Assembly: GCA_038128845.1 (NCBI GenBank)
Contig: JAYPKL010000001.1
Coordinates: forward strand, 42,338 to 106,337
Source of the DNA: Candidatus Woesearchaeota archaeon
GTDB taxonomy: Archaea; Nanobdellota; Nanobdellia; UBA10117; ARS21
DNA: 64,000 nt
Direction: 5' to 3'
Below, piece after piece: positions 1-64,000 of the stretch; positions within the stretch are counted from its first letter, which is position 1; each line of letters begins with the position of its first letter. The position numbers and the translations under genes are program-made. Under the pieces are notes generated by a model that had not been told where the DNA came from, did no database searches, and was given only the letters and a program-made list of their open reading frames with translations.

Positions 1-40
1 AAGCTGTGAACTAATATAAAGATTTCTGGAAAAAAAGATA

Positions 41-601
41 TTAAACAATGTTTTTGAAAGTTCCGCCAGTTGATGCTTGACCTGAAAAGTCAATATCGAA
101 ATAGAATAATGTTCCCACTGGATATGTTGTAACATTAATTAGACATCCTGATGTTAAATTCATAACCAATGTTTTCTTTGCAGATACGCCTAAATCTGTT
201 CCGAATCCTGAAACTGCTGCTGCGTCAGAGGAGGAATTTACATTTTGAGTAGAACAAATTAATGCTTGGTCTTTATCTTTAAGCAATAAAGTTGTTGTTG
301 GAGAAGATGATCCTGAATCCATAGGAATTGGTTGAGCTCCTACGTTTGAAATAACTAAAGTTAAATTGCCACCAGTTTCACTTGTTTCACCTTCATATTG
401 AGCTAAATCAACTAAAATTTGAGAATTAAGATATTCATTTAATGAATCTCCGAATTGTTCTGAACTACCTGTGAAAGATGATTGTAATCTAAGTACCCAG
501 AAAAATGCTGCACCTGCTGCTGCAACAGTCATCATCATTAAAAGAATAATTGCAATAATAGGTGTAATTCCTTTTTTGCTTTTTATTCTTAAAAACTTCA
601 T
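41..601 (-). CDS. archaeal type IV pilin-like protein with class III (prepilin) signal peptide
   Basis: N-terminus MKFLRIKSKKG|ITPIIAIILLMMMTVAAAGAAFFW: a short basic leader ending in KG, then a ~22-aa hydrophobic helix. It is a paralog of the 2993 and 3543 ORFs, sharing the N-terminus and the C-terminal FSG(K/Q)xxTGGxF motif. It carries many N-x-S/T sequons. Confidence 0.6.
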   Translation of the reverse strand: MKFLRIKSKKGITPIIAIILLMMMTVAAAGAAFFWVLRLQSSFTGSSEQFGDSLNEYLNSQILVDLAQYEGETSETGGNLTLVISNVGAQPIPMDSGSSSPTTTLLLKDKDQALICSTQNVNSSSDAAAVSGFGTDLGVSAKKTLVMNLTSGCLINVTTYPVGTLFYFDIDFSGQASTGGTFKNIV

Positions 602-819
602 TTTAATCTTCTAATTAATCTTGCAAGTAAAATTGCTACAACTAATAAAACGACACTTGAGAATGCTGTAAAGAATGTTGTTAAAGATATCCAGCTTAAT
701 TCATTTAAAGATACTGCTGTAGATGCTTGATTGATTAAATAAAGAACTGAAACAATCCATACAGTTAAAACTGCTAATAATCCGCCTTCAACAAAATCAG
801 GTTTATCTTGTCGTCTCAT
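598..819 (-). CDS. small two-TM membrane protein (hypothetical); 4-bp overlap with downstream pilin gene
   Basis: 73-aa ORF with two hydrophobic segments. ATGA-type overlap with 41..601 suggests co-transcription. Confidence 0.35.
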   Translation of the reverse strand: MRRQDKPDFVEGGLLAVLTVWIVSVLYLINQASTAVSLNELSWISLTTFFTAFSSVVLLVVAILLARLIRRLK

Positions 820-860
820 ATAAATTAATTGTTTTATTGTTTATATAGTTTTTTGAAAAA

Positions 861-2465
861 TTACATTTGGTCAGGTAATTCTTGTTTCATTTGCTTTGCT
901 GCAATAATATCATCAATTCTTAAAAGCATGATTGAAACATCACTTGCAGATGAAATTGCTTGTTTTTTTATTTTACTTGGTTCTATAACACCATTTTTCC
1001 ACATATCTTCAACTTTTCCGTTGTAAACATTTAATCCAAAATATACATTTTTACTATCATGTTTTGACTTTAATGAAGCCAAAGTATCAATTGGATCTAG
1101 ACCTGCATTTTCTGCAAGAGTTACTGGAATAACTTCTAAAGAATCTGCAAATGCTCTTATTGCTAATTGTTCTCTTCCCGAAAAAGAATCTGCGTATTTT
1201 CTAATTCCACTCGATAAAGCTAGTTCAACAGCTGCTCCGCCTGCAACTATTTTTCCTGTGGATAATGCCGCCGAAAGATCGCCAATAGCATCAGTTAATG
1301 CTCTTTCGATTTCAGAAACAACATGTTCACTTCCGCCTCTTACAAAAAGAGTAACGGACTTTGGATTATTACATTTTTCAACAAAAGTCATATGTTCTCC
1401 GGAAATTTTTCTTTCTTCAACTAATCCTGCAGAACCTAAATCTTCTTCTGAAATTTCTTTAATTGAAGTTAAAATTTTTGCACCAGTTGCTTTTACTAAT
1501 CTTTTCATATCTGATTCTTTCATTCTTCTAATCGCGAAAATATTATTTTTGGCAAGATAATGTTGAGCAACATCGTCAATACCTTTTTGACAAAATACTG
1601 CATTTGCTCCAGAATCGGTAATTCTTTGAACCATTTCTTTTAACATTCTTTCTTCTTGTTCAATAAATTCTTGAACTTGAAGCGGAGAAGTTATTTGAAT
1701 TTTTGCGTCAATTTCGGTATCTTTAACTTCGATTGGAGTGTCTAATAACAATACTTTTACATTTTTGATTAATCTAGGCATTGAAGTATGAACTCTTTCT
1801 TTATCGATAACTAAACCGTCGATTAATTCAGAATTTTCAGTATCAGAACCTGCCTTTTTTTCTATTTTAATATCGTTCAGATCTATAATAATTTGATTAT
1901 CTGTTTCTTCTGCAACTTTTTTGATAGCAGAAACTGACATGGACGCTAATTTTTTCTTAGTTTCTAATTCTACATTTTTACCAGTCATAGCAGTTATTGA
2001 AATTTGTTCTAAAAGTTTAGTATCTTTTATTAAAATTGGATTTGAAATTTTATTCAATATTTCTTGAGCTTTTCTGGCTGCAAGTTCATAACCTTTAGAA
2101 ATTACTGTGGGGTGGATATTTTTTTCAATAAGTTTTTCTGCATTATTTAATAATTCTCCTGCTAAAATTACTGCAGTAGTTGTACCGTCACCAACTTCTG
2201 ATTCCTGTACTTTTGCAACTTCAACTAACATTTTTGCAGCCGGATGTTGTACTTCCATTTCATCAAGAATTGTAACTCCGTCATTTGTTATAGTTACGTG
2301 GCCCGAAGAACTTACAATCATTTTATCCATTCCTTTTGGACCTAAGGTAGTTCTAACGGTATCAGCTAAAGCTTTAGCTGCAGCAATATTTGATTTTTGT
2401 GCATTTTTTCCAGAATCTCGAGTAGATCCTTCTGGTAAAATATAAATAGGTTGCATATTATTCAT
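861..2465 (-). CDS. ths: thermosome subunit (group II chaperonin, Cpn60/TCP-1 family)
   Basis: 534 aa. Has the [11 protein letters not shown] signature, a GDGTTT ATP-binding motif and the overall group II chaperonin architecture. Confidence 0.9.
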
Positions 2466-2539
2466 TTCAAATCTTAGTGAGTAAGATTTTTAAGAGGTAG
2501 TTTTAGCAAGAATTTTAATATAAAACAACAATATAATTT

Positions 2540-2962
2540 ATGAACGATGAATTCGAATTAATTTCGGTTAAAGAACTTAAAAATTTGAAAGAAGAGTTAA
2601 TTGAATTGAAGAAATCTCCTAAGATTAAATCAAATTCAAATAATCCTAAAGAATATGTCAATATATTTAATTCAATATCTCGAATTGAAAATAAATTTGA
2701 GATTACAATAAAAAATTTGAATAAAATGATGAATAAACTTGATAAAATAAGTTCTATTTTTGATTCAGATATTCAAACCGAAGAAGAAGATATTAACAAA
2801 TTAAATGAGTTAATTTCCAGGCTGGAAAACTTAGAAAAATCAAACAAAGAGCTATCCGATAAAACTGAATCATTGCATAATTCGATAAAAAGAAAATCTT
2901 ATTTCAATGAAAGATTTCCTAATGGATTATCATTAAAATATAAACGTACAAAAACTCTGTAA
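2540..2962 (+). CDS. hypothetical coiled-coil protein
   Basis: 140 aa, K/E/L/N-rich heptad-like sequence with no recognisable catalytic motif. Divergent from the thermosome gene. Confidence 0.4.
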   Translation: MNDEFELISVKELKNLKEELIELKKSPKIKSNSNNPKEYVNIFNSISRIENKFEITIKNLNKMMNKLDKISSIFDSDIQTEEEDINKLNELISRLENLEKSNKELSDKTESLHNSIKRKSYFNERFPNGLSLKYKRTKTL

Positions 2963-2992
2963 AACTTATATACTAAGATAAACATTTTTTTT

Positions 2993-3550
2993 ATGAGAAA
3001 AGGACTTACTCCAGTTATAGCTATGATATTACTTCTTATGATGACCGTAGCTGCAGCGGGTGCAAGTTTTTATTGGTTACTTGGTCTTCAGGGCGAGCTT
3101 CAGGGCGGAACTCAGCAATTTCAAGAGCAAACATTTGAAAGAATGACTTCCGATGTTCAGTGGATGAGTGCAAGTTTTGAAAGAAATGGGACTGGCGACG
3201 ATAATGGAACATTGATGTTAACTATTATGAACACTGGAACAACCAAAATACCAATAAATAATGGTACAACAAGTCCGAAGGTTCAATGGACATTATATGA
3301 TTCTGAGCAAGATTTCATCTGTACTTCAGACTGGTCAAATACTGCAGACATAGTTATTTGTAATAGTGGATGTACATCCGAATTAGCACTAAAGGAAGTA
3401 AGAACAATCAATTTAACCGTTGATGGCAATAATTCATGTAGTTTAAATTCAACTACGACTTATCCGGATGACACATTAATTTATGTTGATATATCCTTTA
3501 GTGGTAAAACCACAACATCAGGAACTTTCAGGGTGGATACCGATGATTAA
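2993..3550 (+). CDS. archaeal type IV pilin-like protein (class III signal peptide)
   Basis: MRKG|LTPVIAMILLLMMTVAAAGASFYW N-terminus. Paralog of 41..601 and 3543..4052. C-terminal FSGKTTTSGTF motif. Multiple N-glycosylation sequons (NGT, NNGT, NLT, NNS, NST). Confidence 0.6.
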   Translation: MRKGLTPVIAMILLLMMTVAAAGASFYWLLGLQGELQGGTQQFQEQTFERMTSDVQWMSASFERNGTGDDNGTLMLTIMNTGTTKIPINNGTTSPKVQWTLYDSEQDFICTSDWSNTADIVICNSGCTSELALKEVRTINLTVDGNNSCSLNSTTTYPDDTLIYVDISFSGKTTTSGTFRVDTDD

Positions 3551-4052
3551 TAAAAAGGGACTTACTCCAATAATAGCAGTAATATTATTGATGATGATGA
3601 CGGTTGCTGCAGCAGGTGCAGGATTTTTCTGGTTTGTTAGAATTCAAGGAGAATTACAATCTGGAGGGGAAAATTATGCAACAGATTTAGGTGAAACTAT
3701 AAATTCCAATCTATATGTGGTTAATTCAGAATATGATTCCGGGGATTTAAAATTAATCGTAAGAAATACTGGAGGAGTAAACATACCTGTAAATAAAGGT
3801 CTTGATTCGCCTACTACTTCGATAATTCTGAATCAAGGAGATGGTCAAGTAATTTGTAATACTTTCTTAGGAAGTACAATTGCTGAGTGTACAAAAGGTT
3901 GTGGGAATGACATACTTGTTGGTGAAACTCAGGAAATTAACATAGATCTATCGGGAGATTGTTCTCTTACAAGTTATTCTGAAGATACTAGCATTTCATT
4001 TTCTATGGACTTTTCTGGTAAAGCTGGCACAGGCGGAGAATTCAGATTATAA
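3543..4052 (+). CDS. archaeal type IV pilin-like protein (class III signal peptide)
   Basis: Start chosen at MINKKG|LTPIIAVILLMMMTVAAAGAGFFW (internal Met of track ORF 3483..4052). Overlaps the upstream pilin stop by 8 bp (ATGATTAA). C-terminal FSGKAGTGGEF motif. Confidence 0.6.
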   Translation: MINKKGLTPIIAVILLMMMTVAAAGAGFFWFVRIQGELQSGGENYATDLGETINSNLYVVNSEYDSGDLKLIVRNTGGVNIPVNKGLDSPTTSIILNQGDGQVICNTFLGSTIAECTKGCGNDILVGETQEINIDLSGDCSLTSYSEDTSISFSMDFSGKAGTGGEFRL

Positions 4053-4085
4053 TAAGAGTTATATTAAAAAAATTAATATATTTTT

Positions 4086-5981
4086 ATGAAGGGTATATCT
4101 GAAATATTATCTATAACAATTGTAACATTAATTACTTTAACTGTATTTTCAGGTTTTTTTTATTGGTATTCGAATATTTCGGAAGATTCTAAAATTGGTT
4201 CAGAAGATTACACTAAAGAAATACAAAGTCAAATAATTACAACTTCAAATAAAATAATAGATGACTTGTATGATGTTTCAAAGGAAAAAAACATTAACAA
4301 TTTTGGAGAATTAACCTATACTATTGAAGCAGAAGATGGTCCAATTTCAATAGATTCAGAAGATTCAAGTTTTTCTCTATATGAAGGATATGGTTCGAAT
4401 ACTGAACTAATTTGTTCAGATTTTGGTTTAAATTGTAATTGTGAAAATGAAATACAAAAAATCTTTGGAGTTTTAGTTAATAATGATACTACTAAAGGAA
4501 TATACTTTTTAGAATATGATTCGATTAATGGCTTTTCTGAAAAACAATTGAAAATTTTTGGAAATTCAAATAATATTAGAAGATGCGATATAAGATATTT
4601 TGATCAATTTGTTGAGGGCGGAAATGATTGTAATGAGCCTAAAAACTTACTTGCAACAGGTTATTGTACTGATGATGATTCTTTTTATGAAAAAGCCACA
4701 TTCGTTTTAGATTCAAATTTAGATGGTAGTTACTATGATCTTTATGATACTGGAGATTTAGAAAAAATATTTGATGTTCAATTTGTAAATGATATTTTAG
4801 TTGATGATACATATCATTTATTCTCTGGTGCTTTTACAGATTATTTCAATGATTCAAATTACAATAAACAAGTTCTGTCTTTTAGCGATTTGATTTACGG
4901 AGATTATGAAAATCTAGGTTCATTTGGATTACTTCCAACTGAAACAGGAAATGCTGGATTGGCAGTAACTGCGATGGAACTTGTTTATCGAAATAATTAT
5001 CCTGCTTTACTCTTCGGAACCAGTCACGAAGAAGCAACTATAACAGGTGGAGCATATTTGGCAATTTCAGATGAACCTGAAAATAATGCAATATTCCAGG
5101 GAAATTTTAGGGCTTTTACTTCAGGATTTGATTGTCCATATGATATGGGTACTTTCTTAAGTGCAGGATTTGATATAGCTAAAATTGCCAATTGCGATAT
5201 TGATTTTAACTCAGTAGTAGAAATTGTTAAAACCGACTTGGTTGAAGATACTTATATTGATTCAGATCCTGTTATTTTAGGTTTAAATGAAGTTACAGAT
5301 GGAATCACAACTTTACCGATTGCAGTATTTTTTACAGATTATAATTACACTTCAACAAGAATTTATAACTTAGATTTAAGTACACTTGGTTTACCGCTTG
5401 ATGTAAAAATTACTCATATGTTTTATGATGATTCAAATGATAGAGTTTTTATTTTACTTGAGTCGACTATTCCTGGTTCTTTAACTACTCAAGTTATTGT
5501 GATTGATCATAATTTTGTTACATTAACTCCTCATTTAATCGAATTGAGTGGTGCAATAGACCCAAGTCTTGATGTGGAAAGTTTTACTGTAATAAATAAC
5601 ACTTTATTTTTTGGAGGGAATTATAATGATGGTATGGGAACCAATCAATCGGAAATATATACTGCCGTATTTGATGAAGAAACATTTGGATTATCTTCCG
5701 TTAATAGAGTGTATAGTAACAATACATTTTACTCTGTTTCAAATTTAGTTACTTTGAATTTATGTGAAGAAAAATCTCCATATTTAGAAACGGAATGTGA
5801 TATAAAACGAGGAGAATCTTGTGAAATAATTTTAAATATTGAAGATACTGATTGTGATATATCGGATTATCCTTCTGAAACTCAATTTTCTTCAACTTTA
5901 ACATTTGGAAAAAATAAAATCTATGAAATATTTAAGAAAGGGAGTGATCCGAGCGAGGAAACGGATTTAGTAGTTGTATGA
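4086..5981 (+). CDS. large secreted or pilus-associated protein with pilin-like N-terminal helix
   Basis: 631 aa. N-terminus MKG|ISEILSITIVTLITLTVFSGFFYW (hydrophobic helix after a KG leader). Asp/Cys-rich body. First gene of an overlapping operon (stop overlaps the next start). Confidence 0.5.
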   Translation: MKGISEILSITIVTLITLTVFSGFFYWYSNISEDSKIGSEDYTKEIQSQIITTSNKIIDDLYDVSKEKNINNFGELTYTIEAEDGPISIDSEDSSFSLYEGYGSNTELICSDFGLNCNCENEIQKIFGVLVNNDTTKGIYFLEYDSINGFSEKQLKIFGNSNNIRRCDIRYFDQFVEGGNDCNEPKNLLATGYCTDDDSFYEKATFVLDSNLDGSYYDLYDTGDLEKIFDVQFVNDILVDDTYHLFSGAFTDYFNDSNYNKQVLSFSDLIYGDYENLGSFGLLPTETGNAGLAVTAMELVYRNNYPALLFGTSHEEATITGGAYLAISDEPENNAIFQGNFRAFTSGFDCPYDMGTFLSAGFDIAKIANCDIDFNSVVEIVKTDLVEDTYIDSDPVILGLNEVTDGITTLPIAVFFTDYNYTSTRIYNLDLSTLGLPLDVKITHMFYDDSNDRVFILLESTIPGSLTTQVIVIDHNFVTLTPHLIELSGAIDPSLDVESFTVINNTLFFGGNYNDGMGTNQSEIYTAVFDEETFGLSSVNRVYSNNTFYSVSNLVTLNLCEEKSPYLETECDIKRGESCEIILNIEDTDCDISDYPSETQFSSTLTFGKNKIYEIFKKGSDPSEETDLVVV

Positions 5982-6601
5982 AAGGACAATCTCAAGTTGT
6001 TGGATTTACAGTAATAACACTAATAATGCTATCTATAACTTCAATTGTATTTCTTTGGGCACAGCCATTAATAGAAAGATCTGTTGATTTTAACAACATA
6101 GATAGAATGGAAAATCAAATGATTAAACTAGATAATGCAATTAAAGAAGTTGCATATGATAAATCTCAAAAAAGTATTAAATTTCAAATAGATTCTGGAA
6201 ATTTAATTTGGGAAAGAAATAATACAATTAACTATTATTCCGATCAGAATTTGCCTTTTTCTTCCGGTGAAAAGATATTAGTTAAGGGAACTTTAATAGG
6301 ATCGGATAATACAACTGCAACAAGTCCGTGTTATAATACTTCAATAAATGGTAGTGTTGGATTGGATGAATCTTCTTGTCTATATAAACAAGGTTCAAAT
6401 TTTCAATTATATTATCCGGTTTTAAACGACACATCGGGAAATTGTTTTGCAATAAGAGTTATACCTGGTAAAAATGCAGGAACTTCGGAAGGTACATATA
6501 CAATAGAATTAAAGTATAATCAAACAATAACAACAGCATATTCTATTGACAATGGATGTTCAACAATTTACAAACCAGAAATAATATTTAATATAAAATG
6601 A
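5978..6601 (+). CDS. minor pilin-like protein
   Basis: MKG|QSQVVGFTVITLIMLSITSIVFLW N-terminus. 207 aa. ATGA overlap on both sides. Confidence 0.5.
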   Translation: MKGQSQVVGFTVITLIMLSITSIVFLWAQPLIERSVDFNNIDRMENQMIKLDNAIKEVAYDKSQKSIKFQIDSGNLIWERNNTINYYSDQNLPFSSGEKILVKGTLIGSDNTTATSPCYNTSINGSVGLDESSCLYKQGSNFQLYYPVLNDTSGNCFAIRVIPGKNAGTSEGTYTIELKYNQTITTAYSIDNGCSTIYKPEIIFNIK

Positions 6602-9318
6602 AGGGGCAAATAAATATAATATACATTGGAATTTTAACTTTAATTAGTATCGCAGTTTTTGGAACTATTTTAATTTGGAACTTTTCTGTAAGCGAATCAA
6701 CTTCAAATGAATTTAACGAAAAACAAATGGAAATAATTGCAACTCAAATATCTGAAGACATAAACTATTTATCTACTTTTGATAAAAATTCAGTTTATAC
6801 GATTAAAAAAGATTTACCATCGACTATTGGTGAAGATGATTATTGTATTAGATTAAATCAAGATGAATTGGGAAACAAAAGAATATATGTTTCTAAAAAG
6901 GGGAATTCACTATCTTATAACTCTTTCAAAAAAACGGATTTTTACATAGATTTCAATAATAAAGAGTTAAATTTTGAAAATTCAATATCTTGTGGCGGTA
7001 AAACAAATATTGTAAAAACTCAAAACTCAATTGAATTAACAACGTCATTAACTTCGGCAGCAACTATTGTTGACGCTCCTCCGACTATATCTACAATAAT
7101 AGATACTTCGACTAACGAAGACACTTCAAAAGATATTACTTTTACTGTTTCGGATGAAAATTTAGCTTCTTTAGCACTTTCTGCAATTTCTGGAAACACT
7201 ACTTTAGTTAATCAAACTGCAAACGGAGGATTAATTATCCCATCTGCGTCAGGATCTTCAAGAACTCTTACAATTAATCCAAATAATAATCAAAATGGAA
7301 TAGTGGAAATAAATATAACTGCAACGGACGGATCTTCTCAAACAGATATCGAATCATTTAATTTGACAATAAATTCTGTTGATGATGGTCCAACAACGCC
7401 AACCGTAATTTATTCGCCTTCTTCAAATAGAAAAGTTGGTGATTCCTTAACTTGTGTCGCATCAAGTACTGATCCGGAAGGAGACTCAATAAGTTATTCA
7501 TATCAATTTAGAAATGGTTCTGAATCTGGAACCATAATTCAAGATTTTAGTTCAGATAATACCATTGACTCTATTTCTGCAACTTATGCTCATGAAGCAA
7601 TTTATTGTATTGCTTATGCAACTTCAAATTCAATTGATTCTTCTAGCAGTATTGCAACTATTACTATCTCCAATACTGATCCGAGTTCTGCAAGTCTATC
7701 TTCCAATACAATTAATGAAGGATCTAGTCCGGGTACTGCTGTGGGTGCAATAACTTGTACTGATGTGGATAATGATGTTTGCAGTTATACAGAGTATGCA
7801 CCAGGTCATAACGGATCTTCCATATTTGAAATAAGCGGTACATCTATTGTTCTATCTAGTGGTCAAAATTTAGATTTTGAAACGGATAATAGTTATAATT
7901 ATTCTGTGCTAGTAGATGACGGTTTTGGGGGGGATATATATCAAGAATTTAACATATCTGTTACTGATATAAATGAGGTACCGACGGATATAACTCCTAA
8001 CTCATTAACTATAAATGAAAATTCTCCAATTAATAGTGAAGTTGGTACTTTAACAGTAACAGATTCGGATTCTGGAGATTCTCATACTTTTACTGAATTA
8101 ACGGGTGGAACGGGGGAATCTTATTTTAATATTAGTTCTTCTGGTGTTGTTGAAGTTGAAGAAAATTCAATACTCAATTATGAATCAGGAACAACAAGCT
8201 ATACTTACGAAGTTAGAGTTACTGATTCAGGTTCTTTAACTTATAATGAAATAATTACAATTAATATTTTGGATGTTAATGAAGCTCCAGTAACTTTCGA
8301 AGATTCATATTCAATGGATCAAGATACAACATTGAATATTATTGAATCGGAAGGTGTTCTTGCTAATGATACGGACCCAGATTCCGATACTTTAACTGCA
8401 ACTTTAGTTAATGATGTATCCACGGGATCGTTGAGTTTGGCTTCAGATGGTTCATTTACTTATACTCCGGTTATTGGATTTACAGGAACGGTTGAATTTA
8501 ATTATTCGGCAGGAGATGGAGGAATAAGTTCATTGCCCGAAAATGTAACCATTACTGTAAATGCTGTATCAAATAATGCGCCGGTTGCTTCAGCAGATTC
8601 AGCCGCAGTAAATGAAGACACAACTCTTTCCGATACATTGACTGCTGCAGATATAGATGGAGACTCATTGACTTTTTCCATAGTTTCACAAGCATCAAAC
8701 GGAGTAGCTACAATTACAAACTCGACAACTGGGGCTTTCAACTATGTTCCGGGCGCAAATTATAATGGAGCGGATTCATTTACTTTCAAAGCAAATGATG
8801 GAACAGATAATTCAAATACAGCTACATTTTCAATAACAATTAATTCGGTAAATGATGCTCCAATTTGGTCTCCAGTAATTCCTGATAAAACAGTGGGAGT
8901 TTCGGAATCCACTAACATAGATTTATTTACATATCATTTGGATGTTGACGGTAGTGATTTAGCAACAAGTTTTTCAATAAATTCAATATCTCCGCCATCG
9001 CCAGATTTTACTTGTAGTATAACTTCAGATCAATATCTTGATTGTATTTGGAATTCTGCTCCTCCCGCTCTGCCTCAACTATTTGATGTTACTGTTAATG
9101 CAGATGATGGAAATGGTGGAAGTGCTACGGATACGGTTGCTATAACAGTAGATCCTTCTGCAGGTGGAAGCTGTCAACCTATTCCTGATCCGAGTCTTTG
9201 TGATCCTACTTATGATCCTGAAGAGTATCCTGAAGCAAGTCATGATGGAAGAAGTTGTTATAGAAGTCAAGATGATTGTGATAACAGTGTATCTCCAATT
9301 GGAGCATATTTAGGATAA
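6598..9318 (+). CDS. pilin-headed adhesin with tandem cadherin-like repeats
   Basis: 906 aa. MKG|QINIIYIGILTLISIAVFGTILIW N-terminus. Body has ~100-aa repeats ending in D-x-N-(D/E)-x-P linkers (SVDDGP, TDINEVP, LDVNEAP, SVNDAP) typical of cadherin or VCBS-like domains. Cys-rich C-terminus. Confidence 0.6.
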   Translation: MKGQINIIYIGILTLISIAVFGTILIWNFSVSESTSNEFNEKQMEIIATQISEDINYLSTFDKNSVYTIKKDLPSTIGEDDYCIRLNQDELGNKRIYVSKKGNSLSYNSFKKTDFYIDFNNKELNFENSISCGGKTNIVKTQNSIELTTSLTSAATIVDAPPTISTIIDTSTNEDTSKDITFTVSDENLASLALSAISGNTTLVNQTANGGLIIPSASGSSRTLTINPNNNQNGIVEINITATDGSSQTDIESFNLTINSVDDGPTTPTVIYSPSSNRKVGDSLTCVASSTDPEGDSISYSYQFRNGSESGTIIQDFSSDNTIDSISATYAHEAIYCIAYATSNSIDSSSSIATITISNTDPSSASLSSNTINEGSSPGTAVGAITCTDVDNDVCSYTEYAPGHNGSSIFEISGTSIVLSSGQNLDFETDNSYNYSVLVDDGFGGDIYQEFNISVTDINEVPTDITPNSLTINENSPINSEVGTLTVTDSDSGDSHTFTELTGGTGESYFNISSSGVVEVEENSILNYESGTTSYTYEVRVTDSGSLTYNEIITINILDVNEAPVTFEDSYSMDQDTTLNIIESEGVLANDTDPDSDTLTATLVNDVSTGSLSLASDGSFTYTPVIGFTGTVEFNYSAGDGGISSLPENVTITVNAVSNNAPVASADSAAVNEDTTLSDTLTAADIDGDSLTFSIVSQASNGVATITNSTTGAFNYVPGANYNGADSFTFKANDGTDNSNTATFSITINSVNDAPIWSPVIPDKTVGVSESTNIDLFTYHLDVDGSDLATSFSINSISPPSPDFTCSITSDQYLDCIWNSAPPALPQLFDVTVNADDGNGGSATDTVAITVDPSAGGSCQPIPDPSLCDPTYDPEEYPEASHDGRSCYRSQDDCDNSVSPIGAYLG

Positions 9319-9355
9319 CTAAAAAAACATATATAATAAAATAACAATAATAAAT

Positions 9356-11035
9356 ATGTTAAATAAGAGGGCAATCCGACTTTTAAATAAATATAAGAAT
9401 AATAATTCAAATATCAATAAAAAAGAGATTTTACAGAATAATTCTAACATAAAAATTGATGAAGAAGTTGAAACAAAACTAAAAGTAAAATTACCGCAAG
9501 ATCACATTTCACATAAGTCTGCAGAAGAAAATATATTGGAAGAATTAAGAAATGTTAATGAAAATTATCCTTTGATTACGGCAAATATAAATAATCAAAC
9601 TATAATTCTTGCAAGTGCCCATATTTATTTTGATGATGAAAATCAAACTCTGAAGTATAATGTAATTGAGCCAAAATTAAATGAATATATGCATGAGATT
9701 ATAAACAGAACAATTGAAGAATTACATGAGAATTTAGATTTAGAATTTGAAAATCTAAAAAATAAAGATGAAATTCAAAAATATTTACATAAAAAAATTG
9801 AAGATATATGGAATAAAATGAATTTACAACCATCGCCAGAAAATTCAATGATCTTGAAGTACTATACTGTGAGACAAGTTTCTGGATTGGAAATAATTGA
9901 TGCCATAATGCAAGATCCGAATATTGAAGATATATCTTGTGATGGGATAGGAATGCCTATTTTCATATTTCATAGAAATCCAGTTTATGGTGAAATGTCA
10001 ACCAATATTTCATTTAATTCTAAACAAGACTTAGATTCTTTTTGTATGAGACTTGCACAGAAGGCAAAAAGATCAATATCGGTTGCAAATCCGTTAATGG
10101 ATGGATCTTTAGAAGATGGATCAAGAGTACAAATTACTTATGGTACCGATATTTCCAGAAGAGGAAGTAATTTTACAATAAGAAAATTTTTCAAAAATCC
10201 CCTTAGTCCAATTGACTTAATGAAATTTGAAACAGTTGATGCAATAACTTTAGCTTACTTATGGTATGCAATTGAAATGGAAAAATCAATTCTAGTTGCA
10301 GGTTCAACTGCATCAGGTAAAACTACTTTCTTAAATTCAATTTCATTATTTATAAGGCCAAATGATAAAATTGTTTCAATTGAAGATACTTCTGAACTTC
10401 AAATACCTCGCGCTAATTGGATTCCTCAAGTAACTCGAACCGGTTTTGGTCCTGAAAAATATGGTGAAATCGATATGCACAATCTTCTAAAATCTTCTTT
10501 AAGACAAAGACCCGATTATTTAATTGTTGGAGAAGTTCGAGGTGTGGAAGCTGAAGTATTATTTCAGGCCATGGCTACAGGTCATCCGGGCTTATCTACA
10601 ATCCATGCAGACAATGTAGCGGCAGTAATAGATCGTTTGAGTACGCCTCCAATTCAATTGCCATTATCTGTACTTCAAAATTTGGATATTATTGTTTTCT
10701 TAGAAAAAATGAAGAAGGAAGGTAAATTTTTTAGAAAACTTAAGAAAGTAGTAGAAGTTGAAGGTTTTGATGCAAAGAATAAAGAACTAAAAATTAATGA
10801 TGCGATTGTATATGATCCAAAAACAAATCAATTAACTAAAAATGAAAGTTTTATTTTATCCACAATAGCTGAGTCAAATGCAAAAAATCATGAACATGTT
10901 CTGGATGAAATAATGAGAAGATCTAATATTTTGAAATGGATGTATGAAAAGGAGATTACTAGATTTGAGGAAGTTAACAAAATAATTACTACTTATTACG
11001 CCAATCCTGAATCAGTATTAAATATGATAAAATGA
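9356..11035 (+). CDS. type IV pilus/archaellum assembly ATPase (FlaI/PilB/TadA, VirB11-like family)
   Basis: Walker A VAGSTASGKTTFLNS, Walker B/Asp box DYLIVGEVRG, downstream His box TGHPG. 559 aa with an N-terminal extension typical of archaeal FlaI-like ATPases. Confidence 0.85.
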   Translation: MLNKRAIRLLNKYKNNNSNINKKEILQNNSNIKIDEEVETKLKVKLPQDHISHKSAEENILEELRNVNENYPLITANINNQTIILASAHIYFDDENQTLKYNVIEPKLNEYMHEIINRTIEELHENLDLEFENLKNKDEIQKYLHKKIEDIWNKMNLQPSPENSMILKYYTVRQVSGLEIIDAIMQDPNIEDISCDGIGMPIFIFHRNPVYGEMSTNISFNSKQDLDSFCMRLAQKAKRSISVANPLMDGSLEDGSRVQITYGTDISRRGSNFTIRKFFKNPLSPIDLMKFETVDAITLAYLWYAIEMEKSILVAGSTASGKTTFLNSISLFIRPNDKIVSIEDTSELQIPRANWIPQVTRTGFGPEKYGEIDMHNLLKSSLRQRPDYLIVGEVRGVEAEVLFQAMATGHPGLSTIHADNVAAVIDRLSTPPIQLPLSVLQNLDIIVFLEKMKKEGKFFRKLKKVVEVEGFDAKNKELKINDAIVYDPKTNQLTKNESFILSTIAESNAKNHEHVLDEIMRRSNILKWMYEKEITRFEEVNKIITTYYANPESVLNMIK

Positions 11036-11901
11036 ATTTATCAAATCGAGCAACTAGTTTATTTGGAAAATATGTAAATTCTGAAAATTTTTTATTTAAA
11101 AATTTGAAACAAAAATTAAAACAAGCTAAAATAAAATTACCCGTTGAAACATATGGTTCCATTATATTTTTAGTGCTATTTTCGTCATTTATAGTTTCTC
11201 TAATTTTTTTATTATTTCTTAGTATTTTAACTGTGGGTATTAATTTTTCAGCAATACTAATGAATTTTATTGTTGCAATTTTTGTAGGACTAATTTGCGG
11301 AACTTTTACGTATTTTTATCCTAATTTTATTATTAGTGAAAAGAAAGGAAAAATTGAAAATTCACTTGCATTTGTTTCAATTTATATGTCGACATTAACA
11401 AAGTCTGGTTTCCAACCTCAAAATATATTCAAAATGTTGAGCAAATTTGATGATTATCCTGCTGCAGCAAATGAAGCACGGAAAATTAATCATGAGGTAA
11501 ATAAATTGGGAATGGATTTACGTACATCAATCTCTAAAGCAATAGAAAGGTCTCCTTCTCCAGATTGGACGGAATTTTTATCGGGTATAAAAAATAGTAT
11601 TGAATCAGGCGGAAACTTAGATAAATATCTTGAAGAAAAAGCAAAAGGATATACGGGAGATTACAAACGAAAATTAGAATCTTTTGGAAAAACTTTAACT
11701 TTATTGATGAACTTATACATAACAGTAATAATTGTTGGTACAATTTTTTTCATAATAGTTTCTTCACTAATGGGTGCAGTCGGTGGTATCTCTGTGGGAA
11801 CTATAAAATTATTTCATTATATTACGGTATTTGGAGGTTTACCGCTTATAACAGCAATTCTAATAACTTTAGTTAAAAGTGCTTCGCCATGGTCAGAATA
11901 G
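11032..11901 (+). CDS. pilus platform membrane protein, N-terminal half (T2SS-F/TadB/FlaJ-like)
   Basis: 289 aa polytopic membrane protein immediately downstream of the ATPase and overlapping it (ATGA). Assigned by position and topology; it forms a split pair with the next ORF. Confidence 0.5.
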   Translation: MNLSNRATSLFGKYVNSENFLFKNLKQKLKQAKIKLPVETYGSIIFLVLFSSFIVSLIFLLFLSILTVGINFSAILMNFIVAIFVGLICGTFTYFYPNFIISEKKGKIENSLAFVSIYMSTLTKSGFQPQNIFKMLSKFDDYPAAANEARKINHEVNKLGMDLRTSISKAIERSPSPDWTEFLSGIKNSIESGGNLDKYLEEKAKGYTGDYKRKLESFGKTLTLLMNLYITVIIVGTIFFIIVSSLMGAVGGISVGTIKLFHYITVFGGLPLITAILITLVKSASPWSE

Positions 11902-13028
11902 AAGAACTAAAGAAACAAAAAAAATTATATTATACTCTACTGGCTCTGCCATTGCCTCTAATTTTGGGAGCTTTGGCTTTTGTATTTGGTGCATCTTCAA
12001 CATTTGCAATAGCTTTGATATCAATTGGGTTAATACTTGTTGTTCTTCCTTCAATGATTTTATCTTTTTTAGAATTTAGAGATATTAAATCTTCGGAAGA
12101 TAATTTTCCAAATTTTCTTGACGATTTGTCTCAATCTTCTTCTGCAGGGATGAATCTACCTCAGGCAATTTCGGTTGCAAGTAAAACTAGCTATGGTAAA
12201 TTGACTTCCCACATCAAACAATTGAATATATGGTTAACTTGGAACATGGCATTCCCGGCCGCATGGAAAAAATTTACAAAAAGATTGGATGCAAGTCCGC
12301 TTATAAGAAGAGTTAATGGTATAATTATTGAAGCGTTTAATGGAGGCGGAGACGTGAATAAAACTCTTGGATCTTTAGCTGCCGATGTTAATATAATAAA
12401 AGATATGGAGGCAGAAAGAAGATCAATAATGCAACAGCAAATAGTAATTATGTATATTATTTTCTTTGTATTTATTGGAGTAATCATCGCATTATACAAA
12501 ATTCTTTCTCCAATACTTTATGTTCAACAGATTGGTTCGTTTTCTGGAATTGGAATTCAAGGTTCTGGAACATTATCTATCGAATACTTTAGAAATTTAT
12601 TTTTTGTAATGACTTTAGTTGAGGCAGTTTGTGCAGGTCTAATTGCAGGTCAAATTGCGGAAGAAAAATTAGTTGCAGGAGTAAAACATATTGTAATAAT
12701 GACTGCAAGTACAATTTTAATTTTCTTTATTTTTGTATTTCCTACAACACTTTCCGTAGACATATCTGTTTATCCGAGTCAAACATTTACGGAAGGAAAA
12801 GTTACTTTTACAGGAAAAGCTTTTTCAGAGGGAGCTCCGGTAACGGGAGCAGATGTAACTATAATTGATTATGATAATACAATAATAAATTTATTTACGG
12901 ATAATGCAGGAGAATTTAGATATGTTTGGAACGCTCCTGAAGTACCGGGAAATTATACTGTCGGTTTAACAATTGAACATGAGGGGGAAGTTAAGAGCTT
13001 TAGACGAAGTATCTTTGTAGAAAATTGA
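11889..13028 (+). CDS. pilus platform membrane protein, C-terminal half (TadC/FlaJ-like) with C-terminal beta-sandwich extension
   Basis: 379 aa with multiple TM helices, then a soluble C-terminal ~90 aa (GKVTFTGKAF...VTGADVTIIDYDNTIINLFTDNAGEFRY...PGNYTV) resembling a carboxypeptidase-regulatory or Ig-like fold. Confidence 0.5.
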   Translation: MVRIEELKKQKKLYYTLLALPLPLILGALAFVFGASSTFAIALISIGLILVVLPSMILSFLEFRDIKSSEDNFPNFLDDLSQSSSAGMNLPQAISVASKTSYGKLTSHIKQLNIWLTWNMAFPAAWKKFTKRLDASPLIRRVNGIIIEAFNGGGDVNKTLGSLAADVNIIKDMEAERRSIMQQQIVIMYIIFFVFIGVIIALYKILSPILYVQQIGSFSGIGIQGSGTLSIEYFRNLFFVMTLVEAVCAGLIAGQIAEEKLVAGVKHIVIMTASTILIFFIFVFPTTLSVDISVYPSQTFTEGKVTFTGKAFSEGAPVTGADVTIIDYDNTIINLFTDNAGEFRYVWNAPEVPGNYTVGLTIEHEGEVKSFRRSIFVEN

Positions 13029-14080
13029 AAAAAGGGTATGCAGTAGGTGAATTTATTTTAGTATCATTTTTTTTTCTAATTTTAGTTGTTTTAATTATTA
13101 ACAGATTTACAGATTATACTTTGATTGAATTAAATAAATTTGAAGATTATCAAGAATGTGAAAATTCAATAAAAAATTTTGAGAAACTATTTGATGACGA
13201 ATTAGTAATGACTGCAAATTCAAATTTAAGTTCAATTATATCCAATTATACTTCTGAGGGAAATAACATCTCTATATTAAATTCCAATATTACTCAATTG
13301 GGATTTTCATCTGGGAAAAATAAACTAAATTATACCAGTTTAAATTTAATTTTTAATAATTTAAGAATATTTGATTGGAATGAATATGAAAATTCATATG
13401 ATAGTTTTTCAATAAATGTTGAACCGTATGCAGTTAATGTTGAATCTATTTATTCCGATGAGTCGAATATAACCGGATTCTATGGTGAAACTAGAGCGAA
13501 TATTTGGTTAAATGATTCGGTTACAAATTCGAACACAGTTCATTATACAATAGGATTAAGTGCATATGAAACTTCGGGCTACGATTCTATTTTTGAATTT
13601 GTTATTTTAATTCCAAATGCCACAGTATTGGGTTCATTAGATCCCGGATTGTCTAATTCTGGTTCTAATTCTCAATATCTGAAAATTAGTGGTTCAATTG
13701 AACCAAATACAAGCAGGGAAACAGTATATTTTTCATATTCTTCAGATACAACAAATTATATTGGATGGGGAGACGATTATGCAAACTATGGTTTAAATTA
13801 TGAAGAGATACAAAATATTACTAAAAAAAATAATCTAATTATTTTTGATAAAATAAAATTTTATGATCAAGAAACTAAAAAGGAATTAGACATAGTTTTT
13901 GGAAACAATACAAATTTAAATTTAAATTGGGGTCCGGAAAATGCAGAAGGTTGTAAATATAGTAGAATATATTTAATTGAAGATGATTCAAAAAGAATTA
14001 ATTACACAATAAACGGATTCGTTAAAGAAATAAATATTAATCCGAAAATTTATTCAAAGATTGAGGTTGTATCGAGATGA
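13025..14080 (+). CDS. minor pilin-like protein
   Basis: MKKG|YAVGEFILVSFFFLILVVLIINRF: KG leader, hydrophobic helix and Glu at about +6 as in type IV prepilins. N-x-S/T rich. Overlapping starts. Confidence 0.45.
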   Translation: MKKGYAVGEFILVSFFFLILVVLIINRFTDYTLIELNKFEDYQECENSIKNFEKLFDDELVMTANSNLSSIISNYTSEGNNISILNSNITQLGFSSGKNKLNYTSLNLIFNNLRIFDWNEYENSYDSFSINVEPYAVNVESIYSDESNITGFYGETRANIWLNDSVTNSNTVHYTIGLSAYETSGYDSIFEFVILIPNATVLGSLDPGLSNSGSNSQYLKISGSIEPNTSRETVYFSYSSDTTNYIGWGDDYANYGLNYEEIQNITKKNNLIIFDKIKFYDQETKKELDIVFGNNTNLNLNWGPENAEGCKYSRIYLIEDDSKRINYTINGFVKEININPKIYSKIEVVSR

Positions 14081-14463
14081 ATAAGAAAGGATATGTTTAT
14101 TTTATTGAAATTATTTTATCTTTAATATTTGTAGTTTTTTTATTTTTTTCTTTGAAACCGAGCACTGCGGAATACGAGTATGATGATAAATTTTCACAAG
14201 ATATTCTGTATATTTTATATTATCAAGATTTGATAAAATATGATCTTAATGATACTAATTCATTTGAGAGTTATGTAAATAATAGTATAGTCGGTCTTAT
14301 TGGATATACAAAAGATTTTGAAATTAATTATAATCTTGATGAAACTTCTTTTAGTGGTAACTCGAATAAAGTAAATAGTGATTTATCCAATGGATATATT
14401 CATTCTAAAAATTTGAATAATAATTGGTATACAATAAACCTGTATACTTGGAGTAAATTATGA
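14077..14463 (+). CDS. minor pilin-like protein
   Basis: MNKKG|YVYFIEIILSLIFVVFLFFSL N-terminus. 128 aa. Confidence 0.45.
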   Translation: MNKKGYVYFIEIILSLIFVVFLFFSLKPSTAEYEYDDKFSQDILYILYYQDLIKYDLNDTNSFESYVNNSIVGLIGYTKDFEINYNLDETSFSGNSNKVNSDLSNGYIHSKNLNNNWYTINLYTWSKL

Positions 14464-15089
14464 GAGGTCAATTTTTCTTAATAGGCATAATTGTTACTGC
14501 AGTAATATTATTGCTATCTCTAAATGTTTTATCCTCGAATGAAAAAATATTTTTATCAGACGATAAGGAAAAGTATTTTGATAATTTTAACTTTGCATAT
14601 GAATATTCGATTCCAGGAAATTGGGAATATTTTGATGAAGCGTATCGCAGCACAATTGGAATATGTATAAATCCGTCCAATCAAAGTATGACAAATTGGT
14701 GGAATACTTCTATTAAGTTAAATAGCGAAAATGATTGTGTTTTTACCTCAGAAAACTATCATGTGACGCAGGGTAATGAGTGTACTTTATTTATCAATGC
14801 ATCAAACTTATCTTCTTATTTAGATTCAGATACTAATTGTGGTAATTTTATTTTCTATTACAATTCGACTTCGGGTATTGAAGAAAGTAATGCGTCACAA
14901 GGAACAACTGGATTGAATATATCTTTGGTTTCAGAAGAATCAATTACTAATTCGCCTATAAATTCTTCAATAAATATAACTAAATTTTACTTAGAAAAAA
15001 ATATTCTGGTAGATGAGACTGCTTATTCTTCTGGTACATACACTATAAATTATAGTTCTGAAAACTTAGATTTTGAAGGAACAATTTAG
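14460..15089 (+). CDS. minor pilin-like protein
   Basis: MRG|QFFLIGIIVTAVILLLSLNVL N-terminus. 209 aa, many N-glycosylation sequons. Last gene of the operon. Confidence 0.45.
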   Translation: MRGQFFLIGIIVTAVILLLSLNVLSSNEKIFLSDDKEKYFDNFNFAYEYSIPGNWEYFDEAYRSTIGICINPSNQSMTNWWNTSIKLNSENDCVFTSENYHVTQGNECTLFINASNLSSYLDSDTNCGNFIFYYNSTSGIEESNASQGTTGLNISLVSEESITNSPINSSINITKFYLEKNILVDETAYSSGTYTINYSSENLDFEGTI

Positions 15090-15117
15090 TTATAAATGTA
15101 ATTAAATAAACAAATTT

Positions 15118-17226
15118 ATGTTAGTTTCAAGTATAAAAGATAAACTTCCTGAAAAGTTTTTCAAAACAATTGAATTTGAAGAATTTAGACCTTCTCAAAG
15201 CAAAGCAATAGATAGGGGACTTTTGGAAAGTAAAAATATGTTAATATGTTCTCCGACTGCTTCGGGTAAAACTTTTGTTGCAGAACTAGCCGGAATTAAA
15301 AGTATAATTGAAACTGGTGGTAAAATGATTTATATTGTTCCGCTTAAATCTCTTGCAACTGAAAAAGCAGAAGAATTCAAAAAGTATGAAGAAATTGGAA
15401 TTAAAACGGCAGTTTCAATAGGAGATCCAGAATCAAAAGATCCGTGGTTGGCAAATGCAGATATAATCGTATGTACTAGTGAAAAATTCGATTCATTATT
15501 AAGACATAATATTTCTTGGTTAAATAAAATTAAAGTAGCAGTATTTGATGAAATTCATTTAATAAACGATTCAAATAGGGGACCAACATTAGAAGTTATA
15601 ATAACTTTGTTGAAAACTTTGTTAAATAAAATTCAAATTATTGGACTTTCAGCAACAATTGGAAATCCAAAAGAACTTTCAGATTGGTTAGAGGGCGAAT
15701 TAATTCAAGATTCTTGGCGTCCAGTAAAACTTATTCAAGGAATTTATGCAGATGAAGAAATAAACTTTGAAAAAAAAGTAATACCTGTTGAAAAAATAAA
15801 AAATGATGCAACTTTATCTTTGGCATTAGATACAATAAATTTGGGTAAACAAGCACTAATATTCTGTCCAACAAAAAAATCTGCTCAATCAACTGCCAAA
15901 AAAATTTCAAATTTAATAAAATCTGAACTAAATAAAGACTTATCTTCTAAAATTAAATCTGCCGCAGGAGTTCCCACAATGCAATGTGAAGAACTTGGTG
16001 ATTGCGTAAGCAAAGGTATTGCATTTCATCATTCAGGTCTTTTATCAAAACAAAAAAAAATTGTTGAAGAAAATTTCAAAAATAATATAATAAAAATAAT
16101 TTGCTGTACGCCAACTCTTGCGATGGGAGTTAATCTTCCTGCATTTAGAGTTATTATGAAGAGTCTAAAAAGATATGGAAAAAGAGGAATGGATTGGATA
16201 CCCGTATTAGAATATCATCAAATGACGGGTAGAGCAGGAAGACCAAAATTTAATGATTCTCACGGAGAGGCAATTTCAATAGCAAAAGATAATTCTGAAT
16301 TTGATTACATAAATGAATCATATTTAAGAGGAAGTGCAGAAGATTTAACTTCAAAATTGGGAGTTGAACCGATACTAAGATCGGTTATATTGAGCTTAGT
16401 TGCATCAGGATTTGTTATAAAAGAAGAAAAATTAATTGAATTTTTTAGTAATACATTTTATGGTTCTCAATTTGGTAATGACTTTGGTTTTAAAATTAAA
16501 ATATTATCAGCATTATCTGATCTTGAAAAATTTAAATTTCTTAAAAGAACGGAAACATCTATAATTCCAACAGTGGTGGGAAAAAGAGTTTCTGAATTAT
16601 ATATTTATCCTGATGCTGCTTTTGAAATAATTAATAATTTTGAAAAGATGTCTAATATTTTTGAAGATTTACCTTTCTTACATTCAATAAGTTCAAATTT
16701 AGAAATGAGTCCGTGGTTATCTTTACAAAAAAAAGATTATGAATATATCGATATCTCTTTATCTGAAATTGAAGACAAATTAATAAATCCAATTCCATAT
16801 CAATGGGATTATGAATATGATGAATTTTTAAGAAAAACAAAAACTTGTTTTGTATTGAATGAATGGATAAATGAGAGTAATGAAAAAGAAATATTTGAAA
16901 ACTATAATGTTGCACCTGGATTGATGAGAGATATTTCTAATAAATGTGAATGGTTACTTTATGGTGCTGCTGAATTGGCCAAGGTGACTGGAAATTTAGA
17001 TAAAGTTAGCGATATAACTAAACTAAAAATAAGAATTAAAAATGGAATAAAATCTGAATTACTGCCGTTAATTAGATTGAAAGGTATTGGAAGAGTGAGG
17101 GCAAGAAGATTATTTGGATCGGGATTAAAATCTTTACAAAATTTAAAATCTGCAAATATAGAATTGCTTTCTGATATTCTCGGTGAAAAAACTGCAATAT
17201 CTGTTAAGAAACAATTGAATTTATAA
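15118..17226 (+). CDS. hel308: Hel308/Hjm-type Ski2-like DNA helicase
   Basis: Motif I SPTASGKT, motif II DEIH, motif IV HHSGL, and a C-terminal winged-helix/HhH region. 702 aa. Confidence 0.8.
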   Translation: MLVSSIKDKLPEKFFKTIEFEEFRPSQSKAIDRGLLESKNMLICSPTASGKTFVAELAGIKSIIETGGKMIYIVPLKSLATEKAEEFKKYEEIGIKTAVSIGDPESKDPWLANADIIVCTSEKFDSLLRHNISWLNKIKVAVFDEIHLINDSNRGPTLEVIITLLKTLLNKIQIIGLSATIGNPKELSDWLEGELIQDSWRPVKLIQGIYADEEINFEKKVIPVEKIKNDATLSLALDTINLGKQALIFCPTKKSAQSTAKKISNLIKSELNKDLSSKIKSAAGVPTMQCEELGDCVSKGIAFHHSGLLSKQKKIVEENFKNNIIKIICCTPTLAMGVNLPAFRVIMKSLKRYGKRGMDWIPVLEYHQMTGRAGRPKFNDSHGEAISIAKDNSEFDYINESYLRGSAEDLTSKLGVEPILRSVILSLVASGFVIKEEKLIEFFSNTFYGSQFGNDFGFKIKILSALSDLEKFKFLKRTETSIIPTVVGKRVSELYIYPDAAFEIINNFEKMSNIFEDLPFLHSISSNLEMSPWLSLQKKDYEYIDISLSEIEDKLINPIPYQWDYEYDEFLRKTKTCFVLNEWINESNEKEIFENYNVAPGLMRDISNKCEWLLYGAAELAKVTGNLDKVSDITKLKIRIKNGIKSELLPLIRLKGIGRVRARRLFGSGLKSLQNLKSANIELLSDILGEKTAISVKKQLNL

Positions 17227-17958
17227 ATTTCTTGAAAAAATTAAAAAAGCAGTATGACCGATTTGTTGGGATTTCGGTCGAGATATTTTTCCATCGAAAG
17301 TCCAAGGTCTTTCGGATATTTCGATGATTCTTTCGATCAATATATTATTTTTGTCTGCAAATGTTTTAAATTCTTGAATTTGAGAAACTTGCGGAAGATA
17401 GCAAATAATGTGTCCGCCAATCTTAACATTATTTTTTAATGTTTTAATTTTCCAAGGTTCTGCTAAATCTAAAATAATTGCATCAAAATTCTTTTCAGAA
17501 ATATTTTCATAAACGTCACCCAATTTACTTTTTATATTTTTAAGATTTAAAGATTTAAAATTTGTATTTGAAATATTATAATTTTGTTCAGATTTATCAT
17601 AAGTAACAACTTTACCTTTTGGTCCAACAACTTTAGAAAGAAAAGATGCCATCCATCCTGACCCGGTGCCTGCGTCAATTACTTTTGAACCAGAACCGAT
17701 ACCGGAATAAGAAATTATTGTACCTGCGTCTTTTGGTAAAATTATTTGAGGTCCTCTTTTTGATTTTTTAAGTAAATCAAAAAAATTTGGTTCAATTACT
17801 GTAAAGAGAGTTCCTCTAGATGATTCAATTTTATCTCCGAATTTTTTAATTTTTGATAAATCAACATTGCCTTCTTTAATGTGAAATAACTCTTTCTTAT
17901 AATTTGTTAAATATCTTGAATTTTCTGAAATTAATAATATTTTAGTATTTTTTTTCAT
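17221..17958 (-). CDS. trmI: tRNA (adenine-N1)-methyltransferase TrmI (Gcd14 family)
   Basis: IILPKDAGTIIS...VIDAGTGSGWMASFLSKVVGPKGKVVTYDKSEQ matches the TrmI pattern (IIYPKD..., GTGSG, VGPxGKVxTYE) on a SAM-dependent methyltransferase fold. Confidence 0.75.
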   Translation of the reverse strand: MKKNTKILLISENSRYLTNYKKELFHIKEGNVDLSKIKKFGDKIESSRGTLFTVIEPNFFDLLKKSKRGPQIILPKDAGTIISYSGIGSGSKVIDAGTGSGWMASFLSKVVGPKGKVVTYDKSEQNYNISNTNFKSLNLKNIKSKLGDVYENISEKNFDAIILDLAEPWKIKTLKNNVKIGGHIICYLPQVSQIQEFKTFADKNNILIERIIEISERPWTFDGKISRPKSQQIGHTAFLIFSRNL

Positions 17959-18034
17959 ATATTGAGATCAAAAACGCTATTATAAATCTATTGAAGTGGT
18001 TAGGTTTTAAAGTATTACTTACTCTAAATTTATT

Positions 18035-18850
18035 ATGAATATAAAAAAGATTTATACAAAAAATTGGAAAAAATTGATGATTATACCAATTATATTCTTT
18101 TTATTATCTTGTGGAATTTTATATAATAATTATCAGGAAACTGGAGAATACATAAACAAAGATGTTTCTTTGAAAGGCGGTTATCTTATTACAATTAAAA
18201 CAGATTCTCAAATATCTGATGAATATAATTCAAGAGAATTAGTCGCAGTTGGTTCTGGAAAAAGATTAGGATATACAGTAGAATATGGCGGAAATGAAAT
18301 TGATAATTTTATAACCAAATTGTCTTCTGAATTGAATTCCAATCAATACAGTATCGAAGAATTATCTCCTTCTATTGCAAATAGATTCTGGGAAGGAACA
18401 ATTAAAGCAATATCTATTGCAATACTTGCGATGTCTGGAGTTATGTTGTTGTATTTCAGAAGGTTTGTTCCGGCATTTGGAATTATTATTTCAGGTATAT
18501 CAAACATTGTTAATACTTTGGCAGTACTGACTTTACTCGGAATAAATTTATCTTCTTCGGGTATTGCAGCATTATTAATGTTATTAGGTTACTCCATTGA
18601 TTCAAATATTGTGCTGACTTCAAGAGTATTAAAAAATAAACATCAAAAACTAGAGGATAGAATCTTTTCAGCATTTGAAACAGGTATGACAATGACAATT
18701 ACCTCAATTGTTGCATTAACAATTTTATATTTAACAAGTTCTGCTGAGATTCTTAAAGTCATATCAGTTACATTAATAGTAGGTTTATTATTTGATATGG
18801 TTAATACTTGGATACAAAATGCAGGAATTTTGAGGTATAGTCTGAAATGA
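18035..18850 (+). CDS. secF: protein-export membrane protein SecF
   Basis: 271 aa. One N-terminal TM, a periplasmic domain, then a 5-TM bundle. Sits directly upstream of SecD with a 4-bp overlap. Confidence 0.7.
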   Translation: MNIKKIYTKNWKKLMIIPIIFFLLSCGILYNNYQETGEYINKDVSLKGGYLITIKTDSQISDEYNSRELVAVGSGKRLGYTVEYGGNEIDNFITKLSSELNSNQYSIEELSPSIANRFWEGTIKAISIAILAMSGVMLLYFRRFVPAFGIIISGISNIVNTLAVLTLLGINLSSSGIAALLMLLGYSIDSNIVLTSRVLKNKHQKLEDRIFSAFETGMTMTITSIVALTILYLTSSAEILKVISVTLIVGLLFDMVNTWIQNAGILRYSLK

Positions 18851-20346
18851 AAAAAATAATTTTATCCGGAAGAATGATTTTACTTATATTTTTCCTAATT
18901 ATGTCTTTGGTTGCAATTTCTCCTAAACCTTTTGCAGAAGGTTTTATGATATATAATGTTGAAAAAAATTCTTCTGCGGAGTTTGCGGGAATATCTGTCG
19001 GAGAGAAATTAATATCAATAAATGAAAATTTAATAATAACTTCAGATGATTTGAACAATCTTGATATTGATTATGGAGAAATAATTACAATCAAAACTTC
19101 TGAAAATAATTATAAAATTTTATACTACGGAGATTTTGGATTTGAATTGAGAGAACAAAAAACATCCAATATTCAGAAAGGTCTGGATTTGGTTGGAGGA
19201 GTAAGAGTTGTTCTAAAACCAACTGTGGATTTATCTGAAGAGCAAATTATTGACACTCTGGATTTACTTGAAAAAAGACTTAATGTTTTTGGAGTGAGTG
19301 ATTTAACAATAAGAAATTCTCAAGATTTGGAAGGTACAAATTATATTATTATCGAAATTGCAGGAGCAAATAAAGAAGACGTTTTGAATTTAGTGTCAAA
19401 AAAAGGAGTTTTTGAGGCAAAAATAGGTGAGGACGTAGTTTTTACTGGCGGTAAAGACATAAAATCGGTATGTAGAAGCGTAGAGTGTGCGGGAATTCCC
19501 GCTCAAAATGGATGTTATCCTACTGAAAACGGATACCAATGTAGAAACTTTTTCAGAGTAGATATAACTCCCGACTCTGCAGAATTACACGGTTCAATTA
19601 CAGAAAAATTATCTGTAACAAACGGATATTTGGATAAAAAATTAGATTTATTTTTGGATAATGAATTGATAAGTAGTTTATTTATATCTGAGAGTTTGAA
19701 AGGTTCTAGGTCAACATCATTCACTATTCAAGGTTCTGGAGAGGGAATTAATGAACAAGATGCAATCACAAATTCTTTGAATAATATGAAGGAAATGCAG
19801 ACTCTATTAATTTCAGGATCGCTGCCTTATGAAGTAGAAGTTGAAAGAGTCGATTTAATTTCTGCAGAATTGGGAGAAAGTTTTTTCTCATCTGCAATAT
19901 TGTCTATTATTCTGGCAATTTTTGGAGTTGCAGGGGCAGTATTTGTACGATATAGATCGTGGAAAGTTTCGGTTCCAATTATGATTACTGGAATTAGTGA
20001 AGTTGTGATAATTTTGGGATTTGCTTCTTTAATCAGATGGAATTTAGATTTGGCAGCAATTGCAGGAATTGTTGCAGCAGTTGGAACGGGGGTTGACGAT
20101 CAAATTGTTATAACTGACGAAGTTATGAAAGGAATTAAATTAGATACTACTTGGAGAGAGCGTATGGCAAAGGCGTTTGCAATTATTTTTGCAGCATATT
20201 TCACTATGATCGTTTCAATGTTGCCATTATGGTTCTTGGGTGCAGGTGTATTGAGAGGATTTGCGTTAACTACTATAGTTGGAGTAACAATTGGAGTATT
20301 TATTACAAGACCTGCATTTGCTAAAATGATTGAAACATTAAAATAA
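18847..20346 (+). CDS. secD: protein-export membrane protein SecD
   Basis: 499 aa. Large extracytoplasmic domain (LDLVGGVRVVLKPT...) followed by a 6-TM C-terminal bundle (RND-like). Confidence 0.7.
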   Translation: MKKIILSGRMILLIFFLIMSLVAISPKPFAEGFMIYNVEKNSSAEFAGISVGEKLISINENLIITSDDLNNLDIDYGEIITIKTSENNYKILYYGDFGFELREQKTSNIQKGLDLVGGVRVVLKPTVDLSEEQIIDTLDLLEKRLNVFGVSDLTIRNSQDLEGTNYIIIEIAGANKEDVLNLVSKKGVFEAKIGEDVVFTGGKDIKSVCRSVECAGIPAQNGCYPTENGYQCRNFFRVDITPDSAELHGSITEKLSVTNGYLDKKLDLFLDNELISSLFISESLKGSRSTSFTIQGSGEGINEQDAITNSLNNMKEMQTLLISGSLPYEVEVERVDLISAELGESFFSSAILSIILAIFGVAGAVFVRYRSWKVSVPIMITGISEVVIILGFASLIRWNLDLAAIAGIVAAVGTGVDDQIVITDEVMKGIKLDTTWRERMAKAFAIIFAAYFTMIVSMLPLWFLGAGVLRGFALTTIVGVTIGVFITRPAFAKMIETLK

Positions 20347-20348
20347 AA

Positions 20349-20374
20349 AGCAAGCCAAAGCTTGCTAATTTTTT
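20349..20374. terminator. perfect 7-bp stem/4-nt loop hairpin (AGCAAGC-CAAA-GCTTGCT) followed by a T-tract, between convergent genes
   Basis: Read directly from the sequence. Located 3 nt after the secD stop and 12 nt before the stop of the minus-strand 20386..20661 ORF. Confidence 0.35.
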
Positions 20375-20385
20375 GCAAAATTAAT

Positions 20386-20661
20386 TTATTTATTACTTCT
20401 TTTTGCAGTTGTTTTTCTAGCACCAGTTGATCTTCTTGAAGTAGTAGATCTGCCTGCTGCGACTCTTCTTGAAGATGAAGCTCTTGATCTTGTAGAAGTT
20501 GATCTTGATCTGGAATTAGATCTACTTGCAGAAGATTTACGGGCAGTAGTTGCTCTGCCTGTGGTTGTTCTTCTTGCAGCCGTAGTTGATCTTCTTCCAG
20601 AAGATCTACTTGAAGATCTTGTTGAACTTCTTCCAAGTAATCTTCTCAATAATGTTCGCAT
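20386..20661 (-). CDS. hypothetical highly basic Arg/Ser/Thr-rich low-complexity protein
   Basis: About 92 codons. MRTLLRRLLGRSSTRSSSRSSGRRSTTAARRTTTGRATTARKSSASRSNSRSRSTSTRSRASSSRRVAAGRSTTSRRSTGARKTTAKRSNK. The DNA is locally GC-richer than its surroundings, with repeated AGATCT/AAGATCTT palindromes. A second frame on the same strand is also open (acidic Q/E/L-rich). Confidence 0.3.
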   Translation of the reverse strand: MRTLLRRLLGRSSTRSSSRSSGRRSTTAARRTTTGRATTARKSSASRSNSRSRSTSTRSRASSSRRVAAGRSTTSRRSTGARKTTAKRSNK

Positions 20662-20729
20662 AATGAAAATATATATTGAAGTATATAAATATATCACTAA
20701 GTTTTTTAAGGAAAATTAACAAAAATAAT

Positions 20730-21575
20730 ATGGTTTTAGAAGCATTAGGAAATCCTTCGTATTTACAAAAAAATCCCAAGGAACTATTTATACTTTCTTT
20801 TTCATATACTGCCATTGCAGTTCTACTTTCTCTATGGATTTTTCCAGAATATGCGGGATTAACAATGGTATTTTTTTCAGTTATGGCAACAATTCCGTTA
20901 ATGTTAAAGATGATATTATTTGAAGAAAAAAAATATATGTCAAACCCTTATGATGAAAAACATATAGGTGCAATTAAGTTTTTTGTATTTATGTTTCTAG
21001 GTATGGTGGGTGCATATACTTTGTTTTTTGTAATGTTGCCTGAATCTTCTGTATCAAATCTATTTAGTATTCAATTAGAAACCATTAATCAAATCAATAC
21101 AGATATAAGTAAAACAATAACAGGAAAATATATTGGAGACTTATTTTCAATCATATTGATTAATAATCTCAAAGTGATGGTATTTGCATTACTTTTTTCA
21201 TTTATTTATGGATCTGGAGCAATATTTATTCTTACTTGGAATGCATCAGTAATTTCTGTTGCAATTGGTAGTTTAATTCGTAAAATGATTTATGTGGCGG
21301 GAAGTGCTACTGGATCCGTTTCTGTGACTGGATATTTTGGCGCCATTACTACAGGATTATCGAGATATTTATTGCACGGTATTCCGGAAATTGGTGCTTA
21401 TTTTGTAGCTGGTCTTGCAGGAGGATTAATATCTATAGCAACAATAAAATATCAAATGAATGATTCGAATTTTAGTAAAATTATGAGAGATGTTTTATTT
21501 TTAGTATTTATTTCGATTTTACTAATTGTTTTATCTGCGATTGTTGAAGTTTCAATATCTCCGATGATTGCGTAA
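20730..21575 (+). CDS. polytopic integral membrane protein (possibly SpoIIM/DUF95-like)
   Basis: Start placed at MVLEALG (internal Met of track ORF 20676..21575) to leave room for divergent promoters. At least 6 predicted TM helices. Family assignment is tentative. Confidence 0.45.
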   Translation: MVLEALGNPSYLQKNPKELFILSFSYTAIAVLLSLWIFPEYAGLTMVFFSVMATIPLMLKMILFEEKKYMSNPYDEKHIGAIKFFVFMFLGMVGAYTLFFVMLPESSVSNLFSIQLETINQINTDISKTITGKYIGDLFSIILINNLKVMVFALLFSFIYGSGAIFILTWNASVISVAIGSLIRKMIYVAGSATGSVSVTGYFGAITTGLSRYLLHGIPEIGAYFVAGLAGGLISIATIKYQMNDSNFSKIMRDVLFLVFISILLIVLSAIVEVSISPMIA

Positions 21576-21608
21576 TAGCTTTTTTAAATTTAAGTTTCTC
21601 TTAATAAT

Positions 21609-24098
21609 ATGAGCGAAGAATATATTGATTTTACAAAACAAATTGAATTTTTTAAAAATAAGATTACAAAAATTAAAAATTATAAAAATTTAGAATATAT
21701 GATTTTAGGATCAATTATGCTTTTTGCGTTTTATTTGAGAACGTTGAATTTGAAATTACTTCAAGGTAAATATTTGTTGGGTTTGGATCCATATTATTAT
21801 TTGAGACAATCTACTGAAATCTTAACTTATGGGAAATTGCCGTTTCCCGATTTGATGCGAAATGCTCCTTTCGGTATAGAAAAAAGTTTTGATTTGTTTC
21901 CTTATTTTTTAGCATATTTATCTAAATTTTTTGGATTGTTTGGATTTACTGTCACTGAAACGCACATTTTATATCCTTCAATTATAATGGTATTGTCTTT
22001 AATTCCGTTATATTTTGCAATTAAATTAATATTTGATAAGAATATTGCATTATTATCGGTATTTATTTTAAGTATACTTCCAGCATATTTATTTCGTACA
22101 ATGTCCGGTTTCTCAGATCATGAGTCAATATCTATGTTTTTCATCTTCTTGACATTCTATTTTTTAATTAAGTCTGAAAAAGAATCAAAAAATAAAGGGT
22201 ATATATTTTCGAGTTTGGCTGGATTTTGTACGTTTTTGATGGCCATATTATGGAATGCTTATCCATTTTTATTTATTATTATTGGAAGTTATTATCTGCT
22301 GCAGCTTTTTTTCTCAAAGATAGATTACAAAAAATATTTGATTTTCTTTATATCCTTACTTATTCCGTTTATTTTATTTAAACCGATCAACTTTGGAGAT
22401 ATAGGCCTATTATATTTAATTTTAATTTCTCTGGTTATTTTATTAAATGAAAAATTTAATTTTGAGAAAAGAATAAATATTCCGAATATTGTTTCAACTT
22501 TAATTATTTTGTTTTTTATGAGTATTATATTTATAATTTTCTCGGACATAATTTCAATTTCTGAAATTATGAACAAACTTTTGAATGCGGGCGGAGTTGC
22601 TAAAGTAGATTTTACTACTTCTGAAGCAATATCAACGAAAGTTATGGGATCGAATGGTTATTATTCTCAGTTTAATGAATTTATATTCATAAGTTTTATT
22701 GGTTTTATATTTTTATTAAATAATATATTTTCAAAACTCAATAAAAAGGAGAATATTATTCTCACCAGCATATTCTCATTATCCGTAGGTTTAGTTATTT
22801 TTGGTAATTGGAATTCTAATATTATTTTGATGAAAGACAATTATATTTATTTCTTATTTGCAATTTTTATATTATTTAATCTATATTACTCGCAAATATA
22901 TCGTAGAAAAGACCATCATAAAATAAATAAAATTAAAAATCCGGAAATTTTATTGTTTGTTTCATATTTTTTAATTTCAGGTTTACTTGCTCGAACGGCT
23001 GTAAGATTTTTATTTTTAATGAGTCCAATAGTTGCAATACTTTCCGGTTATGCGATTAATAAAATTTATATTAAACTAAAAAAGAATAAAATTTATTCTC
23101 TTGGATTAATTATAATTTTTGCAATACTTGCAGCAGGTTCAATTAACCAGTCAATATTAATGGGTAAATCTATGGGAAGTAATTTTCCTGGTCAATGGGA
23201 AACTTCTATGAATTGGATTTCAGATAATATAGAAGAAGATGCAATTTTTGCTCATTGGTGGGATTACGGATATTGGACTCAATATGCGGGGAAAAAGGCA
23301 ACGGTCAGCGACGGAGGAAGAGCAGGAGGAGATTTGGGAATATATACTTTGGCAAGATACGGTATGTTGGGATCTGATGAACAGGAAACATTATCTTATT
23401 TTAAATCAAGAAATGTAGAATATCTTTTGTATTCTGAAGAAGAATTATATAAGTATGGTGCATTTTCATATATTGGTTCTGATATTAACAACGATAAAAA
23501 GTCAAACATAGGTATGTTTATATTAACAGATATTAAAGAAATCAGAGAAGGAAATAAATTAACTTACTCGGGAAATTGGATATTAGATTCTGATATAATT
23601 GAAGGAAATAAATTAATTAATGAAGGTGCAGCTGCAATAAATAAAATCTCATTAAATTTAGACTATGAAGGAAATTTAATTGGTGAACCGAAACTAAATC
23701 TAATTTCAAAAAATTTCCAAAAAGAATATGATCTAGGTTGTGTGTATTTTAATGGAATTAAAATATTAAATAATGATAAACCTCTAAATTATTGCATAAC
23801 TTTAATACCTTCTATAAGCGCAAATGGTGCAACTCAAGAACTGGGTGCAATACTTTTGCAATCAAATAAAGTACATGGTACTTTATTTTCTGAATTATAT
23901 ATAAACGATAAAAAAACTTCAAATTACGTAAAAGTTTATCAAGACAATACTCCTTTGGCAATGTATAACGGAAGATTAATTGGTCCAATAAAAATTTGGA
24001 AAATTAATTATACGGGTAATGAAAATAATTTTGATAGATTTTTAGAACAAGGAGTCCATGAAAAATATTATCCAAATAACGGAATATATAGCATTTAA
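21609..24098 (+). CDS. aglB: archaeal oligosaccharyltransferase AglB (STT3 family)
   Basis: 829 aa. About 13 N-terminal TM helices, then a soluble domain containing the diagnostic WWDYG motif (FAHWWDYGYWTQY). Confidence 0.85.
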   Translation: MSEEYIDFTKQIEFFKNKITKIKNYKNLEYMILGSIMLFAFYLRTLNLKLLQGKYLLGLDPYYYLRQSTEILTYGKLPFPDLMRNAPFGIEKSFDLFPYFLAYLSKFFGLFGFTVTETHILYPSIIMVLSLIPLYFAIKLIFDKNIALLSVFILSILPAYLFRTMSGFSDHESISMFFIFLTFYFLIKSEKESKNKGYIFSSLAGFCTFLMAILWNAYPFLFIIIGSYYLLQLFFSKIDYKKYLIFFISLLIPFILFKPINFGDIGLLYLILISLVILLNEKFNFEKRINIPNIVSTLIILFFMSIIFIIFSDIISISEIMNKLLNAGGVAKVDFTTSEAISTKVMGSNGYYSQFNEFIFISFIGFIFLLNNIFSKLNKKENIILTSIFSLSVGLVIFGNWNSNIILMKDNYIYFLFAIFILFNLYYSQIYRRKDHHKINKIKNPEILLFVSYFLISGLLARTAVRFLFLMSPIVAILSGYAINKIYIKLKKNKIYSLGLIIIFAILAAGSINQSILMGKSMGSNFPGQWETSMNWISDNIEEDAIFAHWWDYGYWTQYAGKKATVSDGGRAGGDLGIYTLARYGMLGSDEQETLSYFKSRNVEYLLYSEEELYKYGAFSYIGSDINNDKKSNIGMFILTDIKEIREGNKLTYSGNWILDSDIIEGNKLINEGAAAINKISLNLDYEGNLIGEPKLNLISKNFQKEYDLGCVYFNGIKILNNDKPLNYCITLIPSISANGATQELGAILLQSNKVHGTLFSELYINDKKTSNYVKVYQDNTPLAMYNGRLIGPIKIWKINYTGNENNFDRFLEQGVHEKYYPNNGIYSI

Positions 24099-24123
24099 TA
24101 AAATATATAAATAAAAATAAAAT

Positions 24124-24825
24124 TTGAATAAAATGAAAAAAGGGATATTAATTACGCTCTATAACGAAGCACCAAGAATAGAAAAAGTTTTGAGTAGATT
24201 AAAAAATTACAATTTAATATTAGTAAATGATGGTTCAACAGATGATACTCTGAAAATAATTAAAAATCATAAAAATGCCCACATAATAACTTATAAAAAA
24301 AATAAAGGAAAAGGCTATGCTTTACAAAAAGGAATATCCTATGCAAAAAATAATAATTATGATGCTTTGATTTTAATGGATGGGGATGGGCAACATAACT
24401 CTCTCGATATTAAAAAATTTGAAAAAAAATTGTCGGAAGGATACGATATAGTAATTGGATCTCGATTTTTAAAAAATAATAGTAATGTTCCGTTTATGAG
24501 AAAAATTATTTTATTTGGAGGTAAAATAATTGAAAGAATAATAATTGGAATAAATTTAACTGATGCACATAATGGTTTTAGGGCAATGAATAAACGTGCT
24601 ATGAAAAAAATAAAATTGACTGAAAATCGAATGTCTTATGCGTCTCAATTGATGTTTGAAGTTAAAAAACATAAATTAAATTATTGCGAAGTGCCAGTAA
24701 AAATAAAATACACAAAAGAAACGTTGGAAAAAGGTACGGGATCATTGTTTACCGGATTTAAAATAATATTTAGATTAATTCCATTAAAAATAAGATATTT
24801 AAAGTTTAATGGAGTGAAGAAATAG
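24124..24825 (+). CDS. GT2-family glycosyltransferase (dolichyl-phosphate sugar transferase-like)
   Basis: ILITLYNEAPRI, DGSTDDT (DxD) and LILMDGDGQH motifs of GT-A fold Dpm1-like transferases. Confidence 0.75.
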   Translation: MNKMKKGILITLYNEAPRIEKVLSRLKNYNLILVNDGSTDDTLKIIKNHKNAHIITYKKNKGKGYALQKGISYAKNNNYDALILMDGDGQHNSLDIKKFEKKLSEGYDIVIGSRFLKNNSNVPFMRKIILFGGKIIERIIIGINLTDAHNGFRAMNKRAMKKIKLTENRMSYASQLMFEVKKHKLNYCEVPVKIKYTKETLEKGTGSLFTGFKIIFRLIPLKIRYLKFNGVKK

Positions 24826-25139
24826 TGGTATCAAAAAAAAGTTTAGCTCTAAGTAAAATGTTTATGTCTAGAACTGCAGGCTATTTAGGTCTTATTAATG
24901 CAGGAATGATTCTTTTTTTGGTATTAAGTCGATTTGAAGACTATGGTTTTGATATAGAGATTGAGAGATATTTCTTTTTAATAGTGCTTTTTGGACTGGT
25001 TATTCTTGCAATATTTGGCTGGTTAGATGATAAATTGGGTTTTCATCAATTGGAAAGAGAGCATATTGAAAATAGAAATCCTTACATGAAAAAAATTCTA
25101 TTACGTCTAGATGAAATTGAAAAAAAATTAAATAAATAA
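24825..25139 (+). CDS. small two-TM membrane protein (hypothetical), translationally coupled to GT2 gene
   Basis: 104 aa with two hydrophobic helices. Its start overlaps the GT2 stop. Confidence 0.35.
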   Translation: MVSKKSLALSKMFMSRTAGYLGLINAGMILFLVLSRFEDYGFDIEIERYFFLIVLFGLVILAIFGWLDDKLGFHQLEREHIENRNPYMKKILLRLDEIEKKLNK

Positions 25140-25142
25140 TAA

Positions 25143-25805
25143 CTATTTTTTTAATTCAAATATTCTTGTTGGAGCAAACGCAGGTTTAATCAATGAAATT
25201 AAATATTCCAAATAATAAAGCGGCTTTATTGTATGGATAAAAGTATAAGCGGAATTTTTTATCTTAAGACCATTGTTTTCAATTAATCTTTTTAGAGTAA
25301 TTGGATCAAAATACATAGTATGTTCTGAATTTACGGGAGGATCTACAAACAATAAACTAAAAATAAGATTTCTGAATGAAAAAGTATTTGGAGTTGTTAT
25401 TATAATGCTGCCATTTTTTTTAATTGATTTTTTTGCAGATTTTAAAAAATTTCCGGGATTATTTAAATGTTCAATTAGTTCTCCTGCAATGATTAAATCA
25501 TATTTATTATTGAAATCAAAATCTTCCGCATTTCCATAAATTACGTCATGTCCTTTTTTTCGTAAAATAGAAACTTCCTTCTTAAGATAATCCATTCCGG
25601 TAACTTTTTTTGAATGTTTTTTTAAGAAACTATGTAGGCTTGAATCAGAATTAAAATGTTTTATTTTATGTCCTATACATCCAATGTCCAATATTTTTTT
25701 ATTTTTTATCTTATCTAATAAAAAATCATTACGGTACCTAACCTTAGTAGTTATTATTTTTTTTAATGTTAGTGAAGCGCCATTTCCAATTTGATTAATT
25801 TCCAT
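25143..25805 (-). CDS. class I SAM-dependent methyltransferase
   Basis: ILDIGCIGHKIKHF (motif I) and DLIIAGELIEHLNNP (motif II/III). Confidence 0.6.
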   Translation of the reverse strand: MEINQIGNGASLTLKKIITTKVRYRNDFLLDKIKNKKILDIGCIGHKIKHFNSDSSLHSFLKKHSKKVTGMDYLKKEVSILRKKGHDVIYGNAEDFDFNNKYDLIIAGELIEHLNNPGNFLKSAKKSIKKNGSIIITTPNTFSFRNLIFSLLFVDPPVNSEHTMYFDPITLKRLIENNGLKIKNSAYTFIHTIKPLYYLEYLISLIKPAFAPTRIFELKK

Positions 25806-25886
25806 ATTATTAATTTAAATTTATTTTTATAAACTTATCATTATATAATAAAACAAAGCTTAAAAATAGAGAATATAGAGAAATCT

Positions 25887-26825
25887 ATGAAATATGTTAT
25901 TACTGGCGGTGCCGGTTTTATTGGAAGTAATATTTGTAAAAAAATCGTAGAAAATGGCGATTTTGTTAAAGTAATAGATAATTTGAGCACCGGATACAAA
26001 AAAAATATATCTGAGTTGTTTGAACATAAAAATTTTGAATTTATAAAAATGGATCTAGTAGATTATAGTAAATTAGTTGATGAATTGAAAGGATACGATT
26101 GCGTAATACATTTGGCCGCTTTGAATTCAGTTCCCAGAAGTTTTAAATATCCTCGAGAAACTTTTATAAATAATTTAATGAGTTGCATAAATATTTTGGA
26201 GGCTTCAAGAATAAATAATATAAAAAATATTGTAATCTCGTCCTCTAGTTCTGTTTATGGAGATTCAGAATTACTTCCTAAATCTGAAGATATGATTAAA
26301 AATCCAAAATCCATGTATGCTCAACAAAAAAGTTCAATGGAAGACTTTTGTGAACAATATGCTAAAAATTATGAAATGAATATAACTTGTCTCAGATATT
26401 TTAATGTTTTTGGACCGCATCAAGATCCCGATTCAGAATATTCTGCAGTTATACCTCTTTTTATTAAAAAAATAAAGTCTAACGAAGAGATTATTGTTAA
26501 TGGATCAGATCAAATAAGTAGAGATTTTACTTATGTTGATAATGTGGTTAATGGAACGATCGGCATAACCAAATCAGAGCTACGTGGATTTAATTTTTTT
26601 AATATGGCCGGAGGAGATCGAATAACTCTAAAAAAAATGATTGAATTAATTGGTAAAAACCTAGGAGTTGAACCTATAGTAAAAATTGGACCGTATAGAG
26701 TGGGAGATATTATGCACAGCATGGCTTCAACAATTAAACTAAGTAAGGCTTTGAAAATGGATGAACTTATTTCATTTGAAGACGGAATAAAAAATACGGT
26801 TAAGTATTTTCAAGATAGAATATGA
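25887..26825 (+). CDS. NAD-dependent nucleotide-sugar epimerase/dehydratase (SDR family, UDP-sugar 4-epimerase-like)
   Basis: ITGGAGFIGSN Rossmann motif and the catalytic SMYAQQK (YxxxK). 312 aa. Confidence 0.75.
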   Translation: MKYVITGGAGFIGSNICKKIVENGDFVKVIDNLSTGYKKNISELFEHKNFEFIKMDLVDYSKLVDELKGYDCVIHLAALNSVPRSFKYPRETFINNLMSCINILEASRINNIKNIVISSSSSVYGDSELLPKSEDMIKNPKSMYAQQKSSMEDFCEQYAKNYEMNITCLRYFNVFGPHQDPDSEYSAVIPLFIKKIKSNEEIIVNGSDQISRDFTYVDNVVNGTIGITKSELRGFNFFNMAGGDRITLKKMIELIGKNLGVEPIVKIGPYRVGDIMHSMASTIKLSKALKMDELISFEDGIKNTVKYFQDRI

Positions 26826-27982
26826 AAATTGCAGTAATTGGCATGGGTTATGTGGGTATACCGCTGGCTTATAATTTATCTAAGAATTTTGAAACAATTG
26901 GATACGATATTGATAAGAATAAAATTAATGAATTAAAATCTGGAAATGATTGCATAGGAGAATATACAAAAAAGGAAATAAATGAATCGAGTATAAAATT
27001 TACTTATGACTCAGATGAGCTAAAAAACGCAGAAGTATTTATTGTATGTGTACCCACTCCAATCGATATAGATAAAAAACCCAATTTATCTCACCTCGAA
27101 TCTGCAACCAAATTAATTTCTAAAAAAATGAATAAAAATAGTTTAGTTATTTATGAAAGCACAGTATATCCAGGATTAACAGAAGATTTTTGCGGTAAGA
27201 TTATTGAAGAAGCAGGATTTAAATTAAATAAAGACTATTATTTAGGATACAGTCCGGAAAGAGTTAATCCGGGGGATAAAATAAATAAAATAGATAAAAT
27301 TGTAAAATTAATTTCATGTTCTGACTCAAATAAATTAGATTTAATGGAAAAAATATATGGTAGTTTCACTAAAACACATAGAGTTGAATCAATTAAAATT
27401 GCAGAAGCATCTAAGGCAATTGAAAATGCCCAAAGAGATATCAACATAGCATTTATGAATGAGTTAAAAAATTTATTTAAAAAAACGGATTTGGATTTTA
27501 ATAAAATTTTATCTGCTGCAAAAACAAAATGGAATTTCTTAAATTTTTATCCGGGTCTAGTTGGCGGTCATTGTATTCCGGTTGATCCGTATTATTTAGC
27601 AGAATATGCTAAATTGAATAATTTTAAAACAGATTTAATTCTTTCAGGAAGAAAAATAAATGATGAAATGTACTTGAATTATAAAAAATATATTAAAAAT
27701 AAAATAAAGGGGGAAAAATTAATATTGCTGGGTTTGACTTTTAAAGAAAATGTTAATGATTTTAGATCGAGTCAGGCAATTAAATTGGCAAAAACATTGA
27801 ATTCTGAATACGAAATAAAATGTTATGATCCTTACGCTTCCGAAGAATTTTATTTATCTAATGGTCTGTCTAAGGCTTCTGAATCTGAACTTTCTAATGA
27901 TGAAATACCTAAAATAATATTGGTAAATCATTCAATGCTATTAAATAAATTTAAAAATGCAATTTTATTGAATGAATTATGA
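26822..27982 (+). CDS. UDP-sugar/nucleotide-sugar 6-dehydrogenase (UDP-glucose/GDP-mannose dehydrogenase family)
   Basis: MKIAVIGMGYVGIPLA N-terminal NAD-binding motif, a catalytic Cys region (GGHCIP) and a C-terminal UDP-binding domain. 386 aa. Confidence 0.75.
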   Translation: MKIAVIGMGYVGIPLAYNLSKNFETIGYDIDKNKINELKSGNDCIGEYTKKEINESSIKFTYDSDELKNAEVFIVCVPTPIDIDKKPNLSHLESATKLISKKMNKNSLVIYESTVYPGLTEDFCGKIIEEAGFKLNKDYYLGYSPERVNPGDKINKIDKIVKLISCSDSNKLDLMEKIYGSFTKTHRVESIKIAEASKAIENAQRDINIAFMNELKNLFKKTDLDFNKILSAAKTKWNFLNFYPGLVGGHCIPVDPYYLAEYAKLNNFKTDLILSGRKINDEMYLNYKKYIKNKIKGEKLILLGLTFKENVNDFRSSQAIKLAKTLNSEYEIKCYDPYASEEFYLSNGLSKASESELSNDEIPKIILVNHSMLLNKFKNAILLNEL

Positions 27983-29040
27983 AAAAAGTATTAATTATAT
28001 CTCCGTACTATGATGATGTGAATCACTGGATGGTTTCTACAATAAAGTATGCTGAAAATCTTTCAAAAATTTCAAAAGTTATTGTTTTTGCAGGAGGAAA
28101 TAAAACGGCAGTTAGGAAAAAAAATAATCTTAAAATATATACTTTTAAGGATTTTTTTATAAGAGATCCTGCAAATTATGGAATAATACCTTTTCAATTT
28201 ATTAAATTAAGTAAAATATTAAAAAAAGAAAAACCAGACCACGTGTTAATAAATAAACATATGTTTCATACTGCTTTATGTTCCATTTATTTAAAATACA
28301 AAAAAATACCTTTTACAATTTCAACAGATACTTTTCCAGGTTATGTTTGGTGGAGTGAAAATAGATTTGTTAATCTAGTTATATATTTTTATTCAAGAAC
28401 AATAGGTAATCTTGCTTTGAAACTTTCAGATAAAGTAATTCTCTTTCACGAAGGTTTGATACCTACTGCAAAAAAATTAAAACTTAATTATAAAGTTATA
28501 CATAATGGAATAGATTTAACAAAAATTAAAAAATATAAAAAGAAAAAATCAAATAAAATCATTATTGGATATGTTGGACGTTTAGAATCTGTAAAAAGAT
28601 ATCAAGATATAATAGAAGTTTCAAAAAGATTTTCAGATGATGTTGAATTTCACTTTATTGGTGAAAATAAAAAATATATTTCTAATAAAAATTTAAAATT
28701 TTTGGGTCACAAAAAAAATGTTTATCCGTTTATTTCAAAGTTTGATATTTTTTTAATAACATCTAAATCAGAAGGTTTACCTAATGCTTTGATGGAAGCA
28801 ATGTCTTTAGGAGTTGCTCCAATAGTTACAGACGTAGGTGGAAATAAAATACTTGTAAAAAATATGAAAAACGGTATAAACTATCCTGTCGGGGATATCA
28901 ATAAATTAGAAAAAGCAATAAAATATTTAATTAAGAATGAAAGAAAAAGAGAAGAATTTGGTTCAAAAAGTAAAAAAATTATTGAAGATAAATTTAATTG
29001 GAAAATGATTTCAAAAAAAATTTTAAATTATTTAGCGTAA
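27979..29040 (+). CDS. GT4 (GT-B fold) glycosyltransferase
   Basis: C-terminal EGLPNALMEAMSLGVAPIVTDVGG (the E-x7-E region of retaining GT4 enzymes). Confidence 0.7.
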   Translation: MKKVLIISPYYDDVNHWMVSTIKYAENLSKISKVIVFAGGNKTAVRKKNNLKIYTFKDFFIRDPANYGIIPFQFIKLSKILKKEKPDHVLINKHMFHTALCSIYLKYKKIPFTISTDTFPGYVWWSENRFVNLVIYFYSRTIGNLALKLSDKVILFHEGLIPTAKKLKLNYKVIHNGIDLTKIKKYKKKKSNKIIIGYVGRLESVKRYQDIIEVSKRFSDDVEFHFIGENKKYISNKNLKFLGHKKNVYPFISKFDIFLITSKSEGLPNALMEAMSLGVAPIVTDVGGNKILVKNMKNGINYPVGDINKLEKAIKYLIKNERKREEFGSKSKKIIEDKFNWKMISKKILNYLA

Positions 29041-29088
29041 TCAATTCAGTATAGAAAAGTATTTAATTAAAATTTAGCTTTAATTCTT

Positions 29089-29343
29089 ATGTCTAAATCA
29101 AAATCAAGCGAATTGTTGGGTAAAACAGTAGTTTCTAAATCTGGAAAAAGATTCGGATCATTATCTGATCTAATTTTTGAATCTCGGACTGGTGAATTAA
29201 TTTATTTAGCAATAAAAAGTCCAACAGATTATTGTAGAAGTTTGGAACTTGAAAACGATAAATTATCAGGTCTTTTAATTCCTTTTTCTGCAGTTATATC
29301 TACTGGAGATTTTGTAATTGTTGCAGAAGAAGATATTGTTTAA
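29089..29343 (+). CDS. small PRC-barrel-like protein (hypothetical)
   Basis: 84 aa. Pattern LLGKTVVSKSGKRFGSLSDLIF...GELIYL. A paralog lies at 40707..40967. Confidence 0.35.
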   Translation: MSKSKSSELLGKTVVSKSGKRFGSLSDLIFESRTGELIYLAIKSPTDYCRSLELENDKLSGLLIPFSAVISTGDFVIVAEEDIV

Positions 29344-29780
29344 AAAACGTTTAATATATCTTTGGATTGTTTTAGTAAGTAATCCGATCCATAATCAGAT
29401 AAATAAAATAATTTTGGTCGTCCATCAATTGAAGATACGTGTCCAGTTGTTTCTAATTCATTTAACTTATTACGTATAGTTCTCTCCGATTTTTTCAAAT
29501 TAAATGCTGCCTTAATTTGAATAGAAGATACAGCATAATTTGCATTTATTGCTTGACCTTGCTTCAACATTAATAATAATTGATTTGAACTGATACTTAA
29601 ATTTCTTGCCGCAAGAGGAGTTTCTTTCTTTTGAGGTTTTGAATTTAATTCAAGAATTTTTTCTAATAAAAATTGATATTTTGATTTCATGGTTTCTAAT
29701 TCTGAATTGGTTTTATCGAGTTTAGATTTTAATTTTTCAATATCTGACTTATGGTTATTAAGTATCTCGTAAACATCCAT
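29340..29780 (-). CDS. coiled-coil protein with C-terminal winged-helix-like domain (putative DNA-binding)
   Basis: 146 aa. N-terminal heptad-rich region and a C-terminal segment (ERTIRNKLNELETTGHVSSIDGRPKLFYLSDYG) resembling a wHTH. Shares the MDVYE N-terminus with 61685..62128. Confidence 0.4.
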   Translation of the reverse strand: MDVYEILNNHKSDIEKLKSKLDKTNSELETMKSKYQFLLEKILELNSKPQKKETPLAARNLSISSNQLLLMLKQGQAINANYAVSSIQIKAAFNLKKSERTIRNKLNELETTGHVSSIDGRPKLFYLSDYGSDYLLKQSKDILNVF

Positions 29781-29830
29781 AAAAAATCAGTTAATAAAAT
29801 TATTAAAATTGTTCCATTATTTCCAAAATA

Positions 29831-29853
29831 TACCCCTTTGTTTCCTATGGAAA
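29831..29853 (-). promoter_or_regulatory. origin-recognition-box (ORB)-like element, copy 1
   Basis: TACCCCTTTGTTTCCTATGGAAA. The minus strand reads TTTCCATAGGAAACAAAGGGGTA, which is a TCCA-N3-GGAAAC dyad followed by a G-string. Confidence 0.5.
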
Positions 29854-29893
29854 TACCTTTATTTCCTTTTTTGTGCCTAAAAATTTAATTAGT

Positions 29894-29907
29894 GGAAAAT
29901 TTTTTCC
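29894..29907. repeat. perfect 14-bp palindrome GGAAAATTTTTTCC between the two ORB copies
   Basis: Read directly from the sequence. Confidence 0.5.
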
Positions 29908-29913
29908 AATAAT

Positions 29914-29936
29914 TACCCCTTTGTTTCCTATGGAAA
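29914..29936 (-). promoter_or_regulatory. ORB-like element, copy 2 (identical 23-mer; 83-bp spacing; direct repeat)
   Basis: Identical to 29831..29853. Contains the TAG stop (minus strand) of the Cas4-like gene within its TCCTATGG core. Confidence 0.5.
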
Positions 29937-30620
29937 GTCTTTATCTCGATTGAAACATATGTCTTTAAATTCGCAGTAATTGCAAGCAAATGACTCTTGT
30001 CTTTCGGGAGGCGATTCAGTCTTTAGTGCATATGCCAAAGTGGTTCCTCTTGCTTCCAAATAATTTATCATATCTCTTTTTTCGATCTCATAAACTCTAA
30101 CTTCTTTAAGAGAAAAATAAACTATCTTTAATGCTTTAATTTGTGATTGTCTTAATGGATCAATCATACTGAAATAAGACTGAAGTTGTTTAACGTGTTC
30201 TTCTTTTGGTTCATTGGGAATTCTTTCAATAGTCTTAAATTCATACATAATATTGTCAGATAATACATCTACAAATCCTATTGCGGAAAAAAGTCCAAAA
30301 TCTTTCTTAAGAAAAACTTCGTTTTCATGTTCTTCCAAATGATCTTGAAAAAAATTATGAATTGCATGACCTCTCGAAAAAATCCATAATTTTTCCAAAG
30401 GAAGAGGTATTTCTTCAACTAAGTCGTAATAAGATCGCCTTATGCACGGTCCAGTTAATCGAGTAACTCCAAATCTAGGATTTCCTTCTCTTTTTTTCTT
30501 ACTTTTATTTCTTCCTGCAAGAAGCGCTTTTAATACAACAGGAGGGTAGTGTTCAAAATCTTGTGTTAAGACATCTTCAACGTCTCTTTCAACACCGTCA
30601 GGACACAATATTTTTGTCAT
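29928..30620 (-). CDS. Cas4/RecB-family PD-(D/E)xK nuclease with 4-Cys Fe-S cluster motif
   Basis: 230 aa. N-terminal Cys (ILCPDG), nuclease motifs IGFVDVL / EFK / QLQSY, and C-terminal C-x2-C-x5-C (CNYCEFKDIC). Overlaps the PolD DP2 stop by 4 bp. Confidence 0.6.
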   Translation of the reverse strand: MTKILCPDGVERDVEDVLTQDFEHYPPVVLKALLAGRNKSKKKREGNPRFGVTRLTGPCIRRSYYDLVEEIPLPLEKLWIFSRGHAIHNFFQDHLEEHENEVFLKKDFGLFSAIGFVDVLSDNIMYEFKTIERIPNEPKEEHVKQLQSYFSMIDPLRQSQIKALKIVYFSLKEVRVYEIEKRDMINYLEARGTTLAYALKTESPPERQESFACNYCEFKDICFNRDKDFP

Positions 30621-33600
30621 ATAAATTCACCGAGTCCTTTTTGTTTAGTTAATTCTTTTCCAAATACAGAATCTATTCTTTTTTGTAATAAAACTATGGT
30701 TTCTCTCAAATAAGGCGATACTCCTTCTATTTTCATTAATTCGTGTGTAGCTTCAATATATTTTTTTATTGATCCTTCGCTTATTGTGTAAATTAATTTT
30801 GGATTTTTACATGAATTACATATTCCTGATAAAGGCATTCTTCGATATTTTTCGTTGCATTTTGGACATCTAAATTGTTGCATAGTAAATTTACGTAAAT
30901 TTCCTTTTGTATCTCTTATGAAGTGTCCGTTTACTATTAATTCTGCTAATTTTGGTAAACTAACTGCTCGGATTAATTTGGCCAATTCCACTTGTCCAGC
31001 CATTTTTTCTGTCATAGTGGGCAATGTTTTATATGCAGAAACTAAGACTCCTTCATTCAGATTTGAAACCGGATGTGTGAATAGATGATTTTCGTATTGA
31101 TCAATTGTATCCAGTGTGTCTTTTATTGTTCTTATATTTATATCCCATGGTTCTTTCATTGCTCTAGCACATTCATAAAATTCTAAAGGATATGAATCAA
31201 CAATATTGAGATCGTAAACTTCATCATCAACTTCCTTTGAATTCAAGATTGTTGTAATAACTAAAGGTGCATCCATTGAACGCGAACCTCTTTGATCCGG
31301 TAAAAAATCTCTTGAAAAATTTAAGAATGCATCTAACATGAGCATAATCGAAGTTTCTTCTCCGTCTAAATCTCTTCTCTGTGCGGCATGCCAATATGGA
31401 TGTGCAAGTAAAGCAGAAATTTTAGAAAATCCAATGATCCTTCCGGCAATACCTGCAGAAGTATGTGGCGCGAGTCCGATAATCATTCTGCCAATTAAAT
31501 CTTCTTTTACGGCAATATTATAGTATGCTTTTTGATTATAGAGTCTTGTTAATTCTTCATCAACAAAGTTTGCAGTTCGTAATAAAACTTCAGATCCTGA
31601 TTCAGATCCTAGTTGATCTCCGTCCGGTATTATGACATCTTGCGGAAATATTTCAATTAACTGATTGGCGTCTGTTATTGGGTTTCCTAAATAATCTGAT
31701 TCATAACCTAATTTTTTTAATTTTTTTAGAGTTAATCCTATCTCTATTGGTTTAAAATGAGTAACGCCAAGTTCAGTTCCATCATATCTTATTGTTCCGT
31801 CTTTATTAACTCTTAAAGAAAATTTAGCTCTCAATATGCCTTTAAGAGGGTGTTCTGCATATCTGTGTTTATTTAACGTTCTCTCAACACCTTTTATTAG
31901 TTGAGGTATTTCGTCATCCCATTCGGATATTGTTTTTTTATATAATTCAGATATTTGATATTTGCGTTTTTCAAATGCCCGGACGCGAATGTCTTTCGGA
32001 GGTTGATCGTATTTTATTTTTGTTTTTGGATCAACATATTTTTGTGAAGTATTAAACGAGTCGCAATTTTCACATTTTTTATATAACGACTGTTTATTAC
32101 AATCCAAACAATATAGTAAAGGAAAATCCGAATAAACGTATCCCTTCTTGACTACATCTACAAAATTGTTCATTCTACCTCCTTCCTTCCCTACTGGAAA
32201 TAAAAAATTTGGCGATCCTTTAAGATCTCTCATTTTTGCTTTCTCCGGTCTGCCCATTCTTGCGCCTATTGCTGTACCCCATAAATCTTCGATAGTATAT
32301 TCTGAAAAATCATTAATTAAATTCAAAGAATTTGTATAATTTTCTACATTTGCATCAGTTAGATTTTCATTTAGATTTAATTTTAATGTTTTTAGAATTT
32401 TTTCATCAAATTCAATCTCCGAATTTATATTTCTATGTTCGGCGCCAATTAATTCAATTGATCTTTTTATTGAATCAGTTAACTCCTTTTTTTTGTATAA
32501 GTATTTTGTTAAATCGACCACTTCTTTTGGTGAAATTTCATTCCAGTAAAATATTAATTCTGGATGTAAAGGAATATTGTAGTTTTTTGAAATATTTAAT
32601 AATAATTCATATTCTATTTTTTGTGGTAAAAATGAATCAAAAAAATTTGAATTTAAATTATTTTTTTGTATAAACTCGCTTTTGTTGTCTATTTTTGATT
32701 TTAATATATTGAACCACCATTCCGGACAAAATCCCGGTGGAGCAAGGAAATGATTATTTTCTAAAAATTCTCCTTGGGAAATTAAAATATCTCCCAAAAA
32801 TAAAATCTCAGATATTTCTTTAGTAATTTCGTTTGCTTCCGAAACTGTTTTTGGTTTTACAACAGAACCGTCTTTAAGTTTCAATATTGGTCCTTCGATT
32901 GAATCGCATGCAGTTAAGGATGTTGATTTTCCGGGTCTTTCGACTCTTAATTGAGTTCCTATTGCTAAGTAATCTTTACAAACTGCCATAGTTATCGGAG
33001 ATATTGCCCAAGAACCATGTCCTGTCAATCTAGATCTACCATAACGTAATCTAAATCCTCCTTTTCGCAGAGGGTGAGTAAATATTGGACGTCCCGCAAC
33101 TATTTCAGAGATATAAGAATAGTTTGGTTTTAATTTTGACTCGTCTTTTTTTGAATCAGATCTTGAGTGTATTTTTTTCTTTAATTCCAAGAATTCTTCC
33201 AGCCAATTCCAATCCGATAAATTAAAATCGGAGCCCCATTCCTTTATTTTTTTAAGTACTTTTGCACCTTTTAGAGGAATACAATCCGTTAATAATAATG
33301 CCATTCCGCCTCTTATTCTATCTGTCTCTATACGATCTAAGTTCTTGAAATTTGAAACAGATAATTTTGATGTTGGATCTCCGTTTAGTTCGACAGATAA
33401 GTTTGAAATGATAAATTTCATTTCTTCTTCGGTAGGCTTGTATTGTTTTCGCTCAACTCGATCATAATAATCGGTAACTTCCGTATAAAATCTTCTTATT
33501 TCGTCTTCCGAAGGATCGTATTTATCGATGTTATGTATTTTTCTAACGTAATCAGTTATTACTACTGTTACTGCAGATGCAGTTGCACCTCCCCCTCGAA

Positions 33601-34060
33601 TTGGACCTGCAAAATACATTGCTAAGTATTTTTTTCCATCTCTTCTTTTTTTAAAACGAATATCGATTAAACCCTCTAAGGGTGCTGAAACTGTGCCTTG
33701 CGTTATGTATGCAAATCCTGTTCTTATTCCAATATTTATTGCAGTTATTTGATCATCAAATTTGCAAAATTGTTCCGTAGATATTTCTTCCGCTAATTTT
33801 AGTGCAACTCTCCAATCTCCAAAACCAAATTCGGTTTCTAATTCGTTAATTCTTTTTGGGATTCCTTTTCCGATGATATTGGGAGATATTGATCCCATAA
33901 TTGCTTCAACTCTTTCTGAAACAGATGCTGCTATAGGAATATCTGATTCAAGTTGTGGATCTATTCCTGTTTTTTTAGCTAAGTTTGCAAGACTGTTGAG
34001 TTCGTGTGTTTTTTCATTCATAAAATTAAAATATTTTTGAATAGGTTGTGATGCAATCAT
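30617..34060 (-). CDS. DNA polymerase II (PolD) large subunit DP2
   Basis: 1147 aa with no intein. Assigned by length and architecture, C-terminal Zn-finger cysteines (CPKCN...CNSCK), and position next to orc1/cdc6 and DP1. Confidence 0.85.
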   Translation of the reverse strand: MIASQPIQKYFNFMNEKTHELNSLANLAKKTGIDPQLESDIPIAASVSERVEAIMGSISPNIIGKGIPKRINELETEFGFGDWRVALKLAEEISTEQFCKFDDQITAINIGIRTGFAYITQGTVSAPLEGLIDIRFKKRRDGKKYLAMYFAGPIRGGGATASAVTVVITDYVRKIHNIDKYDPSEDEIRRFYTEVTDYYDRVERKQYKPTEEEMKFIISNLSVELNGDPTSKLSVSNFKNLDRIETDRIRGGMALLLTDCIPLKGAKVLKKIKEWGSDFNLSDWNWLEEFLELKKKIHSRSDSKKDESKLKPNYSYISEIVAGRPIFTHPLRKGGFRLRYGRSRLTGHGSWAISPITMAVCKDYLAIGTQLRVERPGKSTSLTACDSIEGPILKLKDGSVVKPKTVSEANEITKEISEILFLGDILISQGEFLENNHFLAPPGFCPEWWFNILKSKIDNKSEFIQKNNLNSNFFDSFLPQKIEYELLLNISKNYNIPLHPELIFYWNEISPKEVVDLTKYLYKKKELTDSIKRSIELIGAEHRNINSEIEFDEKILKTLKLNLNENLTDANVENYTNSLNLINDFSEYTIEDLWGTAIGARMGRPEKAKMRDLKGSPNFLFPVGKEGGRMNNFVDVVKKGYVYSDFPLLYCLDCNKQSLYKKCENCDSFNTSQKYVDPKTKIKYDQPPKDIRVRAFEKRKYQISELYKKTISEWDDEIPQLIKGVERTLNKHRYAEHPLKGILRAKFSLRVNKDGTIRYDGTELGVTHFKPIEIGLTLKKLKKLGYESDYLGNPITDANQLIEIFPQDVIIPDGDQLGSESGSEVLLRTANFVDEELTRLYNQKAYYNIAVKEDLIGRMIIGLAPHTSAGIAGRIIGFSKISALLAHPYWHAAQRRDLDGEETSIMLMLDAFLNFSRDFLPDQRGSRSMDAPLVITTILNSKEVDDEVYDLNIVDSYPLEFYECARAMKEPWDINIRTIKDTLDTIDQYENHLFTHPVSNLNEGVLVSAYKTLPTMTEKMAGQVELAKLIRAVSLPKLAELIVNGHFIRDTKGNLRKFTMQQFRCPKCNEKYRRMPLSGICNSCKNPKLIYTISEGSIKKYIEATHELMKIEGVSPYLRETIVLLQKRIDSVFGKELTKQKGLGEFI

Positions 34061-34098
34061 ATTGGTATTTTTTTATCAGTAGTTTTTAAAAATCATTA

Positions 34099-34428
34099 TT
34101 GAAAAATATACATATGAGAGGTAGACCTACGTTTAGTCCAATAAGAAATAATTTAGTTGAATTAATTTATTTTATGGGTAGTTCATATGGCTATGATATA
34201 TATAAAAAGTATATTGAAATTTTTCCAAAAACAACTATGCGTTCAATTTATTATCATTTAAATAAAGGATCCAAATTAGGTGTATTTGTAGTTTCTAAAG
34301 TCGAAGAAGTAAAGGGCGATTATTCTTGGGGCATTGGCGTAAGAAGAGTAAATTTCAAATTAGGTCCTAATGCTCAACCTAAAAAAGATTTGATGATTTT
34401 GAAAAAATTAAAATCAATTAAAAAATAA
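34099..34428 (+). CDS. small hypothetical protein, possible winged-helix DNA-binding protein, abutting oriC
   Basis: 109 aa. Basic, with an HTH-like segment (GYDIYKKYIEIFPKTTMRSIYYHLNKG). The stop is 2 nt before the left ORB. Confidence 0.35.
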   Translation: MKNIHMRGRPTFSPIRNNLVELIYFMGSSYGYDIYKKYIEIFPKTTMRSIYYHLNKGSKLGVFVVSKVEEVKGDYSWGIGVRRVNFKLGPNAQPKKDLMILKKLKSIKK

Positions 34429-34430
34429 CT

Positions 34431-34456
34431 CTCACCCTTGCGTTTCTTGTGGAAAA
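34431..34456 (-). promoter_or_regulatory. ORB (origin recognition box), left, inverted orientation
   Basis: The minus strand reads TTTTCCACAAGAAACGCAAGGGTGAG. Confidence 0.5.
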
Positions 34457-34558
34457 TTATTTTATTTATTATAATTTTATAATAAAATATATTAATTAAT
34501 TACTATATTGAAAATAAATAAAATAAAAAATTTTTTTGATATATTATATACAATATAA

Positions 34559-34585
34559 TTCCATAAGAAACAAAAGGGTAGGGGG
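34559..34585 (+). promoter_or_regulatory. ORB, right, forward orientation
   Basis: TTCCATAAGAAACAAAAGGGTAGGGGG. Confidence 0.55.
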
Positions 34586-34645
34586 TTAAAAATTAAAAAA
34601 TTAAGTTTAATATCAAATTAATCAACTAAAATTTTATAAGGTACA

Positions 34646-34658
34646 TTTCCTATGGAAA
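34646..34658. promoter_or_regulatory. mini-ORB dyad TTTCC-TAT-GGAAA overlapping the orc1/cdc6 start codon
   Basis: Same 13-mer core as the ORB copies at 29.8 kb. The ATG at 34652 lies inside it. Confidence 0.45.
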
Positions 34659-35863
34659 TTATGGATTCAGATTTAGACAATTTATTTGATGAATATATTT
34701 CAAAAAAATCTATCTTTTCAAATAAAGAAGCATTGCTTTTACGTTATTTTCCAGAAAATATACCTCATCGATCCGAACAAATAAAAAAACTAGGTATGAT
34801 TTTAGCACCAGCATTAAAAAATAACAAACCATCAAATTTATTTATATATGGAAAAACTGGAACAGGTAAAACTCTGTGTACACAATTCACTATACAAAAA
34901 TTGTTAGAAAAAAGTAAATTAACTGGAGCCAAAATAAAGTATGCTTACTTAAATTGTAAATTAAAAAAAATTGCAGATACCGAATACAGAGTAATCGCCA
35001 GCTTAGCAAAAGAATTGGGCGAAGACGTTCCAGTTACGGGATTACCTACTGACGAAGTTTACAACATATTTATTAATAAAATAGATTCAGAAGATCAAAT
35101 TATTTTTCTTGTGTTGGATGAAATTGACAGATTAGTTAAAAAAAGCGGCGACGAAATACTTTACTCTTTGACTCGAATTAATTCGGAATTAAAAAAGTCA
35201 AAAATATGTTTAATTGGAATATCAAACGATGTTCGTTTTATTGAAGATGTTGATCCGCGGGTAAAAAGCTCTCTTGGTGAAGAAGAATTAATTTTTCCGC
35301 CTTATAATGCGCTGGAATTAAAAGACATCTTAAAAGAAAGAAGCGAAATTGCATTTTCAGAAGATTCTTTGGACTCAGCAGTTTTAGCAAAATGTGCCGC
35401 ATATGCTGCAAAAGAACACGGAGATGCAAGACGTGCACTAGATTTACTCAGAGTTGCAGGTGAAGTTGCAGAAAGAAGTAATGAAGAAATTGTAAAAATG
35501 GAACATATCAAAAAAGCAGAAGAAAAAATAGAAATTAATCGTATTTTTGAATTAGTTAAAACATTACCATCACAATCAAAATTAATTTTATATTCCATAT
35601 TTAATTTATCTGAAACAATAACAAAACTTGAAACGGGCGAAATTTATGAAGAATATAAGAACTTATGCAATATAAACAATAGTGCAATATTAACTCAACG
35701 AAGAATATCTGATTTAATCTCCGAGTTAGATATGCTCGGCCTAATAAATGCAAGATTAATCAGCAAAGGCAGACACGGAAGAACCAGAGAAATTTATTCA
35801 ACAATACCTTCAGATCTAAAAGAAATTTTAATGAAAGATTTAAAATCCGAACTAATGTTATGA
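34652..35863 (+). CDS. orc1/cdc6: Orc1/Cdc6 replication initiator (AAA+ plus winged helix)
   Basis: Walker A IYGKTGTGKT, Walker B LVLDEIDRL, sensor residues, and a C-terminal wH (LGLINARLISKGRHGRTREI). Confidence 0.9.
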   Translation: MEIMDSDLDNLFDEYISKKSIFSNKEALLLRYFPENIPHRSEQIKKLGMILAPALKNNKPSNLFIYGKTGTGKTLCTQFTIQKLLEKSKLTGAKIKYAYLNCKLKKIADTEYRVIASLAKELGEDVPVTGLPTDEVYNIFINKIDSEDQIIFLVLDEIDRLVKKSGDEILYSLTRINSELKKSKICLIGISNDVRFIEDVDPRVKSSLGEEELIFPPYNALELKDILKERSEIAFSEDSLDSAVLAKCAAYAAKEHGDARRALDLLRVAGEVAERSNEEIVKMEHIKKAEEKIEINRIFELVKTLPSQSKLILYSIFNLSETITKLETGEIYEEYKNLCNINNSAILTQRRISDLISELDMLGLINARLISKGRHGRTREIYSTIPSDLKEILMKDLKSELML

Positions 35864-37194
35864 ATTACAAAGATTTAATTAAAACTGCTCAAGAAAACAC
35901 AAAAAAAGAAGTTGTTATTGTAAAAAATAATATCGACGATTTAAAATCAAATCTAAAAGTAGTTAAAGAGTTTGACTATAAACCCAAAAAAGTAGAACCG
36001 TCCGATTTCACACAACACTTCAGAGAAAGATTTAAATTTTTAAGAAACACATTATTCAATCGACCGGAAGCTGCTTCAACAATTTCAATAAATCAAGCAA
36101 AAAAATCTTTTGAAAAAAACATTACAGTAATTGCAATGGTAAATGATGTAACGAGGCTTCCAACTGGAACAATGCTCGTATCTGTAGAAGATCTAACTGA
36201 TCAACTCGAAATAATTATTTCATCAAAAAACAAAGAACTAATAGAAAAATTACAATTTCTTACATTGGATGAAGTACTAATTTTCAAAGGCAACATAGTA
36301 AACGAAAAAATGTTTTTATCAGATATAATTTGGCCAGACGTTCCTGCCAAAAATCCAGAATATGCACCTGATGACGTTTATGCAGTTTTCTCAGGAGACA
36401 TTCATATAGGAAGTAAACAATTTTTACCAAAACAATTCGACACATTTATCGATTGGCTATCTGGAAAAATTGGAAACGAAAGACAAAAAGAAATTGCAAA
36501 AAAAACCAAATATTTCTATATTCCAGGAGATTTAGTTGACGGAATAGGTATATATCCAAATCAAGAAAAAGAGTTAGATATAAAAGATTTGAGAGGACAA
36601 TATGACGCTCTTGCAAGATATCTCGAAAAAGTTCCAGATGACAAACATATAATTATTTGTCCAGGTAATCATGATACTGCGGTCCGTTTAGAAGAACCAC
36701 AACCAAAAATGTACGAATACGCAGAAAAAATTTCAGAATTACCAAATGTAACTATGGTAACAAACCCGTCTTATACAAATATTCATTCATTTGATAATTA
36801 TTCGGGGCAAGATGTTCTAATGTATCACGGATATTCCTTTGATAATTTAATCGATCAAGTTGAAGGATTAAGATTATCCGGCGGTTATGAGTCTGCAGAT
36901 GAAATACATAAATTTTTACTTAAGCGGCGACATTTATCTCCTACTCACAATTTAAACTTAACTTTACCAATAAAAAAAGATCCAATGGTTATAGACAAAA
37001 TTCCCGATATAATGGTGACGGGACATATACACAAAGCAAAAATCGGATCATATAAATCAACCATATCTATTTCAGGAAGTTGTTGGCAATCTATTACGTC
37101 ATTCCAAGAAAAATTGGGACATAAACCGGATCCAGGGATGATACCAATTACCAATCTTAAAACAAGACAAAGCAAGATGTTATCTTTCAAATAA
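35860..37194 (+). CDS. DNA polymerase II (PolD) small subunit DP1 (Mre11-like phosphoesterase)
   Basis: Calcineurin-like motifs FSGDIHIGS, PGDLVD, CPGNHD and GHIH. N-terminal OB-like region. Overlaps orc1/cdc6 by 4 bp. Confidence 0.85.
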   Translation: MNYKDLIKTAQENTKKEVVIVKNNIDDLKSNLKVVKEFDYKPKKVEPSDFTQHFRERFKFLRNTLFNRPEAASTISINQAKKSFEKNITVIAMVNDVTRLPTGTMLVSVEDLTDQLEIIISSKNKELIEKLQFLTLDEVLIFKGNIVNEKMFLSDIIWPDVPAKNPEYAPDDVYAVFSGDIHIGSKQFLPKQFDTFIDWLSGKIGNERQKEIAKKTKYFYIPGDLVDGIGIYPNQEKELDIKDLRGQYDALARYLEKVPDDKHIIICPGNHDTAVRLEEPQPKMYEYAEKISELPNVTMVTNPSYTNIHSFDNYSGQDVLMYHGYSFDNLIDQVEGLRLSGGYESADEIHKFLLKRRHLSPTHNLNLTLPIKKDPMVIDKIPDIMVTGHIHKAKIGSYKSTISISGSCWQSITSFQEKLGHKPDPGMIPITNLKTRQSKMLSFK

Positions 37195-37223
37195 TTTTTT
37201 ATTTAATCAATAACTCCTTTAAA

Positions 37224-37976
37224 ATGATATTATTATTTTATTTAATTTTTTCAGTATTCATCCTACAATTTCTTGCAAAAATAATATCTTCAAATTATGA
37301 TTTAATTTCTTTATTTAACATATTGACTCAAAAAGAATTTTTTCTAATCTCAATATTATTAATTTATTTGCTTTATAGTACATTAACTAAAAAAAATATT
37401 TTTTCAAATTTATTTAAAATAACCATACTTTATGCTATTTTCATATTATTCTCAATTTTTTTCGACGAATTAATTTCAATAATTTTTTCGATTATTCTTA
37501 TTCGTCTGTATTACTTAAAGAAAAATTTAGTTTTACATAATTTTGTTATATTAATGGCATCATTAGGTGTCAGTCTTTTTTTCGGATCTACAATAAAACC
37601 AATGAATGCTTTGATTCTTGCCGGAATTTTTGCAATTTATGATTTTTATGCAGTATATAGATCAAAATTAATGGTAGATATGTTCAATAAATTTTCAAAA
37701 AACAATGCAATTTTTGCAATTATTTTAAGAAGTAAATTAAGACCAAATAATCAATTCATTATGGGTTCAGGAGATTTAATATTTCCAACATTAATTACAG
37801 TATCTTTCAATACATATTTACCGCATCTAACTAATGCGTCCATCTTAGGATCAATCCTGGGATATAGTTTTGTTTTTTATTTAATAAAAAATCAGAAATC
37901 TCATAATCCGGTTCCAGCACTACCACCAATATTATTTTGTATATTTACTTCATTGATTTTCAGACTCTTGTTCTAG
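37224..37976 (+). CDS. presenilin/signal-peptide-peptidase homolog (GxGD intramembrane aspartyl protease, A22 family)
   Basis: Polytopic 250-aa protein with the ordered triad of family motifs: YD (AIYDFYAV), GxGD (MGSGDLIFP) and PAL (PALPPILF). Confidence 0.65.
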   Translation: MILLFYLIFSVFILQFLAKIISSNYDLISLFNILTQKEFFLISILLIYLLYSTLTKKNIFSNLFKITILYAIFILFSIFFDELISIIFSIILIRLYYLKKNLVLHNFVILMASLGVSLFFGSTIKPMNALILAGIFAIYDFYAVYRSKLMVDMFNKFSKNNAIFAIILRSKLRPNNQFIMGSGDLIFPTLITVSFNTYLPHLTNASILGSILGYSFVFYLIKNQKSHNPVPALPPILFCIFTSLIFRLLF

Positions 37977-38597
37977 AACAGATTTTATTTTTTCGGCCTT
38001 CTTTTTACCAATTTTTTCAACATTCTGTAAATCCTTTTCTGAGGCATTAAATATATTTTTTGGAGTTTTAAATTCATCGAGTAAAGCATTTGCCAATTTT
38101 GGACCTACACCAGGCAGACCTTCGATCAAATATTTCTGTTCTTCTTCAAGCGTCCAGAATCTTTTACCAACTCTAAAAGACAAAATATCATTTTTTTCGC
38201 GATATTCTCTCCGCAATAAATTTTTCAATATAATCGAAGTAAATTCTATATCTTCGGAATATATGACAGATATTCCATAATCTAATTTGAGAGAAAGTAA
38301 TGCAGAAATTATTGCATTTTCAGAAATATCTCTAGACCAATATAACTCTGACGAATCACCTTCAACAATAATTAATACTTTATCAAAATTATCTTTCAAA
38401 TTTTTTGCCTGATTAAACAATCTACCGTCAATAAGAGAAGCCAGAAAATCTGAAATTGTTTTTCTTTCAACTATACATTTTTCGGATAACAGATAATCAC
38501 CTATATCTAATTTACAAAACTCATAATCTATTTTTAATTTATTTAAATCAAAACCTATTCCTGATTTTTTTTCACGATTATCTATAAATATTTTCAT
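37950..38597 (-). CDS. hef: Hef/XPF-type ERCC4 nuclease domain plus HhH2, encoded as a separate ORF
   Basis: ERK nuclease motif (VERKTISD), GDYLL, and a C-terminal (HhH)2 motif GLPGVGPKLANALL. The start overlaps the stop of the upstream helicase ORF by 4 bp. Confidence 0.7.
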   Translation of the reverse strand: MKIFIDNREKKSGIGFDLNKLKIDYEFCKLDIGDYLLSEKCIVERKTISDFLASLIDGRLFNQAKNLKDNFDKVLIIVEGDSSELYWSRDISENAIISALLSLKLDYGISVIYSEDIEFTSIILKNLLRREYREKNDILSFRVGKRFWTLEEEQKYLIEGLPGVGPKLANALLDEFKTPKNIFNASEKDLQNVEKIGKKKAEKIKSVLEQESENQ

Positions 38598-40015
38598 TTT
38601 TTCAACAAGTTATACATATTTTCTTCTTTCTTCTTTGAAACCCAATAGTATTTTTCATCAATTGAATCTTTTGTCATAAGCATATATACTTTACCGACGT
38701 TTACTCTTCCTATACGACCTCTTCTCTGTATACTACGCAAAGCAGAAGGAACACATTCAAAAAATATTCCTATGTCTGCATCATCTACATGAATTCCTTC
38801 TTCTGAAACACTGGTGGCAACTAAAATATCAAATTTACCTTCTTTAAATTCTTCTAAAATTTTTTTTTGATTTTTCTGAGTAAATCCTTTTCTCTGACCA
38901 GTGAATTTGGAAGCAGAATAATCTCCAGATTGATTTATCCGTGTCACCAATTCATCAACAGATTGAACATACTGACAAAAAATTATAATTTTTTTATTTT
39001 TTTCAATCAAATCAAAAACTTTGTTAATCTTAAAATTATCAGAAAGATTTGTAATTAGTTTTTTTATTCTAATCATTCGAAAATCCTCTAAAATACTTTT
39101 TGAAGATTTTGCACTTTCTTTTTCCAATTTATCTAATGCTTTGATAAACGAAGAATTGGTTTGAGTTTCCAACATTTCAAGCAAGTGTAGCAATTTTATT
39201 ACTTTTGTATTTGTCATAATAAATCGATAATATGAAGAGTCTTCTTTAACTTTACCAAAAAGAATTTTATTTAGTTTAATTAATTCTCCTTTGCTCAAGT
39301 ATTCAAATTTACGATAAACCAATCTATTTTTATGTAAAATATTATAACTTTCTCTCAACATATCGACAATCATTTTCTTAATCTCCAGATGAATTTTTGA
39401 AAGATTTAAAGATATAACTTCAATATCTCTTTTTGGTAAATATTCTAACATTTCTTCTTTATTTACTATATGAAAAATATCCAACTTCAGTAGATCTTTC
39501 AACTCATCCAATCTTTCTTTCTCTGTTGCAGGACTAGCACTCATTGCCAAAATTTGAGAATTGTTTATTTTGTTTGCAATTTTTGTATATGCATATTCGC
39601 CACTTGTTCGATGAGCTTCATCAAATATAACTAAAGAAAAATCATCAAAACTAAAAAAACCTCGTTCATAATCTGAAATTATTGTTTGAGGAGTACCAAT
39701 TATTATATCTGATTCAAACCAAATATTTTTCCTTATTTCGGGATTAATAGTACCATCAACAATATTAATCAATTCGGGATCATTAAAGAAAACGTCATAA
39801 CTTTTTTTATGTTGTTGAACTAACGGTTTGGTTGGAGCCATTAATAAAATTTTACCAGAATTTAATTTTATTCCGGAAAGCGCAATGGCAATAATTGTTT
39901 TACCTGCACCCGTTGGTAAAACTATAAATGAATTTTTTTCTATTATTTTTCCCAAAGTTTTTTCCTGATATGGACGTAATTTAATTTTATCTTTATTTAA
40001 TTTCAACATTTTCAA
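38594..40015 (-). CDS. hef: Hef-type SF2 helicase domain protein (XPF/FANCM-like helicase), separate ORF
   Basis: Motif I VLPTGAGKT, motif II FDEAHR, and a C-terminal helicase domain (QRRGRIGR). 473 aa. Confidence 0.75.
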   Translation of the reverse strand: MKMLKLNKDKIKLRPYQEKTLGKIIEKNSFIVLPTGAGKTIIAIALSGIKLNSGKILLMAPTKPLVQQHKKSYDVFFNDPELINIVDGTINPEIRKNIWFESDIIIGTPQTIISDYERGFFSFDDFSLVIFDEAHRTSGEYAYTKIANKINNSQILAMSASPATEKERLDELKDLLKLDIFHIVNKEEMLEYLPKRDIEVISLNLSKIHLEIKKMIVDMLRESYNILHKNRLVYRKFEYLSKGELIKLNKILFGKVKEDSSYYRFIMTNTKVIKLLHLLEMLETQTNSSFIKALDKLEKESAKSSKSILEDFRMIRIKKLITNLSDNFKINKVFDLIEKNKKIIIFCQYVQSVDELVTRINQSGDYSASKFTGQRKGFTQKNQKKILEEFKEGKFDILVATSVSEEGIHVDDADIGIFFECVPSALRSIQRRGRIGRVNVGKVYMLMTKDSIDEKYYWVSKKKEENMYNLLKK

Positions 40016-40658
40016 TAAATTTTTCTACCTTCTCTTTATGACCTGCACCAATTACAACAAGTATTTTTGAATCAGGAAATTTATTTTTTAATAACTTTAT
40101 TTGATTTTTCATATAATTGTCCCTATCTTTAACCAAACAAGAATAAATATTTGGAAAATCCGATTTAAATTCACTAATTAATTCTTTTATTTTCTTTTGA
40201 CTTGGAACTTTTTTAACATCAAATTGAGCTTTACTTGAATTTTTCTTAAAAGCAAAAGTAAATAATTTTAATTTCTCTTTTAATGGAACTTCTTTTGACA
40301 ATTTTCTTAATGTAATTCTTATATCTTGATCAATTAATGCAATTTTTGCACCAGATTTTTTACCAAAAATTATTGCAGATTTCATATCATTTCCTGCAGA
40401 AGATCCGGTTTTTTTACCAATTATTTTTTGACTTATTGAACCGAATAATAGAAACAGGAATCCAAAAAATCCAATCTCGTAAATTAATTTTAAATTTATT
40501 TTTCTCTTACGATTTTTATTAAATAAATTCTTGTATCTATTTATATCTAATTCTACTGCGACTATATCTGGTTTAAATTCAATTATTGCAGATTTAATTT
40601 CTTTTACGCTGTTTTTTGAAACATGACTTGTTCCAATTACTAAAAACTGATTATCCAT
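39993..40658 (-). CDS. TraB/PrgY/GumN-family protein
   Basis: N-terminal LVIGTSHVS and VAVELD motifs, a central hydrophobic segment, and C-terminal GAGH. Confidence 0.5.
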   Translation of the reverse strand: MDNQFLVIGTSHVSKNSVKEIKSAIIEFKPDIVAVELDINRYKNLFNKNRKRKINLKLIYEIGFFGFLFLLFGSISQKIIGKKTGSSAGNDMKSAIIFGKKSGAKIALIDQDIRITLRKLSKEVPLKEKLKLFTFAFKKNSSKAQFDVKKVPSQKKIKELISEFKSDFPNIYSCLVKDRDNYMKNQIKLLKNKFPDSKILVVIGAGHKEKVEKFIENVEIK

Positions 40659-40706
40659 ATAGTATTTTGTAGAAATGTTTATATTTAAAAAAACTATTTC
40701 ATTTGT

Positions 40707-40967
40707 ATGTTAATTACAAAAAATCTTAACAGCGTACACGGTATAGATGTTTATACAGATTCTGGCGAATATTTTGGTAAAATTGAAGAAGCAATTTTAC
40801 TTCACAATAAAATCGATTCATGGAAAGTAAGAGCAACCCCGAGATCATACTTATCAAAAGCAATGCCAACTGCAAAAGGAGTAATTTTACCACACCACCA
40901 TGTTAAGGCCATCGGTGATGTAATGCTTGTATCAAGATCCGCAGCACCAGCATTCATTGAAGATTAA
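40707..40967 (+). CDS. small PRC-barrel-like protein (paralog of 29089..29343)
   Basis: 86 aa, GIDVYTDSGEYFGKIEEAIL pattern. Confidence 0.35.
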   Translation: MLITKNLNSVHGIDVYTDSGEYFGKIEEAILLHNKIDSWKVRATPRSYLSKAMPTAKGVILPHHHVKAIGDVMLVSRSAAPAFIED

Positions 40968-41009
40968 GTCATTACGATTTATTTATAAAATTTTATTATA
41001 GTATTTTTT

Positions 41010-42818
41010 ATGAATTTTAAAGATACATCCGAAATAAATGTTCCTAAAAAAGTCATTGATAAAATAATAGGACAAGCTCATGCAGTTAAAATCATTAAAA
41101 AAGCTGCAAACCAAAGACGTCATGTTCTATTGATTGGATCTCCTGGAACCGGAAAATCCATGCTGGGTAAAGCGCTATCCCAATTATTACCAAAATCTGA
41201 ACTTGAAGACGTCATGGTATTAAATAACCATAAAGACGAGAATAATCCTATTGTTAAAACTTTGACCTCAGGAAGAGGTTCGGAGATATTACAAATTGCA
41301 AGACAAAATTCAATTAAAAATTTAAAAAAACAATCAATATTTTTCTTAATTTTTTCAATATTGGTTTTACTTTTTCCTTGGTGGATTAGATCAATTTACG
41401 GCGATGTAATGGCTGCAGCATCAATGGTGTCAGGAGTAATGTTTCTTGTTTTATACGGGGTTGCAATAAATATGTCATCAAGAAAAAAACAAAGTAATGA
41501 ACCAAAATTATTAATTGATACAAATTTAAAAAATTCTTCACCATATATTGATGCAACTGGATCTCATGCAGGATCTCTTTTAGGAGATGTTAGACATGAT
41601 CCTTTCCAATCGGGAGGTCTTGGAACTCCCGCTCATTTAAGAGTCGAACCAGGTATGATTCATCGAGCAAATAAAGGTGTTTTATTTATCGATGAAATTG
41701 CAACAATCGACATTCCAACTCAACAAGAACTTTTAACCGCAATGCAAGAAAAGAAATCTTCCATAACAGGAAAATCTGATAAATCTGCTGGCGCCATGGT
41801 AAGAACTCAACCAGTGCCTTGCGATTTTATATTGGTGGCGGCAGGAAATATGGATACAATCGAAAAAATGCACCCTGCTCTTCGATCAAGAATAAGAGGG
41901 TACGGTTATGAAGTATTTATGGATAAAGACATAGATGAAACAAAAGAAAATTTGGAACTATTTTATCAATTCATTGCACAGGAAATAAGAAAAGACGGAA
42001 AAATTCCACATATGACAAAAAAAGCATGTGACGAAGTTTTAAGAATTGCAAAAAAAATGTCTGGCAAAAAGAAGAAATTAACCCTTAGATTGAGAGAACT
42101 CGGCGGATTAATTCGGGCAGCAGGAGATTTGGCAATAGAAGAAAAATCAAAACTAATCGAGTTAAAACATGTAATTTCTGCAGAAAAAGATCCACGTACC
42201 CTTGAAAATCAAATTGCAAAAAAACATATCAAGAATGTAACAGACTATCAAATAATTAGAAATAACGGTTATGAAGTTGGAAGAGTAAATGGTCTTGCAG
42301 TTATCGGAGATTCCGGAATAGTTTTACCAATTGAAAGTGAACTTGCCCCGGGCGGAAAAAGAAAACAAATTATTGCAACAGGTAAACTTGGAACAATTGC
42401 AAAAGAAGCAATACACAATGTGTCTGCAATTATCTTGAAAAATTTTGGAAAAGACATTAACGAAAAATATGACGTTTTCGTGCAATTTATTCAAACTTAT
42501 GAAGGAGTAGAAGGAGATTCTGCATCTGTTTCAGTTGCAACTGCGATAATATCTGCTCTAACTAACAATCCTATTAATCAAAGTTTTGCAATGACTGGTA
42601 GTTTATCTGTCAGAGGAGAGGTACTTCCTGTGGGAGGAGTAACTAACAAGATTGAAGCTGCAATTTCAGCAGGAATATCGGATGTAATAGTTCCTTTTTC
42701 AAATAAAGACGATATCGTTTTAGATAAATCTCAAATTAAAAAAATAAATATTCACTATGCAAAAAATATAGAAGACGTATTAAACCTTGCACTAAAGAAA
42801 AAAATAAAATGGAAATAA
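41010..42818 (+). CDS. lonB: archaeal membrane-bound Lon protease (LonB)
   Basis: AAA+ Walker A GSPGTGKS, two TM helices inserted within the ATPase domain, and a C-terminal Ser-Lys protease domain ([11 protein letters not shown]...PVGGV). Confidence 0.85.
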
Positions 42819-42970
42819 ATATTGAAAATTCAAAGCTCGAAAGAATAAAATCTGTATTGAAAAATTCAGAATTTAACACAGTTGATGATTTTATAAATCA
42901 TTCAATTGAATTATTACTTTTTGCTGAAGAAAATAAAGATAAGTTTAAAGACTTAGTTAGCAACTCTTAA
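42809..42970 (+). CDS. small ORF (53 aa), possible ribbon-helix-helix/CopG-like protein, overlapping lonB 3' end
   Basis: Below the ORF-track size cutoff; translated by hand as [54 protein letters not shown] beta-strand-helix-helix pattern is plausible. Confidence 0.25.
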
Positions 42971-42993
42971 AAATTTAGGATAATTAATTCACT

Positions 42994-44265
42994 ATGTTAG
43001 ATATTACTTTATTTAGAGAAAATCCAGAAATAATTAAAGACTCAGAAAAAAAACGTTTCAAAAAAACAGATACTGTTGATTTAGTTATAGAATTTGATAA
43101 TAAATGGCGAAAAGAAGTATCAAAATTGCAAAAATTAAAAAGCCAAAGAAATTCATTTTCTAAAGAAATAAACGATTTAAAAAAACAAAAAAAATCTTTC
43201 AAATCAAAAATACTTGAAGTGCAAGAAATTAATAAAAAGATTAAAGCTTCTGAAGAAAAATCAAACAAATTAATAGAAAAAAGAGATTCATATCGATATA
43301 AAGTTGGCAATATTCTTAATAAAAAAGTCCCAATTTCAAAAGATGAATCTGGAAATAAAATTGAACGGACGTGGGGAAAACCAAAAAAATTTTCATTTAA
43401 ACCAAAACATCAGGCAGATATCATTTTAGATATAGATGGTGCAGACTTAGATCGAGCTGCAAAATATTCTGGAGCACGTTTCTATTATTTAAAAAATGAG
43501 TTGGCCATACTTAATATGTCCATTTTGAGATACGCCATAGATGAATTAATTAAAGAAGGTTTTACGCCTATGCAAACTCCTGTATTTCTTCGACATGAAC
43601 CAATGAGCGCTGCAGCAGAACTTGCCGATTTTCAAGATCAACTATATAAGATTGAGGGCGAAGATAATTATCTTATTGCCACATCGGAACAAACTCTTGC
43701 ATCATATCATATGAATGAAGTGTTAAATTGGAAGGATTTACCAATTAAATACACTGCACATTCTTTATGTTTTAGAAAAGAGGCCGGAAGCCATGGCAAA
43801 GATACAAAAGGAATTTTTAGAGTTCACCAATTTGACAAAATTGAACAATTTATTTTTTCAAAACCCGAAGATAGCGAAAAACTTCATGAAAAAATGATCG
43901 AAATAACGGAAAATATATTCAAAGGACTTGAAATACCATACAGAGTTGTTAATGTTGCATCTGGAGAAATGAATGATAATGGTTCATTAAAATATGATAT
44001 TGAGGGATGGTTTCCTGCACAAAATGCGTATAGAGAATTATGTTCCGGAACTAATTGTGGAGATTACCAAGCAAGAAAATTAAATATTAAATTTGACTCA
44101 AATGAAGGTAATCAAAAAACAATACATACTCTAAATTGTACTGCGATGGCATCACAAAGAACAATAGCATGTCTTTTAGAAAATCATCAGAATAAAGACG
44201 GTTCTATCAATATTCCAAAAAAATTAATTAAATATACTGGATTTAAAAAAATCAAGCTTAAATGA
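42994..44265 (+). CDS. serS: seryl-tRNA synthetase
   Basis: N-terminal coiled-coil arm, class II motif 2 FRKEAGSHGKDTKGIFRVHQFDKIEQF, and motif 3 near the C-terminus. Confidence 0.9.
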   Translation: MLDITLFRENPEIIKDSEKKRFKKTDTVDLVIEFDNKWRKEVSKLQKLKSQRNSFSKEINDLKKQKKSFKSKILEVQEINKKIKASEEKSNKLIEKRDSYRYKVGNILNKKVPISKDESGNKIERTWGKPKKFSFKPKHQADIILDIDGADLDRAAKYSGARFYYLKNELAILNMSILRYAIDELIKEGFTPMQTPVFLRHEPMSAAAELADFQDQLYKIEGEDNYLIATSEQTLASYHMNEVLNWKDLPIKYTAHSLCFRKEAGSHGKDTKGIFRVHQFDKIEQFIFSKPEDSEKLHEKMIEITENIFKGLEIPYRVVNVASGEMNDNGSLKYDIEGWFPAQNAYRELCSGTNCGDYQARKLNIKFDSNEGNQKTIHTLNCTAMASQRTIACLLENHQNKDGSINIPKKLIKYTGFKKIKLK

Positions 44266-44870
44266 AACTATTGGCTTTTACAGACACACACGGAAAAAAA
44301 TCAAATATTGACGAAATTAAATTAATTGCAAAAAAATATAAACCCGATATTTTAATTTCTGCAGGAGATTTTACAAATTTTGGAAAAAATATAGATGATA
44401 AATTAAAAGAATTTGATTTCGGATTCAAACTTTTATATATACTCGGAAACCACGAAGAAGAAAGCGAAATATCTTATTCACCAAAAAATTTTTTTAACAT
44501 CCATATGAATTCTAAAATAATTAAAGATATTTTATTTCTGGGATGCGGAGGAGGACTATTTGGTGAAATTGAAAATAATTTTGAAAAGTGTAAAAATGAA
44601 TTTAAAAAAATAATATCCAATTTCAAAAAAAATAATCCTACTGGAAAAGTTGTATTAATAACTCATCGGCCGCCAAAAAATACTAAATTAGATTATATGA
44701 AAAAATATTCTTCAGGAGTTGGAGCAAAAAATATATCTGATTTTATTCAAGATAATGCAATTGACATAGCTATTTCAGGACATATACATGAAAATTTCGG
44801 AAAAGTAGATTTATTAAATAAAACAAAATTATATAATCCGGGACCAAAAGGTAGAATTATCAAAATATAA
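44262..44870 (+). CDS. calcineurin-like metallophosphoesterase
   Basis: FTDTHG, GDFTNFG, GNHE and GHIH motifs. Overlaps serS by 4 bp. Confidence 0.6.
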   Translation: MKLLAFTDTHGKKSNIDEIKLIAKKYKPDILISAGDFTNFGKNIDDKLKEFDFGFKLLYILGNHEEESEISYSPKNFFNIHMNSKIIKDILFLGCGGGLFGEIENNFEKCKNEFKKIISNFKKNNPTGKVVLITHRPPKNTKLDYMKKYSSGVGAKNISDFIQDNAIDIAISGHIHENFGKVDLLNKTKLYNPGPKGRIIKI

Positions 44871-46882
44871 TGGAATTAATTATTGCCGAAAAACCAAGTG
44901 CTGCAAAAAAAATATCTGAAGCCTTGGGAAATTTCAAAGTTAATAAATTTCGAAACGTAACTTATTTTGTTTCAAAAGATAATTCGATAGTAATTCTTCC
45001 AGCAGTAGGACATTTATTCAATTTAAAAAAAAACAAAAGATTTTATCCGGTTTTTGATTTAATTTGGATTCCAAATCATGAAATTTCAAAATCTTCTTCA
45101 TTCACTAAACCTTATTTAGATTTATTTAAATCATTTAAAAATAAAATATCAAAAATTACAATTGCAACAGATTATGATTCAGAAGGCGAAGTTATTGGTT
45201 ACAACATTTTACGAAATATTTACAATAAAGAAAATGCAAATCGAATGAAATTCTCATCTATGACTTTGGACGAATTAAAAAATTCTTATAAAAATAAAAA
45301 TAATTCAATCAATTTACCTCAAGTAAATGCAGGTTTATTAAGACATTACCTTGACTGGTATTATGGAATAAATTTGTCTCAGATTTTGTCAAAATCTGTT
45401 TCAAATAAAATAAATCGTTATCAACCAATGAGTATTGGAAGAGTACAAGGACCAATATTAGCCATACTATCTGAAAGAGAAATAGAAATAGAAAATTTCA
45501 AATCTAAATTTTTTTGGCAAATATTTGCAAATATTTATCTAAATAAAAATTCGATCAAAGCATCACATAAAAAAGATAAATTTTTTGATGAAGTTAATGC
45601 AAAAAATATTTATAATAAAGTTATTAATCAAGATGCAAAAGTTTCAAAGATAGATAAAATTGCAAAAAAAATACCTCCTCCTTTTCCGTTCAATTTAACA
45701 AATTTACAATTAGAAGCTTATAAATTATTTAAATACACTCCTTCGATGACACTAAAACTCGCACAATCACTTTATTCAAAGGGTTATATTTCTTATCCTC
45801 GTACTTCTTCCCAAAAATTACCCAAATCCATCGGATACGAAAAAATCTTCAACAAACTATCTAAAAATATAGAGTATTCAAATTTAATTAAACAATTAAA
45901 TTTAATTAATTCCAGTCCAAATAATGGACCAAAAAGCGATCCCGCTCATCCGGCAATTTATCCCACTGGAAATCTACCGAAAAAAATATCACCTTATGAA
46001 ATTAAAATTTATGATTTGATTGTAAAAAGATTTTTGTCCTCATTTGGAAAAGAAATGATTCGAGAGAATACTTATGTAGAGATTGATATAAATTCCGAAA
46101 AATTTCAATTTTCAACCTCAAAAACTCTAGCAGAAGGTTGGTCAAAATTATATACTAATTATTTAAGACTAAAAAATACAGTTTTACCTGATTTAAATGT
46201 GGGTGACATTATTAATCAAAATTCATCAATAGAGAAAGGCGAAACAAAACATCCACCGAGATATACTCCTGCGTCACTAATAAAGTTATTAGATAGAGAG
46301 GGAATCGGAACAAAAGCCACTCGATCATCCATAATTGAAATTTTAGAAAATAGAAAATATATTTCAGGAAATCCAATTAAAGTAACTAAATTTGGCATGA
46401 ATTTATTTTATACTTTAAAGAAATTTTGCCCCGAAATAATCTCAGTAAGTTTAACTAAAAAATTAGATAACTCAATGCAACAAATATTAGAAAAAAAATT
46501 AGACAAAAATAAAATCCTAAGTATTGCAGAAAATAACGTTTCAGAATATTACTCTAAGTTAAAAAATAATTCTGAAAAAATCGGAGATATACTGGCTAAT
46601 TCATTTAAAGATACAAAATCAAAACTCATCGAATTATATTTGCATGATTGTGGAAATATGCTTATTATTAGAAATTCAAAAAAATCAAAAAAGAGATTTA
46701 TTGCATGTTCTAATTACCCCGAATGTAAATTTACATTACCGTTACCTCAGAGAGGAAAAATTTCTGTGGAAAATAAAAAGTGTAATAAGTGTAACAATCC
46801 AATTTTAAGTACAACTAATAAAAAGAAAAAATGGACTTTTTGTCCAAATCCTGCGTGCAAATCAGAAAATGAAACTACCTGA
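44870..46882 (+). CDS. topA: type IA DNA topoisomerase (TopA/Topo III-like) with C-terminal Zn ribbons
   Basis: Toprim N-terminus (ELIIAEKPSAAKKI), catalytic Tyr region (SYPRTSS), and C-terminal C4 zinc ribbons (CSNYPECKF..., CNKCN...CPNPAC). Confidence 0.8.
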   Translation: MELIIAEKPSAAKKISEALGNFKVNKFRNVTYFVSKDNSIVILPAVGHLFNLKKNKRFYPVFDLIWIPNHEISKSSSFTKPYLDLFKSFKNKISKITIATDYDSEGEVIGYNILRNIYNKENANRMKFSSMTLDELKNSYKNKNNSINLPQVNAGLLRHYLDWYYGINLSQILSKSVSNKINRYQPMSIGRVQGPILAILSEREIEIENFKSKFFWQIFANIYLNKNSIKASHKKDKFFDEVNAKNIYNKVINQDAKVSKIDKIAKKIPPPFPFNLTNLQLEAYKLFKYTPSMTLKLAQSLYSKGYISYPRTSSQKLPKSIGYEKIFNKLSKNIEYSNLIKQLNLINSSPNNGPKSDPAHPAIYPTGNLPKKISPYEIKIYDLIVKRFLSSFGKEMIRENTYVEIDINSEKFQFSTSKTLAEGWSKLYTNYLRLKNTVLPDLNVGDIINQNSSIEKGETKHPPRYTPASLIKLLDREGIGTKATRSSIIEILENRKYISGNPIKVTKFGMNLFYTLKKFCPEIISVSLTKKLDNSMQQILEKKLDKNKILSIAENNVSEYYSKLKNNSEKIGDILANSFKDTKSKLIELYLHDCGNMLIIRNSKKSKKRFIACSNYPECKFTLPLPQRGKISVENKKCNKCNNPILSTTNKKKKWTFCPNPACKSENETT

Positions 46883-46939
46883 GACTGTTGAAGAAGATTT
46901 AGAAAATATATCTGAACAAGAATTATCAATAAAAAAAGA

Positions 46940-46972
46940 GCGAAAATGGCTCAGGTTTTTCGCGTATTTTAT
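46940..46972. terminator. weak inverted repeat (GCGAAAA...TTTTCGC, 10-nt loop) between convergent topA and radB
   Basis: Read directly from the sequence. A loosely structured candidate only. Confidence 0.2.
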
Positions 46973-47002
46973 GATAACTATTGTAATAATCTATTACGTT
47001 TT

Positions 47003-47695
47003 TTAATAAGAAAATTCAAATTTTTTAGTTCCACTTGATTCAATTATATTTTTGGAAGTTATTTCAAAATTTACTTTTTTCGGAGGAATGGATCTATGCT
47101 TAACTAATTTTAATTTTCTACCTGTAATATCCGTCCTCAATTGAATTATGCATTTTGAAGTATATTTCATCAAATCTCCTCCGACCATCTTAATATTTGA
47201 ACTATTTTCAAAATCCGCATAAACTTGATTTGTTAATAATATTGGTATTTTTTTATCATGAGAAATTTTTCTTAAGATACTTAATTGTCTTGCAAGTTCT
47301 TTATTAACATCATATGCTTCACGTTCACCTTTCTCCAATCGATATAACATAGATATTGAATCTACAATAATTAATCCAACATCATTTTTATTTGATATCT
47401 CTTCAAGATTGTTGAATATTTCTGATTGTTCAAAAAAACTATTTGGTTTACTTATTATCAAATTTTCAATTCTTTTTTCATAATCTGAAAACAATTGTTT
47501 TGCTCTTTCAATTGAAAAACCACCTTCTGTATCAATAAATATAACTTTTTTATCTTTCGAATTATTCAATGCAATTAATATTGCAATATTTGTTTTACCG
47601 CTGCCACTTGGACCATAAATTGTTGTTGTAACTTCTGGCTCAAGACCACCTTCTAAAATATCATCAATAAGTTCAGAACCAGTACTGACTCGCAT
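47003..47695 (-). CDS. radB: RadB recombinase paralog (RecA/RadA superfamily)
   Basis: 230 aa. Walker A GPSGSGKT, Walker B LIIVDSI. It lacks the N-terminal HhH domain present in the RadA encoded at 57833..58837. Confidence 0.75.
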   Translation of the reverse strand: MRVSTGSELIDDILEGGLEPEVTTTIYGPSGSGKTNIAILIALNNSKDKKVIFIDTEGGFSIERAKQLFSDYEKRIENLIISKPNSFFEQSEIFNNLEEISNKNDVGLIIVDSISMLYRLEKGEREAYDVNKELARQLSILRKISHDKKIPILLTNQVYADFENSSNIKMVGGDLMKYTSKCIIQLRTDITGRKLKLVKHRSIPPKKVNFEITSKNIIESSGTKKFEFSY

Positions 47696-47712
47696 TTCAA
47701 AATATTTTTATA

Positions 47713-47961
47713 GTGATATTTAAGGTATTGTATATGTCACAATCAAGAAAAGAGTATATGAAAGAGTATAATCAGAGACCTTATGTAAAGCGAAAAAAAG
47801 CAGATTATATGAGAAAATTACGTTCCAAATTGGATCAAAAAAATTCAGAAAAGCTTGTTGAGCTATTACTTAATTACGGATTTGAAGATTGGGCAGAATC
47901 TATTGCAGAAGCAAGAGCGCCACATATGCTTATAAAAAACACATTACGAAGAAGAAAATAA
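47713..47961 (+). CDS. small basic hypothetical protein
   Basis: 82 aa, K/R-rich, with no recognisable motif. Confidence 0.3.
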   Translation: MIFKVLYMSQSRKEYMKEYNQRPYVKRKKADYMRKLRSKLDQKNSEKLVELLLNYGFEDWAESIAEARAPHMLIKNTLRRRK

Positions 47962-48018
47962 ATTTTTTTGAAAGTTTCCACTAATTTCCTTTTTAAAATT
48001 TAATGTTTTAATCAATTC

Positions 48019-50274
48019 ATGGCCAAAGAAATCAAATTAAAAGTTCAAGAAGCAATACAAGACGATATTGACAAAGGTGTTGTAAGAATTGAACAGACTT
48101 ATTTGAAAGAATTAGGCATAGAGCAAGGTGATTTTGTCGAAATACAAGGAGATAAAAAAACGGTTGCAATAGTCGGCAGGGCATTTCCAGCAGATCTAGG
48201 TTTAGGCACCATACGAATGGATCCTTCAACGCGTAAAAATGCGGGAACAAGCATTTCTGAAAAAGTAACAATTCGAGCAATTGATATAACTCCTGCAAAA
48301 AAAATAATTTTAGCACCATATCAACAAGGTCTCAGAATTAAAGCATCTCCAAGTATATTTAAGAAAGCTCTTTTAGGCCGAGCAGTTACAAAAGGCGATA
48401 TTGTTTCCCCGACAAACTTAGGTAGACCAAGATCGCGTTCAAGAAGTTATGATCCCTTTGAAGAATTATCAGAAATGTTGGGTGCGTCATTAAATATAGG
48501 AATACCTTTCATGTCAGGAATTAAATTTGTTGTTGTTAATACAAATCCAAAAACAGCAGTTTTGATAACTGAAGACACTCAAATTGAATTAAAAGAAGAA
48601 GCAGTAGAAATTCAAGAAGAAAGCGTACCTGATGTGTCTTATGAAGATATTGGCGGACTAACTGAAGAAGTTAAAAAAGTAAGAGAGATGATTGAAATTC
48701 CGCTAAAAAAACCAGAATTATTTGAAAGATTAGGAATACAGCCTCCAAAAGGAGTTTTATTGTACGGACCTCCTGGAACTGGAAAAACATTATTGGCAAA
48801 AGCAGTTGCTTCAGAATCACAAGCATCATTCCATTTAATCAATGGTCCAGAAGTTATGAGTAAATTTGTTGGAGATGCAGAAAAGAAATTGCGAGGAATC
48901 TTTGATGAGGCAGAAAAAAATTCACCTGCAGTAATATTTATTGACGAAATTGATGCAATAGCACCAAAAAGAGAAGATTCATTTGGAGAAGTCGAGAGAA
49001 GAGTTGTTGCTCAACTTTTAACTCTGATGGATGGAATGAAATCCAGAGGAAAAGTAATTGTAATTGCAGCCACAAATCGTCCAGATGCAATAGATCCGGC
49101 ATTAAGGCGAGGCGGAAGATTCGATAGGGAAATTGAGATCGGAGTTCCGAATAAAGAAGGAAGATTACAAATTCTTAAAATTCAAACAAGAAATATGCCT
49201 TTACAAAAAAACGTTGATATAGCCGAGTTATCTCGAATCACTCACGGTTATGTTGGCGCAGACTTGGAAGCACTATGCAAAGAAGCTGCTATGAATGTAA
49301 TCCGGAGATTGGATGGTAAATATTCAATTAAAGACGACGCACCAATATCAGAAGAAGTTATGAAAAAATTAATAGTTACAAAAAAAGACTTTGAAGAAGC
49401 TTTCAGAAATGTTACACCGAGTGCAATGAGAGAAGTTTTAGTTGAAACGCCCAACGTAAAATGGGAAAGAATCGGAGGTCTTGATGAGATTAAAGAAAGA
49501 TTAAAAGAATCAGTAGAATGGCCACTAAAAAATCCGGATATTTTTACTAGAATGGGGATCAAAGCACCAAAAGGAATATTGCTTTACGGACCTCCCGGAA
49601 CGGGAAAAACATTATTGGCAAAAGCAGTTGCAACAGAATCCGAAGCAAATTTTATTTCAGTAAAAGGTCCAGAATTATTAAATAAATATGTTGGAGAATC
49701 AGAAAAAGGCGTACGAGATATATTTAGAAAAGCAAAACAAGTTGCTCCATCCATTATTTTCTTTGATGAAATCGATTCAATCGGATCTGCAAGAGGAAGT
49801 TCAGATACTGCAAAAGTCAGAGAGGGCGTAATAAATCAAATTTTAACTGAAATAGATGGCGTAGAAGATTTATCTGATGTAATTATTATTGGCGCCACAA
49901 ATCGTCCAGAACTAATGGATCCGGCATTATTAAGGCCCGGAAGATTCGATAGACATCTTCTAGTTGGACCGCCAAATAAGAAAGGAATTGAAGAAATACT
50001 TCAAGTTCATTTAAATAAAGATATTATGCCGCGAGGAATGACTTACAAAAATTTAGCAGAAAAATTAAAAGGTTATACTGGGGCAGACATAGAAGCAATT
50101 GTTAGAGAATCTGTTATTGCAGCATTAAGAGAAGATAAAAAGGCTACAAAAATTAAAGATAAACATATGACTGACGCAATCAAAAAAATAAAACCTTCAA
50201 TCAATAAGAATGCTTTAGATGCATACGAAGGAGCATTAAAGGAAGTTGAAAAAGGACCAGATTACCTTGGATAA
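48019..50274 (+). CDS. cdc48: CDC48/VCP-like AAA+ ATPase (two AAA domains)
   Basis: N-domain, then two Walker A motifs (both GPPGTGKT), two Walker B motifs (IIFIDEID / IIFFDEID) and second-region-of-homology motifs. Confidence 0.9.
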
Positions 50275-50277
50275 TTA

Positions 50278-51153
50278 TTAACCAAGTATTATTGGTTTAT
50301 CTTCGACAATTATTGTGTGTTCAAATTGAGAAACAACCGAACCTCTTTTTTCTAAAAGTACTTGATGATCAGTTAATAATTCATTTCTAACTAAGTATGC
50401 AATTGAAGATTTTGCTTTTGCATATCCAAACTTGTCTTGTATATCTCTAATATTAAACGGCAATGTTAAGAATTCCTTCTTAATAAAATTAAGAACATCC
50501 CTATAAAGTCTAACTGGTTTATCAGATTCCAATTGATAAATTCCGGAACTTTTTCCTGATTTTATCATACCGTCTCCGTCCGTTAAGAACGGTTCAACCG
50601 CAATAACCATTCCTCTTTCCAGTATATCGTTTGTTTTAGTATCATAATTGGGAATACCAAATCCGCTGTGAATATCATACTGCTCGATTCCGTGACCGGT
50701 TAAGTTTTTGATTATTTTATATTTTGAACCCTTTACTACTTTTTCTACTGCTTTACCAATTTCAGAAACCTTTACACCGGGTTTTATAACTTTCAGCGCT
50801 TCATCCAAAGCTCGTCTATTCAAATTTATTAATTCAGCATGATTATCTGTTTCTATTTCAAAAGTAATTGCACTATCCACAATAAATCCGTCAATATGAA
50901 CTCCTATGTCCAATTTAACTAAATCTCCTTTTTCAAAAACACGAGTGTCATCAATCTGAGCAATATCATGCGCAGCAGTATCGTTAACAGAAATATTTAC
51001 TGGAAATGCAATTCCTCCTCCCAATTCTAAAATTTTATTTTCAATTTTCTTAGAAAATTCAAGATAATTCATTCCCGATTTAGCAATAGATTTTCCATAT
51101 TCCTTACATTTCTTAGATATTTCACTTGCTTTTTGATATTTTTTTACATCCAT
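50278..51153 (-). CDS. map: methionine aminopeptidase, type 2 (archaeal MAP)
   Basis: Pita-bread fold motifs (VKLDIGVHIDGFIVDSA, HGIEQY). 291 aa, typical of archaeal MetAP-2. Confidence 0.85.
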   Translation of the reverse strand: MDVKKYQKASEISKKCKEYGKSIAKSGMNYLEFSKKIENKILELGGGIAFPVNISVNDTAAHDIAQIDDTRVFEKGDLVKLDIGVHIDGFIVDSAITFEIETDNHAELINLNRRALDEALKVIKPGVKVSEIGKAVEKVVKGSKYKIIKNLTGHGIEQYDIHSGFGIPNYDTKTNDILERGMVIAVEPFLTDGDGMIKSGKSSGIYQLESDKPVRLYRDVLNFIKKEFLTLPFNIRDIQDKFGYAKAKSSIAYLVRNELLTDHQVLLEKRGSVVSQFEHTIIVEDKPIILG

Positions 51154-53393
51154 GATGATAGCCCTGAATTAAGATTTTTTAATTGTTCTTCTTTGTAATT
51201 AAATAATTCAAATATTTTATAGGTTGCTGCAATTAATTGTTTATCGATATAATAGTCCTTATCAATATCTTCTTTTTTTGCATTCTTTGAAAGGATTACT
51301 TTATCTCTTATCAACTTACTTTTTTTATTACTAACTACGTATTCAACAATTGTTCCAGGTTCTACAACCAAGTTTTCTTTTTCCATTAATCTTCCTGCTG
51401 CCACCTGCGGTCCAATTGATTTATAATCATTCAATCTTCTTGTTAATTTATTTTTTAAAACAAATTTTTCGATATCGATTTTATTATTTCTTATATCTTC
51501 AATAATTTGTTTTATTATTTTTTCTGCAGATTTTATTGATTTCGTTTCTAAAACACTCTTTAATATCTTTAATTGAGATTCTTTTGATAATTTACTCCAA
51601 TCTCCTCTTTTGGATTCAAGACCCTTTATTATTAAATTGCCATCCTTTTTTAACAAAGCATATCTCTTTTTTGCACCCGCACTCGAGTTACGCTTTTCCA
51701 AAAAAATTCCCGAAGCGTAGTCTCCCTCATCCTCCAATTCCATTGGATCGGGAAGAGTCTTATTTATATTTTCAATAAAAGAATCCACATTAGGATTGTT
51801 AATTAAAAATATGGAGTCGGTATCTCCATAAATTACTTTTATTTTTTCTTTATTTGCTTGCTCAATTAAATTTTCTATATATTTTCTACCGTATGCAGTT
51901 ATACTTCTTGCACAATCAAACGAATACCAACGAGCACCATAAAAACCCATATATCCATAAAATGAATTTGCCAGAATTTTAAGAGCATAAGATTCACCAT
52001 CCAATTTTTTAACATTTATAATATCGGTTTCATTTTTCAATTTATTTTTCACCTTTATTCTTTGATTAATAATTTGCTTCAAAATATTTGGTAAAAAACT
52101 ATTTTTATTTTCAAAAAAAACTTTTTTATCTGGAAGATTAATTTCATTATTTCCCGATTCGTAAGACATACTATACGGCTCAATATTATGTGCAATAATT
52201 ATTGAAGGATATAGACTTCTAAAATCAAAAACTCTAACGTTCTCGTATAGACCAGGTTTAGGTTGATAAACAAAAGCACCTTCATATTTTGCATACATTC
52301 TTTCAGAGATTTCTTTGTTATTTGGTTTTCTTTCTATAACTCTATTCTCTAAATAAGCATTTTTTAAAATAAATAATTCTACAAGTTTACCAAATTTCAT
52401 TCTCGTAACCTCATTCAGCGGCATATTAATTAAATTGCTAAATTCTATTGCAATATCTAAAACTTTTAACATTAAATCATGAGTTAATTTAGAATCTTGT
52501 AAATTATATTTACATATTTCATCTAATTTTTCTTTTTCATTCGATTCAAAGTAGTTTTGTATCTTTGCTCCAAGATCCGAAGTCTTAACTTCTCCCAACA
52601 TTGCTTCAGCAACATCGTTCAATTTTAGAGATTTAGATCCAATGCTTTGAGATAAAACATTTCGAATAAATATGTATACATCTATATTCGTGATTCCATT
52701 TATTTCAATTTTATTTTCTCTTCCTGCTCTTTTTTCTATTAATTCTGAATTTAGCGTACCCAGTTTAAGATTCATGTTATTTTTTTTCATTCTATCTAGT
52801 ATAAATTTTAGATCAAATCTATCGGAATTATATCCACAAATTATATCTGGATTAAATTCATTTATTGTATTTGCAAAATCCCATAATAATTCTTCTTCAT
52901 TTTCAAAATTTTTTACATAGTCAAGATCCGAATTAAATTTTTTAGAAATCGAAACTTTACTATAATTTTTAGAATAATAAGAAATAGATAAAATTTTGTC
53001 ATATTTTGAATCCGGAAATCCATAATTTGATTCAGTTTCTATATCGAATGCCAATATTTTTGGTTCTTTATCAAAAAATTTTATTTTATTTTTTACCAAA
53101 GACTTATGTATTAGATTAATATCGTGCTCAAATACATCTTCTTCATTAAAATTGGTTAGTGCATCCTTCAGATCTTTTTTATTTTCAAACTCTATTTTAG
53201 CAAGTTTTGTTTTTATATTTCTAAAATTTTTTTCAACCAAAGTGTAAGAATATTCTTTAAGATCATAATTTGTAAAATTATTCAATAATAAATAATATTT
53301 TTCTAGTTCAAATTTATTTGTTTTATTACTTTCGTTATTAATTAAATAAAATTTCCGAGAATTAATCTCGGAATAATCTACTGCAGTATTCAT
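51144..53393 (-). CDS. polB: family B DNA polymerase (PolB)
   Basis: Exo I FDIETE, Exo II YNSDRFD, Pol motif A region, and motif C YGDTDS (KVIYGDTDSIFL). 749 aa. Confidence 0.85.
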   Translation of the reverse strand: MNTAVDYSEINSRKFYLINNESNKTNKFELEKYYLLLNNFTNYDLKEYSYTLVEKNFRNIKTKLAKIEFENKKDLKDALTNFNEEDVFEHDINLIHKSLVKNKIKFFDKEPKILAFDIETESNYGFPDSKYDKILSISYYSKNYSKVSISKKFNSDLDYVKNFENEEELLWDFANTINEFNPDIICGYNSDRFDLKFILDRMKKNNMNLKLGTLNSELIEKRAGRENKIEINGITNIDVYIFIRNVLSQSIGSKSLKLNDVAEAMLGEVKTSDLGAKIQNYFESNEKEKLDEICKYNLQDSKLTHDLMLKVLDIAIEFSNLINMPLNEVTRMKFGKLVELFILKNAYLENRVIERKPNNKEISERMYAKYEGAFVYQPKPGLYENVRVFDFRSLYPSIIIAHNIEPYSMSYESGNNEINLPDKKVFFENKNSFLPNILKQIINQRIKVKNKLKNETDIINVKKLDGESYALKILANSFYGYMGFYGARWYSFDCARSITAYGRKYIENLIEQANKEKIKVIYGDTDSIFLINNPNVDSFIENINKTLPDPMELEDEGDYASGIFLEKRNSSAGAKKRYALLKKDGNLIIKGLESKRGDWSKLSKESQLKILKSVLETKSIKSAEKIIKQIIEDIRNNKIDIEKFVLKNKLTRRLNDYKSIGPQVAAGRLMEKENLVVEPGTIVEYVVSNKKSKLIRDKVILSKNAKKEDIDKDYYIDKQLIAATYKIFELFNYKEEQLKNLNSGLSSWM

Positions 53394-53773
53394 TCGGATC
53401 CTTTGATTTGATCAAAGAATCTTCTCATATCTCTTTGTATTTGGTCAGCATCCGCTTTTAGTTTTTCAAGACTTACGTGCAATCTTTGCTCGTCTTTAAC
53501 CAAATTAGATATTTGATCGTAAGGATTTACTGCTCTTTGAAAGTCTGCAATACCGATAGACCCATAAGGTGATTTATTCATCTCCCGGGATACTTTTGCA
53601 AGTAAATTTCCCAACCAAAGATTTAAGGCATCCTTTACTTCGGATCTAATTTGTTTACCTTCAGTTATATGATCTCTCATCAAGTTAACAACTCTTGCTC
53701 GAGGAAATGGTAGTGAATCATCTTCATCTTGCATTATTTCGTCATTAGTATGCATATTTTGTTCGTTTTCCAT
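53390..53773 (-). CDS. hypothetical protein with possible histone-fold (NF-YB/Dpb4-like) core; translationally coupled to polB
   Basis: 127 aa. LPFPRARVVNLMRDHI...KQIRSEVKDALNLWLGNLLAKVSRE...GSIGIADFQRAV aligns by eye with histone-fold helices a1-L1-a2-L2-a3 (compare HMfB LPIAPIGRIIK...GRKTIKAEDIELAV). The stop overlaps the polB start. Confidence 0.35.
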   Translation of the reverse strand: MENEQNMHTNDEIMQDEDDSLPFPRARVVNLMRDHITEGKQIRSEVKDALNLWLGNLLAKVSREMNKSPYGSIGIADFQRAVNPYDQISNLVKDEQRLHVSLEKLKADADQIQRDMRRFFDQIKGSE

Positions 53774-53821
53774 AAAAATTATTCAAATTTAAGCTTATAA
53801 AGATTAGTATTTGCAACAATA

Positions 53822-54145
53822 TCAGTCTCTAAAATGAAAACCATACTCTTCTTTTATTATATGGTCGCATATTTGAGATATTCCATAAGTAACCAAATCT
53901 TGTTCAGGATTATTTATTATTGCATCACAAACTAAATTTAATAATCTAGTTGTTTCCGAATTTAGTTCATAAGTAGTTCCCCTGGTTCCTCCAATATATT
54001 GAGATATTGTTGATGTTTGAGAATCAAATAAAATTGCTATGTCTTTCTGTGTCATTCCTCTATTAACTAATTCTTTTGCCAGATTTGCTTTGACCGAATG
54101 AATTGCAGTTTTTGCAATGAATTCGTGAGGAAAAATTAATGCCAT
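53822..54145 (-). CDS. putative HTH-type transcriptional regulator
   Basis: 107 aa with an HTH-like segment GMTQKDIAILFDSQTSTISQYI. Confidence 0.45.
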   Translation of the reverse strand: MALIFPHEFIAKTAIHSVKANLAKELVNRGMTQKDIAILFDSQTSTISQYIGGTRGTTYELNSETTRLLNLVCDAIINNPEQDLVTYGISQICDHIIKEEYGFHFRD

Positions 54146-54177
54146 TACTAAGTAATACTCTTTTATTTTAAATAATT

Positions 54178-54456
54178 TTATGAAAACGTCTTAACAAATC
54201 TTCTTGTAAGCAAGCCTGAAAACAATAATAATCCAAATCCAAGCGCCAAAGAATCACCCATTGTAAGATTTGCTTCCGCATATCGTGCAATTGCACTCCA
54301 AATAAATATAGTTCCAGTTATGCCAATAAATGCAAGACCTACTTGTTTAATTAATCTCTTTTGCTCTCTTAATTTTTTTCTTCTCAATCTTCTTCTTCGT
54401 TGAGCATAAATAGAATTACGAATTTTAATCATTCTTGAGCTAAGATGACGATACAT
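54178..54456 (-). CDS. small basic membrane protein (hypothetical)
   Basis: 92 aa, Arg/Lys-rich N-terminus, two hydrophobic helices. Confidence 0.3.
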   Translation of the reverse strand: MYRHLSSRMIKIRNSIYAQRRRRLRRKKLREQKRLIKQVGLAFIGITGTIFIWSAIARYAEANLTMGDSLALGFGLLLFSGLLTRRFVKTFS

Positions 54457-54528
54457 ATTATGAAAAAGAATTAACTTTATTTAAATATATCAAAATAATT
54501 ATAAATCAATCAAATTAGAGAATAATGT

Positions 54529-54602
54529 GGGCGGATGGCCAAGTCCGGTAAGGCAACGGGTTGCAGTCCCGTCATTCGGGGGTTCAAATCCCTCTCCGCC
54601 CT
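54529..54602 (+). tRNA. tRNA-Cys (GCA)
   Basis: Hand-folded cloverleaf. 7-bp acceptor stem GGGCGGA/TCCGCCC, anticodon stem ACGGG/CCCGT with loop TTGCAGT (anticodon GCA), T-arm GGGGG-TTCAAAT-CCCTC, discriminator U. Confidence 0.8.
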
Positions 54603-54771
54603 TAAGTTTAAAAATATTAGTCGAATAGCATAGTATGAAATTTAATTTACTCTTACATGATGAAGAATTTTTACCTAGAAAGTCAAAATTAGATCATAAA
54701 AGTAAATTTGAAGATGTTATGCATTCGGATTTAAAATCGGAATATAAATTATTGAACAAATTGATCAAAGA

Positions 54772-56139
54772 TTAATTTTTTTTATATACATACGTTTTTT
54801 CAATCTCGTCCATAATTATATAATTATTTTTTTCAAGATCTTCTCTTATTTTATCTGCCTCTTGAAATTTTCGATTTAACCTAAATTTGTCTCGCATTTT
54901 GATTTTATCCATAATTTCTTTAGGAATTTTTACTGATTCCCTAATTCCTAATTTGAATAAATCATCAATAAATTCAATAATTTTTTTCTTATCAAATTCA
55001 GAAGTTTTTTCATTATTCAGGCTTAAATTCATTATACCTAGAGCCTTCGGAAAATTAAAATCGTCAAGCAAAGACTCTTTTATTTCGTCGATATATGTTT
55101 CATACAGATTATCCTTTTTTATATCATCCAGTTTTACATATTGCTCTATTAAATTTTTTCTAGATAATTTTGCGGACTTAATTCCATCATCCGTAAAATT
55201 CATATTTTTACGATAGTGTGTTCCCAAACAATAATATCTAAAATCCAAGGGACTATAATCAGATTGTTTAATATCTTCCAAAGTTACAAAATTATTTTTC
55301 GATTTCGACATTTTTTCAGAGTTTATATTAAGAAAAGAAATATGAGTCCAATAATTTACCCATCTATTAATGCCATAATAAGCCTCCGATTGACAAATTT
55401 CATTGTTATGATGTATTGGTAATAAGTCTTCGCCCCCAGTATGTATATCAATATTTTTTCCAAGATATTTACTTGCCATCGCAGAACATTCTATATGCCA
55501 ACCCGGATACCCTTCGCCCCACGGAGAATCCCATTTCATATCTTGATCATCAAATTTTGATTTTGTAAACCATAAAACAAAATCATGTTTATTTTTTTTA
55601 TTCAAGTCTAAACCAACTCTAGATTTAGAATCTTCAACAATTCCGCCAAGTTTCCCATACTTAACTTTAGATGTATCAAAATAAACATTTCCGCCCGCAG
55701 AATACGCATACTCTTTTTCTTCCAATTTTTTTATCATAAGTATTTGTTCTTTTATGTGATCTGTTGCTTTGGGAAATTTATTTGGTAATTCTATATTCAA
55801 TTCTTTCAAATTCTTCTTAAAAATGTCCGTATATTTTTTTGCAATATCCCATACGGTAATTTTTTCCTTTTTTGATGCCAGCTTAATTTTATCTTCTCCT
55901 TCGTCCGAATCAGAAACTAAATGACCAACATCCGTTATGTTCATTATATGATTTATTTTATATTTATTTAATTTAAAAGTGGATTTCATAAAATCAACTA
56001 TTATGAAATTTCTTAAATTACCTATATGCGGTGTATTGTAAACAGTTGGACCACACGAATAAATATTAACATTTCCTTTCTCTTTTGGAATAAATTTTTC
56101 TTTTCCCTTACTCAATGAATTATATAAATGCAGATCCAT
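54772..56139 (-). CDS. cysS: cysteinyl-tRNA synthetase
   Basis: HIGH motif (TPHIGNLRNF), Zn-binding Cys (IYSCGPTVY), KMSKS motif, and a C-terminal anticodon-binding domain. Confidence 0.9.
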   Translation of the reverse strand: MDLHLYNSLSKGKEKFIPKEKGNVNIYSCGPTVYNTPHIGNLRNFIIVDFMKSTFKLNKYKINHIMNITDVGHLVSDSDEGEDKIKLASKKEKITVWDIAKKYTDIFKKNLKELNIELPNKFPKATDHIKEQILMIKKLEEKEYAYSAGGNVYFDTSKVKYGKLGGIVEDSKSRVGLDLNKKNKHDFVLWFTKSKFDDQDMKWDSPWGEGYPGWHIECSAMASKYLGKNIDIHTGGEDLLPIHHNNEICQSEAYYGINRWVNYWTHISFLNINSEKMSKSKNNFVTLEDIKQSDYSPLDFRYYCLGTHYRKNMNFTDDGIKSAKLSRKNLIEQYVKLDDIKKDNLYETYIDEIKESLLDDFNFPKALGIMNLSLNNEKTSEFDKKKIIEFIDDLFKLGIRESVKIPKEIMDKIKMRDKFRLNRKFQEADKIREDLEKNNYIIMDEIEKTYVYKKN

Positions 56140-56200
56140 AGTTAATTATAATTTTATTTTATAAAAATAAGACTTATAATTATTTATATCATTATTTAAT

Positions 56201-56704
56201 ATGACTTCAATTTTTTCAAAGATAATTTCCGGGGAGATACCCTCTTACAAATTATATGAAGATTCAAAATGTATTGCAATTTTGGATATAAATCCAATAA
56301 ATATTGGACATACTTTACTTATTCCAAAAAAAGAATATGTTACTTATATGGATGTTCCTGATTCAGATTTAAAGCATATGTCTATAATTTTAAAATTTCT
56401 TTCTAAAGAATTAATTCGTATAGTTGGATGCACAGGAATAAATATATACCAAAATAATGGACCTTCCGCAGGACAAGAAGTTCCACATGTCCATTTTCAT
56501 ATTATTCCTAGGTTTGATTCCGACAATGCCATTGCTCAACCAAATAGAAAAAATATGAAACCTGAGGAAATTAAGGAAAGTTATGAATTAATAATCAAAA
56601 ATTTAGCTGAATTTAAAAAAGTTAAAAGATCCGTTTTACCTAGAAAAATAAAAAAACAGAAAACTCAAACTCTCAAAATTAAAGTTAAAAAAAGAAGAGA
56701 TTAA
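56201..56704 (+). CDS. HIT-family (histidine triad) nucleotide hydrolase
   Basis: HVHFHIIPR histidine triad. Lys-rich C-terminal tail. Confidence 0.8.
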
Positions 56705-57000
56705 TAATTTCTAAAGAAATGGTAAACATCATGATTTATTCTTGCAGATTCTAAAGCATGATTTATTTCTCCTCTGTGTAAATGAGCTCTAGCTTGATCT
56801 CGATGTTCTGCCGGGATTTGTTCTAAATAATTATAAGTTGATTCAATTGTTTTAACTGCTTGACTTATGAATGCATTTTTTTCTGCATGTAATGAATGAT
56901 CTCTAGTTTTTATAACACCCATTGAAACTAAACTCCATACAACTGCAAAAAAACCAACAATTGCAATTAAAACGAAATGCGGAGCCGTTATTATACCCAT
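56701..57000 (-). CDS. hypothetical single-TM protein
   Basis: 99 aa, one N-terminal TM helix and a His-rich soluble tail. Confidence 0.3.
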
Positions 57001-57035
57001 TTTAATAATAATCGCCGGTCCTTTTTATATTTTAC

Positions 57036-57809
57036 TTAGATTTGAGCTAGAAATACTCTAAAGATAATGTCGGGATAATTTAAACTAAAAATTATTGCAA
57101 TAAAAAATGCCGGAGCAAAAGCAATTCCACCTTTAACTTTAACATATTGTTTGTGTTTTTTAATAAGTTCAATATCCTTTTTTAACACTCCAATCTTTCT
57201 TGGAGAATATATTAATTTGTTTTTATGGTAAATTTTCTCGGTAACCCAATCTCCTTCCACCAGATCTTTTGTACTTATTTTTTTATCAAAATAATTAAGT
57301 TGAATTATATAACTTAAATACATAGTTAGAATTATTAAAAAAATAAATCCAATTGGGTAAAATAATATTAATGAAATTATGCTAATCAAAAATAATTCTT
57401 TAACATATTTTTTATTTTTAATTTCGTTTAAATTTTTAAAAGTGTTAAATAAAACAATTAGTATTGAATAAATTCCTCCAGCTAAAATTAAATTTATACT
57501 AAATTCTAAAATAAATGGAATTGTATTTTTTAATATTGCTCCGGCAGATGATATACCAATTAATAATTTTGCATCACCTCCGCCCCAATTTCCGCTAAAA
57601 AATAGTCCCAGACCAATTATGCTTCCTAAAAACATTGAAACTAAATAATCTGTAAAAAGTAATTGTTTAGTTATTGCAAAATAAATGTGAAAAATTAAAC
57701 CTATTAAAATTAAACCATTCGTTAGTATATCTGGAATTTCATATTTGTATAAGTCTATTGGCAAAGATAATACTATTGCGAATATTATTAATCCAATTAA
57801 AAAGTCCAT
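57036..57809 (-). CDS. archaeal prepilin/preflagellin peptidase (A24 family, PibD/FlaK/EppA-like)
   Basis: Polytopic 257 aa with an NWGGGDAKLL motif (GxGD-KLL second catalytic Asp box of type IV prepilin peptidases). The window encodes more than 9 class-III-signal-peptide substrates. Confidence 0.6.
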   Translation of the reverse strand: MDFLIGLIIFAIVLSLPIDLYKYEIPDILTNGLILIGLIFHIYFAITKQLLFTDYLVSMFLGSIIGLGLFFSGNWGGGDAKLLIGISSAGAILKNTIPFILEFSINLILAGGIYSILIVLFNTFKNLNEIKNKKYVKELFLISIISLILFYPIGFIFLIILTMYLSYIIQLNYFDKKISTKDLVEGDWVTEKIYHKNKLIYSPRKIGVLKKDIELIKKHKQYVKVKGGIAFAPAFFIAIIFSLNYPDIIFRVFLAQI

Positions 57810-57832
57810 ATTTATTTTGGTTATTATTTTAT

Positions 57833-58837
57833 TTAAGCTTCTTCAATTCCCTTTTCAGTTATATTGAATAATATTTCACCTTCCGGTAAATAAGGAGAAT
57901 CTACAAGTTTTGCAACTCTTTTACCGCCTTTTCCTTTTCTTAAGAAAAGTCTAAATTGTGAAGCGTGACCTAATATGTGACCGCCTATTGCAGTTGTAGG
58001 ATTACCAAAGAAGATAGCAGGATTTGCTTGAACTTGATTTGTTAAATAAACTGCCATATTATGTTTATCCGCGACACTTTGTAATGCATGCAAGTGTCTA
58101 TTTAATTTTTGTTGACGAGTAGCAAGAGTTCCTCTTCCTGCATATTCTGATCTGAATAAACTCATTAATGAGTCGACTATGATTAGTCCAAACTTTCTTG
58201 GATGTTTTCCAATTACTTCATCCAGTTTATCTACAAGAAGCATTTGATGGTCAGACGTATATGCTCTTGCAACCATGATTCTGCTTAAAATTTCATTAGG
58301 ATCTAAACCTCTCGATTCACAAATTTGCTTTATTCTTTCCGGCCTAAATGTATTTTCAGTATCTATATATATTACATCTTTATTCAGACCGCCCTGATCT
58401 TCAGGCAATTGACAATTAACGGACAACATCATCCCGAGCTGACTTTTACCGGAACCAAATTCTCCAAATGCTTCAGTTATACTTTGAGTTTCAATTCCTC
58501 CTCCAAGTAAGCCGTCAAAATCTTCAGAACCTGTTTTTATTCTTTGCACAATTGTTTTTCTTTCTACAAGTTCAGTTCCACTAATGAAGCCCATGTCTAG
58601 TGCATTTCTTGCAGCAATTTGCGCCTTCATCGCGGAAGCAACAGTCATACCGCTCGAATCGGATAATTCTTGAGTTGGAGCCACAGCTATTGCCATTATA
58701 GTATCATAACCTGCTTCTCTTAATTTTTCGGCAGTCATCGGACCAACTCCCGGTAAGTCTTCAAGTTCTAATTGTTTTTCTTCTTCATTTTCTTGAGATT
58801 CTTCGTTTACAATTTCTTCAGTTTTCTTACGAGCCAT
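57833..58837 (-). CDS. radA: RadA recombinase
   Basis: N-terminal HhH ([12 protein letters not shown]), Walker [10 protein letters not shown], Walker B IIVDSLM. 334 aa. Confidence 0.9.
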
Positions 58838-59762
58838 TTTTCAACATTAAAATTACTTCCTCCGCTTTTAATCTATTTATATTATTGACTGTCATTTCCG
58901 TTCTATCATAAGAAGTATTGTGCCGAATTATTCCTTCTACAGAAATATAATCTCCCACATAATTCGGTTCAGATTCTGAGGTCAATTCTGCACCATAGAA
59001 ATTATTTGCAACATCTCCGAAGCAAGTTATTCTACAATTTCCTTTTCCATCATCTAAAACCATACTCAAAATAGGTATATTTTTTGATTCATTTCCATGT
59101 TCAGCACATCCGTTTTCCGTTATTTTCCGGTTACACTTTATACAACCTTGATAGAATCTAGGTTCATTTCCTGCAACAATTGTTCCATGTACTTTCACCG
59201 GCAAATTTAATGTAGGATTATCTAAATTGGTTAGTTGTTTTTTATTTACATCCACATTAACTTCGTCTTGATTAATTATTATTTGTGTATTCGCTATAAG
59301 TTGTAAATCTTTTCCGCTGTATTTATTTTCTCTTATTGAACAATTCTTAATCCTTAATGAATCTCCTTCTTTTATTCTACTTTCAGTAACCAATGATGCA
59401 CGTTTATCCCAAAGAGTAGTTCTAATTGTTCCAGATTCATCAATCAATTCAATACCAATGTATTCAATTTTTCTACCTTCTTTTTCAAAAAATCTAGAAG
59501 GATATATCTTTTTTATCTTACAAATTATTTCAACACCAGTCATTCCAGGATGTAATTCATTTATTTTTAGAATTTTTGTTGAAGGATCATCCAGAATTTT
59601 AATATTCAAATCTGTAGCAACCATAAATGCTGCACCTTCTTCGGATACTAAGCCATCAAATTTTTTAGTTTTTTCAGAAATTTTATTTTTAATTTCGGTT
59701 TCACTTAAACCACTTTGCTCAATTAATTTTTGAATTAGATTTTCAATAGGTACCTTAATCAT
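58827..59762 (-). CDS. rpa: replication protein A-like ssDNA-binding protein (OB folds plus C4 zinc ribbon)
   Basis: N-terminus ...[36 protein letters not shown] typical of archaeal RPA. OB-fold regions, a Zn ribbon [17 protein letters not shown], and a second OB fold. Overlaps the radA start by 11 bp. Confidence 0.65.
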
Positions 59763-59783
59763 AGTCTAGTTTTAATAGTTTAA

Positions 59784-61124
59784 TTATAAATTTTTGTTCT
59801 CTGAATCCAATTCATTCTTTATTGAGTTAGACATAGACTCCAACAATTTTCCTCTAATAAGTTTTGGATTTTCTCCACCGTGCCACGAATACCGAGGTCT
59901 TATTCTCATAGGATATATTTTTTCATTTGTATCATCCAATACGATTCCTGCACCATTTTCTCTTGGTAGCGCATCAATATATTGATTTAATTCAGAGGTT
60001 GTATATGATTGCATCATTTGATTCATTGCATCAAGATCAAATTTAGAAGTTAATCTATGGGATATAAGAATATCTGATTGCGTAATAACGTCCGTATTGA
60101 TTTTACCAGGTTGTTGAGTTGCCAAAATTAAAGAAATTCCGGGTTGACGACCCTCTCTCAATATCTGCATTAAAGGATAAGATGCAAGAGTTTTACCTTT
60201 TTCCGGAAGAAATTCATGTGCCTCGTCAATAAATAAATTCATCAAAGGAATATTTGAATGATTTTCAGAGAATAGATTATTATCTTTCAGAATTGCGAGT
60301 TCTTCTTCCTTTCTTGCCATCATTCTTTTTTTCATAATATAATCACATAAGAATCCAATAACTAATGCTTTTATTTTTTCACCATTCTCAACTTGCGCAT
60401 ACTCAGATAAGTCAATAATAATATTTTTTCCGCCAACTAAGAATTCATCGAGATCAGTTCCCTTTTCATCAAAAATTCCCCATTTTTTAATAAATTTTAA
60501 TTTATTCTCTAAAATTAATTTTTCATCTTTACTCGCATCTTTATCTTTTTCTATTTTTTCTAAAATATTTTTTATGGAATAATTTTCTCCAGAAGATTCT
60601 AAACTTCTTTCAAGAAGTAATCCTTCTTTACTAACTAAATCAATGTCGAATAATTCACACCAATTTTCAAAAGTAATTTGATTCGGTCTTATAGAAAAGG
60701 AACTATCCACGGGTATACCTTTTTTCAACAAACTATCATAAGATCCGGCAGGAGAATAAACTGTTATATTGCAAGCTTTGGGTTTTATATTCGATTTTGT
60801 TAACAAATCTGCATCTTTAAAGTTAGGATATTTCATTGTCCAATAAATACCCATGGTATCAAAAAATATTGATGTTATATTATTTCTCAAATCTGATTCT
60901 AAATCAGAAATTCCTTCTATCATAACTCCAAGAGTATAAGATTTACCCGTACCTCTCTTACCCGAAACTAAAATTGCATGAGGTTGATTAAAGTCAAGAT
61001 ACACCGGATTTGCTAAAACCTTATTTCTTTCCATAGTTACATAATGTCTACCAATTAAAATTGAACCCTTTGTTCCGTATTTTTTGACATCAGATGGCTT
61101 TCTACCAAGAACTATTTCATACAT
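59784..61124 (-). CDS. HerA/FtsK-superfamily ATPase (DUF87-type), possible HerA helicase
   Basis: Walker A VSGKRGTGKSYTLGVMIEG and a Walker B of DEAH type (LFIDEAHEFLP). 446 aa. No NurA, Mre11 or Rad50 is seen adjacent within the window. Confidence 0.5.
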   Translation of the reverse strand: MYEIVLGRKPSDVKKYGTKGSILIGRHYVTMERNKVLANPVYLDFNQPHAILVSGKRGTGKSYTLGVMIEGISDLESDLRNNITSIFFDTMGIYWTMKYPNFKDADLLTKSNIKPKACNITVYSPAGSYDSLLKKGIPVDSSFSIRPNQITFENWCELFDIDLVSKEGLLLERSLESSGENYSIKNILEKIEKDKDASKDEKLILENKLKFIKKWGIFDEKGTDLDEFLVGGKNIIIDLSEYAQVENGEKIKALVIGFLCDYIMKKRMMARKEEELAILKDNNLFSENHSNIPLMNLFIDEAHEFLPEKGKTLASYPLMQILREGRQPGISLILATQQPGKINTDVITQSDILISHRLTSKFDLDAMNQMMQSYTTSELNQYIDALPRENGAGIVLDDTNEKIYPMRIRPRYSWHGGENPKLIRGKLLESMSNSIKNELDSENKNL

Positions 61125-61197
61125 GAATATTTGTGTATTTTATAATATATATATTATTTCGTAATATTTATTAATTATTTAAAAAAAATTAATTTAG

Positions 61198-61279
61198 GCC
61201 AACGTCGCATAATCTGGTATTGCGCTCGCCTCGAAAGCGAGTTCCTTTGGAATTGCAGGTTCAAATCCTGCCGTTGGCG
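61198..61279 (+). tRNA. tRNA-Ser (CGA), class II with long variable arm
   Basis: Acceptor GCCAACG/CGTTGGC, anticodon stem CTCGC/GCGAG with loop CTCGAAA (anticodon CGA), 13-nt variable arm TTCCTTTGGAATT, T-arm GCAGG-TTCAAAT-CCTGC, discriminator G. Confidence 0.75.
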
Positions 61280-61653
61280 TCATTATTTAAATAAACATAA
61301 TGGGTTCCAGGTAAATAAGTTATATTTTCAAATTCACCGGATAAATCTTCTTCAATTTTTCTAGATAAACCAACATATCTTACTTTACCTAACTTACTTA
61401 TACAAGCTTCTTTCAAAGGTACATGACTTTGATACAAAGACAATTCTGAGCTATTTTCTATTTTTTTTAATAAAGTTCTTTGACTAATGGTTCTGCTCGG
61501 AGAATTATTTCTTAATTGATTTTGTAAATCTCTTAAAGATAATGGAGCAAATTCAATTTTATCTAAAATCATTTCTTCCAAAGTTTTAGTATTTCTTCGA
61601 TTTAACAATTTTTGTCTCTGTTGGCTGTTTTTCCAAGAATCATTAGACGACAT
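61261..61653 (-). CDS. hypothetical protein; its 3' end overlaps tRNA-Ser by ~19 nt on the opposite strand
   Basis: 130-aa ORF with no motif. The overlap with an RNA gene lowers confidence in the exact 3' end. Confidence 0.3.
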   Translation of the reverse strand: MSSNDSWKNSQQRQKLLNRRNTKTLEEMILDKIEFAPLSLRDLQNQLRNNSPSRTISQRTLLKKIENSSELSLYQSHVPLKEACISKLGKVRYVGLSRKIEEDLSGEFENITYLPGTHYVYLNNDANGRI

Positions 61654-61684
61654 TTATTCTTATAAAAGAATATAATATTTAAAT

Positions 61685-62128
61685 TTAGTCCAATAAATTT
61701 ATATTATTTGTTTCTAAAACATAATTTGCTAATTCATTTAGCCTATATGACAAAATTAAACATTTTTCATCAATCTTTGACGAAGAAGTTTTATTCAATA
61801 AACTTTTCTCGATATTTAATGCATAGACTAAATCGCTATCTGCAACATAAGTATTTCCAAGAATTTTAGAAGAGTTATTTATTAAAGTTATACAATTTTC
61901 CAATGATTCATTTGCTCTTTGAAATCTAAATTGGTCCGACATTTCATTAGCAGTATTATTGGGATGATTACTCCTTATCAAGGATCTTAATTGACTTGAA
62001 GCAATTCTCAAATCCTTTTCAATGTTTTCATAAGCAGTGGATTCCGAATTTCTCTTTATTTCAAAAATTCTTTTATCTGTTTCTTCCAAAAAAGAGTTTA
62101 TATCTTTTAATCTTTCATAAACATCCAT
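61685..62128 (-). CDS. hypothetical coiled-coil protein (shares MDVYE N-terminus with 29340..29780)
   Basis: 147 aa. The N-terminus MDVYERLKDINSFLEE can be compared with MDVYEILNNHKSDIEK. Confidence 0.35.
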   Translation of the reverse strand: MDVYERLKDINSFLEETDKRIFEIKRNSESTAYENIEKDLRIASSQLRSLIRSNHPNNTANEMSDQFRFQRANESLENCITLINNSSKILGNTYVADSDLVYALNIEKSLLNKTSSSKIDEKCLILSYRLNELANYVLETNNINLLD

Positions 62129-62138
62129 TTTTTTAAAG

Positions 62139-62213
62139 CGCCCCTTCCGGGATTTGAACCCGGGTCACCAGCTCGAAAGGCTGGGATGATTGACCGAACT
62201 ACACCAAAGGGGC
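62139..62213 (-). tRNA. tRNA-Glu (UUC)
   Basis: The minus strand reads GCCCCTT-TG-GTGTAGTTCGGTCAATCAT-C-CCAGC-CTTTCGA-GCTGG-TGAC-CCGGG-TTCAAAT-CCCGG-AAGGGGC-G. Anticodon TTC. The D-arm is typical of archaeal tRNA-Glu. Confidence 0.8.
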
Positions 62214-62295
62214 GTAAAATTTGCTATTTTTTCATATTTTTAAATGTTTCTTTAAAGGTTACTTTTTTAAATAATTTCTTTAAAGTATATTTAAT

Positions 62296-62399
62296 GGGCG
62301 TATAGCTTAGTCTGGTAGAGCGCTGGTCTTATAAGGCCACTTCCGAAATGGAAGATCTGAGTATACCAGAGGTCCCAGGTTCAAATCCTGGTTCGCCCA
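62296..62399 (+). tRNA. intron-containing tRNA with anticodon UAU (tRNA-Ile, AUA-reading); ~30-nt intron at canonical 37/38 position (about 62334..62363)
   Basis: Acceptor GGGCGTA/TTCGCCC (one U-U mismatch), D-arm GCTT...GAGC, anticodon stem CTGGT/ACCAG with loop CTTATA^(intron)T, T-arm CCAGG-TTCAAAT-CCTGG, discriminator A. The intron contains the hairpin CTTCC-GAAAT-GGAAG. Confidence 0.6.
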
Positions 62400-62437
62400 T
62401 TTCACAATTATTTTATACTTTATTTTTAAACTTATAT

Positions 62438-64000
62438 ATGGATTATTTTAGAAAATTAGTTGCAAAATCAATATCAGAATCTGCCAATTTGGATGAAAAA
62501 AAAATATATCAACTTTTAGAATATAATGACAAAAATGATCGAGGAGACATATGTTTACCTTGTTTTACTCTCGGAAAAAAAATTAATCCTGGAAATATCG
62601 CATTAAATCTTAGAAAAAAAATAGTTTTACCAAAACAAATTGAAAGAGCAGAAGTTATGGGACCTTATATTAATTTTTTTATAAAAAAAGAATTTCTTGT
62701 AAATTTTGTTTCAAAAGATGTAATAAAAAATAAAAATAAATTTGGATCAAAAAATATTGGTAGAAATAAAAAAATTGTAATCGAACATACTTCAATAAAT
62801 CCAAATGCATCCCCGCATATTGGTCGTGCAAGAAATGCAATAATTGGAAATTCAATATCTAAACTTTATGAATTTTTTAATTATAATCCTGAAATTCATT
62901 ATTTTGTTAACGACATAGGAAAACAAATTGCAATGTTGGTTTATGCAGCCGGAGGAAAATCATACAAATTTGAAGAGTTACTTGATTTATACAAAAGTAT
63001 AAATGATAAAGTTAAAGAAAATGAAAATTTAGAAAAAGAAATTCTTATGCTATTATATAAATTTGAAAACGGAGATAAAAAAGTAATTAAAGAATTTAAT
63101 AAAATTGTTAAAGTTGCAGTTAAAGGTATTACAAATATTCTTGGAAAATTAAATATAAACTATGATAGTTTTGATTATGAGAGCGAGTATTTACAGAACA
63201 ATAAAGTTTCTCGAGTTATATCAAAATTAAATAAAACTGGAAAACTTTTCGAAGACGAAGAAGGAAGATTTGCATTAGATCTTTCTGAATATAATTTACC
63301 AATGAAGAATCCAGTTATGATTTTAACCCGAAGTGATAAAACATCTTTATACGGATTAAGAGATATTGCTTATGCTATTGATAAACAAAAAATATCAAAA
63401 ACAAACATCGCAGTTATTGGCGAAGAACAAAAATTATATACAAAACAAGTTAACTCTGCATTGGACATATTAAATAAATCTCCCATTGAAATTATTCATT
63501 ATTCTTTAGTTTTAGGTAAAGATGGAAAATTATCAACCCGAAAAGGAAATGTACCTTTATTGAGCGATTTACTTGATGAAGTTTATGAACTTGCAAAAAA
63601 AGAAATTAGTTATAGATCAAAAGGTAAAAGATCTAACTCCAATAAAATTGGTAATGCTGCAATTATTTATTCTATGCTCAGAGTTTCACCTGAAAAAAAT
63701 GTTGTTTTCAATCCCGAACAAGCAGTTAAATTCGAAGGAGATACAGGACCTTATCAACTCTATACTTATGCAAGAATTAATTCTTTATTAAAAAAATCAT
63801 CTAATGGAAACGTTAATTCAAAGTTAGTTAATGAAGCAGAACTAGATTTAATTAAATTCATTGCAAAATTCCCAAATATAACTGAAAAAGCAATGTTAAC
63901 TAAAAAAACAAATTTAGTTCCAAATTATTGTTCTGAACTTTGTCAAAAATTCAATTCATATTATTCTCAGAATATTATTATTTCCGATGATAAAAATTTA
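62438..64000 (+). CDS. argS: arginyl-tRNA synthetase (3'-truncated by window end)
   Basis: Hand-translated frame open from ATG 62438 to the window end (521 codons) and absent from the ORF track. Class I HIGH-type motif INPNASPHIGRARNAIIGN, and later GPYQLYTYARINS. The track ORF 63573..63791 is in another frame and is spurious. Confidence 0.85.
   Translation, partial: MDYFRKLVAKSISESANLDEKKIYQLLEYNDKNDRGDICLPCFTLGKKINPGNIALNLRKKIVLPKQIERAEVMGPYINFFIKKEFLVNFVSKDVIKNKNKFGSKNIGRNKKIVIEHTSINPNASPHIGRARNAIIGNSISKLYEFFNYNPEIHYFVNDIGKQIAMLVYAAGGKSYKFEELLDLYKSINDKVKENENLEKEILMLLYKFENGDKKVIKEFNKIVKVAVKGITNILGKLNINYDSFDYESEYLQNNKVSRVISKLNKTGKLFEDEEGRFALDLSEYNLPMKNPVMILTRSDKTSLYGLRDIAYAIDKQKISKTNIAVIGEEQKLYTKQVNSALDILNKSPIEIIHYSLVLGKDGKLSTRKGNVPLLSDLLDEVYELAKKEISYRSKGKRSNSNKIGNAAIIYSMLRVSPEKNVVFNPEQAVKFEGDTGPYQLYTYARINSLLKKSSNGNVNSKLVNEAELDLIKFIAKFPNITEKAMLTKKTNLVPNYCSELCQKFNSYYSQNIIISDDKNL

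What the first reader, a model, noticed from the sequence alone, without database searches (positions are those of the whole stretch)
37950..40015. Hef encoded as separate helicase and nuclease ORFs with a 4-bp overlap
Euryarchaeal Hef is normally one polypeptide (SF2 helicase plus ERCC4 nuclease plus HhH2). Here a 473-aa helicase ORF (PTGAGKT, DEAH) and a 215-aa nuclease ORF (ERK motif, HhH2) are adjacent on the minus strand. They are joined by an ATGA overlap and both halves are intact. This is either a genuine gene fission, as seen for several genes in nanoarchaea, or a sequencing frameshift. Either answer is informative.
Basis: partly seen in the sequence, partly recalled or inferred. Interest (0 to 1): 0.5.

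Follow-up and report, generated by a model that had tools for sequence, protein, structure and literature searches.

The report
Hef repair enzyme split into two genes
In this marine DPANN (Woesearchaeota-type) archaeon the DNA-repair enzyme Hef is encoded as two overlapping genes, a helicase and a nuclease; the split is real and inherited by a whole clade, but separately encoded Hef halves were already known in other archaea, so it is a modest finding.

Summary
On the minus strand a Hef-type SF2 helicase gene (most likely 40009..38594, 471 aa) and an ERCC4+HhH2 nuclease gene (38597..37950, 215 aa) overlap by ATGA.

It is not a sequencing frameshift. The same two-gene layout recurs in independent assemblies at 98%, 88%, 66% and 47% nuclease identity. 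Junctions differ: AAAAAATGA, AAAAGATGA, 11-nt and 17-nt overlaps, 1-nt spacers. Both halves are under purifying selection (dN/dS 0.04-0.10). The 12-member helicase clade containing the window is entirely split (bootstrap 100).

One extra A does give a 688-aa ORF, but 13 of 40 same-strand gene pairs in this window overlap by 4 bp.

Elsewhere Hef is usually fused (52 of 80 species-representative loci). It has split independently at least three times, usually just after a PIP-like motif in the linker. The window's subclade has lost linker and motif entirely.

Separately encoded Hef helicase and XPF nuclease are already reported for Thaumarchaeota, Aigarchaeota, some euryarchaeotes and Thermoplasma. 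This is a new member of a known kind, of low to moderate interest.

The parts
38594..40009 (-). Hef-type SF2 helicase gene, 471 aa. The ORF is open up to a TTG at 40015 (473 aa). It has motifs I, II, III and VI and the helical 'thumb' insertion. It ends ...KEENMYNLLKK* with no linker and no PIP motif.
   Evidence: aligns to Pfu Hef helicase domain 1WP9, residues 3-492 of 494, E 7e-85; conserved ATG start; motifs
37950..38597 (-). ERCC4 nuclease plus HhH2 gene, 215 aa. It has an intact GDx(n)ERKx3D signature and starts directly at the first ERCC4 strand (MKIFIDNRE).
   Evidence: (A. pernix XPF 2BGW/2BHN, E 6e-37, full length; Pfu Hef nuclease 1J22-25; Pfu Hef HhH2 1X2I)
38594..38597 (-). ATGA stop/start overlap: nuclease ATG at 38597-38595, helicase TGA at 38596-38594. 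The nuclease frame is -1 relative to the helicase frame.
   Evidence: the same geometry is seen in 13 of 40 same-strand gene pairs in the window
38597..38602 (-). A6 run at the junction. One extra A would fuse the ORFs. The run is interrupted (AAAAGA) in the 66%-identity relatives, which are still split.
39896..39916 (-). Walker A / helicase motif I, PTGAGKT (aa 32-38 of the 471-aa protein)
38448..38501 (-). ERCC4 active-site signature GDYLLSEKCIVERKTISD (nuclease aa 33-50)
   Evidence: G33, D34, E44, K46 and D50 are invariant and R45 is nearly invariant (>=90%) across 15 homologs
37974..38123 (-). HhH2 domain (nuclease aa ~159-208)
   Evidence: HHH_5 E 3e-13, HHH_2 E 1e-9; 1X2I
39993..40658 (-). 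Upstream TraB/PrgY-family gene. Its 3' end overlaps the helicase start by 17 nt. It is conserved directly upstream of the helicase in relatives and is probably in the same operon.

Best explanation
Hef here is a two-gene enzyme. A Hef/FANCM-type SF2 helicase and a Hef-type ERCC4-HhH2 nuclease are encoded by adjacent, co-oriented genes whose stop and start overlap (ATGA), so they are most likely co-transcribed and translationally coupled.

The arrangement is inherited. It goes back to the ancestor of a well-supported clade of Woesearchaeota/Nanoarchaeota-labelled archaea. It most likely arose by fission of a fused Hef at the inter-domain linker, just after the PCNA-binding (PIP-like) motif. The window's marine subclade later deleted the remaining linker and the motif.

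Inferred mechanism: the nuclease forms the usual ERCC4/HhH2 homodimer and cuts fork or 3'-flap DNA. The helicase remodels stalled forks. They cooperate on the same substrate without a covalent link, either by direct contact or simply by co-expression.

Shown: gene structure, conservation, purifying selection, intact catalytic motifs, and a break point on the structural domain boundary.
Inferred: co-transcription, coupling, complex formation, the DNA substrates, and fission as the direction of change.
For: Split conserved in independent assemblies:
- 98% (L005), 88% (L006/7) and 66-67% nuclease identity (L001-4, L008, L012), all with ATGA.
- In L001-4 and L012 the junction is AAAAGATGA, so there is no homopolymer and no slippery site.
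- Helicases at 50% identity with the same neighbourhood (LonB, 86-aa gene, TraB, helicase, nuclease, SPP, PolD-DP1, Cdc6) are split with 17-nt and 11-nt overlaps, a different frame relation.
- Relatives at 40-41% identity are split with 1-nt spacers.
- P0135 occurs in 58 collection blocks.

Both genes functional: dN/dS for helicase/nuclease is 0.044/0.099 (WIN vs L005) and 0.071/0.103 (WIN vs L006, dS ~0.5-0.6). The split persists beyond dS saturation.

Phylogeny:
- The 44 closest helicase homologs (99% to ~38% identity) are all helicase-only, 470-505 aa.
- The closest nuclease homologs are stand-alone proteins of ~214 aa.
- Bootstrapped NJ tree: the 12-member clade containing the window is all split or helicase-alone, with 100/100 support.

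Break point: the helicase ends where the crystallised Pfu Hef helicase domain ends (1WP9) and the nuclease starts where the XPF/Hef nuclease structures start. Hef-profile positions 503-571 (the linker) are unmatched.

Deeper split relatives end with a PIP-like tail (QKRIIGF*, QRRLEEFG*, QRRIGDFG*, GQTKLSDI*) that aligns with the linker motif of fused forms.

4-bp overlaps are the commonest same-strand junction in this window, 13 of 40 pairs.

Precedents for separable halves: taHef is helicase-only with a C-terminal PIP box (PMC4838364). Hef helicase and XPF domains are encoded separately in Thaumarchaeota, Aigarchaeota and some euryarchaeotes (PMC3082918).
Against: - There are no transcript, protein or interaction data. 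Co-transcription, coupling and complex formation are inferences.
- With midpoint rooting the split clade is sister to all other sampled Hef helicases, so this gene tree cannot settle fission versus an ancestral two-gene state.
- The window's proteins have no recognisable PIP motif at either terminus, so the PCNA tether that would naturally replace the covalent link is not evident here.
- One clade member (L096) has the helicase without an adjacent nuclease, which shows the two genes can function apart.
- In the window itself G_AAA_AAA_TGA could allow a little -1 slippage, giving a minor fused product.
Confidence: 0.85

Rival explanations
1. Sequencing or assembly frameshift: the organism really has one fused ~688-aa Hef gene, and one A was lost from a homopolymer at 38597..38602.
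For: Adding a single A to the A6 run gives a continuous 688-aa ORF. The window comes from a low-GC (~29%) genome rich in A/T runs.
Against: - The same split occurs in at least 10 independently assembled contigs from different projects.
- The 66%-identity relatives have AAAAGATGA with no homopolymer.
- More distant clade members have 11-nt and 17-nt overlaps or 1-nt spacers, which need a different frame correction.
- The nuclease frame is open for only 4 codons upstream of its ATG.
- No linker is present. Every fused form in the survey (52 of 80 loci) has at least 21 aa between the domains.
- 4-bp overlaps are the norm in this window.
Confidence: 0.02
2. Programmed -1 ribosomal frameshifting or transcriptional slippage on the A-run produces a fused full-length Hef as a conserved, functional product alongside the separate proteins.
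For: A -1 shift at AAA_AAA just before the TGA would read straight into the nuclease ATG. L006-L008 have a perfect A_AAA_AAA heptamer.
Against: - The heptamer is imperfect in the window (G_AAA_AAA).
- It is destroyed in L001-4 and L012 (AAA_AGA).
- It is irrelevant in L092-95, L097 and L098, where the frame relation differs.
- So no slippery site is conserved across the clade. No downstream stimulatory structure was sought.
Confidence: 0.04
3. Ancestral two-gene state: the helicase and nuclease were never fused in this lineage. Fused Hef arose by gene fusion elsewhere, and the window preserves the primitive operon.
For: In the midpoint-rooted helicase tree the split clade is sister to all other sampled sequences. 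Separate helicase and nuclease genes also occur in Thaumarchaeota and Aigarchaeota (PMC3082918).
Against: - Records labelled with the same phylum (Woesearchaeota, Nanoarchaeota) include many fused forms (L028, L033, L038, L051, L071, L077 and others).
- Fused forms dominate in Thermococcus-, Altiarchaeota-, Iainarchaeota-, Undinarchaeota- and Promethearchaeota-labelled records.
- Deeper split relatives carry, as their helicase C-terminal tail, the same PIP-like motif that sits inside the linker of fused forms. That is what a break inside a pre-existing linker predicts.
- Midpoint rooting of fast-evolving DPANN sequences is unreliable.
Confidence: 0.12
4. The two genes are functionally independent: a FANCM/taHef-like fork helicase and a crenarchaeal-style stand-alone XPF flap nuclease. 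They are neighbours by descent only and do not cooperate.
For: - L096 has the helicase without a neighbouring nuclease.
- Micrarchaeota-labelled loci have the nuclease without a neighbouring helicase.
- Helicase-only taHef and short XPF are known to work alone (PMC4838364; PMC2836553).
- No PIP or linker remains in the window.
Against: - Adjacency, order and stop/start overlap or near-abutment are retained from 99% down to ~40% helicase identity.
- The two genes diverge in parallel (helicase/nuclease identity 72/66% and 51/47%) with similar dN/dS.
- The nuclease scores higher on the Hef model (225 bits) than on the archaeal Xpf model (134 bits, below its 300-bit cutoff).
Confidence: 0.2

Closest known systems
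Hef of Pyrococcus furiosus / Thermococcus kodakarensis (fused helicase-linker-nuclease; NCBIfam NF010337)
   Same: Same helicase core with the thumb insertion (1WP9, E 7e-85). Same ERCC4 active-site signature and HhH2 (1J22-25, 1X2I). Both halves hit the Hef model best.
   Different: Two polypeptides instead of one. The ~70-80-aa linker, described as intrinsically disordered in the title of Ishino et al. 2014 (reference 27 of PMC4838364), is completely absent. Neither half alone reaches the 610-bit family cutoff.
[quoted passage not shown] Caldiarchaeum subterraneum' and a minority of euryarchaeotes (Nunoura et al. 2011, PMC3082918)
   Same: Hef helicase and XPF nuclease domains sit on different genes.
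   Different: [quoted passage not shown] Here they remain adjacent, in the ancestral order, with overlapping stop and start codons. The lineage here is DPANN.
Thermoplasma acidophilum Hef (taHef), helicase-only (Rohleder et al. 2016, PMC4838364)
   Same: A Hef-family helicase without a nuclease domain. Deeper relatives of the window's helicase also end in a C-terminal PIP-like motif, as taHef does.
   Different: The window's helicase has lost the PIP motif and has a Hef-type nuclease gene immediately downstream.
Crenarchaeal short-form XPF (Sulfolobus, Aeropyrum; NCBIfam NF040956)
   Same: A ~215-aa ERCC4+HhH2 protein. The best solved-structure match is A. pernix XPF over the full length.
   Different: It scores 134 bits against a 300-bit cutoff and lower than against the Hef model. 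It has no C-terminal PIP peptide, which S. solfataricus XPF needs for activity (PMC2836553). It has a cognate helicase gene upstream.
Split protein genes of Nanoarchaeota
   Same: A domain-boundary split of an otherwise single protein in a small-genome DPANN archaeon (the multiple split genes of N. equitans are noted in the PMC3655853 abstract).
   Different: From my own knowledge, not tested here, the N. equitans halves are typically dispersed. Here the halves are adjacent and overlapping. I did not check whether N. equitans itself has Hef.

Membership tests
Hef (NCBIfam NF010337 / PRK13766) | SF2 helicase core with motifs I, II, III and VI | tested here: met
   PTGAGKT, DEAH, SAS and QRRGRIGR; Pfam DEAD, ResIII and Helicase_C
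Hef (NCBIfam NF010337 / PRK13766) | Helical 'thumb' insertion domain between the two RecA lobes | tested here: met
   PF21210, E 4e-10, aa 218-315; continuous alignment to 1WP9
Hef (NCBIfam NF010337 / PRK13766) | ERCC4 nuclease with GDx(n)ERKx3D, plus a C-terminal HhH2 | tested here: met
   PF02732 E 1.5e-31 and HHH_5 E 3e-13; signature intact
Hef (NCBIfam NF010337 / PRK13766) | Helicase and nuclease on one polypeptide that reaches the family cutoff (610 bits) | tested here: not met
   Two ORFs. The halves score 417.8 and 225.1 bits separately. The split is conserved in relatives.
Hef (NCBIfam NF010337 / PRK13766) | Inter-domain linker carrying a PCNA-interacting motif | tested here: not met
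   Profile positions 503-571 unmatched. The helicase ends at ...NLLKK* and the nuclease starts at the first ERCC4 strand. No terminal Qxx[LIVM]xx[FYW] motif.
Short-form archaeal XPF (NCBIfam NF040956) | Stand-alone ERCC4+HhH2 protein that reaches the family cutoff (300 bits) | tested here: not met
   134.4 bits, below the cutoff and below the 225 bits on the Hef model
Short-form archaeal XPF (NCBIfam NF040956) | C-terminal PCNA-interacting peptide | tested here: not met
   The C-terminus ...KSVLEQESENQ* has no PIP-like motif, and relatives likewise. The requirement in S. solfataricus comes from PMC2836553.
Helicase-only Hef (taHef type) | Hef helicase core without a nuclease domain on the same chain | tested here: met
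Helicase-only Hef (taHef type) | C-terminal PIP box binding PCNA | tested here: not met
   Absent from the window and from L001-8, L012 and L092-96. Present in L067, L090, L091, L097 and L098. PCNA binding itself cannot be tested here.
Programmed -1 frameshift gene | Slippery heptamer at the overlap, conserved among relatives | tested here: not met
   G_AAA_AAA in the window, A_AAA_AAA in L006-8, AAA_AGA in L001-4 and L012, and different geometry in L092-98
Functional two-subunit Hef complex | Physical association or functional cooperation of the two gene products | not testable with these tools
   Indirect evidence only: conserved adjacency and order, and parallel divergence

The most novel reading that the evidence does not exclude
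Hef has broken apart repeatedly and independently. The survey found at least three well-supported events: the window's Woesearchaeota/Nanoarchaeota clade, Hadarchaeota, and an Iainarchaeota subclade.

The break almost always falls immediately after the PIP-like motif in the linker, leaving the helicase with a C-terminal PCNA hook. This would mean PCNA, not the covalent linker, is what holds the two activities together at a fork.

The window's subclade, with its tail lost, and L096, with its nuclease gone from the neighbourhood, would then be later steps on a path from fused Hef to helicase-only Hef and stand-alone XPF.
Probability: 0.35. Interest if true: 0.45.

Novelty: new member of a known kind. 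Interest (0 to 1): 0.25.

Why it matters
For annotation, the two genes should be named as the helicase and nuclease subunits of Hef. They should not be flagged as a frameshifted pseudogene, and automated frameshift detectors that merge adjacent ORFs hitting one target would mis-correct them.

For biology, this clade is a natural experiment. It shows that Hef's helicase and nuclease can work without a covalent link and, in this subclade, without the linker region that in fused and deeper split relatives carries the PIP-like motif.

The wider pattern of recurrent breaks just after the PIP-like motif gives a testable idea about how the XPF/MUS81/FANCM family diversified into helicase-only and nuclease-only members. 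None of this overturns current understanding.

Tried and rejected
- The first genome scan, with a 15-sequence nuclease alignment, failed because no stretch was conserved enough. It worked with 6 sequences.
- The first bootstrap script timed out. I redid it with vectorised Kimura distances.
- Sequencing error was rejected on the comparative evidence.
- A conserved programmed -1 frameshift was rejected because the slippery site is not conserved.
- Stop-codon readthrough or recoding was considered for the in-frame-stop splits (L009, Hadarchaeota). It is unlikely, because the stop codon varies (TAA or TAG) and sister loci have other geometries. This was not pursued, as it does not concern the window.
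- A search for a compensating C-terminal PIP motif on the split nucleases found none.
- Literature searches for a described split Hef in DPANN, Nanoarchaeota or Hadarchaeota found nothing. They did find the Thaumarchaeota/Aigarchaeota statement and taHef.
- A search for origin-recognition-box-like repeats upstream of cdc6 (33000-36000) found nothing convincing.
- I did not predict structures. The tool folds single chains, so it cannot test a helicase-nuclease interface.
Full report
**1. Observation**

The ORF list and the sequence confirm two co-oriented minus-strand ORFs: 38594..40015 (473 aa from a TTG start) and 37950..38597 (215 aa). The minus-strand junction reads TTGTTGAAAAAATGAAAATA. 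The nuclease ATG (38597-38595) and the helicase TGA (38596-38594) share ATGA.

Pfam finds DEAD, ResIII, Helicase_C and the helical insertion domain PF21210 in the first ORF. It finds ERCC4 plus HHH_5/HHH_2 in the second. The NCBIfam Hef model NF010337 (781 positions) is the best hit for both halves. The helicase covers positions 8-502 (417.8 bits) and the nuclease covers 572-778 (225.1 bits). About 70 linker positions are unmatched.

Catalytic motifs are intact: PTGAGKT, DEAH, SAS, QRRGRIGR and GDYLLSEKCIVERKTISD.

There is one correction on coordinates. The conserved start is the ATG at 40009, giving 471 aa, because L001 and L008 have a stop codon two codons upstream of it.

**2.

Adding one A to the A6 run gives a 688-aa ORF. 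Any ATGA overlap can be "repaired" in this way. In a greedy gene model of this 92%-coding window, 13 of 40 same-strand adjacent pairs overlap by exactly 4 bp. The overlap is therefore the default operon junction here and not a sign of error.

**3. Comparative evidence for a genuine split**

Close nuclease homologs are all stand-alone proteins of 214-215 aa. Their contigs come from TARA, ENA, JGI, NCBI and Logan. They show a helicase of 471 aa followed by the nuclease, with a 4-bp overlap, at 98% (L005), 88% (L006/7) and 66-67% identity (L001-4, L008, L012). The neighbourhood is the same throughout: LonB, an 86-aa gene, TraB, helicase, nuclease, SPP, PolD-DP1 and Cdc6.

In L001-4 and L012 the junction is AAAAGATGA, so neither a homopolymer nor a slippery site is present.

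Helicases at 50% identity in the same neighbourhood are split with 17-nt (L092/93) and 11-nt (L094/95) overlaps, which is a different frame relation. One of these proteins is indexed in 58 blocks of the collection.

At 40-41% identity, L097 (same neighbourhood) and L098 are split with 1-nt spacers.

Both genes are under purifying selection. dN/dS is 0.044 and 0.099 (window vs L005) and 0.071 and 0.103 (window vs L006, dS about 0.5-0.6). The split persists beyond synonymous saturation.

A sequencing frameshift is therefore rejected, and a conserved programmed frameshift is not supported.

**4. Where the break lies**

The helicase aligns to the crystallised P. furiosus Hef helicase domain (1WP9) over residues 3-492 of 494. 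The nuclease aligns over its full length to A. pernix XPF (2BGW/2BHN), and to the Pfu Hef nuclease (1J22-25) and HhH2 (1X2I) constructs. The break is therefore on the structural domain boundary.

I aligned junction regions from 90+ loci. Fused forms have a linker of 21-39 aa in most of the loci sampled and about 80 aa in the Thermococcus-labelled loci. The linker carries a PIP-like Qxx[LI]xx[FYW] motif.

Most split helicases end just after that motif:
- QKKLIGFGE* (L009)
- QTTLGGWGE* (L015)
- QKSLEDFGED* (L025, Hadarchaeota-labelled)
- QRRLEEFG* (L090)
- QKRIIGF* (L098)

The window's subclade (window, L001-8, L012, L092-95) ends earlier, at ...KEENMYNLLKK*, and its nuclease begins at the first ERCC4 strand. 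Linker and motif are gone. Neither window protein has a terminal PIP motif.

L097 shares the window's neighbourhood but keeps the tail (GQTKLSDI*). This suggests the order of events was fission first, then loss of the tail.

**5. Distribution**

A scan of one genome per GTDB species with a nuclease alignment returned the best 80 of 473 confirmed loci. My classifier found:

| Class | Loci |
|---|---|
| Fused | 52 |
| Split | 17 |
| Nuclease without a helicase in the flank | 11 |

The nuclease-only loci are mostly Micrarchaeota-labelled. One of them, L023, is too close to a contig end to judge.

Fused forms include many records labelled Woesearchaeota, Nanoarchaeota, Iainarchaeum and Undinarchaeota. 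The split is therefore not a general DPANN trait.

In the protein search with the helicase, the 44 nearest clusters are all helicase-only. Fused proteins of 730-805 aa (Thermococcus, Altiarchaeota, Promethearchaeota) appear beyond about 38% identity.

A bootstrapped NJ tree of 70 helicase domains gave these supports:

| Grouping | Bootstrap |
|---|---|
| 12-member clade with the window, all split or helicase-alone | 100/100 |
| Hadarchaeota split clade | 100/100 |
| Iainarchaeota split trio | 100/100 |
| All split forms monophyletic | 0/100 |

There were therefore at least three independent events, plus singletons (L009, L040, L073, L074) that could include assembly errors.

The tree is NJ and midpoint-rooted, and the window's clade falls as sister to everything else. 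The direction of change for this clade, fission or an ancestral two-gene state, is therefore inferred from other evidence. Fused forms occur in records labelled with the same phylum, and the tail of deeper split helicases matches the linker motif of fused forms.

**6. Mechanism**

Shown: two intact, conserved, selected genes in the ancestral order with overlapping stop and start codons.

Inferred:
- The genes are co-transcribed, possibly together with the upstream TraB-family gene that overlaps the helicase start by 17 nt.
- Translation is coupled.
- The nuclease forms a homodimer acting on forks or 3' flaps.
- The helicase remodels forks.
- The two cooperate without a covalent link.

Published precedents make separable function plausible. 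taHef is a helicase-only Hef that binds PCNA through a C-terminal PIP box (PMC4838364). Crenarchaeal XPF works as a stand-alone nuclease with PCNA (PMC2836553).

L096, which has the helicase without a neighbouring nuclease, shows that the pair can come apart.

**7. Comparison with what is known, and novelty**

The proteins are Hef-family by every domain-level feature. They fail the single-polypeptide and linker features.

Separately encoded Hef helicase (COG1111) and XPF nuclease domains have already been noted for 'Ca. [quoted passage not shown]

I found no paper describing the adjacent, overlapping two-gene form in DPANN or Hadarchaeota, or the recurrent break after the PIP-like motif. The library is limited to open-access full text.

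Verdict: a real feature, correctly spotted, and a new member of a known kind. Interest is low to moderate, at 0.25. The more interesting reading is recurrent fission at the PIP motif with PCNA as the surrogate tether. I give that 0.35 probability, and an interest of 0.45 if true.

Noticed in passing
window 62296-62399 (+): Rfam calls a tRNA here (61.1 bits) that spans 104 nt, but ARAGORN does not report it. It is probably an intron-containing archaeal tRNA.
   Followed up: no
window 34429-34651, with cdc6 at 34652-35863 (+) and PolD small subunit at 35860-37194 (+): An AT-rich 220-nt intergenic region lies upstream of an Orc1/Cdc6 gene that overlaps PolD-DP1 by 4 bp. Cumulative GC skew peaks nearby, at about 28-30 kb. 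This is a possible replication origin, but no clear ORB-like repeats were found.
   Followed up: partly
window ~34650-42820; L001, L005, L008, L092, L094, L097: The gene block LonB / 86-aa gene / TraB-family / Hef helicase / Hef nuclease / SPP-type presenilin protease / PolD-DP1 / Cdc6 is conserved in order and orientation. It holds down to ~41% helicase identity through DP1 (where the L097 flank ends) and down to ~50% through Cdc6.
   Followed up: partly
window 37950-37976: The convergent SPP-family membrane protease gene (37224..37976, +) overlaps the 3' end of the nuclease gene by 27 nt. A similar convergent overlap of 18-27 nt appears in relatives (L001, L005, L092), while L094 and L097 overlap by only 4 nt.
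   Followed up: no
L025, L029, L063, L064 (Hadarchaeota-labelled MAGs), also L009-L011: Here Hef is split by a single in-frame stop codon (TAA or TAG) followed directly by the start codon (ATG, or TTG in L064) of the nuclease, with the helicase ending just after a PIP-like motif. This is a different split geometry from the window, conserved across a 100%-bootstrap clade.
   Followed up: partly
L096 (JGI 3300033143, Ga0366829_1000545): A member of the window's helicase clade has the helicase (483 aa, no PIP tail) followed by an opposite-strand acetyltransferase gene, with no nuclease nearby. The pair has dispersed, or the nuclease has been lost.
   Followed up: no
L023, L027, L034, L046, L076, L080, L081, L085 (Micrarchaeota-labelled), L060, L068, L086: These loci have a Hef-like ERCC4+HhH2 nuclease with no Hef helicase within the fetched flanks. 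L060 is labelled as a bacterium (Acidoferrum), which suggests a mis-binned contig or a transfer.
   Followed up: no
L006, L007, L008 junctions: These relatives have a perfect A_AAA_AAA -1 slippery heptamer immediately before the helicase stop codon. A -1 slip there would read into the nuclease ATG. It is not conserved in the clade, so it is probably incidental.
   Followed up: partly
whole window: The genome is very compact: about 92% coding and about 29% GC. One third of same-strand neighbouring gene pairs (13 of 40) overlap by exactly 4 bp.
   Followed up: yes

Follow-up and report, generated by a model that had tools for sequence, protein, structure and literature searches.

An intron-containing tRNA-Ile(UAU) gene with a strict bulge-helix-bulge splice site in a marine Woesearchaeota-like archaeon

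In a survey of 167 archaeal genomes, a tRNA-Ile with a genomically encoded UAU anticodon was found only in Nanoarchaeum equitans and in Korarchaeum cryptofilum, the gene of the latter being interrupted by an intron (PMC6000648). The tRNAscan-SE 2.0 paper describes this tRNA, under the name of ‘Ile3(UAU)’, as obviating Ile2(CAU) in the same two organisms (PMC8450103). A tRNA-Ile(UAU) was also reported by Fujishima et al. in 2011 for ARMAN-2, -4 and -5, all of which belong to DPANN and are without tRNA-Ile(CAU) and TiaS homologues (PMC3239211). The ARMAN-2 precursor carries a 25-nt intron at position 37/38 within a strict hBHBh' motif (where BHB stands for bulge-helix-bulge), and is cut in vitro by the EndA of that organism (PMC3239211). 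In eukaryotes, the intron of tRNA-Ile(UAU) is needed for the formation of Psi34 and Psi36 by Pus1, and blocks the formation of ncm5U34 (PMC11408192, PMC4090602). A literature search returned no explicit report of a tRNA-Ile(UAU) for a Woesearchaeota-like lineage, nor, with the supplements of the Undinarchaeota paper included, anything relevant on TiaS or agmatidine in DPANN or Woesearchaeota.

The gene considered here lies in a stretch of 64,000 nucleotides, hereafter the window, and is a further instance of the arrangement already described, that is, the intron-containing tRNA-Ile(UAU) of DPANN archaea. It is very probable that it is a functional gene of a marine Woesearchaeota-like (DPANN) organism, the transcript of which is spliced at a BHB motif and reads AUA instead of the tRNA-Ile2(CAU)/TiaS system. 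The features of the locus on which this reading is built are collected in Table 1.

Table 1. Features of the tRNA-Ile(UAU) locus, with positions counted from the first nucleotide of the window.
Feature	Start	End	Strand	Basis
tRNA-Glu(UUC), divergent neighbour of tRNA-Ile(UAU)	62138	62213	-	ARAGORN and Rfam
Putative archaeal TATA box TTTTTTAAATAA, centred some 27 nt upstream of where the tRNA begins	62263	62274	+	Inference from sequence and relatives
Complete pre-tRNA-Ile(UAU), G1 to discriminator A73, no encoded CCA	62296	62399	+	Rfam RF00005, ARAGORN -i, covariation in 22 distinct relatives
Exon 1: acceptor 5' strand, D-arm, anticodon stem 5' strand, C32-A37	62296	62333	+	Sequence and Rfam alignment
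Central 4-bp BHB helix, 5' strand C32 U33 U34 A35	62328	62331	+	Pairs with 62358-62361
Anticodon T34-A35-T36 (UAU), complement of codon AUA	62330	62332	+	Rfam, ARAGORN, hand check of splice registers
5' three-base bulge U36, A37 and i1, holding the 5' splice site	62332	62334	+	Hand fold
30-nt intron at the canonical 37/38 position	62334	62363	+	Rfam, ARAGORN -i, BHB register table
Intron hairpin CUUCC-GAAAU-GGAAG, extending the short h' helix	62340	62354	+	Constrained and unconstrained folds
Central BHB helix, 3' strand UGAG, intron bases 25-28	62358	62361	+	BHB register comparison
3' three-base bulge i29-i30 and U38, holding the 3' splice site	62362	62364	+	Hand fold and register comparison
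Exon 2: U38, anticodon stem 3' strand, variable loop, T-arm, acceptor 3' strand, A73	62364	62399	+	Rfam alignment, relatives, covariation

The Rfam tRNA model RF00005 matches the gene with 61.1 bits (gathering score 29, E 8.7e-11) over model positions 1-71 of 71, and its alignment contains one 31-nt insertion, placed right behind the C-U-U-A-U-A of the anticodon loop. ARAGORN with introns enabled (-i) returns tRNA-Ile(tat), i(41,30), with a 30-nt intron; in its default mode, which reports just Cys-GCA, Ser-CGA and Glu-UUC over the window, it makes no call here. In other words, tRNA finders without intron detection miss the gene, such that the genome may seem to be without an AUA decoder, or the gene may be mis-annotated. 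The GC content of the gene is 51%, against 28.8% for the window, and no ORF of at least 40 aa overlaps it. As regards identity, A73, A35-U36, A37, U12-A23 and C4-G69 are all present, and the Ile call of ARAGORN derives from the anticodon; the predicted assignment to isoleucine rests on the anticodon, A73, these general features and that call.

Within the precursor, the central helix of the splice site is composed of the pairs C32-G, U33-A, U34.G and A35-U. It is flanked on the outer side by helix h, which is the 5-bp anticodon stem, and on the inner side by helix h', in which G2-C24 and G3.U23 are followed by the 5-bp hairpin. From published work, the first two bases of the anticodon belong to the central BHB helix (PMC4090602), and this is the geometry seen here: U34 and A35 fall within the 4-bp helix, a 3-nt bulge lies on each of the two strands, and h and h' are both present. 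The intron thus forms a strict hBHBh' motif at 37/38. The predicted spliced product is a 74-nt tRNA with the loop CUUAUAU; the junction given by ARAGORN lies one base 3' of that from the BHB rule, giving CUUAUAA rather than CUUAUAU and leaving the anticodon unchanged.

The earlier note on this DNA had allowed that another placement of the intron could change the mature anticodon. On paper this is so, in that keeping two or three of the exon-1 loop bases gives CUAGUAU or CUUGUAU, with AGU or UGU (Thr) as the anticodon. Both of these cuts, however, fall outside the two three-base bulges, whereas a hand check in which four, five, six or seven loop bases are kept gives UAU each time, the BHB geometry selecting 37/38 from among these registers. 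Moreover, the same register is kept in 37 of 37 distinct sequences despite introns of 17-54 nt, with all four central pairs formed in 25 of them and three of the four in 12, and with seven variants of the 3' strand (UGAG, UAAG, UAGG, UGGG, GAAG, UUGG and UUAG). The discriminator, in addition, is A73. A mature anticodon other than UAU is, accordingly, scarcely credible. The cloverleaf, the UAU anticodon and the intron of about 30 nt at 37/38 with its own hairpin, which the earlier note had proposed from a fold by hand, all hold: the first in the full-model Rfam match and in the covariation of 22 distinct sequences described below, the second in the agreement of Rfam with ARAGORN and across the registers from four to seven bases, and the third in the ARAGORN length, the BHB register and the hairpin itself.

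The structure is taken from constrained folds and hand analysis. The unconstrained minimum free energy (MFE) fold of the precursor (z-score -2.5), which contains neither the cloverleaf nor the BHB and pairs U28-C32 with the start of the intron, is counted as evidence in neither direction. That fold draws on intron bases 2-6, GGCCA (the elements involved lie within 62324-62339), which are able to form a hairpin with U28-C32 in the anticodon arm, incompatible with the anticodon stem and the BHB. Intron bases 2-6 read GACCR in 23 of 36 other distinct sequences, and are better conserved than the pairing partner within h'. Box C/D elements of the kind known from the haloarchaeal tRNA-Trp intron were also sought in the intron; there is no C box, the sole CUGA lies within the BHB helix, and the intron is too short, for which reason a guide-RNA reading was rejected.

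The conservation of the gene bears directly on whether it could be a decaying pseudo-tRNA without a role in translation. The interrupted anticodon loop, the silence of ARAGORN in its default mode and a single non-canonical acceptor pair, U6.U67, could all be read in that sense. Against this, the Rfam score of the gene is level with those of the other three of the four tRNAs that a whole-window scan returns (58-61 bits). The exons are 100% identical in four related contigs (L015, L041, L051 and L062) whose overall identity to the window is 77-87%, and more widely they are invariant, exon 1 included, in relatives of 77-95% overall identity, while the flanks diverge. The intron of close relatives has two differences from that of the window; in L015 these are G to A at i3, opposite U23, which turns a G.U into an A-U pair, and A to C at i13 in the hairpin loop. 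Both are neutral in structure and leave the BHB motif intact.

Covariation points in the same direction. When 22 distinct spliced sequences were aligned and the cloverleaf pairs counted, 99.8% of the pair cells were paired, as compared with 29-46% when the partners were slid against each other. Compensatory changes on both sides were present in 9 of 21 pairs, with a covariation score that was reached by 0 of 500 shuffles; the four helices of the cloverleaf are, in other words, kept by compensatory changes among homologues. The one unpaired cell in the alignment is the U6.U67 of the window gene itself. This U.U mismatch (62301, 62393) is common to L015, L041, L051, L058, L062 and L065, and is replaced by a standard pair in 21 other distinct sequences. 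Because the comparative set was retrieved by a pattern that holds the anticodon or its flanks, the invariance of the anticodon arm is partly by construction. Finally, the 806 AUA codons within the 64 kb of the window require a decoder. A pseudo-tRNA, which the earlier note had named as a possible outcome, is therefore highly improbable, exon conservation and covariation having disposed of it. What remains is a confirmed and conserved archaeal tRNA gene, which is an ordinary feature of its group and of an arrangement already known elsewhere.

Conservation extends upstream of the gene. GC-richer relatives have boxes of the TTTAAA or TTTATATA type about 25-38 nt upstream, which, together with the putative box in Table 1, would fit an archaeal TATA promoter. 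The 82-bp spacer between tRNA-Glu and tRNA-Ile (62214-62295) is almost invariant in contigs that are otherwise 77-87% identical, which suggests two conserved promoters back to back. The divergent tRNA-Glu(UUC) is present in 17 of 54 related loci, and on the other side the ArgRS gene starts 41 nt downstream of tRNA-Ile(UAU). A little further upstream, the 3' end of tRNA-Ser(CGA) (61198-61279, plus strand) overlaps by 19 nt (61261-61279) with the stop-proximal end of a minus-strand ORF of 130 aa (61261-61653), which is called as a gene on the public contig L080 too.

The proteins of the window are in keeping with an archaeal origin, and include, for replication and housekeeping, the large and small subunits of PolD, a family B polymerase, Hel308, Orc1/Cdc6, topoisomerase I, a thermosome, LonB, CDC48, SerRS and a tRNA methyltransferase of the TrmI/GCD14 type. 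The last of these (m1A58; 17221-17958, minus strand) is the only recognised tRNA-modification enzyme of the window. A cluster resembling those for type IV pili or archaella spans 2993-14080, with two archaeal flagellin/pilin-domain proteins, a UpsB-like pilin, a 906-aa tandem-95-repeat protein, a T2SSE ATPase and two T2SSF membrane proteins. The LonB has no amino-acid change on a contig of GCA_038108575.1, the DNA of which is 99% identical to the window. The nearest named species-level genome is ‘Candidatus Woesearchaeota archaeon RS366’ (L015 above), with 78% identity over 6.5 kb and the same gene order of tRNA-Ser(CGA), tRNA-Glu(UUC) and tRNA-Ile(UAU).

How widely the gene is spread was addressed with an exact search for the 20-mer GGTAGAGCGCTGGTCTTATA, which runs from the D-arm to the anticodon, in one genome for each prokaryotic species. 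Matches to GGTAGAGCGCTGGTCTTATA were found in 17 species-level genomes, in all of which an intron lies immediately 3' of CTTATA. Thirteen are labelled as Woese-, Pace-, Parv- or Nanoarchaeota/Nanoarchaeia, one of them as ‘archaeon’, and the other four (L004, L009, L017 and L019) are co-assembly bins titled ‘uncultured Methanosarcinales archaeon’ in which the gene is of the DPANN type. The tRNA genes of L004, L017 and L019 are closely like those of metagenome-assembled genomes (MAGs) or metagenome contigs labelled Nanoarchaeota/Nanoarchaeia, and from such sequences the Methanosarcinales labels may be placeholders or errors.

Since the 20-mer fixes the anticodon, a metagenome scan was also made with position 34 left free. 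It gave 59 matches, with T at this position in 37, C in 18, G in 2 and A in 2. Among the T34 matches, 36 of 37 are of the archaeal type (with a G[GA]NCC... acceptor); one of these (L027) is broken off by the end of its contig, and the 35 that are complete have both A73 and the intron. The 37th (L061) looks bacterial, with 66% GC, an encoded CCA and no intron. The C34 matches have acceptor and T arms unrelated to those of the archaeal-type tRNA, and no CAU version of the archaeal-type tRNA body is present among the 59 matches. At five loci, L037, L038 and L071 (34-35% GC, contigs of 78-305 kb) together with L053 and L077, the tRNAs with a CAU anticodon contain in the anticodon loop an intron of about 30-40 nt, which pairs with the anticodon; the 19-mer of D-arm and anticodon stem is present in them as well, but with unrelated acceptor and T arms.

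Taken together, these comparisons suggest that TiaS-independent decoding of AUA is a broad trait of DPANN and not a peculiarity confined to two or three genomes. The earlier note had given the UAU tRNA for only a few lineages such as Nanoarchaeum and Korarchaeum, and had thought it a useful marker in placing the organism. Both of these occurrences are indeed published, but the list was incomplete, as ARMAN-2, -4 and -5 (PMC3239211) and the Woese-, Pace-, Parv- and Nanoarchaeota-labelled genomes found here belong on it. Likewise, the gene does mark the organism as of the DPANN type, and puts it firmly there, but it is nothing exceptional within that group, given its spread across labelled DPANN genomes.

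A second intron is found inside the T-loop of 12 of the 37 distinct genes, behind GGTTCAAA at about position 59/60 and with a length from 15 to about 89 nt. Its carriers are L004, L006, L007, L010, L012, L016, L017, L018, L029, L032, L039 and L069; the window gene is without it. For genes with two introns ARAGORN gives no call at all.

The demand for such a tRNA in the organism is considerable. Counted over 46 ORFs and the partial ArgRS gene (18,806 codons), AUA makes up 4.29% of all codons and 40.3% of those for isoleucine, and is the seventh most frequent codon, with AUG at 1.81%; its abundance, expected earlier from the low GC content, is therefore real. Because AUA is so frequent, a dedicated decoder is indispensable, and the gene explains how one of the commonest codons of this AT-rich archaeon is read. 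Neither the four tRNAs of the window nor 361 kb of related loci include a tRNA with a CAU anticodon, and there is no match to the TiaS family in the 40 window ORFs scanned. Sequence of about 2 kb beyond the window completes the ArgRS gene; it contains no tiaS and no additional tRNA. A tRNA that is real but supplementary, with tiaS and tRNA-Ile2(CAU) also in the genome and agmatidine decoding persisting, is in this regard improbable: beyond the want of a CAU tRNA in the window and the related loci, and of a CAU version of the archaeal-type tRNA body in the position-34-free scan, all published archaeal cases of the UAU tRNA go with the loss of TiaS and tRNA-Ile(CAU) (PMC3239211, PMC8450103). From this precedent, the tRNA of the window would replace the TiaS/agmatidine system.

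The pathway that we envisage begins with transcription, probably from the gene's own TATA-type promoter. In the precursor, C32-A35 would pair with the UGAG of the intron to make the 4-bp centre of the BHB, after which the archaeal splicing endonuclease would cut within both three-base bulges and an RtcB-type ligase would join the exons. The resulting tRNA of 74 nt, with the loop C-U-U-A-U-A-U, would later receive its CCA, be charged by IleRS and read AUA, standing in, as such a tRNA does in N. equitans, K. cryptofilum and ARMAN, for the usual archaeal tRNA-Ile2(CAU)/TiaS agmatidine system. Neither EndA nor RtcB is found among the scanned ORFs of the window; the processing enzymes, charging with isoleucine, the absence of TiaS and the avoidance of AUG by U34 are what we infer for the organism as a whole. 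With respect to charging, haloarchaeal tRNA-Ile mutants with U34 are reported to acquire cnm5U34 and to be poor substrates of IleRS (PMC3895270). Because the haloarchaeal enzyme charges such mutants poorly, the IleRS of UAU-type archaea, this lineage included, would by analogy have had to adapt.

What keeps a UAU anticodon from AUG is a matter on which the ever-present intron raises the question of a role in anticodon modification. The 37/38 intron, at 17-54 nt, is found in every one of 53 full-length archaeal copies, which amount to 37 distinct sequences with that of the window counted in, as against an anticodon-loop intron in 19 of the 62 other tRNAs within the same 361 kb of loci. Such a proportion would be expected if the intron were needed, and it could also reflect common ancestry alone. 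In DPANN the genomes are reduced, and many modification enzymes have been lost. It is thus a serious, if not a favoured, possibility that U34 is unmodified, and that co-evolved ribosomes and IleRS discriminate between AUA and AUG, as in Mycoplasma mobile, where a tRNA-Ile2(UAU) with unmodified U34 reads AUA specifically (PMC3575796; PMC3895270). The universality of the intron, to the extent that it exceeds what ancestry explains, speaks against this reading and for intron-dependent modification as its alternative. In the latter case, which we put forward as speculative and rather unlikely in its full form, the 37/38 intron would be retained in every DPANN tRNA-Ile(UAU) for a role before splicing, in which U34 and A35, held in the helix, direct or permit modification of the wobble base and so keep UAU off AUG. 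Candidate intron-dependent changes could be of a Psi34-like kind, or a shielding from the xm5U-type modification that favours wobble to G. If true, archaea would have a counterpart, and perhaps an evolutionary forerunner, of the intron-dependent Psi-A-Psi system of eukaryotes.

Set beside the known systems, the tRNA of the window has something in common with each. With the tRNA-Ile2(UAU) of M. mobile it shares an encoded UAU anticodon for AUA in an AT-rich genome, that of M. mobile being reduced and having lost the C34-modifying enzyme (PMC3575796). The M. mobile tRNA, however, is bacterial and without an intron, and in its case unmodified U34 and the co-adaptation of IleRS have been demonstrated (PMC3575796). 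The eukaryotic tRNA-Ile(UAU) resembles it in the anticodon, in the 37/38 intron, which is obligatory in eukaryotes, and in the pairing of anticodon with intron in the precursor. It differs in that the splice site is recognised by a molecular ruler rather than a BHB, and in that only U34 and A35 of the window precursor lie in the helix, with U36 bulged. The ‘Ile3’ of N. equitans and K. cryptofilum is likewise a UAU tRNA encoded in the genome, which there replaces tRNA-Ile2(CAU), and the Korarchaeum gene has an intron too; these are other lineages, compared here by description, while the genome behind the window gene is Woesearchaeota-like, marine and low in GC. As to ARMAN-2 (Ca. Micrarchaeum), its intron is of 25 nt and of other sequence, as against 30 nt in the window, and its cleavage by the epsilon2 EndA has been shown by experiment, whereas cleavage of the window intron is a prediction from sequence. 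In both, nevertheless, the precursor is a pre-tRNA-Ile(UAU) interrupted at 37/38 by an intron within a strict hBHBh' motif, and in ARMAN-2 this goes with a genome that is without TiaS and tRNA-Ile(CAU).
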